Source: Oopsacas minuta (taxonomy: Eukaryota; Animalia; Porifera). From it: a stretch of DNA of 64,000 nt. Made by a program: the position numbers and the translations under genes. The stretch is taken from the NCBI GenBank assembly GCA_024704765.1, contig JAKMXF010000188.1:1-64000 (forward strand), read 5' to 3'. Below are positions 1 to 64,000 of this stretch, one piece after another (the first letter of the stretch is position 1; the number at the start of each line of letters is the position of its first letter). The notes under the pieces were generated by a model. That model did no database searches, had not been told where the DNA came from, and saw only the letters and a list, made by a program, of their open reading frames with translations.

Positions 1-133
1 GGGGGACACTCCACACTAGTGCCATTCGTCGGCGGGACTCTTTGCCCTAGTGTCACTAGTCCGGGGGACATTTGGCCCTAGTGCCACTAGTCCGGGGGGA
101 CAGAATTTAGGGAGGACACATGACACTACCACA
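1..133. mobile_element. Right end of a MITE with TGT..ACA-type terminus followed by CCGG (Ginger1-like); left end outside the window
   Basis: Tandem subterminal repeats (ccctagtgc/tcactagtccggggga) end in ...ctaccaca and are followed by CCGG at 134-137. The same ACA+CCGG junction closes the elements at 3760-3983 and 60007-60216. Confidence 0.55.
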
Positions 134-386
134 CCGGGTCAAGTAATAGTAACTAATATAATGATATAAGATGCATCGAAATTATACAAAGAGTTTGAGA
201 TCAAAGTTTCCATAAAACTATTACCAGTTTAATTGAAAATATGTCCATGAAACGATATGATTAACATTTACAGATATTTACGCAAATATTTATCGAAGAA
301 TACCGCCCATAGAATACAAAGACGGCCTCTTCTACATTGAGAGGACACTAGCAGAACCCTCCCTATACTCTCTAAACGGTCTCATC

Positions 387-1892
387 ATGTGGAAGGAGAT
401 AGCTGAGAAAAATATGGACAAAATTCAAGGTTTGCTTTCTCATAATCCTGATATCCCAAAACAGATCGAAAAAGTGATTGTGAAGAGATACAAATATCTG
501 AGAAGACAACTAAAGGCTGAAATCCTAAAAATGAGGACTTATCCAATACCAGAACCTTGGCGTTCAGATGCGATGCAGAAGAGAATGACACACGTTATTG
601 AAGGAGAATTCATATTCTATGTAGATCCTGAAATAGAGGAAGATATGAAGCCTGTGGATCCTTCCGAAAGAGACCTGCTTCCCGGAGGTATCACACGTCA
701 GGAGTATGACAAGAGGCTGGATAGACTCAATATGGAGTACGCAATGGCAAGGGATACGTTGGAATCCGGAATGTAGATGACATAGCAGAGAAATGTGAAG
801 AAATGGAGGATTGGTATGCAAAAACTGAGCGTAAGGTTAATTTCACATTTACTGAATTAGCTTTGTTTTACAGAGATACTAGGTCACTCGAATACCTTGT
901 CAGGAAGAATAAGGACGATAAGTTGTTGAAGGAAATATATGACGTCATGCTGAGAAAAATCCGTCAGTATTACGACATCAGGATAGATATTCCTTCTTTT
1001 GCAATCACAATTGATAACAATCATATGGCAGTTGCTCCACCCAAAACGATAGGAAAATCCCAGTAGCATCTGGTGATGATAGGGGTGGAGCTATCAGTCA
1101 CCAATTAGACACTCCAACAAGTGTAATTGTGGTTAATAGTAGCATGATAGTAGCGGATAGATATGGTGATACAGTCTCACGCTACAAAGTTAAAGATCTT
1201 CCGGCTGACGCAGCCTATCATGATCCTCATTTAGGTACTACTCCTGTCTCATAACCTACTTTAAAAAGTTCGTATTTGTGTGCTATTCAAGTTTCTTAGC
1301 ACAATGCAGCTTAATATGGGAAAATGATGGGAATACATCTGAAATGAATCGTGTACATACCATCTCAATACCACAGGCTTGTTGCACCTCCTGCAACAAT
1401 GAGCAATTGTATGTGGGGACTCTCAAGCCAAGCCCCATCCGCATGAACCTAGAGCCTCTCAGGGTAGAACAGGAATACCCACTCAATCCCATCCTGCATA
1501 CCAAGAAAAGGAATAGGTATCCATGGCTACAGTACATGAAAGTTGTTTTTGATAGTGTTTTTCTTCTCTTCACGGGATCTCCTTCTCCTCTCCAAGCGTT
1601 CTCTCTAGAAGGAGAACTCTTAATGTCCATTCTCACAGAGGATCAGATAGTAGGAGCATACTACTTCACTATTTTCCGTAATCCTATGACCCTTGAATGG
1701 AGAATCTACATATGCGATTTCTGGGACAATTTCATCAAGGTTTTTTACTTTGAAGGTAAATTCATAGGAAATGTTTGTGGGGCTGGACATGGACTGTGTC
1801 AGATATTTAGTCCCACTTGCATAAACATAGAAGTTATTGGTTATGTTACAGTTGGTGACATGAAACTTGACAACTGTCTACAGAAGCTGTGA
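387..1892 (+). pseudogene. Frameshifted coiled-coil + NHL-repeat (TRIM-NHL-like) gene
   Basis: ORFs 387-776, 803-1066 and 1278-1892 are linked by overlapping frames. An unlisted frame near 1030-1250 reads VASGDDRGGAISHQLDTPTSVIVVNSSMIVADRYG (NHL-like). The last ORF has YICDFWDNFIKVF and GHGLCQIFSPTCI. About three frameshifts are needed to join the pieces. Confidence 0.6.
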
Positions 1893-2249
1893 TATATCTT
1901 TTATATTATAGGTATTAGTTGTTTATATTCACAATTATAGTGATCAGTTTATTAATAATAGATATGCACATGGGGCGTAACTAGAGATCCTAGAGAGAGG
2001 AGGTAGGGTCCGTAGGGATGAATATTTGCCTCAATTAGGTAGGGTTATAATTGAAAGATATGGGGAGGTGCTGAAATGAGGGCAGGGAATTGCCTCCTCT
2101 GCCATAACCAATGTCCTGCCGACAGAATGGGAGTGCAGTTCGGCATGTGGGTCATGTTTATACCCAATAGTCCAATACAAAGGATTAGTCACTAAAGGTG
2201 TGAGATCAGATAATTTAATCATGTTGATCCAAAATTGAAACTATCAAAA

Positions 2250-2600
2250 TTTGAGTCTACATACATCGATGCCCGAATACTCCTAACTAGTCGTTGAAAC
2301 GAAATTTCTGGCATCATTTTCTAATATATTCAAAAAGGTGTGAATTATTGATTAAACATATGATAAATCATTTATGTAAAGATTTGAAAGTGTAAAAATA
2401 ATGTAAAATATGATTAATCATATCAAAATCATCTAGAAATAGATTGATTTTGTCAATTTCCTAGACTAACCTTTGAAACAAAGTTTCTAGCATAATTTTG
2501 GAAATTTGCAAAAGGTGTGATATTAAATAATCATATTATTCATATGATAAATCTGTGAATTTGTATTTTCAGTCTCTAAAATCACAGAATCAAGTCTGTT
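2250..2600. repeat. Degenerate tandem module pair (core aaaaggtgtga..atcatatgataaat), copy 1
   Basis: The core motif occurs at ~2333 and ~2512; the same pair recurs at ~3455 and ~3593. Confidence 0.7.
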
Positions 2601-2624
2601 CCAAATATGCTTTTTCCTTTGCGA

Positions 2625-2930
2625 GAAATAAATGATACTTGCCTTTCCGATTCTTGCTACAAATCAAACCATAGTTTCTCCAGCATTATTTGTGGCTTTT
2701 ATATCAGCTCCTCGCTTGATTAGCAAATGTACTGTGACGTCATCTGTATCTTGGTAGGCGATATGAAGTGCCATGTCTCCTTCTAATTCTGTATTGTTCA
2801 CAATTTTTTCCTCGGTTTGACAGTTGTCTATCAACTATTAGTTTATTATATGTATATATCCCATGCTTGCTCACTAGATTTAAAGGCACTGTTTGCCTTT
2901 CTTTGACCAAATAGAAATCCAATTCAGGAA
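2625..2930 (-). pseudogene. Ankyrin-repeat gene relic
   Basis: The minus strand reads VNNTELEGDMALHIAYQDTDDVTVHLLIKRGADIKATNNAGETMV*FVARIG, preceded by KKGKQCL*I**ASMGYIHII. This matches the ankyrin consensus but has in-frame stops. Confidence 0.6.
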
Positions 2931-2949
2931 TACATTAGACTCCACTTGA

Positions 2950-3089
2950 TAGAGCCACCAGTTAACCGGGTCAATTTGGTTAATCGTGTCACTTGGCCAG
3001 AAACGGAACCAAACAAATATTGTCAAATTATTCCGGTTAATCGAGTCAAAATGGCCTGGTCCCGATATGATCCTATCAAACGAGGTCTA
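2950..3089. mobile_element. Tc1/mariner(pogo)-type MITE remnant
   Basis: Clearly similar to 41792-41917 (ttggccagaaac.gaacca.acaaata, ccggttaa repeats), with tagac/g..gtcta ends. Confidence 0.65.
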
Positions 3090-3429
3090 ATATATTTCTT
3101 CAACTTGTCAACCACTTCCTAGTTTCATTATTTAGCTGGATTTTGGGATTACGGTCTTTGTCAATAGATATATGTATGCAAGCATCCCCTGAGGGCTCTC
3201 CCATTCTCCAAATCCAATTATTATTATTCCAAATATACAATAATGCATTAATTAGTCCACTGGCTTTGAAATGCCAATTTACAATCGCTTGCTCCTCTTT
3301 CATGCTTTGATTTAGTGCTATGTTTCGAGACTATCAACTCTACAATATTTCCTGTTTAGCGCAACTGACAAAGACTGCACTGCCCAAGTGTAACCCATGA
3401 ACCATTGGTCCATACAAAACATGTCCAGC

Positions 3430-3700
3430 CTCTAGCATGATTGGAAAAATATACAAAAAGGTGTGAAATATTATTAATCATATGATAAATAATGTAGATA
3501 TAGATTTGAAAATGTCAAAATTGAATCTAGATACTCGATTAACCCTTACTAGCAGTAAAACGTAATCTATAGCATTATTTTGAATAATATTCAAAAGGTG
3601 TGAAATCATAATTATTCATATGATAAATCTGTGAATTTGTAACTTACAGACTCTGAAATTCTCAAAATCGGACTCAACACACCTAATTATCCCTGATAAC
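3430..3700. repeat. Degenerate tandem module pair, copy 2
   Basis: Direct repeat of 2250-2600 with the same aaaaggtgtgaa..catatgataaat cores. Confidence 0.7.
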
Positions 3701-3753
3701 ATGTAGAAACCTAATCTACGTACGTACATCGCACATCGTCCATGCCATTAGGG

Positions 3754-4162
3754 CACCGGTGTAGCAGCTCAAATTAACCTCCCGCCAGAATATACCTTCT
3801 GAGCCTAGATTAACCCCCTGGGTATAAACTAGCATACCCCCAGATTAAGGGTATAATCTGGGCTAGCCTAGATTACCCCCGGGGCTTAACCTGGGCTAGC
3901 CCGGTTATCTGGGGGTTAATCTAGGCTAGCCCAGACTATAGCCGGAGTTAAACTGGGTTGGGAGGTTAATCTAGGCTGTTACACCGGTTCCCAATCTGAA
4001 GTCCATGGACCCCTAGTAGTCCACGGAAGACAGCAAGAGGTCCACAGGATCTATTGCAGTCCATGGGTTTAACACATTCTGTGAACCCCCACACTGTGGA
4101 GCCACAGAATGTGTTAAACTTGGTATAGGTGGTCTACGGGTGAAAATGGTTGGGAACCGCTG
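3754..4162. mobile_element. hAT (Buster-like) MITE carrying a nested insertion in its left TIR
   Basis: 8-bp TSD cattaggg at 3746-3753 and 4163-4170. The right TIR ggttgggaaccgctg matches the left TIR caccggttcccaatc once 3760-3987 is removed. Confidence 0.9.
3760..3983. mobile_element. Ginger1-like MITE (TGT..ACA, CCGG TSD)
   Basis: Termini tgtagcagc..ttaacctccc and gggaggttaatctaggctgttaca. CCGG is duplicated at 3756-3759 and 3984-3987. The interior is built from gggctagccc-type palindromes; a paralog lies at 60007-60216. Confidence 0.85.
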
Positions 4163-4321
4163 CATTAGGGCCTCTCCTTATAGGAGCTACACTAAAAATG
4201 ATTCATATGACTCTCATTTGCAGCCCTAATATAATGGTGTTGAATTAGATATTTCCTGAATTCTTCGTAAGTGCAGTATTATTGCATTTCTACAAGTATG
4301 CACTTAAACTATTCTAAATGC

Positions 4322-4534
4322 ATACTTGTCAACCTGAGGGAAGAAAGAAACGAGACGGAAGGTACTAATTTTGTGGGATATCACGAAACGTAGCATATTC
4401 GTATTAGACTTGACTACAAAAAACGGGACAATTAAGGTTTTTGCAAGTTTTGGCGGGACATTAGCCTCATCATCCCTCAAAATATGTGCAAAAAATGAGG
4501 GACGTCCCGCCCAAACGGAGCAGTTGGCAAGTAT
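4322..4534. mobile_element. MITE with atacttg(t/c)caac TIRs
   Basis: Ends are atacttgtcaac and gttggcaagtat; an inverted paralog lies at ~60843-61050. No TSD found. Confidence 0.7.
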
Positions 4535-4598
4535 ATAAGTGTAGCTATGAATTTGACCTCTGGCTACAAGGACATGTGTACGTGTCCATGTCCTAATG

Positions 4599-5101
4599 CA
4601 AGGGTGCCCAACTCGATTGAATTGCTGGCCACATTGGCTTCCTCAATAGTTTGGTGAGCCTCATGGACCAATTTATAAATCTCAGATTTATTTAGAGAGA
4701 ATATGTTAGAATATCCAAATTTCTACCCTTGATATCAATTTTCCTTTTCTTAGAACAAGGCTCCATTAATATAAATAATTATATATTCTACAGGTAATTT
4801 AGGAGATGAGTAAACGCAGTATCTGAATTTCAATTATTAGCTTAGAATTATACTAGTTTATATTTATACACCGCTAAGGATTAATATTACTAAACACATG
4901 CACCTGTCGTGTATTGAAAATGAATAAGAATCCTCAAAATGTCAAATACATTGAAATTCGACACCCAGTATGAATGCTATCGAAATGTGGCTTAGGAATT
5001 GTTCATGAAGAAATAGTATATATTACAACGTGCAAATTCTTAGTGCATACTTGCGCGGGCCGGATAAAATTATTACCCGGGCCGTATGTTGGTCACCCCT
5101 G
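4599..5101. mobile_element. hAT (Buster-like) MITE
   Basis: TIRs caagggtgcccaac / gttggtcacccctg; 8-bp TSD tcctaatg at 4591-4598 and 5102-5109. Confidence 0.9.
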
Positions 5102-5261
5102 TCCTAATGCATACTCGACATTTTAATATAATTATATTTACAGATATGGTATGATTAATTATATTGATATGAATAAAGTTACATTGTACACGACATTTGT
5201 TCTCTACTCTTTGAAATAATCGAAGAACGTATAGTAGGTGTATTACTTAATACGTATCATA

Positions 5262-5427
5262 GGGGCCGTTCAAACCTTATGTAACGCCAATTTCCCTAAA
5301 TTTCTACACTCCCCTCCATGTATCATGCTTTTCATTTTTAATACAAAAAGAATGGGGCTGTCACACCTCGCATACCACCCCCCTGGCCCCCCTCTCCTTG
5401 TGGCGTTACGTAACGTTTGAACGGCTC
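5262..5427. mobile_element. MITE (PIF/Harbinger-like) immediately upstream of XYLB
   Basis: TIRs ggggccgttcaaac.ttatgtaacgcc / ggcgttacgtaacgtttgaacggctc; ATA flanks both ends. Superfamily assignment is tentative. Confidence 0.75.
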
Positions 5428-5446
5428 ATATTAGATATTGTTTGAA

Positions 5447-7036
5447 ATGTCAGATGGGAATCTTTATCTGGGTTTTGACTTCAGCACTCAACAGTTGAAA
5501 GTGATAGCCATTAGAGAATCTCTTGAAATATTCTGTGAGGAATCTATCCAATTTGATGGAGATATTCCTGAGTACAAGACACAAGGAGGTGTACACAGGT
5601 ACCCTTACGAACCCCTAAAGGTAACTGCACCTCCTCTCATGTGGGTCAGTGCTCTCGATTTGATTTTAAAGAAACTAAAAGCTTCTAAGTTTCCTTTTGA
5701 ACGTGTTGCTTCTATTTCAGGAGCTGGTCAGCAGCACGGGAGTATCTATTGGTCAGTGGGAGGAGTAGAGTCGCTGAAAACACTGGACCCTGCTCTCCCT
5801 TTGAGAGATAATCTCAGAACTGCATTTGCTATAGAAAGTTCTCCTGTGTGGATGGATTCATCTACTGCTGTAGAGTGTAGAAATCTTGAGGAGTCTGTTG
5901 CAGGACCTCTCACCCTGTCAGCTATAACTGGGTCCCGTGGATATGAGCGGTTCACTGGGAATCAAATATCAAAGATTCTGAAAGGAACATCCAATAAAAT
6001 AGCGCGTATCTCTTTAGTCAGTAGTTTCGCTGCTAGTCTGCTGATAGGCTCAGTAGCTCCTATTGACTTGAGTGATGGATCAGGAATGAACCTGTTGAAT
6101 ATAAAGAGCAAATTGTGGGAGGAATGTCTTCTCGTGGCTAGCGGAGGAGAGAAGTTAGCTGAGATGTTGGGACCCCCTATACCAACTAACTCTATAATAG
6201 GAGAATTACATCCATATTATCAAGTTCGTTATGGGTTCAGTAAGAAGTGTAGAGTTGTCAGTTTTACTGGCGATAATCCCAGCTCCCTGGCTGGTCTTCC
6301 TGCTCATCCTGGTGATATTGTTATTAGTTTAGGTACCAGTGACACTCTGTTCCTCTCTCTCTCTGAACATGTACCCTCTCTGATGGGACATGTGTTCGTC
6401 AGTCCTCTAGACCCCTCCAACTACATGGGACTGCTCTGTTACAAGAACGGCTCGTTAGCTCGTGAAAGGGTAAGAGATATCTGTGCAGAGGGTAGCTGGG
6501 ATAAGTTCAATTCTCTGCTGGAGAAAACTCCACCTGGAAATAACGGTGTTATTGGAATGTACTTCTTTGACGCAGAGATTACCCCAGATATACAGGGACT
6601 ACATTTGTTTGATAGCAATTCTAACCCCATCACAGAGATTGCTCATGAACAGCAAGTGAGAGCTATCCTTGAAGGTCAGATTATTGCTAAGCTACTCCAC
6701 TCATCCTCTCTCGGCTACACCACGGGTCCGTCTAGTCGTGTGTTAGCTACTGGGGGTGCATCTAACAACCCTCACATACTCCAATTAATAGCTGATATAT
6801 TCAACTGCAGTGTATACATAGTAGATAGTACTAGCAATTCAGCTTGTTTAGGGGCTGCCATCAGAGCTATCTTCTCCACCAATGTAATACCTGATACTAC
6901 TTATCCGGAACTGGTGGAGAGAGCAGTCAAGTGTAGTTTCGCTACTGAGCCAAGAAGTGAGCTGGTATCTCTTTACAGAAATATGTTGCTGAGGTATAAA
7001 CAGCTGGAAGAATCCATTCTAGCAGCAAAATCATGA
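5447..7036 (+). CDS. XYLB: Xylulose kinase (FGGY family), single exon
   Basis: LYLGFDFSTQQLK, SISGAGQQHGSIYW, SPVWMDSST, GSRGYERFTGNQI, RISLVSSF, TGDNPSS, ISLGTSDT, LLCYKNGSLARE and TGGASNN motifs. First ATG is at 5447. Confidence 0.95.
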   Translation: MSDGNLYLGFDFSTQQLKVIAIRESLEIFCEESIQFDGDIPEYKTQGGVHRYPYEPLKVTAPPLMWVSALDLILKKLKASKFPFERVASISGAGQQHGSIYWSVGGVESLKTLDPALPLRDNLRTAFAIESSPVWMDSSTAVECRNLEESVAGPLTLSAITGSRGYERFTGNQISKILKGTSNKIARISLVSSFAASLLIGSVAPIDLSDGSGMNLLNIKSKLWEECLLVASGGEKLAEMLGPPIPTNSIIGELHPYYQVRYGFSKKCRVVSFTGDNPSSLAGLPAHPGDIVISLGTSDTLFLSLSEHVPSLMGHVFVSPLDPSNYMGLLCYKNGSLARERVRDICAEGSWDKFNSLLEKTPPGNNGVIGMYFFDAEITPDIQGLHLFDSNSNPITEIAHEQQVRAILEGQIIAKLLHSSSLGYTTGPSSRVLATGGASNNPHILQLIADIFNCSVYIVDSTSNSACLGAAIRAIFSTNVIPDTTYPELVERAVKCSFATEPRSELVSLYRNMLLRYKQLEESILAAKS

Positions 7037-7670
7037 TTATATACTATTCTGTGCAGAGCAGTTGTCACTTTATTTGTCTTATAATTATACCCAATTACAT
7101 ATTACTACATAGGTTGACCTAATGGTGTTCTAGGCAGTCTAGGGGTTTGCTTCATTTATTTAGGGTTTGCATAGACCCCCAATCTATTACACTCAAAATG
7201 CTGCATGCTGGTTACCACACAGTCTATAAGGTTTATACAGTTAACCTTCATGCTCCACAAACGGGTTGGAAATATTACTTGTTATCGTTACTGAGTTTTT
7301 CGCGTTTCAAATTGTATTTGGTTTATGACGTCACGCAAATTGTGTCTATTGTGTCGATAATTATTTTCCATGGTCTAGCGATTGTGCGCATTTCAATACC
7401 ATCCTCTACTGTTTATACCCTCCTACTAGGATTTGCTCCTAGTTTTCCATTATCCAAAAACCTAGTACACTTCCTATGGAAAAATTAGGAAGTGGCAAAA
7501 AGAGCCAAATTGTGTCAGATCATTAATCGTATGCGGAGGTGCAAATCTACAATTCACAATGAACCCATTGATCATAAACAGTGTCGGCTGTAGAGTAGGC
7601 ACGGAAAAATAATAAACTTCCCGCTAAGATCAATACTGAGCCTTATGCTAAAGTATAGTCAGCACAGTGA

Positions 7671-7866
7671 AAATCTAAAGTTACAACCTGTGCCGACAGC
7701 TTAGTCTATTAATAAAATTTGTTTAAAAAGTGGCACTATTAATTGGAGGCACATGTGTAATGGGATTAAACCTAACCTTTCATAGTGCCTCCAATTACTA
7801 GTGCCTCTTTTTAAACATATTTTATTAATAGACTAAGCTGTCGGCACAGGTTGTAATTTTAGATTT
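7671..7866. repeat. Inverted repeat, ~82-bp arms with ~32-bp spacer, part of a dispersed modular repeat
   Basis: 7671-7752 is the near reverse complement of 7785-7866. The right part plus downstream sequence recurs at ~61170-61445; the upstream module recurs at ~8360-8460. Confidence 0.85.
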
Positions 7867-8894
7867 TTTCCTCGCTCCGCTCGGATATAGAATCCATCAA
7901 ACACTATATTTACAATTTACTATGATCATACAGTCCATATAATGTTCAATTTGTTTGCAGTAATCATCGGTTGACTAAATAATAGAAGGGAATACAGGAG
8001 GAGATTTGATCGGTACAAATTCGGAATCAGCGTATTCAATTACCCCTTTTTTCTGTTCTACGATTATTCAAAAGTTACCAATATAAAATTCTAGAAGAGT
8101 ACGAAGGTGTAAAATTTCTTCTCTTTCGAAAGGTGTGAAAATTTTGGCCTTTCCTTTCATAATTTTTTTGCTAGAGGCCAGACCAAAGTTTGACCAGTGT
8201 GAAATAGTGACACTTGGTGTCCGGTTGATTAGCAAAGGGGAGAGTACACCCGACGAATATCTCAAATATTTTCACTATCATATAACACTTTGATTCTATC
8301 CAGTTTTGGCTGCAGGGGTTCAGGAAGAAATAAAAGTATAGGTAACCATTTCAATACTGGGCCACTTTAGTATAGTCAGCACAATAAATACAAAACTTTC
8401 CACTAAGATCAATACTGAGCTTTAAACTAAAGTATAGTCGTCACAGTAATAATGAAAATCAATGCAACATTGTTACATTGAAATAGAGCATGTTTTATTT
8501 CCATGCAACTTTTAACATACATGATGCAATAAAGTTGCATCGTGTATTGTGGGCTTAAAGATAAGGCTCGCTGAGCCAATTTTCGCTGAAACAGAGATAA
8601 AAGGAAGTGGATATATTACGAATGAGTAATTCTATAATCGCCAATGATAAGAAACTTGTACATTTTTACCCGAATATATGTGTTAATTGATATGGAACGA
8701 TTCATAAAAACCACATTTGTGAAATTTTGAGGTATTACAAAGTACGTTGCGTGTAACCTGAGAACATTTCGCACAGGTTACACACAATATACTTTTTAAT
8801 ACCTCCATTATTCTGATGTAATAGGTGTTACAGCTAATCTAATTATTAACACATTACATTATATTACTCAGTTTTACATTAGAATCCTACCATT

Positions 8895-10433
8895 ATGTCT
8901 GATGAGAAACCAGCTGATAAATGGCTACGTCCAGATATACCATGTAGATGTACATGGACTCTAGGGGAATCTAAGCCTTCTCCGCATAAATGCAAAGCTT
9001 TCCCCCGCGAAAAGAAGAATATATTCTCATCAGTTTTAGACGCTATTGGAGACACTCCTCTTGTGAGACTAGATCGAATTGCGAAGAGCTGTAATATGAA
9101 GTGTGAATTGTTAGGCAAATGCGAGTTCTTTAATGCTGGGGGATCTGTGAAGGATAGGATTGCTTTGAGAATGATTGAAGAAGCAGAGGAGGATGGTCAG
9201 CTGATGCAAGGTGACACGATTATAGAACCAACATCTGGAAACACTGGGATAGGTCTAGCTCTAGCATGTGCTATAAAAGGTTATAGATGTATCATTGTAA
9301 TGCCGGAGAAGATGAGTTTAGAGAAGGAAAACGTTCTGAGAGGCCTGGGAGCTGAGATTATAAGAACTCCAAACTCTGCTTCTTTTGATGAACCAGAGTC
9401 TCACATTAGAGTTGCTTGGGATTTGAAAAACAGAATCCCTCGAGCGCATATTCTAGACCAGTACAGGAACCCTTATAATCCTATCGCACACTATGATGGT
9501 ACTGCTAATGAGATACTTCATCAATGCGATAGTAAGATTGATATGGTAGTTATATCAGCAGGAACAGGAGGCACTATAACAGGGATTGGTAGGAAGATCA
9601 AGGAGAAACTACCTAACTGCCAGATTATAGGAGTTGATCCTGTTGGAAGTATCCTCGCTCTCCCAGACACACTCAATTCTACGATAAAATCCTACAAGGT
9701 AGAAGGGATTGGATATGATTTCATTCCTACAGTACTAGAGAGATCTTGTATTGATAAATGGATTAAAGTAGATGACAAAGAATCATTTTTAATGGCTAGA
9801 AGACTCATGCGTGAAGAGGGTCTACTATGTGGTGGTTCATGTGGCTCTGTTATGGTGGCAACTATCGAGGCTGCTAGTAGTCTGGGTTCTGGACACAGAT
9901 GTGTTGCTATATTGCCTGATTCTATTCGGAATTATATGACCAAACATTTGAATGAAGACTGGATGATAGATAACGAGTTTATGCAGTTATCACCTGATAA
10001 GTATCCTATATGTCTTCCTGAAAAAACTCTGAAAGATATAAGTATTTCTCCTCCAACCTTTCTAGAACATAATGCTAAGTGTATCGAAGCAATTAACATG
10101 TTCAAACAAACTGAACATAGCCAATATGTGATTATTTGTAATGAGAATAAGTTTATGGGTGTTGTCAGTGTTCATAGTATAAATAGTAAGCTATTCAATG
10201 GTCCAATTGGTGTCCAGGATCCTGTATCATTATTTATTGATAAGGACATCCTAACAGCACCTCTCTCCACATCCTTAAGGCTGATTATCCAGAAGATGAA
10301 GTCTACTCGTTCTCTGCTGGTTTATGATAGAGATATGACTGATGACGGAAATGTAACTAAGTTGTGTGTGAAGGGTATAGTTACTGAGTTTAACTTACTT
10401 GTCGAGTTTTCTGGAAATAATGCCAGTTTATAA
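8895..10433 (+). CDS. CBS: Cystathionine beta-synthase, single exon
   Basis: Heme motif CRCTWTLGE..SPH, PLP lysine GGSVKDRIA, EPTSGNTG, GTGGT, YKVEGIGYDFIP, LPDSIRNYMTK, and a diverged C-terminal CBS-pair region. Confidence 0.97.
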   Translation: MSDEKPADKWLRPDIPCRCTWTLGESKPSPHKCKAFPREKKNIFSSVLDAIGDTPLVRLDRIAKSCNMKCELLGKCEFFNAGGSVKDRIALRMIEEAEEDGQLMQGDTIIEPTSGNTGIGLALACAIKGYRCIIVMPEKMSLEKENVLRGLGAEIIRTPNSASFDEPESHIRVAWDLKNRIPRAHILDQYRNPYNPIAHYDGTANEILHQCDSKIDMVVISAGTGGTITGIGRKIKEKLPNCQIIGVDPVGSILALPDTLNSTIKSYKVEGIGYDFIPTVLERSCIDKWIKVDDKESFLMARRLMREEGLLCGGSCGSVMVATIEAASSLGSGHRCVAILPDSIRNYMTKHLNEDWMIDNEFMQLSPDKYPICLPEKTLKDISISPPTFLEHNAKCIEAINMFKQTEHSQYVIICNENKFMGVVSVHSINSKLFNGPIGVQDPVSLFIDKDILTAPLSTSLRLIIQKMKSTRSLLVYDRDMTDDGNVTKLCVKGIVTEFNLLVEFSGNNASL

Positions 10434-10759
10434 CTTATGACAGATTAGTCTCGTAATATAATATCAGTCTGAATTATTTATTTACGCATTTGTTTATAGT
10501 ATTTATATTCCCGATATTCACTTTACTATAAAATCATTATTGTTTCTGCGATCATTTTCTAATTTCTAACTTCTATAGTGCTGATTCATTCATTTGGCAA
10601 TTTTACGTTTGATATTTCTGTTATTATACTAGTTTTATGAAAATGACCCAAGGCTCTGCCTAAAGAAAAAAAGCTTTCTTTAGCCGTAGGGGTGTAAAAG
10701 AGGGTGGAGGAACACGACTTGTCCAAGGAGAGTTAGACCGCCTGCATATATCGTTATGG

Positions 10760-11108
10760 TGCATTCCTCTACTGCCTTTGATATTTCCTCCTCCACGCCT
10801 GGTGCCACTGGTATCAACCTCTGTTTACACGGGGGTAGTGATCCTGTATCTATACAATGAGTGACCCCTTTGGCAAGTAGCGAGTGTTTGAGGTTTTGGG
10901 CAAACACATGTTCGAAAGTGTGTAAGAGGTCAGTTAAAGCGGTCTTCTGTTCTGTTAGGAGGTTAAAATTTATCAAATTTCGAGGTGTTTTCTGCTTCAG
11001 ATCTGTAGCGTCTTCTAACGCGGCAACGCTTGTCATATAAAAATCCTTTTCTCTACATCCTTGATACCAATCATGGTAATTGTCTCCTGATATTTTGACT
11101 GGTATCAT
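10760..11108 (-). mobile_element. Ty3/Gypsy pol fragment (region just before the RT core)
   Basis: LTEQKTALTDLLHTFEHVFA..GVTHCIDTGSLPPCKQRLIPVAPGVEEEISKAVEE is typical of Gypsy pol; the fragment is truncated on both sides. Confidence 0.7.
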
Positions 11109-11389
11109 CCCTCCGTATCTATTTTATTAATATTTATCCTATGTTGTACTGTGTGTTTATTCAAACATTTTCAGTGAGATTTGATACTCATTTTATTCCA
11201 ATGGATTATACCAAGTTGCAACCGAATATCAGTATTTGCTTTCTTCGGTTACTGAACTATTGATATTTCTAATCATTCTCAATGACAATCTTAAGACAAT
11301 ATAAAAATCCCGTATTTTGATATAACCGAAATTACTGGAGTTGATTGTAATACATTTTGTATACAACTAATGTAGTATGAACCTTTAGC

Positions 11390-12643
11390 ATGTTTAAAAT
11401 TGAAAAGTTAAAATACATCTATAAGAGATTAGACGTTGACAACTACAAGTATAGATGGGATCAGGATGGTGAGTTGATTGTTTCCTCTGAGCTTCTCACT
11501 TCCAATTGCGAAACGTTAGACATAGGAGAGCTCCTTCCTCGTGCTAGGAGCGGACACAAGGCATTCTTCTACGCTGGAGCTTTTTACATATACGGTGGTT
11601 ACAAGAAAGGAGAGGATAACACACTAAAGGATGCATGGAGGTACTATCCACTCATGCACCATTGGGAGAAAGTAGAGCCTGGTACGGAAATTCCATCTGA
11701 GAATCTGTCTTGTGCTTCAACCCAGGTCAGAGATAAGTTATATCAGTTTGGGGGATCAGGAGCTACTTTCGGATACACAAATTCTTGTAAACTTTACGAG
11801 GTAGATCTTGAATCTCTATCTTTTACCCTAATTAAGCTAGCCAGTGAAGTGTCTATCTGTCCAACTCCTGGTTACGGACACAGCCTAACGTATTCAGGAG
11901 AGAACAAATGTCTCTATTTATGTTGTGGAACTGATGGTCGTGCCTATGAGAAAAGAATCTTTAAATTCAGTCTTTCAGAGAACGAATGGAGTGTTATGAA
12001 TCCTGATAAACAGTGTGTTACCCCTCGCTACAGACAAGAGTCATTTGTATGGAGAGAAGGCTGGTATATAATGGGAGGTGGGATGGTCTTCAAAAGTTTC
12101 GATATGACATGTATGCACAGGTTCTGTTTCAATTCTGAAAAATGGGAGATTATGCCTATACTACCCGACACCACACACGGATATCCAGCAGAGCGTCGTG
12201 GATTTGCCTCTATACTCTACAGAAATAGACTTTATATCATCGGAGGCTCTCTTATCAATCCAGAATCAAATGAATTCCATTTAGTGATAGATGAAGGGCT
12301 ATGGTACATAGATCTTGAATGGATGACATGGCGAATTGTCAAAGGATGTAAGCTTCCTACGCCGGTTGACTTTTTTGCTGCTGCAGTTGAGGATAACGGT
12401 AAGATAATAATACACGGAGGGAGGGACGATCTTGCCAAGAACGTTAGGACACCTGAAACCTTCATACTCTGGGTTGATGTACCTCCACTTGTAGAACTGT
12501 GTTGGGAGAAGATTAAGATCTGGGAGAAAGAGAAATTCCTAACTCTTCCTCTGTCTCAACTGATGGCATTTGGATTACCAAGGACTATAGCTATGAAAGT
12601 ATCTCAGTTTGCTGAGTCTTGTAAGGAAAAGCAACGTTGCTGA
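11390..12643 (+). CDS. KLHDC10: Kelch-domain protein 10-like (CRL2 substrate-receptor type), single exon
   Basis: Kelch repeats (PRARSGH..YIYGGY, YQFGGSGATFG, PTPGYGH, PRYRQE, GYPAERRGF, LPTPVDFFAAAV) and a C-terminal VPPLVELCW box. Confidence 0.85.
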   Translation: MFKIEKLKYIYKRLDVDNYKYRWDQDGELIVSSELLTSNCETLDIGELLPRARSGHKAFFYAGAFYIYGGYKKGEDNTLKDAWRYYPLMHHWEKVEPGTEIPSENLSCASTQVRDKLYQFGGSGATFGYTNSCKLYEVDLESLSFTLIKLASEVSICPTPGYGHSLTYSGENKCLYLCCGTDGRAYEKRIFKFSLSENEWSVMNPDKQCVTPRYRQESFVWREGWYIMGGGMVFKSFDMTCMHRFCFNSEKWEIMPILPDTTHGYPAERRGFASILYRNRLYIIGGSLINPESNEFHLVIDEGLWYIDLEWMTWRIVKGCKLPTPVDFFAAAVEDNGKIIIHGGRDDLAKNVRTPETFILWVDVPPLVELCWEKIKIWEKEKFLTLPLSQLMAFGLPRTIAMKVSQFAESCKEKQRC

Positions 12644-12769
12644 TTTGCTTTTTATCTCAGATTGTATTTAATACCAGTTAACACGTTCTTCTTGATTGGA
12701 ATATATAATTTGAGTATTTCTTAGTGATAATTATCATCATCAATATATGATTATTAATTAATAACGGGC

Positions 12770-12965
12770 TGCTTCGCTTGCTCAAGCTGTGCGGCTTGCA
12801 AACACTTTGTGTTCGCATGGGACTCGGCACTTTGTGCCTCGAATTTAGCTATGTATAAAATTACAAAATTGAATTAATAAATAAACATTTCAACAATCTG
12901 TTTGCTTATATTCATCAAAACAATACTCTCATTGTGAGAACTTATCTACCCCTCACACGGATATA
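12770..12965 (+). mobile_element. 5' fragment of a Helitron/Helentron-like non-autonomous repeat
   Basis: acgggctgcttcgcttgc..tttgtgttcgcatgg.actc..cctcgaatttagc matches 20736 onward and, more weakly, ~19885. Confidence 0.55.
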
Positions 12966-13816
12966 TGCTGCAAGTGTTACGACTAATACTACACCTGCAG
13001 TACTGGTTGTAATATATACAGAAATAGACGCGTTATACCAGGGTCCGTGACTCCCCAAAAGCTTGCATTGGAATTAATGGAAGGGGTCCGCGGTTGAAAA
13101 GCTTGCGGACAACTGTACTATAGTATTGGCGCAAAGTTTTTTTCTAACAAAATCAAACCTGGGGTCTACCATACGAATTGCTGCTATCTCTATGTAAATT
13201 TCACATAAGTACAGTCTCCGTCTCTAGGCGTGGGGGTCCAGCCCCCCTCTTCCTCCCAGTACCATACTTGACACATATGCACTATAATTACCATATTCAG
13301 GAAACTATTCGCATGAGCATGCATAATTATTAACGTTATAAGAGCCCAATTGCAATTTGGATAAAATTTTGACAAAAAAGTCCCAAACAGTCCTCTCTAT
13401 CTCAAGTTACACAATTATAAAATAGAGTCTGTGTTAGACCATCACTTGTTCTAATCCGTGAGACTTGACTGGGATCAGACGTACATTCGGTTAATAAGCA
13501 GGTCTGGCAGAGTCGGTACAATATTAGCCATGGCCTGAGAAATAGCCATTTCCGGACCAATAAAATTTGGTTCCGCCGGGACTGATACGTCCTACTTTCA
13601 ATTTCAAACAAAAATTTATTTCCATTCAATATACTTAAGACTCACTTTTGATCAGTAATATACCTTACTTTTTTCCAAAACTGATATTCTATTCTTGAAT
13701 TAATTGTATGGGAACAATATTCATTAAAGACGTACCTTCGGATAATATTTACTACTTGCGTATTATCCGAATTTTACAACATTAATTTTAACACTTAGCT
13801 TATTACTGCTATATAA

Positions 13817-14317
13817 ATGGGAAATATTCCAGCTACCCAATTCTCTGATGAAGAGATTAAGCGTCTGAAGCGTAAGTTCAAGAAACTAGACCTGGATAAG
13901 AACGGAGCTATTTCAGCAAAGGAGTTCATGGCTATCCCAGAGCTGAAGAACAATCCTATCGTGCCACGTGTCATTGAACTATTCGACAAAGATGGGAATG
14001 GGGAAGTTGACTTCAACGAGTTCATACAGGGGATATCTCAGTTCAGCATGCAAGGAGATAGTGAAAGCAAGCTAAGGTTTGCATTTAACATATACGATAT
14101 TGATAGAGATAACTACATCAGTAATGGAGAACTGTTCTTAGTCCTAAAGATGATGGTGGGTAACAATCTGAAGGATGCTCAGCTCCAGCAGATAGTGGAT
14201 AAGACTATTTTATTCGCTGATAAAGATAAAGATGGTAAGATATCTTATGAGGAATTCCTGGAGGTTGTTAGGCCGATTGAGATTGAAGTGGCTGAGAAGA
14301 TGTCAGTTCAAGTATAG
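13817..14317 (+). CDS. PPP3R1: Calcineurin subunit B (four EF-hands), single exon
   Basis: MGN start (myristoylation-type), [75 protein letters not shown]. Confidence 0.97.
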
Positions 14318-14509
14318 TGCAGTTCTGGGAATAAGTGACTTAGTGTATTGTAGTAATATTTGCTGAACCTTTGTTGAGATTAACTGTGTTAAATTTATAT
14401 ATTTTGTTCAGGGATTTATCTAGGAATTCTGGGTCGCCATTTTCTTGCTGGGACTCTCCTCGGATGGCACCCTATTGGGCGGTTACATATTGATCCCCTA
14501 GGTCTAGAG

Positions 14510-16824
14510 CAGTGTTTCTCAAAGTGGGCCGTAGAGCCCCCTGGGGGGCGCTGAAGGGTTGTAGGGGGGTGGCCACGCAGCAAGGGGCGCTGTGGGTTAT
14601 AGAAAGCGAAACAGAGATACGACCTCAGGTCAAAAAAGTGGTATCATATTCCTCATTATTCATTAACAATAGGTGCTAGCAAATACTTCAATTATCAAAG
14701 CCATTTACAGTGGTAATACTCTTGGTGATTATTAACAACAGCTAATCCTTAAAAATGAATGAAGAATTCTTTTGTTATAATGTCTATGGCTTTCCTAATC
14801 GAAATATAATTATCATTGTTCTTCAAACAAATGTAAACTTCGTAATAGTTAGTAATCTGTTTAATTTCAATATAAATACATACGTAGAAATCTAAACCGA
14901 AAGGAATTGATAAACTCGATCGAAGAAATGAATAGTAAAAAGAAGTGTAGACAGTATAGTGCTGATTATATCAAATACGGATTTGTTAAATCTCCTTCCA
15001 ATGAACAACTCCCAATGTGTTTGTTGTGCGAACAAGTATTTTCTAATGAGGGAATGAAGCCGGCAAGAATGATTGATCATCTGAAATCGCGCCACAGTGA
15101 TAAGGTAGAGAAAGATGTGCAATTCTTCATTAAAATGAGAGACAGCCGAAAAACAATGGGCGGAATATTTGGAAAAATAGATAGACAAAACATTGATGGT
15201 TTGGTTGCCTCCTATAACATTTCGTTACTAATTGCAAAATCTGGTAAGCCACATACAATGGGTGAAAACTTCATTTTACCTGCAATCCAGGAAGCAGTTA
15301 CAACTGTTATGCATTCAGATGGGCGAAGTGTGATTAAGTCCATTCCGTTAAGCAATGATACTGTGGCTAGGAGAATAAATTTAATGGCTAGTGATGTTGA
15401 GAAAACACTATACAGTATACTTAAAACAACGGAATTTTCTCTTCAAATTGACGAATCCACATTGCCAGGTAACGAAGCACTGCTCCTTGCATATGTCCGA
15501 TATATTCTCGAAGGAATAATGGTTGAAGAAATGTTGTTTGCTAGACCACTAGTAACTGACACAAAAGGTGAATCTATCTACAAAGTCGTGGAAAATTTCT
15601 TTCAGGAAAAGGAAATTCCCATGAATAATATCATTGCTTGTGCAACAGATGGGGCGCCAGCTATGGTTGGTAGGCATCGTGGTTTCATTTCGTACTTGAA
15701 AAATGCTGTGCCTGAGGTTTTCGCTATTCACTGCATCGTCCATCGAGAACATTTGGTAGCAAAACATCTAAGTGGTCGCTTGCACAACTCATTGCATATC
15801 GTCATTACTGTTATTAATAAAATCAAAGCTTCCGCAGTCAAGGAAAGAATATTTCGCCAAATATGTCACAAAAACGAAACTGAATTTGAACGTCTGCTTT
15901 GCACACAGAAGTGAGGTGGCTCTCAAAAGGAAAGTGTCTCAGTCGGTTCTACAGTCTTTTCGACACGATTTTAGAATTTTTAGAGGAAGAGAATCCGCAG
16001 TTGATGCAGCTTGTCAGTGCAGCGAAATCAGATGTAGCTTACTTGACTGACATTTTTGATAAGTTCAACGCAATGAACTTGCAACTACAAGGCAATTTAG
16101 TCACTCTGGTCAAGTGTAAAACTGTTGTCAGCTCCTGCATAGGGAAACTAACGTTATTTAAACAAAATATCGGTCGACGAGAATTTTACCAGTTCCCTCA
16201 CCTAGCAGGACTCCAAATTTCAGATGACGATTTGCTAGCATATTGTGAACATCTTGAAGTACTGAAAGCGGATATGATCAAGCGATTCACTGACTTGTTG
16301 GAACTTGAACCGCCTCATTGGCTAATTGACCCTTTCTGTGTGGCTGCCCCAACAGTTCCACTCTATTTGCAGGAAGAGTTGATGGACTTGCAAAGTGATT
16401 GCGAGGAAAAAGCTCATTTTACAATGATGGGGTATGAAAGATTTTGGATTGCAATCGCAGGACGAAATAAATTTCCCAATTTGTGGAAAGTAGCAAAACT
16501 GCTAGTTCTGGCGTTTCCGACATCATATCTCGTTGAGAGAGGTTTTAGTGCAGTCGTTCAATTACTAACGAAGCAAAGAAACAGACTCGATATTTCTCAA
16601 TGCGGAGATTTGAGATTGCTGCTCACTGATATGAAACCAGATATAAATGGGATTATCGACGAACATCACGCTCAAGTACACCCTTCTCATTAATTGATAA
16701 ATAGTACTTATTATCATTAACAAATACGAGTGTAGTAAAAAGATTTAGACTTTCTGGAGGGGGGCGGTATCGAGGGAATATTGTTGACAAGGGGCGCTGC
16801 CCGAAAAAAGTTTGAGAAACACCG
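14510..16824 (+). mobile_element. Full-length hAT transposon, Buster/Charlie subfamily
   Basis: TIRs cagtgtttctcaaa / tttgagaaacaccg; 8-bp TSD gtctagag at 14502-14509 and 16825-16832; internal transposase. Confidence 0.96.
14928..16693 (+). pseudogene. Buster-type transposase interrupted by a single-base frameshift
   Basis: BED-finger-like CLLC..HLKSRH, LQIDES, ATDGAPAM, HCIVH, HTEVRWLS and SYLVERGFS. The frame break at ~15897-15900 reads ctgctttgcac, one T short of L-L-L-H. Confidence 0.92.
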
Positions 16825-18123
16825 GTCTAGAGTTATACAAGGTCTTGAGAGCATGCTCCTAATGCTCCCGTCAAAATTTCATACGCTTAATCAATACGTA
16901 CATTTATATTACGGTATAGGGAAAGGGGCTTATTGTTCACGCTTCTAAATATATTTTGGTCGCAAATCATACGGCTAAATGAGCGCCCCACGGTCCTAGA
17001 TAATTCCCTGAATTCGGGAGAATTCAAGTTTATAACATTGTGTTAGGTCACTGTTAGCTCGAAAACTGTTTCAGCTTCACCGATCACCGCTCGCATCAAG
17101 TTTACTTACCGCATGAATATTGTCACGTGGCCTACGTTAATATAAGGCCTGTTCACTGACATGAAATTTTTGCCTCGATTTGTTACTTACTAACATCCCT
17201 AGTTCAAAGTTTCATGTTTGTGAACAGCCTTATTTTAACGTAGGTCACGATATTTCACCATCAATTCATATTTCCTTACAAAAAAGTGTAGTGATTTATC
17301 TTCACAGCCTTCCTTACGAATCCGCGCTGCACTCCCGCCTGTTGACAAACATTGTAATGTTGTTATGACATGTCTCAAATTAGTGTATAGGTTAGAATAA
17401 ATGCCCCAATAATATAATTGTTCGTACGTCCAGACTTGCTTTCATAACCAATTGACCCTGACAGTGAATATAGTTAGGCTATCATTAGCTGTGTACACTT
17501 TACATCGTATGCAATAAACCATGTTATACAATGGAAATACCCAGACAAGCTTCATTTATGTTTAATATATTTATACGCTTATAATTCTGATTCAATATTT
17601 TATTCTTCTTGTGTTTGGCAAGCTTATAAACCTGATTTCTAATATACTTTTCCACGACTCTCATGCTTACAGTTTTCCAATTTAGACCAAGTGATTCATC
17701 AAATGTTTTAGATTTGTTCTATTTTAATTCACCTTTCTCAAAGTCACATTTTTGTGTCTCAAAACTATATTTTATGACTAACTTCGGAATTTTCTATTTA
17801 TAAGAATCTTGAGAAATCTCACCTTTCTATTGTGAGATTTATGATTTAGTTTCATCTTCTAATGAAATACAAAGGATTATGTATTAAGTGTAAACCCTAA
17901 ATCATGAGAGTTGAGAACCTTGTTGTTAACAACACTCGTTATTCCTACCCAGCTGTTAATCTATTAGTCTAGCTTTAAATTGAAAATTTGGATACCTAAT
18001 AGAATTTGTATCTTAGCAGGATTGTATAAGATATGGTGGCAATCATTTAGGTTCTTTGTAAAAGATTACTATACAAACTATAAAATGTATTATAATGCTT
18101 TGTTTGAATTCCTCATAAATTAG

Positions 18124-21100
18124 ATGGTTAATATCCTCAGGTATTTCCTTCTCTTCGCTCTCTTCTTGCTGCCTTTAGAGATATCTGGCGATTACCTGAT
18201 ATACCCAGGCTCTCTAACCCTCCTCAACTTAACATGTGATCCTAATAGCACCCCCAGTAATAATCTTTCAGGTACTCCTTGTCTGGTAACAGCTGGGGAT
18301 ACAGTACAGCTGTCTGTGAGTATTACTGCTGCTCATGTCAGGAATATGAGTAGTGAGGGCTTTCGAGCGCATCCTTTACTCATTTCCTGCTTACAACGTT
18401 TCTCCTCAAAGCTCTCTGCTATGCCACAAATCTTACAATTCTACCTTTCCCAGCAAGAGGCTCTAGCTCTACCAACTAATGACTCTGCTATTAACACAGA
18501 GCTATTAGATTATCATAGAGCAGGTCTAGCTGTATCTTTCAGCTTTAAGAATGTATCTTTTAATACTTTGTTACAAAATACTGTTACAAGCTGTGTTGAT
18601 AAATTCGCAGCTGAACAGTTCACCGTAGGATTGATACAACTAAGCGATGATACATTGGATCTACAGCTACGTACAGGTTTTAAATTCTATCCTGGAGGTA
18701 TTAATGATACTTACTTCAGTTTAGTAGACAACAGTCTGATACCGGCTACTCTCCCTAATTGCCCTAGTAACGCATTTCTTATTAACTCTACTTACCCAGT
18801 TAGTAACTCCAGACCTGAGCAGGTGGTGGGACAGGTGTATCAACCTGTCAACAGGAGTTCTGAGCAGTTCTTGAATCTACTACAGTATCCTGATACTAAG
18901 GTCATGTTCTCAGGCTGTCCTAACATCATAACTGGTTATTCTATACAACAACGTTGTGCTACTCGTGTCATGTCGTTTAGATTGTATCGTACCTTCAAAG
19001 TACTGGCTGGTTTGCTTGGAAATCTACGTAGCGGTTTGTCTGTTGTACGAAGCTGGTCAACTGATCCTTTCAACATCACAAACCCTCTCTGCTACTCATC
19101 TCCCCTCAACACTAGTTTATTCTCAGAGGGTAGAGCTTTGGTTATGAGAGCTTTAGAGGGTTTCTCTATGGATTATCTGGCTCTTCTATCGCAGTGTGCA
19201 GGATTTGACTATGTGTATTATGGATGTGACTATGTGTTGGTAGCTGTACGTAACCAGAGGAGTACTCCACCTCTTACTGTAGTATTCCCTGAGTCTGTGC
19301 TTCTACCTGTGACTCTGTATGGAGCAGCTATATCACTCTACCCCCTGTCTCCCTCTATCTCTGAGTATTCTCCTCTCTTCGACTCTGACGGGATTAGAGA
19401 CAAGATGCTATCCAAATTTTATACTGTTAATCAACTAGCTGGTCCTGACAGATATTTCAGGATACACCCTGTACTAGTACAGTGTATACAGCTGGTAACA
19501 GAGAGTCTGACTGCTTATCTTTCTTCCTACTCCATCCGTATTCAGCAAGCTTACTCCAGGAGTCTATCTTCTCAGCTAGAAGACTATACTACAGGGTTAG
19601 CTGTCAAATTGTCTATATACCCTACAGGTAAATTTAATAATTTATATATTACTAGATTAGGCTACTAATAGGGTCACCTGATCAGGAAATAGTATCATAC
19701 AAAATACAGTAAAGTCTCGTTAATCCGTACACCAGGGGACTACGAAAATTCGTACTCCTTATCCGGAGTTACTTCTTAACCCTGTTCGTATTAACGAGAC
19801 TCTACTGTAGTATCAAATAGCTCCAGTTAATTGGCTATACCTTATTTTGCCAAAAAGTAGTGTTTTATACTGAGATTATATATACTAGCGCGCTTCGCTT
19901 GCTAAGTCGCTGCGAGACAGCTTTGTGTCTCAGATTTAGCTTAATTATGAAACAGCTAAATTTCTTAGTGCTGGAATGCTGGAGTTGCTACGTAGCCTTT
20001 GGTTAGTAATCTGGGCACTTTGTGCTTCGAGTATTTTGAAATTCTCAAAATTTGGATTTTTGTACAGTCATGATGACGATATAATCCCATGATGAGTTGG
20101 CGGTTGTCAAAGTCATGACGTCATGATATTTGGAATATTGAGGGGGATATGCAGGGGGGTCCAATGCTGTGATCAATTTTAATCACTTATTTCGTAATTT
20201 TGGTTATTCCAATATGCCAAATTTTCATTTCCTCATATACTATTTTACTTACCAATTATCCCTCACGTAGACTACCCACTCCTCAACTTTACCCTGCTAA
20301 CTATACGTAGCTGTGCTCTATACGTATCTCAGCAGCACAATACACTCAGAAGATTACATCTAGGCCTTCTCCCTAACAATTCTCTCTATCTTGCTATTGC
20401 TACAGAATTCACTGCTTGGAGCCAGATCGAATTCTTATCTCCTTATAACTCTACTTTCTACGGCTGGGCTAATACCCGCTATAATGCAGCTCTCAGTGGT
20501 ACTCTAGTTAATCCGGCTAATAAGACTGTTAGCTGTGCTAACACTATACTCTCCTCTCCTCCTAGCCCTGACTATGTCTCTCCTTACACCCTCCCTAGTG
20601 TTATAACATATCTCACAAGTGTACAGCCTAACAATTGTGTCTCTCAGAGTGATACTGAATTCTGCAGTGAGAGTCAGTCTTTCAGGGATAATGCTATAGC
20701 AGAGCTGCTAGTGGTTTGTTATATATTTATAAATTACGAGCCGCTTCGCTTGCGAGCACTCTGTGTTCGCATGGAACTCTCCACTTCACACCTCGAATTC
20801 AGCAAAATATATAATTGCGAAATAGAATTGATAATTTAATCTTTTGAACTAATTGTTTACTTTATATCCATAAAAGTATGTATTTACATACGTATGAGAA
20901 ACTTTAATTTGCGAAATTCGGATTCAGCGTACTCTTTACCCCTATAGATATAAGTCTGTTGAGCAAGTCTCCAAGTATAATTCGAGATTTCAACTATTTG
21001 TTTACTTGTAGTATACTCATAAAACCAACAAATATATTTACCTATAAATTCGGATTCAGCACAAATTCAATATGTTTACTCAAGATTTATAGAATTCTGT

Positions 21101-23978
21101 TTACTTTCTTGATAAATGTATAGTTATGCGACTTTTCAGAATTAAGAACTCTGATTCAATATCGCATTCCATAAATCCTGTCCTTGACAACGAACAAACA
21201 GACGAACAGACAGACAACAATAGCAAGTTATTAATTTAGATCAAGTTTCTCAAACTCTCATGAGGCCACTTTATTAACATTTATCTCATGACCACATCTA
21301 GGTCGACATGTTTGGTCAAGTTTGGTCACGTTGGTCTAGTTATCGGTCCAAAGGGGGAGGGGCTTCGCCCTGGGACAAATTCATATAATTTTTTTATTAT
21401 GCATACATATAATTGGTAATACAAGTACGTAAGTATACAGGATGACTGGTATAATCCCATTACAAACAAGGAAAGGAATATAAAGAAATTATAAATTATT
21501 TTGTAAGTATCTTGTGTCTTATAAACATAAATTAGTCAGAGAACCAAAATGTCTTTACCATCATTATACTACTTTATATTTGACAAATTGTCAAAGTTTC
21601 CTTTATCAACATTCTTATTTTGAACTGCCAGAAACATAATAAATGTATTGATTTCTCTTCGGCAAGATAGCAGAGTTTTGTTTTTGCCTTGGAGTTTTAG
21701 CTTGAGATCTGATAATATATTTTAAAATGTCGTACAATTAAATAATTTCTCCTCGATTTTCTTGTAATTTGTCAGATAAATCGTCGTGATGACTCAATGA
21801 TTGCATCAAAAAGTGAGGTAAATCTTGTGAGACAATGTGTTTGGACAGCCACCTAGCCTCTGTGTGTAAATTAAGAGTCGATATTTCATCATCGTTCTCT
21901 TTGCATAATAAATAATCTGTCGCTCTCGTGAGGCGTAACGTTTAATAGTGTTGACACATTCAATAATGGTAGCTAATAATTCTTAAAATTAGTTAGAGAG
22001 CTCCTTCGCTTCCAAATGTTGTCGATGTGTCATACAATGTATGTTCAAAATTTCATAACCAACTTCATTCCTAAGTGATGATATATATCCCTTTTTACAT
22101 CCAATCATTGCTCTGGCGCAATCAGTTGAACATGCACAAATATTAGATAAGGGATTTTGCACCTATCGAAGAATGATGTCAGTGTTGAAAGAATCGATTG
22201 TGCTGTTGTATCAATGGTAAAATCTCACTGAACAGCAATCATTATGAGTATATCTAACAAACATAATAGCATTGCTTCATTGTCAATGGTAGTTAATTCA
22301 TCAAGTGCAACCGGATATCTAATATATTTATCAATTGATTCAAGACATCTTCACCCATTTCACCTTTTCGTCTCTGTATAGTAGAATTTGATAATGGTGT
22401 TGAATACGAAATATAAAAGCTTCATTTTGTGTACAAAATTTGATTTCAATAGATGGCTTTTAAGAGGCGATTATATGAAGCATGTCCCAACCTTGTCCAA
22501 AGTGTTTATACATTTATAGCAATTACCATTTGGAATTGGGAAAATTTAAAAATTAACACAGTTCAGTCAATATACATGTTATACATGTCATACATGCTAT
22601 ACATGCTATACATGCTATACATGCTATACATGCTATACATGTTATACATGTTATACATGTTTACATGTTATACATGTTATACATGTTATACATGTTTACA
22701 TGTTATACATGTTATACATGTTATACAGGTTGGAAATTAAAATAATAGGAATTATATGCCACGAAACCGAACCTAATATTCTTTCTGAAATTTTAATGAA
22801 GGTCGCGACCGAAGAGTTCAATATTCCGAATTTTTTGGCGAATACGAAGTTGATGCTAACCCATTATCAATGCAGTATTCGGTATTCGTTTGAGATAACC
22901 GAATAGGTATTACCTACAATATTAGTGGGATTGTGGGAATTTGAAAGATCATGAGATTTATAATTTATAATTTATAAACATTAGTGTGACACACGATAGG
23001 ATCGTGAAAGTTTAGAGCCCTGCAGTATCAGTATCAGCTTTTGGTAAGGAATCAATTCACGAATACTAATACATATTCGATTCGAGCGATTTCAATCTTT
23101 TATTTTTAAAATTTAAGCCACTTATCTAGATTCTGCTAGAATATCAATTCTCAAAGCACATAGTGCCGAGAGTATCAATCCAAGCACGTTAGTATGAAAT
23201 ATTTATTTATAACTGTATGTAGATAATGAGACGTAAGCACTGGCTGGTTTCCTCTGCAGATCTAGTTAATACTCTAACTCAATGCTTCGGTTTGTGTGCT
23301 ACCTGTATGGAGGGAGATGTGTGGTATCAGAAGTTAGCTTATTGTGATAATCTAGTACACTGGGTTCCATTCAGACTGATCTCAGAAGCTGACAACATGC
23401 ATTTCTACGTGATGGAGAATATGACAGTAAAGGAGTATGCTTGTAGCGGATCTAGACTCTGTATTGCTAAGTCCCCAATATACGCTGTCCTGGCATACAC
23501 TGTAGAGACCTTATTCAGACCAGATCCTGCCAAATCCCAGGAACTATCTCTCTATTCCATGGCAGATAACCCTATCCCCGTCTACACATTGCTAGACACT
23601 ATCTACGCTCTGTATGGAGCTGGGAACATTACTGTTTGGGTGACTAATGAGAATGATCTGTTAGTATTGAAGCCAGTTCTACGTGTTTTAATGCTAGATA
23701 ATGTCCTGGTGACGTGTGTAGATATCAGATTGTTTGATTCGAGCAGGCTGACAGCTGTACAGAGACAGTTAGACGGTAACATACACGAATGGACAACTAA
23801 TGGCTGTCCTACTTACAGTCGTGATGTAATTGCTCCATATACAATTAGTATAGTTGATATAAGTCAGCGTGCTAGGAGGGATGTACACCAAATCGTGGTG
23901 GAGCATAACTATGGAGATTATCTAACTACCAGATGGAAGAGTGCTGACAGGAGATGGATTGAGAAGCAAATTCTATAA
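18124..23978 (+). CDS. Secreted ~900-aa protein: signal peptide, M15-like, Hedge (Hedgehog-N), M15-like, Cys-rich C-terminus. Exons 18124-19627, 20271-20713, 23223-23978
   Basis: Signal peptide MVNILRYFLLFALFLLPLEISG. Hedge-like segment VNRSSEQF..RVMS..LSVVRSW..LFSEGRAL..AGFDYVYY. GT-AG junctions with matching phases (1, then 0) give 2703 nt without stops. Exon 2 is not in the ORF track. Confidence 0.8.
19707..19807. mobile_element. pogo/Tigger-like MITE in intron 1
   Basis: TA-flanked; TIRs cagtaaagtctcgttaatccgtac / gttcgtattaacgagactctactg. Confidence 0.88.
19970..20130. repeat. Dispersed repeat shared with ~43050-43200
   Basis: tagtaatctgggcactttgt..cgagtatt.tgaaattctcaaaa..gtcatgatgacg..ataatcccatgatgag occurs at both places. 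Confidence 0.8.
20736..21241 (+). mobile_element. Apparently complete Helitron/Helentron-like (HINE/DINE-style) non-autonomous element
   Basis: 5' acgagccgcttcgcttgc, core aaattcggattcagcgta..ttacccc, and 3' ccttgacaacgaac-(acag)n-..ttaatttagat. The 3' half recurs at ~59226-59453. Class assignment is by resemblance only. Confidence 0.55.
21480..22340 (-). mobile_element. Decayed Buster-type hAT transposase relic in intron 2
   Basis: The minus strand reads YPVALDELTTIDNEAMLL and LCKENDDEISTLNLHTEARWLSK, parallel to the IDESTLPGNEALLL and HTEVRWLSK motifs of the element at 14510. Many stops. Confidence 0.75.
22571..22727. repeat. 9-bp minisatellite (TATACATGT/C) x ~17
   Basis: Directly visible tandem array, including two 8-bp variants. 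Confidence 0.97.
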
Positions 23979-24809
23979 GCTTTCTCTCTATTATTATACT
24001 ATACTATGTTATTTCATATGACAAAACATGGATATATCATTCAGCTTTCATTTTTAGTTTCATATGCTATATGCTTTCTAGACTAAAACTGTTTTGTGTT
24101 TGTTGAAATTTTTCAATACTTGTTATTTCAGGGCTTTTCATGCTCATCCTAATACTCCCCCTGTTGGACTGCTGGCTCTAGAGATAACAATTCCAACTTG
24201 ATTTCTCCAATCACTAAATTATTACAAGTAATGAGTGACATATGGCGATTGATATTCATTTAGACTAGGACTTTCTATTCCGAGATCTGACTTTCGCGAT
24301 TGGATCCTGGATTTTATTCATTCCGATTCATTGCCAGATTATTCTAAATCCTGGTAAACTTCCGCGTATTGGATTACCCCCCAGGTATAAATGACTCGTT
24401 CTAGGAATCTGAAAAGCCCTGTTAAAATATGATTTTGCTACCTCCAGTATTGATTGAATATCTCTTTCAATAATTAAAATTAATATTTTAACTGTGATAT
24501 AACAGAAGAGAGAATTTCGATAGCTCACTTGTTGTATCATGTATTTTCTGTTGAACAGATAATTACTTGAGATAAAGACTGACCTGATTTTAATTAGCAC
24601 ATGAGGCCATTATTCCGATGGTATAATGCTTGTACTTTATTGTTAATCAATTGGATGGCTTTATTGTGTGTATAAGCATACATAGAATGCCTGTCATAAA
24701 CTTATGGCACCTTCATGAGGTATCCTCCATCTTGAGCCTGTATGCTCTCAATTTTATTCACTACTAAGTCATCTTAGCGAGTTTATATTGAAACATTTCT
24801 GCAGCAAAG

Positions 24810-26012
24810 ATGTGTTCTCGACCTGTTAAAATCCCCAAACTGGACTCCGATGTGTTAGACCAAATGCCCTCTCTCGAAGAAAAGGGCCCCGCTATCGAAT
24901 TTGACCCCTTCCCGGTACCAACCTCATCCAAGAGCCCTGGCAGCCCTGCTCACAGCTCACAAGTCTCCAATCCTGAATCTTCCTCAGACATCACACTAGT
25001 GCTAGAAATACCCGGGATATCTTCTCAGATTAACAACACTATCAAGCTGCAGACTATCATTGACTCGCTAGACGAAGCTATGGAGGATGAGCTAGACAGA
25101 GTTCAGAAGAGATTCTACAGACAGAAGCGGCCTTATTTTGACGAGCGGAGACTTGTGCTAGAGCAGATTCCTTTCTTCTGGCGTACAACTCTACTCAGAC
25201 ATCCGGAGCTATACTCTATCATGGAGGAACTAGATGTACAGATACTGGATCATTTGTATAGTATAGATATTCTAGAATATTCTGATGGAGACTGTGCATA
25301 TAAGATATCTTTCTTCTTCAAAGAGAATCCTTTCTTCTCTAATGAAGAGTTCACAAAGGAAGTACGAATGATAGATTCTGAAGAATTGGTTTCAATTGGA
25401 ACTAAAATAAAATGGAAGAAACCTTATATTTCTCTCAATCGTAGACTAAAACCGGGCGACAAGCGCTCACCCGATGATCCCCGCTGTGAATTCTTCCACT
25501 GGTTCTCCAGTTCTAATTCTAAATACCTTGATAGAATAGGAGAGATATTGAGAGATGATATCTGGCCTAATCCTATCAAGTATTTCCTACCACACAGTGG
25601 TTCTACTGAAGAACTGGTGGTACTGACTGATAGTGATTCAGATAGTGACACAGATCAAATACCTCTCGAAGACATGAATAGGGTAAATTCCGACGTCATA
25701 AGTATTGACGATGATGATGATGAAGATTGTGACGTCATCTCTCCTACTCAAGACCTGATAACCTCTAGTTTAATTAACGGGGACGTGTCCTCCTCTCCAC
25801 CTCACAACTCCGTAACACTCAATAACAGTGCACAAACAGTATACTCCCCTATTTCACATGATTTTATAGATAGAACTTCTTTAACACCAACTCTACCACC
25901 TGTCAGTGAGTTGAGAGAATCTACAGATACTAATGCACATGTAAACTCACCTCCAACAAGCACAGACCAAACTAATCTGGTATTAGAAGTTCAACAGGAG
26001 AGTGAGGCTTAA
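24810..26012 (+). CDS. SET/TSPY-like nucleosome assembly protein (NAP family), single exon
   Basis: RPYFDERRLVLEQIPFFWRTTLLRHP, YKISFFFKENPFFSNEEFTKE, TKIKWK, FFHWF, IGEILRDDIWPNPIKYF, followed by an acidic Ser/Thr-rich tail. Confidence 0.9.
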   Translation: MCSRPVKIPKLDSDVLDQMPSLEEKGPAIEFDPFPVPTSSKSPGSPAHSSQVSNPESSSDITLVLEIPGISSQINNTIKLQTIIDSLDEAMEDELDRVQKRFYRQKRPYFDERRLVLEQIPFFWRTTLLRHPELYSIMEELDVQILDHLYSIDILEYSDGDCAYKISFFFKENPFFSNEEFTKEVRMIDSEELVSIGTKIKWKKPYISLNRRLKPGDKRSPDDPRCEFFHWFSSSNSKYLDRIGEILRDDIWPNPIKYFLPHSGSTEELVVLTDSDSDSDTDQIPLEDMNRVNSDVISIDDDDDEDCDVISPTQDLITSSLINGDVSSSPPHNSVTLNNSAQTVYSPISHDFIDRTSLTPTLPPVSELRESTDTNAHVNSPPTSTDQTNLVLEVQQESEA

Positions 26013-27307
26013 GATTATCTCCTCGCTTAGCTCCAGCTGGTAGACGGCTCTCTAATTGCTTATGATAACAGCTAAATAGGGAACTATCATTCATTCTCTT
26101 TTCATTTTCATTGCCCAGCTCTGATAGTTTCTTCTCCATCAATGTCTTATATAATTCTAATTTATAATTCAGAAGCACTAAGCTATTAATTTTCTAATAA
26201 TATAGATTACATAATGTGCACACACACACACGCATCCTTATTAGTGGATACACTCCAGTGCTGTAGTTTAATGTTCTCAGCTTAATTACAGTAGAACCAG
26301 GACCTCTGATTGGATCGGAGAATGAGGTCCGGAACATTTTGCTATTTTTTCGAAATGAGTGCATATTACCCAAATATTGTGATGATTATTCGATGAAAAT
26401 CGTACATACCATGTACCAACCCCGGAACTTTCTCCCCCGAGCTGTGAATACACCGAATTCTAGCGAAGCGACGAGAGCATTAACGCGAGCTCAGTCAGGC
26501 TGTCTGAAACTGCATACGCATATGGATTATTGGATGAATTTATAAAAGTGGGCTACATCTATTCGCTGGAATAAGTTTGCCAATATACAGTCAACATATG
26601 CTAACTCGGGGAAATCAAAATCCTTTCGAGATAACGGATGACACCTATCTAAAGTTCCGATTTCCCATACGACAATTTTCTAATGATTAAGAGCTGAAAT
26701 TTTACTGCTTTTTACTGTTTGTTCAGTTATTCTGTGATCTTATCAAAAATTATAATTTAATATATAGTCTGCTATACAGTTAACATCCGGTTAAAACGGC
26801 CCTGAAAATCTGTTCAAAAATCGAATGTTCGAATTAACGCGCATTCGAGTTACCGGATGTTGACCAAAATTGCTTTGGCTTACTAACCTAAGTTATAATT
26901 CAAGATTTTACGATTTTATTTATTTCATTTGCCACGAAAGAATTGAATTGTATGTATTTTGCCTGAGTATATAACTAATATGCGAACATTATTAAATATT
27001 ACCTAAATTTGCTAATTCCAGTCCGCTCCAGTTAATTGGATCACTTTCTCCTAGCTGGAATGTTAACCAGCAACAGGTGCTATGGTATCTATACTATAAG
27101 AATTTCGCATCTTAGTATAGCCCAAAATAGTCTTAATTCAAGAAATTGTTTTAAGGTTAGTCAGGGATATTAATTGAGGGAAAATTGATCCGAATTTATT
27201 CTACTCCGCTTGATAGAGTTACTCCTGGACCCCAGTGGCTGTAATAATCGGAGTCAAATGCATTCCATTACATATTAACATTGTTTCTATTAATCACATC
27301 AGTCTTT

Positions 27308-28231
27308 ATGGAGAGCAAGAATCGGTTAAAGAGAAGAAGAATCAATGAAGTTAACTCGAACACTCACACAACAACTCTTCCTACAGGAGAAACTAATACT
27401 TATTTCTGTCAAAGGATTTTGTTTTTCTTATGTTATATACTCGGGGTTATCCTGCTCTGTTATTTAGGTATAACATATCTATTAAGAACAGACTATACAG
27501 ATTCTCCAGGACAAGATATTACATATAACATAACATGTCAGCCTTCAGAGCATGATAAAGTATACCCCAATTGTTCTCCTAATAATTGTGCTAGAATTTT
27601 AGTAAATGAATTCTTAACTCCTCATCGTGTGTCTCAGCTAGTTAGGTTAGTTAAGAAAGCTCTTGAACACGGGAGGTCTGATGGAGGAGCTTCTATCTTC
27701 GACTTCAATTCAGGAGCAATATCAAAGGGAGACAAGTTTATAAACGTATATTCTATCCACACAGCTACTGGAGAGGATCCTGTATTTAATGATGGGGAAT
27801 TTAATATATTATATGAAATAATAGATAGAGTACATATGCGGATTGCAGGTTATTTCGGATTAAACAAAGAGAATCTATATTTGACTAATCCTACATTCTT
27901 CTCTGAAATGACAGCTCGACCGGCTCGTACCATTCACGACGAATATTGGCACACACACATAGACAAGCAGACCTATGAATCATTTGAATACACTAGCTTG
28001 TTATATCTATCTGAATATGATAGAGATTTTAAAGGAGGTAGCTTTACCTACGTAGATAATGGTAAAGAGTCCGGTATGACTATACAACCTAGACCTGGCC
28101 TTCTCTCTATATTCACATCAGGCAATGAGAATCCACATAAAGTAGAGAAAATCAGAGATGGGGTGAGGTATGCGCTTACAATAGGTTTCACGTGTGACCC
28201 TAACAAGAGAATAAATTTATCTAATAACTAG
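27308..28231 (+). CDS. OGFOD3: 2-oxoglutarate/Fe(II) dioxygenase OGFOD3-like with N-terminal TM anchor
   Basis: Basic N-terminus plus TM helix, GRSDGGASIFD..SGAISKGDKFINVY, PTFFSEM..HDEYWHTHIDK.TYESFEYTSLLYL, ENPHKVEK..GVRYALTI. First ATG is at 27308. Confidence 0.9.
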   Translation: MESKNRLKRRRINEVNSNTHTTTLPTGETNTYFCQRILFFLCYILGVILLCYLGITYLLRTDYTDSPGQDITYNITCQPSEHDKVYPNCSPNNCARILVNEFLTPHRVSQLVRLVKKALEHGRSDGGASIFDFNSGAISKGDKFINVYSIHTATGEDPVFNDGEFNILYEIIDRVHMRIAGYFGLNKENLYLTNPTFFSEMTARPARTIHDEYWHTHIDKQTYESFEYTSLLYLSEYDRDFKGGSFTYVDNGKESGMTIQPRPGLLSIFTSGNENPHKVEKIRDGVRYALTIGFTCDPNKRINLSNN

Positions 28232-28638
28232 AGCTGATAGGTAATTAGGTATAATATATGCTTTTGTATTGTTTATATTTGGTTGATTTCATTCTGAATG
28301 GTAGTATACCCAGGGGCGGATTGGGGACTTAAAACTGCCATGGCAAAAGGTTACGCTCATCAACTCACTGGCCACCAGTCCATAAGTCCGCGCCCTGATA
28401 GCACCTTCGTTAATCTGAATCTAGCTAGTTAGTATCCGCGATAATCCAAACAGTCTAATCTGTTGTTCAGTTTTAAGCTAAGTATTGGAATGCTTACGGA
28501 TATATTTGAACAAATATTTTCCAATTGAGACCTTGTTGTTCAGATAAACTAGGGTCTACTGTAATAACCGTACTACGGATACAATTTATTTCATTTTGGA
28601 ATATTAAACTCTTTATCTATTTCTCACTGAATACGTAT

Positions 28639-28714
28639 TCCTGTTTCAATTGACCTGTCACAAATTCATCTTAAGTAGTGTAGATGAATTTGTGACAGGT
28701 CAATTGAAACAGGA
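28639..28714. repeat. Perfect hairpin: 33-bp arms, 10-nt loop
   Basis: tcctgtttcaattgacctgtcacaaattcatct (28639-28671) is the exact reverse complement of 28682-28714. Confidence 0.95.
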
Positions 28715-29030
28715 GGCAGTGACTGTGGCATTCGTCCCAGGTTACATTTCTGCTACCAGCCCGGCCCGCGTCTTCCAGATCTTCTGATCACCACTGCCCA
28801 TAATTAATAATTGAAAATATTTAGCCCCGAGTTTGAAATTCCTCGTCCAGCCTGGCCCGGAGTATGTCAGATCCTGAGACCGCACCTGCTTGAGGGCGTT
28901 TCGAACTTCTACTTAATCGGTTTTCTGACTCATTCCTACTTTAATTCCTCACCCATTTACATTAACTGTGTGACATAAATATACTATACTAAGCTTATGC
29001 TGATCCCTCAATACCGAGTATAGAGTTAAG

Positions 29031-30014
29031 ATGGATGGAGTTACTGTATCAGACTTAGAAGTGAAAATAGAGGATCTAGACATTACACAAGCTGTGTCTA
29101 TATACAACAAGTACGGCTGTCTTATAGTACGACGACTTAATGCTCAGTATGTAGACAGTATATATAAGGATGCTGAGGTAGCTGCAGAGCATGCAGTATC
29201 TCTCCTCAGTCAGGCTGTGGAGAAGTCTGATGGTTGGGAGACACCAGATGGCACTCTGTTTATACCCGTCAGCCCTGAATACGAATCTAAGTTAGGGAGA
29301 GATAAACAGATAATGGTATTAGGTGTTAACTATATGAACAGTGCTGCTATGACGCATGCAGCAATGGATAAGCAATGTCTAGACATAGTAGAAGGGATAT
29401 TAGGTCCTAATATAGAGCTGTTTGGAAATGGTCAGTGCTTCTACAAAGAGCCAGCTGGTGGGAATCCTAAGTATCTGCATCAAGATAACGCGTATTTTGA
29501 GTTTGCACACGAGGGACCAGTAGGAACACTCAACTACACAGTTGATACTAATCTCAAGAAGAACAACGGTCCGTTATATGTGATACCAGGTACACACAGA
29601 AAGGGAGGTTATGGATATGATAAGACAGGGGCTTACTCCGGACAGACGCCTCATAGCTCTTATATAAAACATGTAGACACAAGTTCTCATCTAGCTCTAA
29701 ATCTGTCGGAATGGAGCTTTGATGATTGTATCCTTATTGAAGGTAATGCAGGGGATACAATATTCTTTCATATCAATTTGGTACACGGGTCACCTCCCAA
29801 CCACTCGGATTCTCCTAGACCTACCTTTATTAACCGCTACCTATCAGTAGATGACTACCCGGTAATGCCATTAGCTACCTCTGTGAAAATGAGACTGGAA
29901 CAGCTGGAGAAGTTTAAGAAAGAAGGAGGAGCTATGAAGAAGAGAGGTATAGTGGTTAGAGGCAGGAGACAGTATATAGGGATGAAGTGGCAGCTTGATA
30001 ACGAACATCACTGA
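29031..30014 (+). CDS. PhyH/phytanoyl-CoA dioxygenase-family 2OG-Fe(II) oxygenase, single exon
   Basis: YNKYGCLIVRRL, FYKEPAGG..LHQDNAYF (HxD), NNGPLYVIPGTH, AGDTIFFH..LVHGSPPNHSDSPR. Confidence 0.88.
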   Translation: MDGVTVSDLEVKIEDLDITQAVSIYNKYGCLIVRRLNAQYVDSIYKDAEVAAEHAVSLLSQAVEKSDGWETPDGTLFIPVSPEYESKLGRDKQIMVLGVNYMNSAAMTHAAMDKQCLDIVEGILGPNIELFGNGQCFYKEPAGGNPKYLHQDNAYFEFAHEGPVGTLNYTVDTNLKKNNGPLYVIPGTHRKGGYGYDKTGAYSGQTPHSSYIKHVDTSSHLALNLSEWSFDDCILIEGNAGDTIFFHINLVHGSPPNHSDSPRPTFINRYLSVDDYPVMPLATSVKMRLEQLEKFKKEGGAMKKRGIVVRGRRQYIGMKWQLDNEHH

Positions 30015-30975
30015 TACTTATTTATTTCTTATATTTAACCTTTTTTAGTTTTGTGAAATACTTATTAGTGTCTGAGCCACTTATAGATATGTTTTAGTGC
30101 AGTAATTCCATAGACGACACACTCTTGCTATGATTCTTTAGAGCTTTCTCATTTGTAGGCCATCTATTGTATAGCATTGACCCATGTCATTTCCTGACAT
30201 AATAAATAATATAATAATTACATTATTTGTTGAATGATTTTTTTCGGTCAATAAAATAATTTTGTGCTATTTTCCATGGTAATTTCCAGACGTTTTACAA
30301 ATATGATAGCTACTAAAATAGACCGTTCACTATACTATAGCTCTTAAGTTGTGTTTGTTTATTTTTTGAGATATATCATGTTTACTTTTTTGATTTTAGG
30401 GGTAACCCTGTTCTCTATTGGGAATTGTACTGTCCCATACTTGCCAATTGTCTCGTTTTATAGCAAGTTTTACATATATGCTATTACATAATTACCATTC
30501 CCTTATACAAATTCCCGAGATTTTCATTGCCAAACCCTGGATTTTTTCGTTTTCCCCCTATTACACCCGAAAACATCCAGAAATATAGCAAAAATTACAG
30601 ATTTTTCCGGGGTTTTCAAAATTCCCCTTACATATGAAATAAAATCCCGGCAGGAGACGCAAGTATGCCATTCTATTCCATTGGCATAACTGTTAATACG
30701 TAATTATTTCCCGAAGGTATAATTAATATAAATGTTATTCCTAAATACTACAAGTTGATCCTCATAGGTTTTGGTACATATGGTCCTCCTTAATTACGAA
30801 GCACACTGATAACCTAAATTATCATGCATTTCTTTTAAAATAACATCCGATTGACTTGTCTGGATGACTAATAGTTTGTGTCTTTCAAGTAGAGCTTACC
30901 CCCCATTATCATGTACTTATTAGCCATTTTATTTTTTTACGGCAGAATACGTTTGGTTCTCTAAGCATTGATATA

Positions 30976-31892
30976 CTCTAAGTGGACAAAAGTATTTCAA
31001 AACACAAATATATTGTCATAAATTGTATACTCTTTCCCGTTCCTATATATTGTGTAGTCTATTATTCGTAGCTGCTATGTAGTAATTTGTATAGAATAAC
31101 ATATGTTTTTCAAGAATTTCAAAAAAATATTTTCGATTTACACTTTTTGAAGGTGTTAATTATTAATAATTATTAGATAATTATTGATAATCAAAATATG
31201 TGGTATTTCAAAGCCTATTAAGAATCTATAATTTCTGGCTTGATATTTGAATTCTACGTAGGCGAGTTACCCCAGATTGAAATTTCCAATCGGATTGAAC
31301 AATTTTTACCAGAGTTATAGATGAATTTCAATTTGTGCCATTTGTGCCACCTTTTGCCCAAGGTGGCACAAGTGGCCGCTACCAAGAGGTTATTATGGAA
31401 TTCAAGGGTTAGCATAGTCATATCATTCGAAAATATTACTTCGACTTATTCCTCCTAGCCCTAGTTGCTTTCCTTGTAGTGGCGCTTTTTCCTGCCACCT
31501 ATGCCACTTTTTGAAAAAAGTGGCACAAGTAGGACAAATTGAAATTCTTCTATAACTTTAGTAAAAATTGTTCAATCCGATTGGAAATTTCAATCTGGGG
31601 TAACTCGCCTACGTAGAATTCAAATATCAAGTCAGAAATTATAGATTCTTAATAGGCTTTGAATTACCACGTATTTTGATTATCAATAATTATCTAATAA
31701 TTATTAATAATTAACACCTTCCAAAAGTGTAAATCGAAATTATTTTTTTGAAATTCTTGAAAAACATATGTTATTCTATACAAATTACTACATAGCAGCT
31801 ACGAATATAGACTACACAATATATAGGAACGGGAAAGAGTATCAATTTATGACAATATATTTGTGTTTTGAAATACTTTTGTCCACTTAGAG
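30976..31892. mobile_element. Foldback element with ~400-bp inverted arms, TA-flanked
   Basis: 30976-31376 is the near reverse complement of 31494-31892; termini TA-ctctaagtggac..gtccacttagag-TA. Confidence 0.92.
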
Positions 31893-32347
31893 TATCTCTG
31901 ATATCTGATATGAGACTCTTCCATTAGTTGAATTCGAGAATTATAGAATAAGAATTTTAGTTTCAAAAATAATATTGGATAACTTCACTTGAAATATATA
32001 CAATTTATTTAAGATTAAAAGGTCACAAGATCGAGGAACCATAAATATATTATTATTTAAATAATGCTACGTATTGTAGGGGGGCTATTTGTACCAAAAT
32101 CCATTATTATCTGGTACAAATGGTCCCCCTTAGTTAATATATACGATTTTAAGCGAAAGGTCAAGGGAAGCCAAATAAATAGAAATGAAGCCATATTGAA
32201 TTGTTACTAAAAAGTGCTTCGTAAGCAAGGGGACCATATGTACCAAAACCTATCACGATCTGGTACATATGATCCCCCGGACCAAATATCCAGAGGGGAC
32301 CATATGTACCAGAGCAATACAAACATATATGTATAAATAAATATATA

Positions 32348-32606
32348 CAGTCAAACCTGCCTAACGGCTACATTATATTGTGATCGCCTCCCATAAGGTC
32401 TACCTTTGACAAGTACCTTGGGTGGCCATCATTAACTACTCTCACTATATTATCTTAATTATGGGTCTCTTGTCTTAAAGGCCAACTTCTCTATATCAGC
32501 ACCATTAACATAACGTTACTACCACACTAGTGTATAACTGTCAACCTCTCTTAAACGACCACTTTTGGCCAGTCCCTTCGGTGGCCGTAATAGACAAGTT
32601 TGACTG
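32348..32606. mobile_element. pogo/Tigger-like MITE
   Basis: TA-flanked; TIRs cagtcaaacctgcctaacggc / gccgtaatagacaagtttgactg. Confidence 0.85.
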
Positions 32607-32615
32607 TATATATAT

Positions 32616-32759
32616 ACCGGCGCTCGACAAAATTGAAATTCCGTGTTGGCTAACTTAGCAACCACCTCGCATAACTAAGCCAAAATACAACATTTTTTGG
32701 TGGCTTAAGGAAAATTCTGGTGGCTATAGCCACCAAACCACTGGATTTGTCGAGCACTG
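32616..32759. mobile_element. hAT-like MITE
   Basis: Ends ccggcgctcgacaaa and tttgtcgagcactg; TSD not verified. Confidence 0.6.
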
Positions 32760-33161
32760 AATTACATACAGATTAATAGTATAGATACTATTACAACGCA
32801 ATTAATCTGTATATATGTTACAGTCAATACCCGAAATCTGTCAGGGACGCGTAAAATGGTATGTATTGTTTTACTGTACCGAATATACTTCAGAATAGTG
32901 GCTCACTATTAAAATACGTGCATTAAATTTATGTATCGTGTTAACTACTAGTTAGTGAGCCAGTACACACCATTCGAATAAATATTTCTTAACCTCTCCT
33001 TTTTGGACAGATTTTGATTCTGCTAATAATTTCCAATTCAACATCATGCATTGTCCCGCTTATCTCTTCACCATGGTTAGCTAGCCTGCGAATGTTCATT
33101 TCGGCTCTAAATTATATCATACAATACTCTTGAATATAGCGTAGTGTGTAGAGTCAACATT

Positions 33162-36100
33162 ATGTCTCGTTTTCTTGTGAATCATCTATCTGCCATGAGT
33201 CGGCTCTGTCGTGTGACTGTATTGAGACCTCTCTTAACTCCCAGCACTACTCAGGTGAGATTCCAGACAACTGACATAAAGCATCGAGACCGTTTGATTC
33301 AGAAAGAATTAGGAATAGCTAGGTATGTCGGTATGAAGACTGTATACTCCGCCGACATAGAGACATGTACTGTTGTTCCTAATCACACACCGCTACCTGT
33401 GTATCAGGTGCTGGATAATGAGGGATGTGTACATGATACAGATCAGCTGTCTCTGTCTAATCAAGAGGTTTTGGATATATACAAACAAATGGTTAGTTAC
33501 ATATCTGTTTGTATTTAATTCTTTAGTTCTAACAAAGGTAGACGATTGAAATCAGAATATTATGTGGGATAATTATAGTTACAGTATATCCTCCAAAGGT
33601 GGGGTGTCTGGGAAGCATTTGTAAGACTCTAAACCCGAATTGCTAATACCCCACTTCTAACAACCAAAATTTACCATTATTTCCATTCATTAAGAGTTTT
33701 AGCACATAATATGAATTATTTTAGGCTGTCTCACTCTGGATTTTTCACTGTATATTTACTCCAGTTATGATAAATAACCACTTTAGTAGATTCATTTTCC
33801 TGTGGTCTTCGATACAGATTCTCCACTCCTACCTTGTAAAGCCCCAATTCGGCAGGTTCTAATGCATTTTAGCCCACTAATGAGAATACATAATTGAATC
33901 ATCGCATATGTACAATTTCACCTTTTGAGGTTCCACTGTAATTGGTTTACTGCGGGATTTTTCCGTTCTCTAAAATACCGTCTGGTTCCACCTAATTAAT
34001 TCGGAATTGAGCGAATGAAAATTGTATTGTTGTTGTCAACATAATAAATTGATAGGTAAATAGTCTAACATCAGTGAATAGATACATATTTAGGGGAGAA
34101 ACCATATGCTCTATTTTAGGAGTTATTGCAGTGTTCTCACCTGACCATTTTGACGCATCAGGCCGATACGTTTGAACAGAAGAACTTGCAAGTTATAATG
34201 TCAACTAATATTCTACGATTTTCCAGTCGATGCTTAATACATTACAGGGCTGGATTCGGTTAGCCGGTTAGTCGGTTAACCGCCGCTATAACCAGTTAAC
34301 TGCTAGGAGAAAATATATTCGGTTAACCGAATACTACCGGAAAAATGTGTGATTTAATCTAAGTTGTTTAATACGTCTTTTAATGAAGACGGATTACGTA
34401 TAATACGTACAAATAGATCACGTATAACGTATTATACGTTATACGCGTATTATACAACTTAGGATTTAATTACGTCAAAAAGGTACTAAAATCTCGTTTT
34501 TGGTGCGGGAATTGTTAAACCGAAGTGGTAAATTTTGTGTTCCTTTTCACTACGAACATAACACCATTCTGAGCTCTTAACAGCTCAATTCGAACTGTAA
34601 AAAGAATTTTGAAGAACGTAGTGTAAACCTCTGTTTTATTCATATATCACGATCTGAAGTATCAATAACTATTTATAATAGCTTGTACAGGAGGGAATAT
34701 CTTGTATCTTGGTGTTAATTAATACTTCTGTTATAACACACATAGATATATACCAATACCAACAACTACTACTCCTACATAAGAATATAGTCTGTTTATT
34801 CGTGTACCAATACACTCCTCTGTTAGTAGAGTTACTACTAAAGTACCAGCGTTAGCTAATGGAACAGCTGATGAGATGGATACTCTCCCCAGGGTCCAGT
34901 AGAAGAGGAGAGATCCCAGCTGATTAATTCCAAACACTAACCAGTAGCTAATATTAGTCAGTAGATACCATAGATCTGATCCTACCTGACCAGTGATAGA
35001 TGTACTCTTGTTATTGTTTAATCCACTGCTTGCTGATCTAAGTAGTGGGTTAGTAACTCCCCATAATAGTGCTACTAGTGATAGCAGTCCTATACTCAAT
35101 AGCTCCATTTAATAATATCTGTAATAAATTTGAATAATACATATATACTAGTACAGCGGAGTCGGTTATAAGAACATTACCGTGAACTGGACATAATGTT
35201 CTTATAACAGGTATGTAGTAATTGTGGGTGCCGGAGATGAAAACACTTCATTTAAATTTTAGATAGATTTGGATGTAGGGATAATATTATGGAAACATGT
35301 CACATATCTACAGTATGATGAAGTATGCCTATTCTACAAACATACCTGTAATAAGAACCAATTAGACTTCTACTCTAAGAGTGTTCTTATAACCAGAACA
35401 AATTCTATTGGGGTGTATGGCAACTGTTTTCCAGTAAAATGTCCTTTTATCCAGTAAAAATCTATGGAGTAGAATACAAAAGATTCAGTAAATCAAGTTA
35501 AGGTCCTTATAACCAGCATTTACCTCATAACAATTAAGAGATAATAATCTTGTTAGTTACAATACACCACTATATCTTGCCATCATCATCTTGAGTATAT
35601 CCTAGTGTGGAGCTCCTTGATATTTCCATCTGAATAGTCTCCGGTCACGATATTATGTTTCTTGTCAAAACAGACTATGTATTCACATTTATTTGTGTAT
35701 TACCCTGCTGACTACATATATGAAAGAGCGTATGCGTGGCTTCTCACCAGCTGGAGAAAACACGTGAAGACATTGATTATTTGTAGAAACTCAGAACACA
35801 GAACCATCAATTAGTTTTACGTATCACCTTCATAGTGTAATGTGTAGTTACTTTAGTTACCAATTTGTAGTTTGGAAACTACTGGAATATGGAATGAACC
35901 ACGAATCACTAACTATAAATCTTCATCATGCATCACATAGCATCACACTGTTTTATTGTATTCTCCTATAGTAGAGAATACACTTATACGACCTGAACTA
36001 AATCTATGTTCTACTTAGATGAGCTGTGTATTTCTCATCTGAAGCTACTCCTCTAGAATATTCAAATTCCCCATCAGCTGGTCCTTTCTTACCAACAGAT

Positions 36101-39100
36101 ATCCTTGGTTGTGGAGGTCGAGATACTCTCCTCTATCTGTTGAGTGTCTTACTGAAACAGTACCTCAGTCCCCTCACAGTAAGATGTAGCTCTTTTTTCT
36201 CAACGCCCATCTCCTCTGTGGCTCTACCATCCTCTCTCTCATGGTGTGGAGTGTGTTCTCTTTTATTTGGGTTTGTAAGTTAGCTTTGGATTCCTATAAC
36301 TGAAGTATAGTTTGGTTACGTCCGTTTTCCGCAGCCCTTCTATCTGTTTCTCTCTGAACTCTGTGATTAGTTCAACACGTCTTCTGTTGAGACAGACTAC
36401 CTGATGATCAAACAGCTGATTAATAAATCCTATGGGAATGATTTTATTGGGAATAAGCAGTTATAAGCAACCCTGACTGTATCTATAATCTGTTGTTTCT
36501 AACCAGAATAAGCTTCTGGCATTGCAAAATTCGGAAATTACTCTCGGAGTGTGGGTGACTCCATTAGGCGTATGGGGCAAAATATATCTAGGATTGTGAT
36601 TATTATGATCTATCTTCATACCAGTTAACATTAGCATCCTGATTAAAACGTATTTATTACGTAAATCACATCACAAGAGCGTTAGGGCAATAGGAGCGTG
36701 CTCCCTAGAACCTATATGAACCCTGAAGGGTGTTTAACATGTTGAAAGGAATTAATCTATTCCAATTCTTAATTTCCCTGAGATTAGCCATTTTATTAAC
36801 TATATTCCTAGGTAACATTAACACTGATGGACAAGCTGCTTTACGATGCTCAGAGACACGGTAGAATCAGTTTCTACATGGCCTGTACAGGAGAGGAGGC
36901 TATACACTTTGGATCATCTGCTGGACTATCTCATGAAGACATGGTGTATGCTCAGTACAGAGAAGCTGGTGTTCTCATGTATAGGGGGTTCTCACCTGAA
37001 GAATGTATGAATCAGTGTACAGGTAATGTATTGGATTTAGGCAAGGCTCGCCAGATGCCTGTACACTATGGCAGCAGGAAGCTAAACTACCAACATATAT
37101 CATCTCCACTCGGTACACAGATACCACAGGCACCTGGCACTGCATACGCTTTTAAGCTACAAGGAGCTAACAAGTGTGTATGTGTGTTCTTTGGGGATGG
37201 ATCAGCTAGTGAGGGAGATTGTCATGCTGCTATGAACTTTGCTACTACACTACAGTGTCCTGTGTTATTCTTTTGCAGGAATAATGGGTATGTTATAATT
37301 GTTATTCATAATTATGGTTTCATATTACAGTAGAACCTGCATAATCTGACACTCGTTGGGAAACGAAGAAAATTTCGGATGAGTAAATTGTCGGATTATA
37401 CAGGTGTTCTCGTATATACTAATGTAAAATTCAAGACATATGGTTGTCAAATATCAAGTATGTAGTATACTATATTTACATTGTAAACGATAATGTTGGA
37501 TTATGAAGGGAAAATCACCTCCATAATCCGACATTTGTTGAAATATGTACATCTCAGATAAATGAAAGCTAAATCGCTAAATCGTCGGTTTATAGAGGTC
37601 GAATTTATATTACTTGATCATCATTAAATTGTCGGATTACGGAGTAGCGAGGTTCCGGGTTATTGAGGTTGTTTTCTATACAAAACTATCCGTGAAAAGA
37701 AATAATGTCGGTTTAGCGAAATTCCGGATTACAGAGGTGTCGGATTATGCAGGTTCCACTATATATCGTATTTCATCTAAATGAATCTGTAATTGAATAA
37801 TTAAGTCTATGGATGCCAAAAGATGTAAATTCCCAGTGATGGACTTAATTTGCCAAAACAGAGAATTTATGTTTAATAGTGGCCCGGAGGATTACTGGAG
37901 AAGGAGAAGACGCTCTATAATAATAGTTTAGCTTTTACAGAAGCCGTTAGATTCTAACATGTCAGTGTATTTTAGTGTAACTTAGTACTAGCCAGCTGTC
38001 TTCCCTTGATTTCTGGCACTATGGTCAGGTGTCCCCTTTATGTCAGATGTCCCCCCTCCAAGACGGCTGTAGACCTAACTATGTGCCAGTTTCTTACTGT
38101 ATTTAACACACTTGTACAAGTGGATGGTCTTGTCATGTTTAGCATGTATACTTTGATCATAAACGCTGTAGTAACAAGCTGGGGTAGTATTGTTCAAGAT
38201 CGATCATTAATCAATTCATGATAATATATACTTATACAGCGCCGTCCAATCAGGACAGAAATTCATTTTGGGACATCGAGGACTAATGTATTGACTCTTG
38301 TGCCACGAATCTAGGAAGTCTCCTTAGTGTCATTAGTACAAGGAACTTTTTGGTATAGTACCATGAGTCTAGGCGTATTAAATTAGGAGACGCGTTGTAC
38401 TATACGAAACTCCTCAGTAGCTTACTAGCAAATTTGTTTATTACTACCAAAATTTGAGTCTAATTACGGTTTTATTGTGTAACATTACATCCATAAATCA
38501 CTAGACCTGATAGTACATACACTATAAGATAAAATATCTCCCATTTAGATACGCTATATCTACTCCTGCTACTGAGCAGTATGCTGGAGATGGAATAGCC
38601 ATGAGAGCTATAGGTTACGGGATGGAAGCTGTGCGAGTAGATGGTAATGACCTATTCGCTGTGTATAATGCTGTGAAACACTACAGAGAGCGTGCTGTTA
38701 CGGAGAATGCTCCTTTCCTTATAGAAGCTATGACTTATAGAGTAGGACATCATAGTACTAGTGATGACTGGAAGGCTTACCGCTATGAGAATGAAGTACA
38801 TGAGTTAGGGCTCAACTCTTGTCCTGTCAAGAGAGTTAAACTGTTTTTGATAAAGCAAGGCTTGTGGACTTCAGAGGAAGATGAAGATTTTATTCAACAG
38901 GTAAAGTACTGTTACTATTTTCATGTAGGGATTATATTTTTAATTATTTCCCGTTTTACAACATTTAGCTATAACTATTTGATAGGATTGATACAAATAT
39001 TCGAATTCGTAACGGACTACAATTTAGCTCTACAATTAATTTATATAATGTGGTATAGTTAGTATAACAGTGGATACTGGTTATGAGAACACCCTTTGGA

Positions 39101-39717
39101 ACAACAAAATACCTAAAGTCTTCCCCTAATTTCCCTGACCTTAACTAACTCCTATCTATAATCGATCCGAACAAGTAACCTACCAAGCCATGTACTGGTC
39201 AATTTAGTTTGTGCTATGCGTTAATTAAACTCTAGCTACGCCCTACCTCTTTTAGCCCTTATTTAAAACTGCACATATTATTGAGTACAACGTTTTAGAG
39301 GAGAATGAATTTTTGATTCACATCCCATTTCCACAGGATTGTCTGTGGGAATTCCCATATGAGAATTACCACATGGGTAAGGAAACCATTTTACATCTCT
39401 TTTCCCATGGTAATTCCCATTCCTACGGCAACCCTGTAGAGACAGGGTCCACTTAATCTGTTAGTCCAACTTTCTGGGTTCTGCCGGAAACCCCATGATT
39501 CCTGGAGAAGCCGGCCTTGCTAACATTTACTGTTCTTTAGACAAGAAGTACTCTAATCCAAACTCTAGAGAAAGCAGAACGTCAGCCTAAACCAGGATTA
39601 GACTCTCTCTTCACGGATGTTTATGACAAAATACCTTCTAATCTGATAGATCAGAGAAATGAAATAACCAATCATATCAGAAAATACCCCAATGAATATC
39701 CCAAACATTATCAATAG
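33162..39717 (+). CDS. BCKDHA: Branched-chain keto acid dehydrogenase E1 alpha. Exons 33162-33491, 36812-37287, 38549-38900, 39541-39717
   Basis: Mitochondrial-type leader, [68 protein letters not shown], and [18 protein letters not shown] junctions have matching phases 0, 2, 0. Confidence 0.93.
34731..35108 (-). CDS. TMEM234: TMEM234 (small DMT-type membrane protein), nested in BCKDHA intron 1
   Basis: [47 protein letters not shown]; hydrophobic, 125 aa. Confidence 0.9.
   Translation of the reverse strand: MELLSIGLLSLVALLWGVTNPLLRSASSGLNNNKSTSITGQVGSDLWYLLTNISYWLVFGINQLGSLLFYWTLGRVSISSAVPLANAGTLVVTLLTEECIGTRINRLYSYVGVVVVGIGIYLCVL
35530..36430 (-). pseudogene. Decayed coiled-coil + NHL-repeat gene relic in BCKDHA intron 1
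   Basis: Minus frames read [72 protein letters not shown] and [18 protein letters not shown]. Many stops and frameshifts. Confidence 0.6.
37328..37761. mobile_element. pogo/Tigger-like MITE in BCKDHA intron 2
   Basis: TA-cagtagaacctgcataatc ... gattatgcaggttccacta, with repeated cggatta subterminal motifs. Confidence 0.82.
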
Positions 39718-40582
39718 TCAATGCACCATTATTACTCATTTATACGTACATTTAATCTCTCTAATTTGTAATTCTATTGCTAGGTTAAGTTAATTTAACT
39801 TTTTTCGTTCAATTTCTAACAAATGGCCAAAATTGTAACAATACATACGTGATTACCATAGAATTATAATTCTATTGGGTAATTGATTAACCAACACATA
39901 TGTATACAGGTTTGCTAGCGATACAACATTTCATGTTTGGTGTGTAGTTTCGTTGTTTTCTAACTGCCTTAAATTTGTACATATGTTTATACTGTATTGC
40001 ATATTGTTTAAGAATTATTACCCTTGTGTTTCGCATTCAGATTTACAGTGTTTATTATGCTATTTATTGTATTATTTTTGTAGTATTTGAATAATTAATT
40101 ATTTATCTACGTATAAAACAAATCCAATGTAACTCTGGAAGAATTAAAGCCAGGGCAATTGGAGCCCACTGCATTTTAGAAGAGCGGAAGATGGAATTCG
40201 TTCCCTAGAAATGGGAGCATAGCGCTTGATACTCTTCCAGCTTACATTTGGTACCCTAGCGATCGTTCTGTTCTACTATCTATTATTATGTGTTAAATTA
40301 AATAGATTCCATAAGAACTTAGAGATATGTACAGCTGTGTGTACCTGCTATATATCAGGCTTAAATAGTAGATATAAATGCCAATCTGGTTTCTCAACAA
40401 TCCATGAGAGCCTGTGAGAACGGCTACAATTTATGAGAATTTAAAATTCAATCGTGAGATCACTCAAATTTTTTGATATTTAAAAAGCCTTAAGAATTGG
40501 CATATCTGAGACGGTTTATACACTTGTATTTTAATAATTAATATTAAACATATGCTTTTTGTAGTAATCCCTTGTTATAATA

Positions 40583-43500
40583 ATGGGAGAGTTACAACTT
40601 AATTCACTTGTTGGCATAGATGGTCCGAGGAAGAAGCTTACAGGAATAGATTCTCAGAGAATACTCAGAGTACTAGATGAGTATATCATTAAATTAGAGC
40701 TGCTATCCTGCTTGCCTCCTGCCCTTGAGCAAATAGATAGATTGTCTATTGATTTAGGAGCAGATCTCAGATTACAACTAATTCATTACAGAAGTTTGAT
40801 TCAAAAGGCTGGACTAGAACGTCTTTCTGATAAAACAGAGTCACAAGCTACTGAAGTCATGCAGTCTATTATACGAGGATTCTATGTCAATCCTAGTGCT
40901 ATGTCTAATCTGAAGAGCAAGTTCTACAAGGATCAATCTCCCTCCTTCAATGAGTATATTAAGAAACTAAAAGAATTCAGGTAATGCATAACCATAGCAT
41001 TCTATACACTAAGGCAATGATAGTTCATGAAAATTTGGACCAGAGACAGCGATATAAAGAGATGAATTTATGTAGGGAATCCTAGCATTTCCTATAGTCT
41101 CAAAATGGTACACTTTCAACTCTGTCGTGTGAATTCCCTATTTAAATTCATTGCTATATATCGCTGTCACTGGTCCAAATTTTCAATGGACTATCATTGC
41201 CTTAACGTATAGGGTACTCTCCGTATAGAATGCTATAACATAACATAACAGAATATCAATGGTTGGACTAGCAGAATTTCGCAGAGCGAAATTCCCTATT
41301 GCCTTCATGGCGTCGACGAAAACAACCAGCAGTCGTTACTAGTTGAATCTTTCCATGTGATTATGGTACTTTGGCTTGGGACCACATTTGTACAATTTCA
41401 GACTTCCATATATCCTTGTTCGATATTACGGGAGTTGAATGTACACACGCGAAGTAAGTGTATGGAAATATACTGAAATAGATTAAATTTATAGTTTGTC
41501 CTAACTAAATTGACTTATTATCTTTAATAAACTGAATTATATCCATATTCTACTAGATCAGTATTATTAGACCGTCTTGTTACGAGCAGACAAGAAGAAG
41601 TGAATAGAAATCAGAGCCTAAAGGTGCTGGAAGAGAGGAGAGAAGCTCTGAGTATTGACCTAGTGTCAATCAATAAGGAAGTACAAAAAGCTGTATCTAA
41701 GAGGGACACTGATTTAGGGAAGAAGAATGCAAATGTAAGCTGTTATTATACGTGTATTCTAATAGCTACAATACACTCCCCTTAATAGAGATAGACCCAC
41801 CGGTTAATCGAGTCAATTGGCCAGAAACAGAACCATACAAATAATATTAAATTACTCCGGTTAACCAGGTCGGAATGACCTAATCTCAATCTGACCTATT
41901 AAGCGAAGTCTACTGTACTTGTGTATTTATTAATCTATTAGTTTATCAACGTCATTTTGCTGTGATTATCTCATACGAGCCTTCGGCTAAATCGTTTGCT
42001 TTATTTCTATGAAAACAACGATAAATTCTTGCATATTATTAACCATTGCATCGTACAGCTTTTGATATCCATAGTATTACAAATCGCGGTATAAAATAAT
42101 TATCCAATCCTGCTATTTTCTTATCTTTAATAATCAATAACTTATCAAGAATGCAAACAATTATACTTTTACAAATGTATAATGTAGTCATAAATATTAA
42201 TTTAATATATTATCTCTTCTTTAGTTGAAATACCTGAAAGCTGAAATGGAAACTTTACAGAGAATGCATCAGGAGGATGTACAGCTTGCTAGAGATGAAA
42301 CGAAGAAACAGAAAGAACAATATGGGAGCAATCATTTACAGAGAAAACAAAAATTATCAGAACAAGAAATTTCCCAAACTAAAAAACTGAATGGTAACCT
42401 CATCGCTAATAGACAATCTGAAGCTGTTCTGAGGGAGAGAAAGGAGAGGATAGAGCAGGAAGTTGATAATTGGATTCAACGGTATTCTTTATGCTAAACT
42501 ATAATTAATATTGTTCTTGGCAATAATTACAGATATATAATCAGTGATTCATACGTCACAATGAACACTAAATTATGCACTAAAGTAGACTGTCGTTCTA
42601 ATGTACATCGAAAACAGGGAACAACGAATACCATTCTCCTTTGCCGTAATTTTATGGTTTCTGACTTTTGCTTAAAATATGTTCTTATAACCAGCTGATA
42701 TGTTGTTTATGTGAAATTTGCATTGAGGTAGCTGCAATTTCCCAAGGTGGACCTCAGATTTGATTTTGTTTCCTAAAACTTGGATCCAATCAGTGATGAA
42801 TCCAGGATTTGGTAAAGGAGGAACAAGCGTCAGCGATTGTATGAGGGGGCCTGGGGGCAGTGGCGTAACAAGACGAAAAATTCGTAATTTCTACATTTTG
42901 GTCTTAGAATATCAATTGAAAAGTCGGAGCGAGCAAAAATTTGAGTGTCAAGAACTTTAGAAATGTACGGAATATTTTAAATACCTGTTGAGAGCAAGTC
43001 CATGGTCTACTATATAGACGGCTAGCTAAGCAAAGAATTGCCAAAATAATTGGTAACACCGGAGCTGCTATGTGGTTTTGGATAGTAATCTGGGCACTTT
43101 GTTTGTCGAGTATTATGAAATTCTCAAAAATATCGAAATTTGGAGAATTATGATGTGTTTTTGTAGTCATGATGACGCAATAATCCCATGATGAGTCAGC
43201 CTTTAGAAATAAAATACAGTCTATTCTGTTTATTCAAACATTCGCTTTCTTGAACACATTTGATTGGTACCAGGATATTGCATACCCGGGGCAAAATCTT
43301 ATTATATTTTCGTCAGTGATGGTCTGAGGATGTGGCAGAACCGGGGCCGGGTCGGGGCCTGGATTTTCTAATCCGGGCAAATGCCCCGTTTGCTCCCTTG
43401 AGACCTCCACTGCCTGTGATGTCGACTGTAATAATATTCTCGTCAACAGATATGACAGTGATCTAGGGGAGAAACAAGACCGCATTGACGACTTGACAGA

Positions 43501-43762
43501 ACAGCTAGAAGAACGGAGCTCAGATTTGAAGGAGTTAGATCAGAAACTCTTCGTGCTAGAGAAAGAATACTTAGTTGTTGTGGAGGAGAGACAGAAGGAG
43601 AGGAAGAAAATTGAAGAGAAAGACAAACTTTTGAAATTACAAACTGAAGCTGTAACCAAGTTACAATACTACTGGCGGAGATACCGTAAGCTACATCCTA
43701 AACGGCCAAAAAGCAAAAAGGCCAAGGGAAAGGGGAAAGGGAAAAAAGGAACAAAGAAGTAG
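40583..43762 (+). CDS. IQCD: Dynein regulatory complex protein 10 / IQCD. Exons 40583-40980, 41557-41734, 42225-42481, 43450-43762
   Basis: KKLTGIDSQRILRVLDEYIIKLELL, coiled coils, EQEVDNWIQR/YDSDLGEKQ, IQ-like KLQYYWRRY and a Lys/Gly tail. Junction phases 2, 0, 2 give 1146 nt. Confidence 0.88.
41792..41917. mobile_element. pogo-type MITE remnant in IQCD intron 2
   Basis: Ends gtctactg-TA; paralog of 2950-3089. Confidence 0.7.
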
Positions 43763-44759
43763 AATTATAACGATAACTGCTTTCCTACCTATATATTATA
43801 CATCTAATTGTTAATACAATTCCATTTACAGCTATGTTACTTTAAAATTAAAAAATATTATAGCAGTCAGTCAAAATTGTGGGATTTGCCGTAAAAGCAT
43901 GCAAATTGGCACAATAATAACTCGTGTCTAGAAGTGAGTTTTAGCTATGCAGCCATTTCAAATCACCGTATCAACCTTGGCAGGTATTTTAATCTGCCAC
44001 TTGGACACATTTAGAATATTACAAATGACCATAACTTCTACAGTATATAACTATATATCTGATCCCATTTATATATCGATGTTCGTATTCAACGCAAAAT
44101 TCCGCGTCATTTGAGTAGTCAGTCGAATATATTTGGGAGTATTTTCCCCAAGCAACGTAGGAAGGTATCAGGAATGTGGTAACATTCCATTCTCAAATAT
44201 GTCCTAACCCCAGTGGCCCCTCGTTCGACGCCGCTGGGCTAGCAGAGTCTAGTTTTACACAATAGACCCTCTAAATTAACAGTTTTCCAGATGTCTACCC
44301 AAGTTTTTTCTCGTGCCCATTCACACAGTAACTGAAATCAAAAGTCAAAACCTCTGTCTCTTCAATTGTACATGGGGGCGTAGGCTCATACTAGGGATAG
44401 TACTACTAGCTATGGATAAATCTACTCAGGATAAGTATGTACTTATACGCGATATATTTGTACAGAGGGTAGAAATGGTTGAGAATTCCTGGTAAAACCG
44501 ATAATGTAATATCCTTTCATAATATAAACCAGACATGATACCGGTCAGTTTTTTATGACTCGGCCAGTCTGGTCGTCCAATCAATCTTAAGCAACATTAA
44601 ATGATAATAATTAATTCGCAGAAATCTTATTAATAATACTACAGTAGAACCTCGTTAATACGAAGACTAACGAATGTTCGCGATAAACAGAGTTCGTATT
44701 TACCGGAGCAATATTAATTGAATATCTACTGAAGGGACCTGATTATGAGAAAATATGTG

Positions 44760-46550
44760 TTCATAGTAGTAATGCTTCGTGATCGTGATGTTCTTATAAC
44801 CATGCGAGCTGCTGCATTCTGAACACGCTGAAGCTTATTTATATCTCTTGTTTGTAAACCATATAATAAACTATTACAACTGTCAATACGTGAAATAAAT
44901 GTATGAGCAAGCCTTTCTGTAGTTGGACGGTCTAGGTATCTTCGTAACTGCCCAATAGTCCTTAAAGCATGATTTGGAGCACAACACATTTTGGTTATAT
45001 AAGATGGCATCATCAAGTTGCTGTCATAAAACTCCCAGATCACGCACTATCGGTATTGCTTCAATAGTAGAAAGACCTATTTGAATAGGGCCAGCGACCT
45101 ATTATGTTGATAACGAGATGTGGCATGAAGAACTTCGGTTTTTTCTGAATTTAGCACTAGTTTATTATTCATCAACCATGTACATATATCAGCTATACAG
45201 GTTTTCAAGGATTTTAGTTTGTCATCTCTTGTAGAAGATTCAAAATGACTTATGGTGTCAAAGGCTGCAGACAAGTTAAATAATACCATAGCGACATCTT
45301 CTTTAATATCAATTGCTCGCACATGTCATTCTGGCCCGCACCAGTGCAGTTTCTGTAGAATAATACTTCCTATAAGCAGATTGGAGATTATTCTCATCAA
45401 GATACAACTGCAGCTGTATTAACACAGCACGTTCTATTATTTTACCTAAAAAAGGAACGTTAGAAACAGGCCTGAAATTCTTTAGGTCTTCATTGCTAAG
45501 TTCAGATTCTTAATTTGAGGAGTAATAACAGTATATTTCAAAGAGTAAGGAACACATCCAGAGACCAAAGATAAGTTTGTAATTTTCGTAATAACTGGTA
45601 GGAGTGCCTCAATACATTCTTTAAGCAGATGTGCTAGAATCGGATCAAGTAAACAGGATATTGTTGGAGATTGACAAATGATCTTCCTCACCTCAGAACT
45701 TGAAAGGATTTAAACATGCTTAAACTAGATCTACATTGTTCTACGATCTCATCATTTAATCTGGCAGGATAGAACACTCGAGTATATCACGAAAATTTTA
45801 TCTTCACTATAACAGCTGCATGATCCGATGGCAAACTACCATCAATCTTAATATCAGATATCAGGCTCTTTAAAATCGGACAAATAACTAAGTCCAAAGT
45901 GTGCCCCCCTTTTTCTATGAGTAGGACCAACAGCTCTCTGATGTGGATTAGCTGACAAAAGCAGATCAAGTAACTTATATCTGTAGTCACAAGTATCATC
46001 AACATGTACGTATGTTAAAGTCACCGAGTATTAGGAATTTAGTTGATTTAGTCACAAAAGACTCTAGTAATTCTGAAAATTCATCATAAAATAGAGATGG
46101 CATGAGTTAGTTTTCTTGGATGGTGGCGGATGATAAATGGTAAATATTATCAGAGATTTTCCTCCAGACTCTATTGTAATGTCCATATGCTCAAATGAGG
46201 TAAATTTCGTCTTACTATTCATATCTACTTTAAAACCTATGCTCAATATAACACACATTCCAACACCTGGTTTCTCAAAACGAGGAGAGTGATGAATTCT
46301 GAAGTCAGACAATGAATTTTTCAATTCAGCAATGAACATTCTGTCACAATCACGATCCTTTAGCCAAGTTTCTGTAATCGTTAATAGGTCCAGCTTTGAC
46401 ATAACAATCAAGTCAATTATAGTGGTGGAGGAATTATGTTTCAATACAGAATGTGCATTCCATAAAGCAAAACGGTATTCAAGGTGATTAGTATAACTTA
46501 AATGAGAGATTGATACGTTAATAAAGTTAGCCACATTCACTTGAACTCTT
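44760..46550 (-). mobile_element. Degenerate LINE (APE endonuclease + RT; L2/CR1-like) with internal deletion
   Basis: FALWNAHSV..DLLTITETWL, GHTLDLVI..SDHAAV, CLLDPI..LLKECIEALLPVITKI, LSAAFDTISH, WLMNNKLVLNSEKTE, SRIDSCNSLLYGL..LQRVQNAAAR. Several frameshifts; the YADD region was not found. Confidence 0.9.
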
Positions 46551-47702
46551 CAGCTCCTTTTTACTGTGCCGACTATACTTTAGTATAGTAGCCCAGTATT
46601 GAAATAGTTGCCTATGTTTTCTATAACCGTAGACGGTGCATTGCCAAAACCATAATAGATTAAAGGCTAATACTTTCAGGATGCATGGACAATTTCTGTG
46701 CGGTGTGCACTGGGGGTCACGATTTTATATCTGACATATTGTTCCACTTTTGTGTCACTTTATAAAATTTCCCATAGGAATTGTATTAGGTTTTGGTTAA
46801 TATAATACAAGTGTGACCCAAAGTTCGGATATAGCGACAGATCGCAAATTACATTTTTCCCTAGCCCTAGCCCGATGGTGCGTCATTAAATCCAATCTTC
46901 ACTGTACCCAAAGCTAGAATATGATGTAACGACTATTAATGCATAAAGCCATAAACGTTTCCTCTGAAAATAGTTTAGAAAATAATCCATATTATTAAAT
47001 CTCAATTGTTGTCTGTCTGTCTGTCTGTTTGTTTATCAGTTGTCAAGGAAAGGATTTATGGTATAAATGCATTTGTGCTGTTGATAAATATGCCAATTGA
47101 GACTGTTTTCAATTGGAAATATAGAATAATTGCAAATTTAGATAGTTTTGAGACAGATAGAGATAGGTTCTGCAGGATAGTGGACGGATGTATGATGTAT
47201 GCTTAATGCTAGTGCATAGCCATAAATGTATTATAATTTCTATTTTGCATACGAAAATGTATCAATATATCAAATGCGAATCTATGAATTAGCCCAGTTT
47301 TTCTTAACATTTTCTAACTGTGGTACACTTATATCATCAAAAATCTTCAAGGCACACCTTGTCTAGGGTGAATTCTATTTTAGTATTACTGCGGCGGTGT
47401 AACAACTTCTTAAAAGTATTATATTTCTTAGGTAAATATTGGTGGTAGAGGAGCAGTTCTTCCTTAATTTAGCACTTTCATATTCAAAGTGCAACAAACA
47501 CTTGAAACCGTTTAAATTTCTTATATGCCAATTGAGAAACACTCTACCAGTATATACTCCCATCTACCTTAGATAGCTAACCGTGAACTAAATGATTGAA
47601 GAAACATGAACATCTGAAAAATAACAACAAACACAGATAAGAAAACAGAATCTCTGATCAAATAATAAATACTACAATGAAATACAAATGTTGGTCCTTG
47701 AT

Positions 47703-49060
47703 TCACTCATCTTTAATTTTGTCATCCTTCTTTCCTCTTCTATAGCAGCAACAATAGCATAGCCCAATCAGAAATGACAAAATAATAATAGATAAGGAGA
47801 GTAGAACCAATAGTGATGAATATACATCAAGAATATCCTGTATATTGCTGTCAAATGACATTCCATCATATCCACGAGATGGCAATCTCTCCAGTATCTC
47901 GACTACTTCAGGAGCCCCTTCAGCCTCGCTCATCAGCTGTTTAGCGTTCTCAACACAATCCTTATATATCTGATAATTCTGATCAAGTTCTAACAATTTG
48001 AGTGCAGAGCTGTCATGTCATTAAATTGTATACTACAACCTATTTCCTCCATAACGTTCGAGTTACAAACTGATCACCCATAAGCGGAAATAATACCAAG
48101 CGCGTAGTAGTTACTATACTCTCCATAACTAAGCTATAACCACCATGAGAAAGAAATATTTTAACTTGTTCAGTTTTCAAGAGAGCAATATGCGGAGCAT
48201 AATATACCAATTTCAAATGCTTCGGTAACCCAGCAATCATTTCTTCTATGTTATTCAATCCTAATATATTAACTGGTTCTAATATATTAACTAGCTCTAA
48301 TATATTAACTAGCTCTAATTGATGATCTATCCTCAAGGATAATATAACATTATAATCATTTTGATCACAAACCTGTTTATATAGCGAACTTAATTGAGCT
48401 GTGTTAAGTCTCACTATGGTACCAAACATATATAAACAACAGGTTGTGAAGGAACCTCTCTTAGGAATGTGATATATTCATCACTTAACTCTTCAGAAGC
48501 TTTGCCAGGAGGGATGTAACCAACTAACCATCTACCATCAGAGAGTCCTAAAGATGGAGCGACGAGTGGATGATAACTTTGGTAAACAATAGGAAACCGA
48601 CCAGCAATGCAATGAACATACTTTTTGGAGACAGTTCCTCTAAGCCAAGCAATCTTATTTGAGAGTCAAACAAATTCAAAGCAGGATAAAGCCCTAATAT
48701 AATGAACCTTTCAAAAAGCATATATATTAGTAATGATGGCAGAGAATTAGATAGAGAAATGAAAGGTAAACGGAAGAGGCACTGTTCCTGTGTACTTACA
48801 GTCAGGACATTTCTCCCTTGCAATAAATCCGATTTCGTAAGAATTTAACATTAGAGGGATATTGAACTTATCAGCTATATGAACTGAAGATATACTTATA
48901 AAAGAAGATAAGATGACGTCAATTTTATTTCCATTAAAGTAATCAAGATCATCTTGGTGAAGAGTTGTATGACTCTCAAACATTATTTGTATTCCCTTCA
49001 ATATGTTAAAAGAGCCTTCAAGATTCCTTTTCCCTATCACCTTTGATTAGTGTTTCATAA
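47703..49060 (-). pseudogene. UDP-glycosyltransferase (UGT/GT1) pseudogene, 5'-truncated
   Basis: PVVYI..GTIV, YAPHIALL..VKIFLSHGGYS..ESI..LVLFPLMGDQF (UGT signature), plus a C-terminal TM helix and basic tail. Split across four frames. Confidence 0.82.
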
Positions 49061-49814
49061 ACTCTTCCATCATTATGTACTAAATTGACCTGAAATTCAA
49101 GCAATATTTCATGACAAGCTCTATTCAAAATACATGTTACCGAGATTTTGATGTAATAACTCACGGATTATTCCGTATTGGCCTGAGAAATGGCTAGGGA
49201 GGCATGCCATAAAAAACAGCAACATTGAATCCGGAACAAATAGAAAATAACGTTAGTAGCCAAGAAAATTTGGCCAATAAACTAATCTTGATAAGAGTTA
49301 CCATATCCGAGCAGAAGATTGAGCAAAACGTATACAGGCTAAATATTACAATTATACAGTCAAATTCCGTTATATCGAAACTCAAGGAACTCGCATAAGA
49401 CATACGCTCTCGTGAAACAAGAATTAATACGTACTAATCGAAGTACTTCTATCCTATTACGAATTCGAATTTCGCAATCCTGATAACTAAGTATTCATCA
49501 TGCAATCAAGAAAGTAAATAGAATTTAAAAATTTGACTAACTATATCAGATTTCGAATGAACTGTTTCTGCTATATTAAGAACCTAAAGGGTGCAGTTTT
49601 TAGTTTTATACTTAGGAAAATTTAGCTGTACGAAGATCGTATGGCATCTAACAAATAGCATACGATAGCTTTACAGACCAATGATCGTATGACCGTAAAC
49701 CTGCTTTTTAGCCATGTGCCCTCAGGGGAGAGTTATCCGATGAGACCAGTAAAATTACCTTAGAAATACTTTCGTAAGATAGTGCTAAAACTGTTTGATG
49801 TTACAGCATAATTA

Positions 49815-49940
49815 CAGTGCAACCTCGATTATTCGAACATGCCCCCTGATCCCAGTTCCTATTCCACTATGCATAAACGACCTCGATTATCCGAACGCTT
49901 TTGACAGGCCCAACGAATTCGGATAGCAGAGGTTACAGAG
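49815..49940. mobile_element. Degenerate pogo-like MITE
   Basis: TA-cagtgcaacctcgattattcgaac ... ttcggatagcagaggttacagag-TA. Confidence 0.6.
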
Positions 49941-50124
49941 TATTTTGATTTTGTAAATGAACGTTTCTTAAATTCATGTTAATTTAATTAAAATTAGATA
50001 AAATATGAATAGTAAATAAAACGAAAAATTCTACAAAAATTAAAAAATTAAATATAATTATCATAAAAGAATGTAAATAAATAATTCATATTATCAAATG
50101 TTTTGGAATATGGATTATGGATAA

Positions 50125-53100
50125 CTATGTATCATCACTGTGTTTCATCTCCATTAGTTCAGAATGAACAGAAGATCCAGGCTCAGAAACTATCATAGAA
50201 ATTTTAGTTATGTTGTCAGAATCTCTTCTAAAAGGATTCAATCCAGACCTTAAAGGCTCATCTACCTCCTTGTTGTCACTATTAATATATTCAGTGAATG
50301 GATTCAGAGAGGGTTCGGATTTTGCTTCTGCGTATTGTCTATCTTCGTGAAGTTCGATATCAATAATTGAATAATTATTAGATTTTTCTTGTTCTGTTTG
50401 ATATTTCATGCCCAATTTGTCTGTATTGTGATCATATAATGGATTAAAGGAAGCATCATCTGGTTGTAGCGGATGGCCCACTGTTTCTGGCTGTTTTCGC
50501 AAATGAATAAACTTATAATCTTTCCTCTTGAAATAATTGTAAAGGAACCATATAGTGCAAGAGACAAATATAACCAGAAGGCATAAAATTGTACTAATAG
50601 AACCTGTAATGATAATAATTTGATAATTGGGACCCTCATATTTGGATGAAAGTACAGAAAAGCTAGTAGCATGTGTGCTGGAACAGCTGAAATATTCTGA
50701 ACTTTCTCCAGCATACCTTAGTCCAGAGGAAGTCCAAGTGTGTGTAGTATTATCCCAATACACACAAGTATATTTTAGTTTAGATTCTGTAGAAGTAAGT
50801 AGTTTTAGAGTTAGAGTAATAGGAGAAGAGAATGTGAGAGGTTCTCCCAGACTATTCTGTACAGAGATTACACCTGTGCTGATAGTAGAAGTAGTATCTA
50901 GATCAGGATTTAGAGAAGAAGATCCGATTGCTTGACCCAAATAGCGACTAAACACAACAGCAATTACAGGCACTTCTCCATGGGAATTGGAAAACAGACT
51001 CGATACCTCACTCCCAGGGATGGATATACTGTTTGGATAGAGACCTGTATCTTTGACAGCTGACATATCGTAATCTGGTAGTGTGACAGATTTTCCATCA
51101 GTCAGAGGAGTAATGTACATATGAATATTTTCTTCTGAGAAGAGAGCGTAGTCAGGATTAGTGTCGTAATTCTCTGCATTTAACTTTGCAATTCTCTCTA
51201 TCAGCTCGTATATTTCAATAGCTAGTGAAGAGTCAGTAGAGAGATAAAACAATTCAAGATTCCTCGAGTCGAGTATGCCAGATAACATGCACAGAACTCC
51301 AGGCGTTACCTGAGGAAGAAGATCTACTCGAGTAGATTCATTTTGACTGTCTACTGAATCCAGAACATTCACTATAACTTCAATCAATATCTCGATCTCA
51401 CTTGGGAAGAAAGTGGGACCAGACCCCGAATCAACTACACAGAAAATATTCTGCAGATTAGCAACGCTATCAATAACATCTTCAGGAGAGAGTATTAAAT
51501 CACCTTCTATATCCAGATCATCATAAACTTTCTTCATACAATTATTCACATCAGGTGGTAACCATGAGCCATCAGCTGAGCAGGAACGACTGGCATCACC
51601 GAATAGTAGAGAGTCAGAATCAGAGCAAGGAAGAACAACTGTATCACTATAAGCTGTATCAAGCCATAGGAAGTTGAGATAAAGCACTTCTCCACAGACA
51701 GGTGTACCAGTTGTTATGTCACACAGCTGTCCTTGATACCCGTCATCGCATTCACAAATATATTTATTAACTCCATCTGTACAACTACCATGATCACAGT
51801 TAACATCAAGACAGTCATCAATGTTGATATCACAAGTTTGACCTGTGAATCCTGGATTGCACTGACAGATGCTCTCAGCATAACCTTGAGAACACTCACC
51901 ATTCACACACACTCTACAGACATGATTATCTGTTGATAAGAATTGTTCTGAAGAGAATGGTCCAGGACCTGCACTGGTATAAGCTCGTATTTCTATTGTA
52001 TAATACGTATCAATGCTTAAACCTGTTAGATTTGAGTTAACAGTAGGTGTACTGATATTAATGAATACGAATTGGGTATCTGATGATGGCGTGAATCTAA
52101 GTTCATATAGTAGAATAAGTCCATTACGATGTATTCCGTCAATTTCTTCCCAAACCACGAATATCCAATTTTTCCCTGAAGAAGAATCTATAATTGAAGG
52201 AGCTACATTAGGAATTGATTCTGGCAACAAGAGAGAGGCTGAATCAGAAGCAGGACCGTTTCCAATTGCATTCAACGCAAACACATACACAGTGTATTCT
52301 ACTGCTGGATGCAAACCAGTCACTTCTAATGACGTCGTATTCAAACCAGTTTTTATTCTCAATGGAGACGTGTCATAGTTTGCACCTTGAGATACAATTT
52401 CATAAGCTAATAGCAATCCGTTGTGATGCTGTGCAAGAATTCCAACCCAACTAGCAATATATGAAGATGATGACGTAGCTACAACTATTACCTGAGTAGG
52501 AGCAGCAGTTGGCAATCCTTGTAGAGTTCTGACATAAATTGGAACAGATAAAGGACCAATTCCTCCAGAATTTTCAGCTGCTACTATGATAGAGTATACC
52601 TCGTCAGGCTTCAGAAGTGTGATTATGGTATCAGTTTTGAAATCATCAACAGATTGCTTTCCCTCACTTTTGTCATGTTCTTGTCCTTGATAGTAGACAA
52701 TATAATTTATCACAAGACTATTCTGATGGATAACAGGAATAGGATACCAGCTGACAAATATTGAGAGATAAGATTCAGGTGTACCAGTCACATTCTGTGG
52801 CGCTGCAGACGGAGGAAATGGAAGAGTTGTTTCATATAGTACTGAACTGAATGGTCCTATCCCAACACTAGTCCAGGCAGCAATACTATATTGATACTGA
52901 GTGTATTCCTCAAGATCATAAACTGAATATTCTGTCAAGTGTGTAGTGTAGGTAGTTGTGCTGATAGAAGTACCAAATTTAATTGAGTAATTAATTATGA
53001 TTCCGTTTTGTACAGAAGCTTCAGGAGGCTGGTATAACAGAGTGACATAAGCGGAGTAAGGAGTGGCAGAGATAGATGTGGGGGGACCAGTGGGTACATA

Positions 53101-56100
53101 TTCTGCTGTTATAAAGCTCGTAGAAGTAGGAGAACTGGTACCAGCTATGTTACTAGCTGTTACCTGTACGGTGTACTCTCTGTAGGGAAGTAGAGTCGAT
53201 AATTTGTGTGAGAGAGAGGAGAGGGTGATTGAGGTAACAAGGAGATTGTCTGCACTGGTGTAGATAGAGAGTGTGTAGGAGATAATAGGCCCATTTTGGA
53301 GGTGTATAGGAAGAGAATTAAACTGTACAAGAGCACTGGTGTTCGTTATGCTTTGAATGGGAAGTAGCTCAGGTCCTTGTGAGGGAGGTGACTGAAGAGT
53401 AGTGAAAGTGACATCAGAGAATGAGTAGGGACCTGTTCCATGAGTATTAATGACTGCTACTGCTAGTGAGTACTCTGTGTAGGGAGTGAGGCTAGGGATG
53501 ATAGCGTGAGGTGAGATGGAGGCGTATAAGAAGTAATTTGTAGTTTGAGTAGCAGTTACAAGAACACTGTAGCTCACAAACTCTCCATTGAGGGAAGAGG
53601 AAGGGATCTGGTCCCAGGAGAGGTTGACAGAGTTATGTGTGATCAGTAAGAGAGTAAGTTGTGTAGGTGCTTCGGCTGGTAGTGCTTGGTTGGTTGTAAT
53701 TATGATAACTGGAGTATAAGGACTATGTCCAATAGAATTGATAGCTCTGATCTGAATTGAATAACTAGTGTAAGGATGGAGAGACTGTAGAGTGTAGCTT
53801 GTTAGAAATGTCGATATTATCTGTTCAATAGATTCTGTTGAAGAAGCTACACTAATATCAAATCCTGTTATTGCTCCATTCTGATTAATAAGGAGAGGAT
53901 AATCATATTCCACATGTATTTGAGTTGTTGACAACACATACGCCTTGAAATCTGTGGGAGGACTAGAGGGTAGAGCTTCTTCAGTTCTTACACTAATCAC
54001 GTTGGAGTAAGGACCTGATCCCACAGAAGTATATACTCTAATTCTGAAATGGTAGACTACATCTTCTTCCAGACCATAAATAGTACATTGTAGCTCGGAT
54101 GCGGATATGTTCGTACTAACGTGAGTGTGTGATAGGAATGTTGCTTCGTTAAAATAGGTAATTTCGTAGTAAGTCAACTCTCCATTCTGTTGATCAACTG
54201 ATATTGCTAACCATGATAACGTAATACTGACAGTTGCTGGAATACCTGTAAAATTGTCCGGAGCTTCTCCAGGAGATGACTCGGCAGTTAAGACAATCAA
54301 CTTATCATTTGGTCCGTAGCCAATAGAATTTCTTGCTTGGATTAGGATAGAATAATTGTGATGCTCTTCCAAACCTGTGAACTGATAGAAAAATGTTGTT
54401 CCACTGACCTCAGCTTGAGAGATCTCTACGTTAGTTTGCAAATCAGTTGCTACTAAGTAGAACGCTATTATTACTCCATTTCGTTCTCCGATAAGGGGGA
54501 GTGTCCATGAAAATGAAAGAGAAGTAGAATCTCTGTTTTCAACTATAAACATTGTTGGAGCGCCATCAGGTAGAATTTCTAATGTAGTCTCTGTCGCGGA
54601 AATACAAGGACCTACTCCCATACTATTTGCTGCACAGATGTAGATAACATACTCGCTACCTTCACTCAGATTCTCTAGAGTAGCACTAGTTGTTGGTAGT
54701 GTTATATTTATCCATTCAGTATCAATACTAACTCCCCTATACGCTAACCTGTAACCTGTTATGATTCCGTTCTGCTCACTCAGAGGAGGAGAGTCCCAGC
54801 TGATAGACAGACTGGTATTCAGGATGGTGGTGAATTGGATATTCTGAGGTGTGTCAGCAGGAGCTATCTCGTATGTGGTCGTAGTGATGACGTCAGTGTT
54901 AGGACCACTTCCAACACTCGTACTCACAGCTGCTTGAATGTTGTAAAAAACACCTTCTTGCAATCCAATCAGTGTCTCATCGACAGGTGACAAATAATTT
55001 GTAGTGTATGGCGTTACCCTCACAGTCCGTGTAGATGTGTCAACACTTATACCTGTGTATGTGACAGTATAATAGGTGATGATACCATTAAGAGAATATG
55101 TGTCATTCGGAGGACGGAGTGTTAGTGTGATTGTGGTGTGAGTGATGGTAGTGACAGAGAGGAGAGGAGGAGACGTGGGAGTGCTCTCATGGGTGGTGAT
55201 AGTTGTCGAAGAACTGTAAGGTCCCTTCCCAACAGAAGTAGAAGCTGCTACACTGAATGTGTACACTGTGAATGGGTTCAGATTCGTAATTACGGAGAAA
55301 GTAGAAGAAGCGCTTACAATGTGTTCTGTAACGTTGATTAGAATGACGTAATCGACTATAATGCCATTTTGAGATTCCCTGTCAGGAGCAATCCACGAGA
55401 GACTTATCTCTGTGTCACTGATAGTTAAGACAGTGACAATAGTTGGAGACTGACTAGGTATATCTTGATTCGTTCTCACTATCACAGTATTGGATTCTCC
55501 ACTAGATAGACTTCCTATAGAACGGACGTATAGCTGATAGTTTCTGTAAGGCAGTAGTCTGGTGATATTATAATTTAAAGCAGTTGTATTTCTGTAATCT
55601 ATATACGAGGGCGTAGAGAATGTAATATCACGGTAATACACTACATAATAGAGAGAGACGGAGTGTGTGTTTGGAATGAAAGTTGTCAGCCAATTGATAT
55701 GTATAGATCTGCTAGTCAGTGCAGAACCTGCCATTAATGTATCAAACGTTACAATACTGCAAGCGATATATGTCACTAAGTAGTAATTAATCATGCATGA
55801 ACACTCGTAGCTTCCAACAGTATTTTTGCAGATCTGGGTACATTGGTCTGTGTTTAAGGTACACTCATTAACGTCTACACAACTGTGATCAGCTACGTTC
55901 CATTCATATCCCTCGGAACATGATCCTAAAGAAAAAAGATTATATATAGCTGAGCTATAGCATAGTACAGTTTTTTGCAATACAAAAACCCCATAGCCTC
56001 ATTCGAAAAGGTGACTTCCATTAATCCGAAAAAATAACCTTTCCTCGAAGATAGAAAAGCTAATACATAAAAACTGTACTATAGTATAGCTGAGCTATAT

Positions 56101-59100
56101 CTTAGTTATTTGAAGAAATGAAAATAGTACAATTTATCAGATGCAAGCCTGTGAATGGCAGCTGATGTAGGTTAGATCTGAATTTGGCATTTTACATGTA
56201 TATATTATAATAAAGATGGTATTCAGATGTCAAACCACTTCAAATCGAATCATTGTACTCCAAATAATAGCAGTAAACTACAGTCAACTCCCGTTATATC
56301 GAAGCTCAATGGACCGCGATAATTACTTCAATATAATAGGAGTATATATATAACATTTATGTAACTTTGGCGGTTGATTGGAGTATATGTGTACAATTTA
56401 AGACTTCGATATAGGGAGTATTTTGATGTATCCGTTTTCGATATAAAGGGAATTCACTGTATAAGAACCTCAAGCAAAATCAATAATGAGATACGAAGTA
56501 AATACGAAAACATAGAACATCTTACCGACATCGCAATCTGTTCCGCTAAACCCTGTATTACAAATTTTTCCACCTGTTACAGAGTTACAAGTGTAGTGAC
56601 CGCTTGTACTATCTTCAGCTATACAATACACTGTACAATATGTAGAATAGTAGTCTTCATCACAGGTAAACTTGTATTGTAGGCTAGTTGTAGCCACGAA
56701 TGATGCACGTAATCCTTCGTAGGTTAGGGTAGAACCTAAGGTTGCTTGCTTTGTAGCTGAAATTCGAATATTTACGTGATCTATGTCGTCATCTCCTCCA
56801 TTCCAGAATCCATCTGCATCAATTGCAACTATTGATATCTCAAAATTCCCCTAAATTGATAATATTCATTGAGTATTATATAATTTTCGCAACCAAATAA
56901 TATCCAAAAAATAACCGCACTCGCATAATATATCATGGACTTCTAACTACCTGTGACAGTCCACTCGTATTCAACTCAGACGGACTCTATACCACCAGGG
57001 ATGCGCAAAACTCACCTTTTAGGCCACTTGAGTGCGGCCGATAGCAGCAAATCTATAAATTTTTAGGAGGACAATTTGAAAATTTGGTGTCATTTGAGGA
57101 TTTCAATTTAACATGGGTTTGTAATAATAGTTATGTATATTATTGTTTTGACAGTTAAAATTCCCATTATACTTTTATTCCATTATACTTCTATTCAATC
57201 AACTATTCTGGTCACCACTATTAGCAATGTGTACACAGTTTACTAGTTTCTTTGTTCTTCAACATTACCAAAATATATCATCAAAAGTTCAATATATTTA
57301 CGCTTGATCATTGTGCGTTTATGCTACCTGTCTGACAAGTGGCAAATAATTCTGGTGAGGTCCCCTTTTCCCACTTTCCACCCTGTTCTTGAGACTTTAC
57401 ATCTTTAAATCTCTCCCACGAAAGGGCCTCATAATTTCCACAAATAGCTAGTAATCGCTGGGTGCCAGGTCGGGACTTTAAGCGGGATGAGGTAAACATT
57501 TGAAGTCTAGATCATTTATGGCCTCAAGAGTACCAAATCATCTCATTCTATCATTCTTCATATTGCATTGCATTATTTTATGTATGAAAATTGCGATTGG
57601 CAAAGAACCTATTTGGCAATGCAATGGACGACAAAATATTTTATTGAAATTTTGGACAGCCCCTTGTAGTTGTAGACGAATAGTTTCAAACGGAACCGGC
57701 TTTTTAGATGCGGCCGGTAATGATATGTTCTTGCGTAAATGTGGCCGGGATGCTGCAAAAGTGCGAACCCCTGCTCTATACCAAGTTAGGCCAGGGTGTT
57801 ATAGTTCATATCTCAAAAACCGTCAGTTCTTTTGATATAAATATATTATTATCGAATAGGAACTCATGTACGGGGAACACTATGATCATATTGGCATACT
57901 TGAAATGTGTTGTGGTTTGTGATTTTTTGCGGTTTTTACACATTTTACCAGCATAGGGATATGTAAAAGTAGCTCAACAATATTAAATTGTATATTTTGG
58001 ACCAAATAAATATGCTATTGATATTTAACAATACATAATGTTTATCTCGAAAAATAGTCAATTAATAGGAGCATTTGTTGACATTTGCTAAGTAAGCAAT
58101 CAGATTACGTCAATTCGATTTGGAATTAGTTTATAAAGATAAATTTATGTATTATTAAAAATCAATAACATATTTATTCAGCCCAAATGGTACAATTTAA
58201 TATCGTCGCTACTTATAAATATCCCTATGTTGGTAATGAAAAAATGTGTGAAAACCGCAAAACTCCCAAACCACAAACATTTCAAGTATGCCAATATGAC
58301 CCTCGAAATCCCCATACATGACTTCCTATTTAACAATAATATAGCTAATACTAGGGATTAGGCATGCACCGGCTCCATAAATTCTTGATCCGGTGCACCT
58401 GTCTTGAGTATCCAAATGCTTTATATAATCACTGAAATTCTGAATGTATCATAATTATATTGACTAATATGTAATACACACAGTAGAATGTCAGTTATCC
58501 GAACATGATGGGACCGAAGAAGGTTCATATAATTGATACTAATACCCTAAATGTCAATTATATGAACCTTCTTCGCGACCTGTTTTGACGATCGGAGAAT
58601 GATCGCCGATCATTTTATAAACAGTGATCGAGTGTAAGATCACGATCATTTTTGGCAGACAGAATTAAAAAAAGCATATAGGTGATGTACTCGGCACATC
58701 GTATCTCGAATGTTTTCAAAATAACAACTAGTGTTTACACATGAACAGTAGCGGTGTCAGGACTAATTGGGGATGGGGGGCTTGAGTGCCACCATATTTT
58801 TTGAGAAATTTATGATCGAATTGTTTCGATTTTGTGTTTGTTTCGAGATGTGCTTAGTTGTTACGTACATGTTTTTGTAGAATTATTTTTCTAGATGTCT
58901 AGTATTGCTAATATTCCGTCTTAATTCTCCGAAAATCTTGTTTCTTGCTCTGTTTATGAGTTCTTGTGTAATACTGTATTTGAATATTTTTCTTTAATAA
59001 TTTTGTAACTCAATTATTTCCTTACATGCCAATTTGGCAGCTCGATAAACCGCTTTCATTCAAAGCATCAAGTAACATATTTTAGGAAGTTATAAGGCAA

Positions 59101-60612
59101 TAAGTAGTGTAATTTAATTGACATGCCGAACGAGCCTAGGCCCCGTGAAAAGCGTGTCGCCACGCCCAGCCCCTTCGTTCGCCAAACCCTGGCGCCGCCC
59201 CTGCACATGAGTACCTTGAAAGTGCGAAATTCGGAATCTGCGTACTTGATTACCCCGGTATAACCAGTAAAACCAAGTTTCTTAAACTAATCAGAAACTT
59301 ATTTACTGTATATTTTTGTTAGTAAACATGATAAATACATAGTTATGCTATAGCATGGAATTACGAGATTCGGGTTCAATATAAATCCTTTCCTTGACAA
59401 CGAACAACGGACGGACGGGCACACAAACAAAGTAGCACTTTAATAATATAGATTTTGCATAGATATCAACCTGGCAAGTACACACTAATCGAAAGTACTT
59501 CTCGATCCTAATAAGTACTAACCGAGCTCTGCTGTATATGAAACATTATATATACTTATTTAACCAAATAGTGCCAGTCATAGCCTATGTGCTAGTTTAT
59601 TGTATTTAATTCAACTTACATCGAATGAGTTTTCTGTAGAATATTCGACAGGGTTTGTTACTTCACCGAGAGTAGTACCAAATTCCACAAAATCTAAGTC
59701 GGTATAATAATCTGTGATGATCTCGGGAGGAGTTGTTGAACCTGAGTTACAAGCAAATGTGTAAGTGCTGTGTCCATATCTTAGACAAATTTTGAAAAAT
59801 GGATCGCATGGGTTGTAACAAAATAAACAGTGGTCGCAATATGCACCATTAACATCTCTTCCCTTTGTATTGAAGTCTATGTAATTGATAGTGAGTTTTC
59901 CTGTCCCAGTTGTTCCTTTCTGTAAGAGTACAGTAAATAAGTAATGAATCTTTATTATGGACAGGGGCATAGGCCCTCTCTAGGGAAGGGGCGGTCGCAA
60001 TCCCGGTGTAGCAGCCTAGATTAACCTCCCGCCAGAATATACCCGGGTATAATCTGGGCTAGCCCAGATTATACCCCAGGGTATAAACTAGGCTAGCCTA
60101 TATTAACCCCGGGGCTTAATCTGGCCTAGCCCAGTTTATACCTGGGGGTTAATCTAGGCTAGCCCAGACTATACCCGGGGTTAAACTGGGTGGGGAGGCT
60201 AATCTAGGCTGTTACACCGGCACGAGCCTGAGCCCGAACGGGCCTCGGACTTATGATAGTTGGGCCGGGCCGGGCTTATTGCCTATACTTTAGGGTTCCG
60301 AATAAACCGGCCATTAAATTTTGAAATAATTTGGTTTAGTTCCATATATCTATATTATTAAATTTGAGAATAGTACAATTAAGTGTATGTTTTGCTAAAA
60401 TTTCCTTTATATTAGAGTATGTATACGTAGTATACCAAGAGTTACCACCTACTTACTAATCCCTTCTGATTTTCCCAATTTACAAATGGGAAAAACTATC
60501 CCATGTAGGTAGTTATAGATATTCAGGATACAGATATACATAATATGATTTAACTTACAAGGTAAAAGGCTGACAAAATAAGGCAGCAAGCAAATAGTAT
60601 CGTCAACTTCAT
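50125..60612 (-). CDS. ~2159-aa type-I membrane protein: SP, MNNL/C2, DSL, 2 EGF, 13 FN3, 2 EGF, HRM, GAIN/GPS, 1 TM, tail. Exons 60612-60559, 59919-59620, 56850-56526, 55925-50125
   Basis: Signal exon MKLTILFACCLILSAFYL. MNNL: NTKGRDVNGAYCD..CDPFFKICL and FEISIVAIDAD. DSL: YKFTCDEDYYSTYC..GHYTC..KIC..GFSGTDC. HRM: CGEVLY..LWLDT..VVLPC..ASRSCSADGSW..DVNNC. GPS: CVYWD..WTSSG..CSSTHATSFSVL. GT-AG phases 0, 0, 1 give 6480 nt. Confidence 0.85.
56281..56459. mobile_element. pogo-like MITE in intron 3 of the DSL-GAIN gene
   Basis: TA-cagtcaactcccgttatatcgaa ... ttcgatataaagggaattcactg-TA; a related left end lies at ~49356. Confidence 0.82.
57886..58299. repeat. Imperfect inverted repeat (~80-bp arms) in intron 2
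   Basis: tcatattggcatacttgaaatgtgttgtggttt..cagcatagggatat pairs with atatccctatgttgg..aaaccacaaacatttcaagtatgccaatatga. Confidence 0.8.
59226..59453 (+). mobile_element. 3' half of the Helitron/Helentron-like repeat
   Basis: gaaattcggaatctgcgtac..ttacccc and ccttgacaacgaacaacggacggac..ttaataatatagat match 20913-21241. Confidence 0.6.
60007..60216. mobile_element. Ginger1-like MITE, second copy, in intron 1 of the DSL-GAIN gene
   Basis: TIRs tgtagcagcctagattaacctccc / gggaggctaatctaggctgttaca; CCGG at 60003-60006 and 60217-60220. Confidence 0.88.
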
Positions 60613-60842
60613 AGAAATTTCCTAAATTAAACAATTGTAAAAATACACTAAATTCTATATTGTAATTGCCAACAATGAACATTTTGATACACTTTAGAGC
60701 TTTTAAGCAGTGCTAAGTATATTATGATCTCAAAAGTTTTTCCATGTACCTCGTATCATTCAGGGTTCCCCATGTTTAAACACCCAGCAAATCAGAGAGA
60801 AGAGTAAGTAAAATGCCATATTGCCCGACTGTTAGCACATAT

Positions 60843-61050
60843 ATACTTGCCAACTGTCCCGTTTGTGGCGAGCGTCCCGATTTTTGAATATTATATGAGA
60901 ACCGATGAGGCTAATATCCCGCCAAAACTTGCCAAAAACCTTATTTTGTCCCATTTTTTTGTAGTCCAGCCTAATACAAATATGCTACGTTCCGCAGTGT
61001 CCCGCTAAACCCTACCTTTGTACCGATTTTTCCTCACTAACGTTAGACTT
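60843..61050. mobile_element. Inverted paralog of the 4322-4534 MITE
   Basis: atacttgccaactgtcccgttt..gatgaggctaatatcccgccaaaacttg..tgctacgtt is the reverse complement of the 4322-4534 interior. Confidence 0.75.
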
Positions 61051-61169
61051 CATAATAAAAAAATTATATTTTCATATCTTCCTAAGTGTGTAATCGAAAA
61101 TGAGTCTTACAGAATGTACTGTAAGGCCCATATATTTTAGTATTGTCTTTTTTTATTCGAATCTGATTC

Positions 61170-61445
61170 ATAAACTAAGCTGTCGACACAGGTGGCAATT
61201 TTAGATTTTTACTCGCTCCGCACGGATTTATAAACCATCAAACAATGTTACAATTTAATATGATCATCCAGTTCATATAAAGTTGAATTTGTTTACAGTA
61301 ATTATCGGCTGAGTAAATATTATTAATAGAAGGGAATACTGGAGGAGATTTGATCGGTACAAATTCAAGAGCGTAAAAATCGGAATCAGTATATTGAATT
61401 ACTCCATTTTGCGGTTTAGGACAATCTTCTACGATTATTCAAAGG
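61170..61445. repeat. Dispersed repeat paralogous to 7830-8070
   Basis: actaagctgtcg.cacagg..attttagattttt..aatagaagggaatac.ggaggagatttgatcggtacaaattc is shared. Confidence 0.85.
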
Positions 61446-62185
61446 TAATATAATCTGTGAAATACATATCTTTTAAATGATCCATTGTTAATTTGAAATA
61501 TATTTTGTTCATAAATACTATAAAATAATTTTTGAACTTCAATGAATCCATATACAGCACTAGAAGAACCTATTTTTTAACTAATAAATATTTAACATCT
61601 AAGAACAATAGAATTATTACCGATGACATAGTGCTATATGTAACACATTATTTTAATTATTCAGGACAATTTTAGATGCACATTATGGTTGGATAGTGGC
61701 ATCTATTTCTTTAATTTGTGGGAAAACAAAGAGTGATTTCAATATTTTGAAGAGCAATTATCTGAATAATTTCTTTGTGAATCTTAAGAATTTTTTTGGT
61801 CAAGAAATTCTGGATAAATTTTTGCTGGTTGTATGAATGGTCAAAAGTGTGATAATTGTGTCGTAATGTGTCGTAGGATTTTTAACTCAAATCTACACTC
61901 AGTAGATTATCTGTGACTTTGATTCTAACTTTGGGCTCTGAAACGCAAATGGTGTGGCCAGGGAGTGTACACATATAAAAATAACAGAACCGCTCATTTC
62001 AGAACTGGGCACTATACTATAGTATAGTAGGCCCAGTAAAAATGTCCAGCCGACAGACTGGGAGTGTAGCCCAGGATTATTGCTTTGTGTTCTTTTCAAG
62101 GGGGAGGCTACGCCCCCCCCTGAACCCCGTGTATACGTATATACCGCACTGCACCAGCCCCAGATTTGGGGCTCCTTGCTCTGAG

Positions 62186-62589
62186 CAGTGGCGTAGCCAG
62201 AGTTTTTGTGATTCACGATCCTGCATCCATGGCCCAAGATCTAAGGGATCTAAGTGTTTGTTGGGCTAAAGTTTTTGAGAGAAATGAATACTCTGTGACC
62301 GTTTCTCAATCTAGTATGGCAGTTTGTACTAAGTTTATGTTTGCACAGTTTGAATAATTATGGAATTACAGTACCATAGTTGACAAAATTAGTGATTATA
62401 TTTAATAAGTCGAAATGTCAAATGCCCCACATATGGGCAAAATTATTATCAATTCCCCTATATATCACAATCTATAGCACAGACTGGGGGACCTGGGGGT
62501 AACCATTGATAGGTACAAACATTTCGTAGGCTGAGCAAGGATAGCGCAAGGCTGACGCCCTTGTAAGCCCAGGTCTGGCTACGCCACTG
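62186..62589. mobile_element. hAT MITE
   Basis: TIRs cagtggcgtagccag / ctggctacgccactg; 8-bp TSD gctctgag at 62178-62185 and 62590-62597. Confidence 0.92.
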
Positions 62590-62912
62590 GCTCTGAGAAA
62601 TAAATTATGTTAAAAACACTTGTTCCTAAAATTTAACAACAAATGCCTTAACACCCCTAACTTTCAAGAAAATGGAACCAGACTAAATCATTAATGAATG
62701 AAAAAGGTATCTACTTACCCAAAGTATATCAAAAATGTTCAAAATATAGAAATTGCAATTATAAAAAATTATTACTACTATACCAGTTGAGTTTATGGGC
62801 TATAAAGCATATACAATTTTATTGTAGGGCTATCAAAATATGAGACTACTGAAGAGTATATGAATAATATTGGAATTGTAAACAAACATATCAGGTTATT
62901 TAAGCTGGTATA

Positions 62913-63715
62913 CAGTGGCGGCCATATGGGGTGTGCAGGGTGTGCGGTGCACAGGGGCCCCCCAAAGAGATCATTTGGAAGGAGAGGAGATTAACCGAGA
63001 TTTTGGGGGAATGATTGGACCCACAAAATCCCAGGTCAACCTTTATTCTAGGTTGAGTATAGTTAATTGTTTAGTTGATCTATGTGTTCATGAAATTAGA
63101 AATTAAATTAGTCAATAAGCATAGGATATGACTACTACAAGAATTTAAATTTCCCTGAATTGGTTTTAATTTAGACATTTTTCCTGTTATATCTGGAATT
63201 TATTAGTTATTCATCTCTTGTGTGCATAGATTATATAGAAATATTATTTCACAGACATTAAATCGTATTTACGTGTATTATTAAGATATCTGTCACGAAA
63301 GTTCTAATTTGTTATACTAACTTATGCAGAGGCGGATCCAAGGAGGGGTCCTGGGGGTCCTAGGACCCCTCCTCAGTGTTCCTAGCGAGAATCAAAATGG
63401 AACCAAAATTCAGTTTTGAATTTTTGTCTAAAAATTAATGAATAATAGATAAATTAATTTAAATTTATTTCTCTATATGTGGTAGAAATGTCTTTAGATC
63501 GCTATTTCAGTGTCTAAATATTAAAAAATATACTGGGGGCACCCCTTAGGATAGCTCGCTGCGCTCGCGCTTGGACCCCCCTAGGTAAATCCTGGATCCG
63601 CTCCCTGTTATGCATGTGTCATGTGCATAATTTTGCATCGTTTTTTTTATAATTGAGAAGAGGGCCCCAAGAAAAACATTACACAAGGGGCCCCAATATC
63701 CTATGGCCGCCACTG
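62913..63715. mobile_element. hAT-like MITE with a second element nested at 63327-63607
   Basis: Outer ends cagtggcggccata / tatggccgccactg; inner ends cagaggcggatcca / tggatccgctccctg. No clean 8-bp TSDs. Confidence 0.65.
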
Positions 63716-64000
63716 AAGTCGAGGTTTTTCGTAAACCGTGCATTAGCTCAAAAGCAGAGAAGGGTGTAATTGTTCTTCGCCAGATATTGATTGCAAAGGT
63801 TATTTCTTCAAAGAAATTTGGCCAGTTTTCATGTTTTTCATCCAAAGAGTTAACCATTCTGTCCCGTTGTCGTTAATGATTTGAACAGGTGCCCCTTGTC
63901 GACAATACATGGAGTAAATACCTTTGGAGACCTCTTTAGCTTCTTTAGAATGAAATGACGAGTTTCAATCCACTTGGTAAAATGGTCGATTATTGACAAA
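63716..64000 (-). mobile_element. Gypsy/Ginger-type DDE integrase fragment
   Basis: Minus frames read LSIIDHFTKWIE / SKEAKEVSKGIYSMYCRQGAPVQIINDNGTE / HENWPNFFEEITFAIN..TPFSAFELMHG. Frameshifted, and the region with the catalytic E appears deleted. Confidence 0.78.

Follow-up and report, generated by a model that had tools for sequence, protein, structure and literature searches.

A predicted secreted protein of the glass sponge Oopsacas minuta with a Hedge domain between two M15-like pseudo-peptidase domains

The stretch of Oopsacas minuta DNA analysed here (64,000 nucleotides of contig JAKMXF010000188.1, hereafter the window) contains a three-exon gene of 900 codons at 18124-23978 of the forward strand, delimited by open reading frames, splice sites and comparison across assemblies. 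Searches and structure predictions covered its exons one at a time. Exon 1 (18124-19627, +) begins with ATG, comprises 501 codons and the first base of a split codon, ends at a G/GT donor, and encodes a signal peptide, a first domain (d1), a Hedge domain (d2) and the first part of a third domain (d3). Intron 1 (19628-20270, +; phase 1, GT...AG) splits d3, the remainder of which (to about 20420) is encoded by exon 2 together with a Cys-containing linker; this exon (20271-20713, +) follows an AG acceptor, contains 147 codons after the split codon and ends in phase 0 at a GT donor. Intron 2 (20714-23222, +; phase 0, GT...AG) precedes the terminal exon 3 (23223-23978, +), which has the acceptor TAG/ATA, 251 codons and a TAA stop. 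The neighbours of the gene are a Kelch gene and, downstream, a NAP gene (24810-26012), as they are in two other sponge assemblies (L004 and L005). When the genome was searched in six frames, PF01085 and the family Hedge profile matched this locus and no other.

Exon 1 has seven homologues (46-66% identity), all of which stop at the same boundary. In three other glass-sponge assemblies (L003-L005), exons 2 and 3 are 64-66% and 75-78% identical, exon 3 stops at the same place, and all four splice sites and phases are conserved, including the positions of intron 1 (71-592 bases there) and intron 2 (222-766 bases); across assemblies intron lengths vary from 71 to 647 bases and from 222 to 2513 bases, respectively. 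The second codon of exon 3 in L003 is TTC, not ATG, so this exon has no independent start. In the most divergent homologue locus (L002), exons 2 and 3 were not found in the 8 kb searched downstream, which would suit an artefactual model combining exons of different genes, or a pseudogene. Such an artefact is scarcely credible, as open frames, splice sites, phases and stop are kept in four species despite unconserved introns, the L003 exon lacks a start codon at the equivalent position, and single proteins from many phyla contain all the parts in the same order, some of these proteins coming from contigs of ~3 kb, a size that suggests transcripts. The conserved splice sites and phases, and this colinearity, uphold the three-exon, 900-residue model of an earlier note made from the sequence alone.

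The encoded parts follow the order signal peptide, d1, Hedge domain (d2), d3, linker, Cys-rich C-terminal domain, dibasic site and short tail. The signal peptide (about residues 1-22; 18124-18189, +) is predicted from hydropathy and from an N-terminus conserved in homologues, with a putative cleavage position; the highest 19-residue hydropathy of the protein falls at residues 2-26. The protein is predicted to be secreted because of this hydrophobic N-terminus, 17 NxS/T sequons, 23 Cys and the absence of a transmembrane segment in a protein-wide scan. Judged from sequence, the three-exon gene is present in a single copy and its product of 900 residues is a secreted glycoprotein. No Pfam match to Hint, VWA or cadherin was found in any exon, nor to EGF, FN3 or other known matrix-type domains, and no hydrophobic segment was found beyond the signal peptide. 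The absence of Hint, VWA, cadherin and a transmembrane helix means that the gene is neither hedgehog nor hedgling; the earlier note had said the same on the same grounds, with which Pfam, hydropathy and the bounding Kelch and NAP genes agree. The Hint loci of this genome sit on other contigs.

The middle domain, d2 (18811-19224, +), matched the Pfam model HH_signal (PF01085) over residues 232-367 (E 4.6e-4), scoring 20.4 bits as a protein against a cut-off of 22.1, and 22.5 bits, above the cut-off, over 18811-19224 in the six-frame genome search. The model also matched seven of the eight glass-sponge members (best E 3.5e-6) and scored up to 77 bits in orthologues. The glass-sponge d2 profile retrieved hedgehogs from PDB at E 1.2e-4 to 0.011, and the family Hedge profile, which includes the sponge rows, retrieved nothing but hedgehogs from PDB at E up to 0.01 and matched Shh at E 1e-19. 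One chance-level NDUB3 row (E 1.6) also appeared in the d2 search of PDB. The Hedge pattern first noticed by eye is thus borne out, and profile similarity identifies the middle domain as a genuine Hedge domain, homologous over its whole length to those of Hh, Shh, Ihh and Dhh, with the RSSE-F start, the EGRA strand and GFDYVYY.

The metal sites of this domain have been lost. The Shh zinc ligands H141/D148/H183 align to F333/V340/L372, the HIH motif reads YVL (calls that had been made exactly in the first reading), the catalytic E177 of Shh aligns to G367, and the calcium ligands are also replaced. In bilaterian family members the Hedge domain retains only the first His among the zinc ligands. 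The zinc and catalytic residues are typical of Hedge but not strictly defining, as fly Hh and hedgling lack the full set (PMC6027127).

The flanking domains are d1 (18361-18735, +; the core of a folded segment at 18193-18759) and d3, the first part of which (d3a) lies at 19360-19627 (+). Alignment of d1 with d3a by hhalign gave a probability of 93.4% (E 2.5e-7) within glass sponges, and d1 with d3 gave 99.0% (E 3.6e-18, 123 columns) at the family level, far beyond chance, so that the repeat proposed earlier is real and d1 and d3 are, by profile comparison, duplicates of each other. Exon 2 aligns colinearly but weakly with the C-terminal half of d1 (E 0.068), and the d1 profile spans the whole equivalent d3 domain in unsplit bilaterian proteins, in agreement with the earlier suggestion that intron 1 divides the third domain.

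An AF2 model of d1 (core pLDDT about 80, mean pLDDT 66, pTM 0.70, one of five models confident) was compared with three structural libraries. The top VIA match was the Streptomyces albus Zn DD-peptidase 1lbu (Z 7.7, rmsd 4.1, 112 residues), followed by ShhN (Z 7.0), fly Hh (6.1), VldE (6.0) and VanX (5.0), with further matches to VanXY, VanY, DacB and the T5 and RB49 peptidases; every Z value is below 8, a range that can reflect a common arrangement. The best Foldseek matches were the endolysins Ply500 and LysECD7, IhhN, MepA and ChiX, at E 0.06 or weaker, and the ESM Atlas matches listed, summarising the 30 nearest models, were all Peptidase_M15_3/M15_2 or MepK clusters (TM 0.47-0.56). The best structural matches of d1 in the three libraries are M15/LAS enzymes (1lbu, MepK/Peptidase_M15_3, VanX/VanY and phage L-Ala-D-Glu endolysins), which share with the flanks a core order of helix, strand, xxxGxAx strand, helix and hairpin, the hairpin closing with G-x-G-x-[YL] ... 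[FYH]-x-[DH]. On this predicted model d1 folds as a LAS/M15 peptidase, the Hedgehog/DD-peptidase fold for which an AlphaFold/Foldseek comparison had been suggested, and d3 can be assigned the LAS fold by its homology to d1.

The resemblance of the flanks to M15 peptidases, as first described, holds for the fold of the d1 model and for the motif, but not for the Pfam M15 models, none of which matched any of eight d1 and eight d3a sequences at E up to 10. PDB sequence searches with the d1 and d3 profiles also gave no match. The zinc-ligand positions of d1 form an incomplete triad, H131/S138/Q181, the first of which is invariant in all eight glass-sponge sequences; those of d3 are Y488 (His), K495 (Asp) and an Ala at exon-2 residue 41, the third position in the flanks being placed through alignment to the bilaterian HxH motif. 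No full H...D...H triad is therefore present in the three sponge LAS domains (H/S/Q in d1, F/V/L in d2, Y/K/A in d3). M15/LAS enzymes, unlike the flanks, have both Pfam M15 models and the zinc triad H-x(3-6)-D ... H, and the flanks also differ from them in being arrayed in tandem within a secreted protein of animals. Given the lack of a Pfam M15 match and of a full triad, d1 and d3 are classed as M15-like pseudo-peptidases, not as members of M15.

The Hedge domain aligned with d1 through the canonical core (hhalign E 1.8e-4) and with d3 (E 5e-3) when family profiles were used, both alignments bringing together the helix, the strand and the HxxGxA motif; the match to d1 lends weak profile-profile support to a LAS/M15 fold of the flanks. 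With glass-sponge profiles alone, neither d1 (E 0.068) nor d3a (E 0.033) aligned significantly with Hedge. Comparison of d1, d3 and Hedge with a two-sequence M15_4 alignment gave no significant match (E 0.07-0.17); it also missed the known Hedge-M15 relation, so this test lacks power.

The C-terminal domain (23223-23867, +) is Cys-rich, with seven invariant Cys, and is the most conserved part of the protein. Its profile matched the C-termini of amphioxus, echinoderm, mollusc, annelid, Oscarella and choanoflagellate proteins, at E 1e-48 to 5e-60 in bilaterian proteins of 900-970 residues, 7e-37 in Oscarella and 5e-31 in the choanoflagellate, and no match was found in Pfam, PDB or the Atlas. This domain is probably central to function. 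It is followed by RARR (23868-23879, +), a candidate proprotein-convertase (furin-type) site identified by pattern scan, with a 32-residue tail beyond the putative cleavage point; of 17 family members, ranging from sponge to choanoflagellate, 15 have a dibasic site at the corresponding place in the alignment. The AF2 model of exon 3, built from four sequences, was unusable (pLDDT 40.9). A fourth LAS domain in exon 3, considered because a stretch containing LISE aligns weakly with the EGRA strand (E 0.23), is unsupported.

Amphioxus, echinoderms, hemichordates, molluscs, an annelid, Oscarella and a choanoflagellate have single spliced proteins in which the parts follow this same order. The search with the exon-1 profile gave 48 hits and matched 13 proteins of 766-970 residues (P0010-P0022) at E 1.6e-46 to 5.1e-29, and the d1, d2, d3a, exon-2 and exon-3 profiles matched successive segments of these 13. 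The profiles of exons 1, 2 and 3 correspond to consecutive parts of single RefSeq or transcript-derived proteins of 914-970 residues, that of exon 2 covering residues about 550-710 of the bilaterian ones (best E 6e-17). Members include XP_035662269.1 of Branchiostoma, XP_033644117.1 of Asterias and XP_011438131.2 of Crassostrea, and a protein of 2253 residues in Oscarella pearsei. In the choanoflagellate relative, a Pfam Peptidase_M15_4 domain (E 3.4e-10, above the cut-off), with its SxHxxGxAxD motif and third His intact, lies directly upstream of the module. Other relatives keep partial motifs, d1 having HxH in many bilaterians and d3 having HxxGxAxD in Potamilus, so residual metal binding or catalysis may persist somewhere in the family. 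Of 30 clusters with names retrieved, none belonged to Cnidaria, Ctenophora, Placozoa, Demospongiae, Calcarea, Ecdysozoa or Vertebrata. The matched database entries carry the label 'uncharacterized' or automatic names, and no paper describing the family was found in the literature. The colinear relatives, ranging from choanoflagellate to amphioxus, answer the earlier conjecture that similar tandem proteins exist in other invertebrates, and architecture and placement together identify the gene, with high confidence, as the glass-sponge representative of a holozoan family that is as yet uncharacterised.

Hedglings, found in sponges, cnidarians and choanoflagellates, are adhesion proteins of the Hedge-VWA-cadherin type. 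The present gene resembles them in having Hedge but no Hog, in belonging to an early-branching animal and in its incomplete metal and peptidase motif (PMC6027127), but hedgling has an N-terminal Hedge, VWA, cadherin repeats and a transmembrane helix, whereas this gene lacks VWA, cadherin and the helix, has a conserved stop and bears LAS domains on both sides of its Hedge. In Hedgehog proper the Hedge domain is N-terminal, with an N-terminal Cys for palmitoylation, and is joined through a G-C-F junction to Hog/Hint; in the glass-sponge protein it is internal, starting near residue 230 after d1 and not directly behind the signal peptide, and these features and lipidation sites are absent. Bacterial 'Hh/DD-peptidase' proteins (Roelink 2018, PMC6027127), like this family, link Hedge to DD-peptidases; they are single, metal-complete domains, for which horizontal transfer into a cnidarian ancestor has been invoked, whereas here Hedge and M15-like domains are joined in one eukaryotic family, choanoflagellate included. 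An Oscarella carmela 'Hedge' EST likewise comes from a sponge and has no Hog or VWA after its Hedge domain (Burglin 2008, PMC2362128). The Oscarella pearsei member shares this property, and the EST, compared here by its description, may represent a member of the family.

The best overall explanation, with a probability of roughly 0.55, is that the gene encodes a secreted, non-catalytic array of pseudo-enzymes with a binding function. The protein would not act as a peptidase, its degenerate LAS clefts would instead serve as binding grooves, and maturation would occur by a furin-type convertase at RARR. A non-catalytic binding role taken by itself appears reasonably likely; the earlier note had suggested that the protein may be a non-catalytic ligand or matrix protein. 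The preferred ligands would be peptidoglycan-type peptide or glycan fragments of bacterial walls, with matrix proteoglycan as second choice. Non-catalytic PGRPs derive from amidases, and it is because of this analogy that a peptidoglycan-type ligand is tentatively preferred; such a ligand would also fit the ancestry of the fold and the choanoflagellate relative, in which an intact M15_4 peptidase is fused upstream.

Alternatively, the dead LAS domains could bind sulfated proteoglycans or other matrix molecules, making the protein an extracellular-matrix or adhesion component, which would suit a predicted secreted, glycosylated and Cys-rich protein kept in animals with non-bacterivorous adults (amphioxus, starfish and molluscs). 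According to PMC8052667, proteoglycans are analogues of peptidoglycan and the association of Shh with the matrix depends on its zinc-coordination centre. That metal centre and the Cardin-Weintraub heparin-binding stretch of Shh-matrix contacts are, however, missing here, as are VWA, EGF, cadherin, FN3 and other known matrix-type domains, and a matrix role is considered unlikely. Less probable again is a signalling ligand whose Hedge domain engages a Patched/Dispatched-type RND receptor as in Hedgehog signalling. The true Hedge domain and the conserved dibasic site, which recalls pro-ligand maturation, favour it, but there is no Hog domain, the internal position of Hedge means that it can bear neither N-terminal palmitate nor C-terminal cholesterol, the Zn/Ca surface of Shh contacts is replaced, and conservation is highest in the C-terminal domain and the flanks, not on the Hedge surface. 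An active metallopeptidase, with one LAS domain catalytic through a non-canonical ligand set, would account for the invariance of H131 and for the HxH in d1 or HxxGxAxD in d3 kept in relatives. It is the least likely of these functions: the full triad occurs in no aligned member, save in the separate choanoflagellate M15_4 domain, and Hedge lacks all three ligands and the catalytic Glu.

The Hedge-domain proteins discussed in the literature consulted fall into two classes, Hedgehog and hedgling, and this gene represents a third architecture, kept from choanoflagellate through sponges to deuterostomes and lophotrochozoans. An unstudied family extending from choanoflagellate to amphioxus bears on the origin of the Hedgehog signal domain. 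In its proteins M15-like domains enclose Hedge on both sides, and in the choanoflagellate this module adjoins a still intact M15_4 peptidase; with both domain types present in one family, phylogeny and structure can be used to test the transition from peptidase to signal. One possible origin is that an M15 (MepK/VanY-type) cell-wall peptidase domain was duplicated in tandem in a unicellular holozoan, and that one copy diverged to Hedge, which would later have joined Hog to form Hedgehog and cadherins to form hedgling. That the family preserves the setting in which Hedge arose is doubtful, though if it does, no late transfer from bacteria into a cnidarian ancestor is required to explain the Hedgehog signal domain, and the family would represent an ancient third class of proteins with a Hedge domain, one that also carries a new C-terminal domain. 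The gene also draws attention to this conserved, unnamed domain and to the processing site, both absent from the earlier note.

The gene at 18124-23978 (+) encodes a secreted protein of 900 residues with three domains of the LAS fold, to which Hedgehog and the DD-peptidases (M15) belong, none of them with a complete metal site, a conserved C-terminal domain and, after it, a conserved dibasic site. It belongs to a widespread and apparently undescribed family, adds a variant to the known Hedge-domain proteins and bears on the evolution of the Hedgehog signal domain from DD-peptidases. The observation made in the earlier note, of a Hedge domain (d2) between two M15-like domains (d1 and d3), is confirmed, and its interpretation is supported. 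Signs of secretion include a hydrophobic N-terminus, 17 sequons and 23 cysteines, and no transmembrane helix was found, in line with the earlier reading of a secreted protein.

The gene model involves three exons on the forward strand: exon 1 (18124-19627), an open reading frame with ATG at 18124 and 501 codons plus one base, whose frame is left at a donor between G and GT after 19627; exon 2 (20271-20713), which opens behind an AG acceptor with the remainder of the split codon and then contributes 147 codons, ending in phase 0 before GT; and exon 3 (23223-23978), which starts after TAG and adds 251 codons, with TAA at 23976-23978. The codon total (501 + 1 + 147 + 251 = 900) matches the length proposed earlier; searches and folds were run per exon, and the exons were never joined into one sequence. 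All three exons are present, in unchanged order and strand, in three other glass-sponge assemblies (loci L003-L005), with identities of 58-66% (exon 1), 64-66% (exon 2) and 75-78% (exon 3). The four splice sites and the phase of each intron are conserved, and intron lengths range from 71 to 2513 bases. In L003 the second codon after the exon-3 acceptor is TTC, not ATG, so exon 3 is no independent gene in that sponge. The gene is flanked by a Kelch-repeat gene upstream (11390-12643, +) and a nucleosome assembly protein (NAP) gene downstream (24810-26012, +), as it is also in L004 and L005, indicating synteny across glass sponges; because these neighbours bound the locus, there is no room for cadherin-type exons. 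Searches of the O. minuta genome with exon 1, the Hedge profile and the C-terminal profile each returned one copy of this gene, although further Hedge domains may exist in that genome, and the assembly paper (PMC10280926) mentions neither hedgehog, hedgling nor Hedge.

The Pfam HH_signal model matches d2 at residues 232-367 with E 4.6e-4, its 20.4 bits falling below the cut-off of 22.1, and reaches 22.5 bits over 18811-19224 in a six-frame genome search; the HMMER check suggested earlier came out in favour of a Hedge domain. HH_signal also matches seven of the eight glass-sponge sequences (best E 3.5e-6). Against the PDB, the eight-sequence glass-sponge profile retrieved hedgehogs with E values from 1.2e-4 to 0.011 (Ihh, Shh, Dhh and fly Hh) and, beyond these, a single chance-level match to NDUB3 (E 1.6), and the wider-family profile retrieved Shh at E 1e-19, with hedgehogs accounting for all matches up to E 0.01. 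Residue-by-residue alignment places Shh H141/D148/E177/H181/H183 opposite sponge F333/V340/G367/Y370/L372, and the acidic calcium-binding loops of Shh are also replaced; the zinc ligands had rightly been read as lost from LFSEGRALV and YVL. Compared with Shh, bilaterian members keep the first histidine (LHYEGRA), whereas the aspartate and the last histidine are lost.

The two flanking domains are related to each other: hhalign matches d1 (about residues 24-212) with the exon-1 part of d3 (393-501) at a probability of 93.4% (E 2.5e-7), and d1 with d3 over 123 columns at 99.0% (E 3.6e-18) with bilaterian sequences added. In Saccoglossus, Argopecten and Asterias, whose proteins are unsplit, the d1 profile matches both the d1 and d3 positions and covers the whole core; sponge d3 therefore runs on into exon 2, bearing out the proposed split by intron 1. 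Direct alignment of d1 with exon 2 is colinear and weak (E 0.068).

One of five AF2 models from the d1 alignment was confident (mean pLDDT 66.4, pTM 0.70, core about 80). With this model, Foldseek found no PDB entry that reached E 1e-3; the list was headed by M15 endolysins (Ply500, LysECD7), IhhN, MepA, ChiX and Shh/Dhh, and re-examination of the list left the picture unchanged. Among 48,161 representatives searched independently of Foldseek, the best match was the Streptomyces zinc DD-peptidase 1lbu (Z 7.7, rmsd 4.1, 112 residues), followed by ShhN at ranks 2 and 3 (Z 7.0 and 6.5), fly Hh at rank 5 and VldE at rank 6, with VanX, LysB4, VanXYg, VanYB, Ply500, VanXYc, DacB and the T5 and RB49 peptidases in lower rows. 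In the ESM Atlas, the seven rows that summarise the 30 nearest models were all Peptidase_M15_3/M15_2 (MepK-type) clusters (TM 0.47-0.56, 122-142 residues aligned). The Hedge domain itself aligned by hhalign with d1 (E 1.8e-4) and d3 (E 5e-3), both alignments spanning the helix, the strand and the HxxGxA motif of the canonical core. Each structural score is middling, and the predicted fold draws its weight from three libraries agreeing on one fold family together with the two hhalign matches.

The proposed resemblance to DD-peptidases holds, and the suggested comparison with Peptidase_M15 was positive for the predicted fold of d1 but negative by sequence, as d1 and d3 matched neither a Pfam M15 model nor a PDB chain. 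The zinc triad is incomplete in both sponge domains (d1 H131/S138/Q181; d3 Y488/K495/Ala), and many bilaterians keep HxH in d1 and HxxGxA with Q, E or D in d3. Because of the incomplete triad and the absent sequence-level match, the flanks are M15-like pseudo-peptidase domains and not M15 members.

Exon 3 is the best-conserved piece of the gene, and a four-sequence profile of it matches the C-termini of 900-970-residue bilaterian proteins (E 1e-48 to 5e-60), Oscarella (E 7e-37) and a choanoflagellate (E 5e-31). A 17-sequence alignment revealed seven invariant cysteines and, in 15 of 17 sequences, a dibasic site at one column (RARR in the sponge, mostly x-K-R-S/A in others), beyond which lies a short tail bearing a W-E-x-x-W pattern. 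Searches of Pfam, the PDB and the Atlas turned up no relative of the domain.

When the exon-1 profile was run through a full HMMER search against 1.84 billion representatives, 48 proteins passed E 1e-3, and 13 of them had E 1e-30 or better. Members are present in cephalochordates (Branchiostoma floridae, two paralogues), echinoderms (Asterias, Anneissia), hemichordates (Glandiceps, Saccoglossus), molluscs (Patella, Tegillarca, Potamilus, Sinanodonta, Argopecten, Crassostrea, Saccostrea, Pecten, Haliotis, Batillaria, Solemya, Octopus), an annelid (Owenia), a brachiopod (Lingula), the homoscleromorph sponge Oscarella pearsei and the choanoflagellate Craspedida sp. UC1, bearing out the earlier suggestion of uncharacterised relatives in other invertebrates. 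Named members are labelled 'uncharacterized' or, automatically, 'Hedgehog N-terminal signalling domain-containing protein', and no paper was found naming these loci or describing the architecture. Oyster members also occur on Logan contigs whose length, about 3 kb, points to transcripts. The glass-sponge Hedge profile matches two separate stretches in P0027, P0030, P0033 and P0051 and three in P0036 (mollusc and unnamed proteins), suggesting lineage-specific duplication of the Hedge domain. The Oscarella protein (P0024, 2253 residues) carries trypsin and PLAT domains upstream of the module (residues 156-388 and 997-1106), and the choanoflagellate protein (P0025, 2145 residues) has an N-terminal extension with a C2 domain and, immediately upstream of the module, a Pfam Peptidase_M15_4 domain (residues 1078-1166, E 3.4e-10) with the SxHxxGxAxD motif and third histidine intact. 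An Oscarella carmela EST encodes a Hedge domain with no Hog or VWA part after it (Burglin 2008, PMC2362128), and we suspect that it belongs to this family.

The protein would act as a non-catalytic binder, possibly matured by a convertase at the dibasic site. Bacterial-wall-type molecules are favoured as ligands, because the ancestral substrates of the LAS fold are peptidoglycan stem peptides, because the unicellular relative still has a live M15_4 domain, and because PGRPs, which have lost catalysis and retained binding, provide a precedent. A matrix proteoglycan is the main alternative ligand (PMC8052667). A role as ligand of a Patched-type receptor is less likely, as the Hedge domain is internal and not lipidatable and the metal surface is missing from d2.

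At least nine Hint/Hog-domain loci are present in the O. minuta genome, several in tandem, with open reading frames of about 1000-1230 residues; all are on other contigs, including C33 (457-466 kb and 609 kb), C133 (337-341 kb), C88, C45 and C186 (L007-L014), and none is linked to the Hedge-domain gene. The most divergent glass-sponge homologue (L002:8001-9632, P0007; 46% identity) has a 40-residue N-terminal extension assigned by the gene caller, and exons 2 and 3 were not detected within 8 kb downstream of it, so it may have long introns or be a truncated paralogue. Between the Kelch and Hedge-domain genes, an intronless open reading frame at 13817-14317 (+; 166 residues) encodes four EF-hands (calmodulin-like) and is missing from this interval in other sponge assemblies. 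Two overlapping frames at 14907-16693 (+; 335 and 264 residues), the second matching a hAT-family dimerisation domain (E 3.5e-5), are absent from the syntenic interval of L004 and L005 and probably represent a decayed hAT transposon. Intron 2 contains a simple repeat at about 22560-22740, recognisable in the ORF list by a short peptide that recurs.

What the first reader, a model, noticed from the sequence alone, without database searches (positions are those of the whole stretch)
50125..60612. Chimeric Notch-ligand / adhesion-GPCR-stalk protein: MNNL-DSL-EGF head on 13 FN3, HRM, GAIN/GPS and a single TM helix
Three small exons absent or fragmentary in the ORF track encode a signal peptide, the C2/MNNL domain and a canonical DSL domain. 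They splice in phase onto a 5.8-kb exon with EGF, 13 FN3 (PTPRQ/sidekick style), 2 EGF, HRM, GAIN/GPS, one TM helix and a ~137-aa tail. Canonical Delta/Jagged ligands have only EGF (plus VWC) before the membrane. GAIN domains are known from adhesion GPCRs and polycystin/REJ proteins. I know of no described protein combining them. Hypothesis: a very long-reach Notch ligand with a built-in force-sensitive release point, coupling two mechanotransduction modules. A syncytial or mesh-like tissue could use such a ligand, or it could act as a shed decoy.
Basis: partly seen in the sequence, partly recalled or inferred. Interest (0 to 1): 0.93.

Follow-up and report, generated by a model that had tools for sequence, protein, structure and literature searches.

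The report
Notch-ligand head on adhesion-GPCR stalk
A glass-sponge gene, confirmed by RNA, joins the receptor-binding tip of a Delta-type Notch ligand to the long stalk and GAIN module of an adhesion GPCR that has kept only one membrane helix; it sits in databases under misleading names and I found no description of it in the literature.

Summary
Four minus-strand exons (60612-60559, 59919-59620, 56850-56526, 55925-50125) give a 2159-aa ORF. All introns are GT..AG, and cDNA-like contigs of run X4 carry all three predicted junctions.

The domains are a signal peptide, C2/MNNL, DSL, cbEGF, 13 FN3, 2 EGF, HormR, GAIN/GPS, one TM helix and a 134-aa tail.

The organism is the glass sponge Oopsacas minuta. 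The protein is already in NCBI ("PTPRQ-like isoform X5", with a doubtful 88-aa N-terminal extension) and in UniRef ("Delta-like protein"). Two paralogs share the architecture. Three other sponge assemblies hold members with the same exon plan.

Everything from the cbEGF to the cytoplasmic tail is homologous to a giant FN3-rich 7TM adhesion GPCR that neighbours a family member in another species. The family is therefore an aGPCR paralog that lost TM2-7 and carries a Delta head.

Function is inferred. The Jagged-1 F207 equivalent, needed for Notch binding, is Ser here. The GPS reads H-A|T and has lost one disulfide. Notch ligand activity and a "mechanical fuse" are therefore plausible but unshown.

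First readers noted the same architecture on other pieces of this genome. I rate it a new variant of known kinds.

The parts
60559..60612 (-). Exon 1: ATG plus an 18-aa hydrophobic signal peptide, phase 0. An in-frame TAG lies 9 nt upstream of the ATG.
   Evidence: joint 59919/60559 in X4, depth 110. Paralogs P0002 and P0003 start at the same Met.
59620..59919 (-). Exon 2: N-terminal part of the C2/MNNL domain (model aa 19-118).
   Evidence: Pfam MNNL 23.1 bits. PDB sequence hits DLL1 2e-16 and fly Delta 1e-12. AF2 model pLDDT 86.5.
56665..56850 (-). Exon 3, first part: C-terminal part of the C2 domain, including the conserved acidic loop (D-x-D ... DDDID).
   Evidence: Alignment A1 has nearly invariant D111 and D113. 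Foldseek matches to Jagged/DLL C2-DSL structures.
56526..56664 (-). Exon 3, second part: DSL domain (aa 181-226), ending at a phase-1 GT donor directly after the last DSL cysteine.
   Evidence: Pfam DSL 43.1 bits. Six invariant Cys in A1. Joints in X4.
55750..55925 (-). Start of exon 4: partial cEGF plus a calcium-binding EGF. Homology to the giant 7TM aGPCR begins here.
   Evidence: Pfam EGF_CA 32.7 bits. 48% identity to the EGF_CA-FN3 junction of the L002 aGPCR.
51928..55749 (-). 13 FN3 domains (aa 286 to about 1559).
   Evidence: Pfam fn3, 13 stretches, 399 bits. 40-43% identity over about 1300 aa to the FN3 stalk of the L002/L005 aGPCR.
51703..51924 (-). Two EGF domains.
   Evidence: Pfam hEGF, EGF and EGF_Teneurin.
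51529..51696 (-). HormR (HRM) domain.
   Evidence: Pfam HRM 18.9 bits, below its cut-off. A profile of A2 aligns it to the HormR of ADGRL3, CELSR1 and BAI3. Foldseek top hits are HormR-GAIN structures.
50644..51528 (-). GAIN domain: helical subdomain A and beta subdomain B with the GPS. The H-A|T triad lies at 50665-50673. The second and fourth GPS cysteines are replaced by Leu and Ser.
   Evidence: Pfam GPS 31.6 bits, A2 alignment. H-A-T is conserved in all 10 single-TM members.
50530..50619 (-). Single transmembrane helix. It aligns with TM1 of the 7TM paralog.
   Evidence: Hydropathy scan finds one TM after the GPS, against seven in P0011. A2 alignment. ADGRL3 alignment running into TM1.
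50125..50529 (-). Cytoplasmic tail (134 aa) and stop codon. It carries NPLY (50434-50445) and two NPF motifs 22 aa apart (50296-50304 and 50230-50238).
   Evidence: The motif order NPLY...NPF...NPF...(NPxY) is shared with the C-terminal tail of the 7TM aGPCR P0011. RNA contigs are missing over 50125-50342.

Best explanation
[quoted passage not shown] It belongs to a family seen in O. minuta and in three sponge metagenome assemblies that I take to be other glass sponges; those species were not identified.

Shown: the family is a paralog of a giant FN3-rich adhesion GPCR (EGF_CA repeats, 22 FN3, EGF, GAIN, 7TM, tail). Two things distinguish it from that receptor:
- It has one TM helix, aligning with TM1 of the receptor, fused to a tail with the same motif order as the receptor's C-terminal tail.
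- The N-terminal EGF_CA repeats are replaced by three small exons encoding a signal peptide and a Delta-type C2/MNNL-DSL cassette. This cassette joins at a phase-1 exon boundary directly after the last DSL cysteine.

Inferred: the product is a type-I membrane protein that holds a Delta-like head several tens of nanometres from the membrane on a rod of 13 FN3, EGF, HormR and GAIN domains. Its most likely job is to present that head to a Notch-type EGF-repeat receptor, together with the membrane lipid that the C2 domain would bind, on an apposed cell or syncytial strand. The NPxY and NPF motifs in the tail would couple it to endocytic adaptors. It would thus be a non-canonical, long-stalk DSL ligand.

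The GAIN domain is inherited from the receptor ancestor. Whether it is cleaved is unknown, so a role as a release point is only a possibility. [quoted passage not shown]
For: Gene model and expression.

Organism and database identity: (100% match to an O. minuta protein).

Head:
- Pfam MNNL and DSL.
- phmmer against PDB gives DLL1 2e-16, fly Delta 1e-12, and DLL4, Jagged-1/2 and Serrate.
- AF2 pLDDT 86.5, and the top 24 Foldseek hits are all Notch-ligand C2-DSL structures.
- The C2 acidic loop is conserved.

Stalk:
- 40-43% identity over about 1300 aa to the L002/L005 aGPCR ectodomain.
- 40% identity over HormR-GAIN-TM1 to its 7TM part, P0011, which has a 7tm_2 hit of 72.6 bits.
- The lost Cys pair is shared with P0011.
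- Tail motifs occur in the same order as in P0011.
- The giant aGPCR has no MNNL/DSL within 10 kb upstream.

Family and constraint:
- Two O. minuta paralogs.
- The same three-exon head plan in L001 and L003.
- Synteny with ADP_PFK_GK, a tubulin-binding gene and the giant aGPCR in two samples whose glucokinase-like genes are 76% identical, so they are different species.
- The head is as conserved as the stalk: DSL 89%/70%, FN3 87%/69%, GAIN-B 89%/76%.

Biological context: glass sponges have Notch, furin, ADAM10/17 and gamma-secretase (PMC5684314).
Against: - No binding or activity data exist.
- The four residues I recall, uncited, as the conserved face of the Jagged-1 DSL (F199, R201, R203, F207) read Y, I, E, S here. 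Only P0003 keeps the F207 equivalent. F207A abolishes Notch-1 binding in Jagged-1 (PMC3888931).
- There are no EGF1-2/DOS repeats after the DSL.
- The nearest heads outside the family are lineage-specific multi-DSL proteins of cnidarians and molluscs of unknown function, not canonical Delta.
- The tail motifs are inherited from the aGPCR, so they are not evidence of adaptation to ligand function.
- RNA contigs do not cover the last ~72 codons.
Confidence: 0.55

Rival explanations
1. The protein is a bona fide trans-activating Notch ligand, and its GAIN domain is autoproteolysed. The non-covalent junction between the N- and C-terminal fragments then acts as a force-limited release point (a mechanical fuse or shedding device) during endocytic pulling on Notch.
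For: - The C2-DSL head is genuine.
- His(-2) and Thr(+1) of the GPS and the Stachel-like TSFSVL strand are invariant in all 10 single-TM members and in 7TM relatives.
- The tail carries endocytic NPxY and NPF motifs.
- Notch and its processing machinery are present in glass sponges (PMC5684314).
Against: - P-1 is Ala, whereas the consensus is Leu/Ile, and one of the two conserved disulfides anchoring the cleavage loop is lost (consensus from PMC13197933). Many aGPCRs with a GAIN domain are not cleaved.
- The F207 equivalent is Ser and both arginines are lost in this copy.
- There are no cleavage, force or signalling data.
Confidence: 0.15
2. The protein is a gene-encoded 1TM partner of 7TM adhesion GPCRs. 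Like the 1TM isoforms of Drosophila Cirl, it would pair through its homologous FN3/GAIN ectodomain with the giant 7TM paralog. It would then tune or target that receptor's signalling, with the DSL head supplying ligand specificity.
For: - Stalk and GAIN are homologous to a 7TM aGPCR that lies two genes away in two species.
- There is a precedent: 1TM Cirl isoforms heterodimerise with the 7TM form through ectodomain-driven interactions (PMC13197933, citing Bormann 2025).
- The tail motifs are shared with the 7TM paralog.
Against: - There is no evidence of interaction.
- In the window itself no aGPCR gene lies next to the gene. Downstream ORFs are UDPGT-like and others.
- The idea does not explain why a Delta head is conserved.
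Confidence: 0.12
3. The protein is a non-Notch adhesion or recognition molecule, or a Notch decoy or cis-inhibitor. In the first case the head has been co-opted as a generic lipid- or EGF-binding tip of a sidekick/PTPRQ-like FN3 rod. In the second case it binds Notch without activating it.
For: - The DSL contact face varies among family members: IAEDSTS, QANDDTF, RARDDST, VAHDDTS.
- The nearest outside heads belong to non-canonical multi-DSL proteins.
- The C2 acidic loop, used for lipid and Ca binding in Jagged-1 (PMC3888931), is conserved.
Against: - Every C2-DSL head with a known partner binds Notch (established knowledge).
- The head is under the same constraint as the rest of the protein.
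- P0003 keeps the key Phe.
Confidence: 0.16
4. The finding is an artefact. Either the small exons belong to another gene, or the locus is a pseudogene or an assembly chimera.
For: - The NCBI model carries an implausible 88-aa integrase-like N-terminal extension.
- RNA contigs have a hole at the 3' end.
Against: - Three exact splice joints appear in cDNA-like contigs.
- The ORF is intact over 6.5 kb.
- The same exon plan occurs in two paralogs and in other species.
- DNA-like runs cover the locus evenly.
Confidence: 0.02

Closest known systems
DSL Notch ligands (Delta/DLL1/DLL4, Serrate/Jagged, LAG-2)
   Same: - Signal peptide followed by an N-terminal C2/MNNL domain and a DSL domain with all six cysteines.
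- Type-I single-pass topology.
- Sequence and fold matches to DLL1, DLL4, Jagged-1/2, fly Delta and Serrate.
- A conserved acidic loop in the C2 domain.
   Different: - There is no run of EGF repeats between the DSL and the membrane. In its place are one cbEGF, 13 FN3, 2 EGF, HormR and GAIN.
- There is no DOS-type EGF1-2.
- The Jagged-1 F207, R201 and R203 equivalents are Ser, Ile and Glu.
- The tail resembles an aGPCR C-terminus rather than a Delta tail.
Adhesion GPCRs (class B2), especially the giant FN3-rich hexactinellid aGPCR in L002/L005 (upstream ORF plus P0011)
   Same: - Homologous from the cbEGF through the FN3 rod, EGF, HormR and GAIN/GPS to TM1, and in the order of tail motifs.
- The same lineage-specific GPS with one disulfide lost.
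- Profile and fold matches to CELSR1, ADGRL1/3, BAI2/3 and GPR110.
   Different: - One TM helix instead of seven, and no 7tm_2 hit.
- The N-terminal EGF_CA repeats are replaced by a C2-DSL head.
- With no 7TM bundle, the Stachel strand cannot act as a tethered agonist in cis.
1TM isoforms of Drosophila Cirl/latrophilin (Bormann et al. 2025, cited in PMC13197933)
   Same: A full aGPCR ectodomain with a GAIN domain anchored by a single TM helix.
   Different: The Cirl 1TM forms arise by intron retention from a 7TM gene. Here the 1TM form is a separate gene, fixed in several paralogs and species, and it carries a DSL head.
LAT-1 (latrophilin) and LAG-2 (DSL ligand) cis complex in C. elegans (PMC12255766)
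   Same: A DSL ligand and an aGPCR GAIN-containing ectodomain act together on the same cell surface. In the sponge the two parts are joined in one polypeptide.
   Different: - In the worm they are two proteins that bind non-covalently through the GAIN and RBL domains.
- The sponge protein has no RBL domain.
- No functional link has been shown in the sponge.
PTPRQ / sidekick-type FN3 rod proteins (the NCBI name of this protein)
   Same: A long run of FN3 domains followed by one TM helix.
   Different: There is no phosphatase domain and there are no Ig domains. The NCBI name reflects the FN3 repeats only.
Polycystin-1 / REJ family (GAIN proteins that are not GPCRs)
   Same: A GAIN/GPS module directly ahead of the first TM helix in a protein that is not a 7TM receptor.
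   Different: There are no REJ, PLAT or PKD-channel domains, and there is one TM helix instead of eleven. The sequence relatives are aGPCRs, not PKD1.

Membership tests
DSL Notch ligands | N-terminal C2/MNNL domain directly ahead of the DSL domain | tested here: met
   Pfam MNNL 23.1 bits against a cut-off of 22.5. phmmer against DLL1 aligns residues 37-206, E 2e-16. AF2 plus Foldseek gives a top 24 made entirely of Notch-ligand C2-DSL structures.
DSL Notch ligands | DSL domain with six conserved cysteines | tested here: met
   Pfam DSL 43.1 bits. C163, C172, C176, C188 and C197 are invariant and C206 is nearly invariant in A1.
DSL Notch ligands | Tandem EGF repeats filling the stretch from the DSL to the TM helix | tested here: not met
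   One cbEGF is followed by 13 FN3, 2 EGF, HRM and GAIN.
DSL Notch ligands | [quoted passage not shown] | tested here: not met
   The window protein reads Y, I, E, S at these positions. F207A abolishes Notch-1 binding (PMC3888931). Paralog P0003 keeps both Phe but not the Arg residues. L001 keeps both Arg but not F207.
DSL Notch ligands | Binds and trans-activates a Notch receptor | not testable with these tools
   This needs binding and reporter assays.
Adhesion GPCRs (class B2) | GAIN domain with a GPS directly ahead of the first TM helix | tested here: met
   Pfam GPS 31.6 bits. Profile against PDB gives CELSR1 5e-15 and ADGRL3 1e-11. Foldseek top 10 are all aGPCR ectodomain structures containing a GAIN domain, although the model's pLDDT is only 59.5.
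Adhesion GPCRs (class B2) | Seven-helix 7tm_2 domain | tested here: not met
   There is no 7tm_2 hit. Only one hydrophobic segment follows the GPS, against seven in P0011. The stop codon comes after a 134-aa tail, and downstream ORFs are unrelated. No splice joint leaves the tail.
Adhesion GPCRs (class B2) | GPS consensus CxCxH-(L/I)|(S/T) with two disulfides | tested here: inconclusive
   His(-2) and Thr(+1) are present, P-1 is Ala, and the C2-C4 pair is replaced by Leu and Ser. The same changes occur in the 7TM relatives P0011 (H-T|T) and L004 (H-A|T). Cleavage itself was not testable.
PTPRQ-like receptor phosphatases (the NCBI name) | Intracellular phosphatase domain | tested here: not met
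   No phosphatase family appears in the Pfam scan. The tail is 134 aa of low-complexity sequence with NPxY and NPF motifs.
Polycystin-1/REJ GAIN proteins | REJ and PLAT domains and an 11-TM channel-like region | tested here: not met
   No REJ, PLAT or PKD_channel hits. One TM helix.

The most novel reading that the evidence does not exclude
The fusion is a natural 'Rosetta stone'. In C. elegans the latrophilin ectodomain (GAIN plus RBL) binds the DSL ligand LAG-2 in cis and boosts Notch signalling. Glass sponges have written a DSL head and an aGPCR HormR-GAIN stalk into one polypeptide, and possibly also into true 7TM aGPCRs (locus L004). This would point to an ancient functional coupling between aGPCR ectodomain mechanics and Notch-ligand activity. 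The GAIN module would set or limit the force that a DSL ligand can apply, or release the ligand under load. It would be a second mechanosensitive element in the Notch ligand-receptor bridge, adapted to a largely syncytial body.
Probability: 0.15. Interest if true: 0.85.

Novelty: new variant of a known kind. Interest (0 to 1): 0.66.

Why it matters
Notch ligands are among the most architecturally conservative signalling proteins in animals. From sponges to humans they read C2-DSL-EGFn-TM. The literature on glass sponges lists one canonical Delta.

This family shows that the C2-DSL cassette can be shuffled as an exon module onto a completely different ectodomain. It also gives the first case I could find of a DSL head in the same chain as a GAIN domain.

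It documents a gene-encoded single-TM derivative of an adhesion GPCR whose TM helix aligns with TM1 and whose tail keeps the receptor's motif order. That bears on the current interest in 7TM-independent ("N-terminus-only") aGPCR functions.

Together with the reported LAT-1/LAG-2 interaction, it offers a testable link between two force-dependent signalling modules.

It also corrects database names ("PTPRQ-like", "Delta-like protein") and a doubtful N-terminal extension in the deposited model.

Tried and rejected
1. This gave 11 in-frame stops. Shifting each junction by one base gave a clean ORF.

2. Search for the same architecture elsewhere.
- HMMER of the head against 1.84 billion representatives gave 898 hits.
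- None of the best 150 has detectable GAIN, FN3-stalk or tail homology.
- The long hits I scanned are multi-DSL/EGF proteins of cnidarians, molluscs and annelids.
- A word-index search restricted to long proteins found only the O. minuta pair and a mollusc EGF protein.
- The ESM Atlas gave only weak hits (0.68) to SUSD1, CELSR and REJ clusters.

3. Test of a DSL-headed 7TM aGPCR through annotated O. minuta homologs of the L004 receptor. The search returned only unannotated ENA ORFs, so the splice between the L004 head and the receptor remains unverified.

4. A 7TM continuation downstream of the stop codon. I rejected it: there are no joints, and the downstream ORFs are UDPGT-like or have no Pfam match.

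5. A DSL head on the giant aGPCR. I rejected it: an opposite-strand gene lies 600 bp upstream, and tblastn finds no hit within 10 kb.

6. The AF2 model of HormR-GAIN had low confidence (pLDDT 59.5) because the alignment held only 11 sequences. I used it only as a fold-level check.

7. I could not retrieve the canonical O. minuta Delta or Notch for a direct comparison of interfaces.

Full report
**1. The observation**

The region 50125-55980 holds one 1951-codon minus-strand ORF.
- 60612-60559 (54 nt)
- 59919-59620 (300 nt)
- 56850-56526 (325 nt)
- 55925-50125 (5801 nt)

Together they make 6480 nt and 2159 codons with one terminal stop. Each intron starts with GTAAG and ends with AG. My first attempt, one base off, gave 11 stops.

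Four public runs from one sample hold the locus. X1-X3 have even depth over exons and introns, so they are DNA-like. X4 has depth 0-10 in non-repeat intron sequence and 100-350 in exons. X4 alone contains contigs with three joints: 55924/56525 (+1), 56849/59619 (+1) and 59919/60559. All have CT..AC ends on the + strand, which is GT..AG on the gene strand, at depths 159, 99 and 110. All three predicted junctions are therefore confirmed at the transcript level.

No joint leaves the tail towards downstream sequence. Downstream minus-strand ORFs are UDPGT-like or unmatched, not 7TM.

Two points stay open:
- X4 contigs are absent over 49949-50342, the last ~72 codons. The tool warns that such holes prove nothing.
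- The spliced contig ends 11 nt upstream of the ATG, so the transcript start is not fixed.

**2. Domains**

Pfam gives MNNL 23.1 bits (cut-off 22.5) in exon 2 and DSL 43.1 bits in exon 3. In exon 4 it gives EGF_CA, 13 fn3 stretches (399 bits), EGF/hEGF, HRM 18.9 bits (below its cut-off) and GPS 31.6 bits.

The head (aa 19-228) hits solved Notch ligands by sequence:
- DLL1, 2e-16 over 170 residues
- fly Delta, 1e-12
- DLL4, Jagged-1/2 and Serrate

An AlphaFold2 model built on a 33-sequence alignment has pLDDT 86.5. Its 24 best Foldseek matches in the PDB are all C2-DSL-EGF structures of Jagged, DLL, Delta and Serrate, with E between 1e-14 and 4e-11.

For the membrane-proximal part, a profile of 11 family sequences hits only adhesion GPCRs in the PDB:
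- CELSR1, 5e-15
- ADGRL3, 1e-11, aligned from HormR through GAIN into TM1
- ADGRF1, ADGRD1, BAI3 and others

The AF2 model is weak (pLDDT 59.5). It still shows a helical subdomain, a beta subdomain and a terminal helix, and its ten best Foldseek hits are all aGPCR ectodomain structures containing a GAIN domain, most of them HormR-GAIN.

A hydropathy scan finds one TM segment after the GPS in every family member and seven in the true receptor P0011.

**3. Organism, database status, family**

A search with the GAIN-to-tail region returns a 100% identical protein of Oopsacas minuta, a hexactinellid or glass sponge. NCBI names it "Phosphatidylinositol phosphatase PTPRQ-like isoform X5" and UniRef names it "Delta-like protein". 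DSL, GPS, EGF_CA and fn3 are already in its precomputed Pfam list.

That model (P0001, 2247 aa) equals mine plus 88 N-terminal residues that look like a retroelement integrase fragment. Paralogs P0002 (87% identical in the GAIN-to-tail region) and P0003 (52%) start at the Met I use. An in-frame TAG sits 9 nt upstream of that Met. I therefore regard the extension as doubtful.

Further members, known only as ORF-level calls, come from three ENA metagenome assemblies. In L001 and L003, tblastn finds an MNNL exon, a DSL exon and the giant exon in the same order, at 44-58% identity to the window protein.

L003 and L005 share the gene order of family member, ADP_PFK_GK, tubulin-binding gene, giant aGPCR. 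Their glucokinase-like proteins are 76% identical, so these are different species, and the family's position is conserved between them. Their family members are 50% identical.

Within O. minuta the head is as conserved as the stalk:

| Region | W-P2 | W-P3 |
|---|---|---|
| DSL | 89% | 70% |
| FN3 | 87% | 69% |
| GAIN-B | 89% | 76% |
| Tail | 67% | 26% |

**4. Origin**

In L002/L005 a 2604-aa ORF carries 6 EGF_CA repeats, 22 fn3 and an EGF. It runs into a 1072-aa ORF (P0011) with EGF, GAIN/GPS, 7tm_2 at 72.6 bits and a long tail. This is one giant adhesion GPCR.

The window protein aligns to it as follows:
- From its first residues after the DSL, where the cbEGF-FN3 junction is 48% identical.
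- Through about 1300 aa of FN3 at 40-43% identity.
- Into HormR-GAIN-TM1 at 40% identity.

The tails share the motif order NPLY ... NPF, 20-22 residues, NPF ... NPxY.

The receptor has no MNNL or DSL within 10 kb upstream. An opposite-strand gene ends 600 bp ahead of it.

The simplest history is a duplicated aGPCR gene that lost TM2-7 and carries a C2-DSL cassette in place of the N-terminal EGF_CA repeats. The DSL exon ends in phase 1 directly after its last cysteine, and homology to the receptor starts at the next exon. That is the signature of exon shuffling.

A 50%-identical head also lies 2 kb upstream of an HRM-GAIN-7tm_2 ORF in L004. It is intronless there and ends at a GT donor in the same phase. 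A phase-compatible acceptor lies ahead of the receptor ORF, yet that receptor's GAIN is only 22% identical to ours. Head and receptor homologs co-occur on three contigs. This suggests the cassette has moved between different GAIN proteins, but I have no RNA evidence for that gene.

**5. How it probably works**

Shown: an expressed mRNA whose predicted product is a type-I membrane protein with a Delta-type head, a long FN3 rod, HormR-GAIN, one TM helix and a tail with NPxY and NPF motifs.

Inferred: the head is presented far from the membrane and binds a partner on an apposed surface. Every C2-DSL head with a known partner binds Notch (established knowledge). Glass sponges have Notch, furin, ADAM10/17 and gamma-secretase (PMC5684314). 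The C2 acidic loop, which in Jagged-1 binds Ca and phospholipid and is needed for activation (PMC3888931), is conserved. NPxY and NPF are classical docking motifs for PTB-domain and EH-domain endocytic adaptors (general knowledge). Ligand endocytosis supplies the pulling force in Notch signalling (general knowledge).

Four observations count against a canonical mechanism in this particular copy:
- The Jagged-1 DSL face F199/R201/R203/F207 reads Y/I/E/S here. F207A abolishes Notch-1 binding (PMC3888931).
- The face varies among members. P0003 keeps both Phe, L001 keeps both Arg, and none keeps all four.
- No DOS-type EGFs follow the DSL.
- The tail motifs are inherited from the receptor ancestor.

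On the "release point": the GPS has His(-2) and Thr(+1) and a Stachel-like TSFSVL strand, invariant in all ten single-TM members. However, P-1 is Ala, and the second and fourth GPS cysteines are replaced together by Leu and Ser. The consensus is CxCxH-(L/I)|(S/T) with two disulfides anchoring the loop (PMC13197933). The same peculiarities occur in the 7TM relatives P0011 and L004. They are therefore a lineage trait, not decay, but cleavage cannot be judged from sequence.

**6. Comparison with the known, and novelty**

The protein fails one structural criterion of a DSL ligand, the EGF stalk, and the interface criterion. It fails the 7TM criterion of an aGPCR. It is neither PTPRQ, since it has no phosphatase, nor PKD1-like.

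The closest functional analogies are two:
- The 1TM isoforms of Drosophila Cirl, which partner the 7TM form.
- The cis complex of C. elegans latrophilin with the DSL ligand LAG-2, mediated by GAIN and RBL (PMC13197933, PMC12255766).

No paper in the searchable library contains both "DSL domain" and "GAIN domain". The O. minuta genome paper does not mention the family. Two papers state that glass sponges have a single Delta. The recent GPCR survey that included the O. minuta proteome has no occurrence of 'DSL' or 'Notch' in its text; a survey of 7TM receptors would in any case not list a single-TM protein (my inference).

The sequence is already deposited and auto-annotated, and domain shuffling is common in sponges. 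I therefore class it as a new variant of known kinds rather than categorically new.

First-reader notes of this scan report the same architecture on other pieces of this genome. That agrees with the paralogs found here.

Noticed in passing
window 60613-60800 and upstream; protein P0001 residues 1-88: The deposited NCBI model adds 88 N-terminal residues that resemble a retroelement integrase fragment, placed ahead of the signal peptide. Paralogs start at the Met at 60612, and an in-frame TAG lies 9 nt upstream of it. The extension is probably a gene-model error.
   Followed up: partly
window 55943-56485 (intron 3) and 59925-60286 (intron 1): Contig depth reaches the thousands in all four runs, so these are high-copy repeats. 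Intron 1 holds four tandem copies, about 33 nt apart, of a palindromic GGGTATAATCTGGGCTAGCCCAGATTATACCC-like unit. Intron 3 holds a 43-nt inverted repeat.
   Followed up: partly
L004:10001-15040 (ENA ERZ25072730): An intronless MNNL-DSL ORF, 50% identical to the window head, ends at a phase-1 GT donor. It lies 2 kb upstream of an HRM-GAIN-7tm_2 ORF that has a phase-compatible acceptor at 12723. A second similar aGPCR lies just upstream at 6840-9251. This may be a DSL-headed true 7TM adhesion GPCR, but there is no RNA evidence.
   Followed up: partly
L005:10001-20994 (= L002:226-11219, ENA ERZ25069837): A giant adhesion GPCR with 6 EGF_CA, 22 FN3, EGF, GAIN (GPS H-T|T) and 7tm_2, plus a tail with NPxY and NPF motifs. 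It lies two genes from a DSL-GAIN family member, and the same arrangement is partly visible in L003.
   Followed up: yes
window 49949-50342: The cDNA-like run X4 has no contigs here, over the last ~72 codons and the start of the 3' UTR, although the rest of exon 4 is deep. The DNA-like run X1 covers it. The cause is unknown and could be a filter, allelic divergence or a different 3' end.
   Followed up: no
proteins P0021, P0022, P0034 (hits): These proteins carry 11-13 tandem DSL domains, for example Nematostella 'protein draper' XP_032232843. They are the closest non-sponge relatives of the head, and their functions are unknown.
   Followed up: partly
window 47585-48766, minus strand: An expressed neighbour with X4 depth up to about 850. 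The ORF at 48040-48429 matches UDP-glycosyltransferase (UDPGT, 25.7 bits).
   Followed up: no
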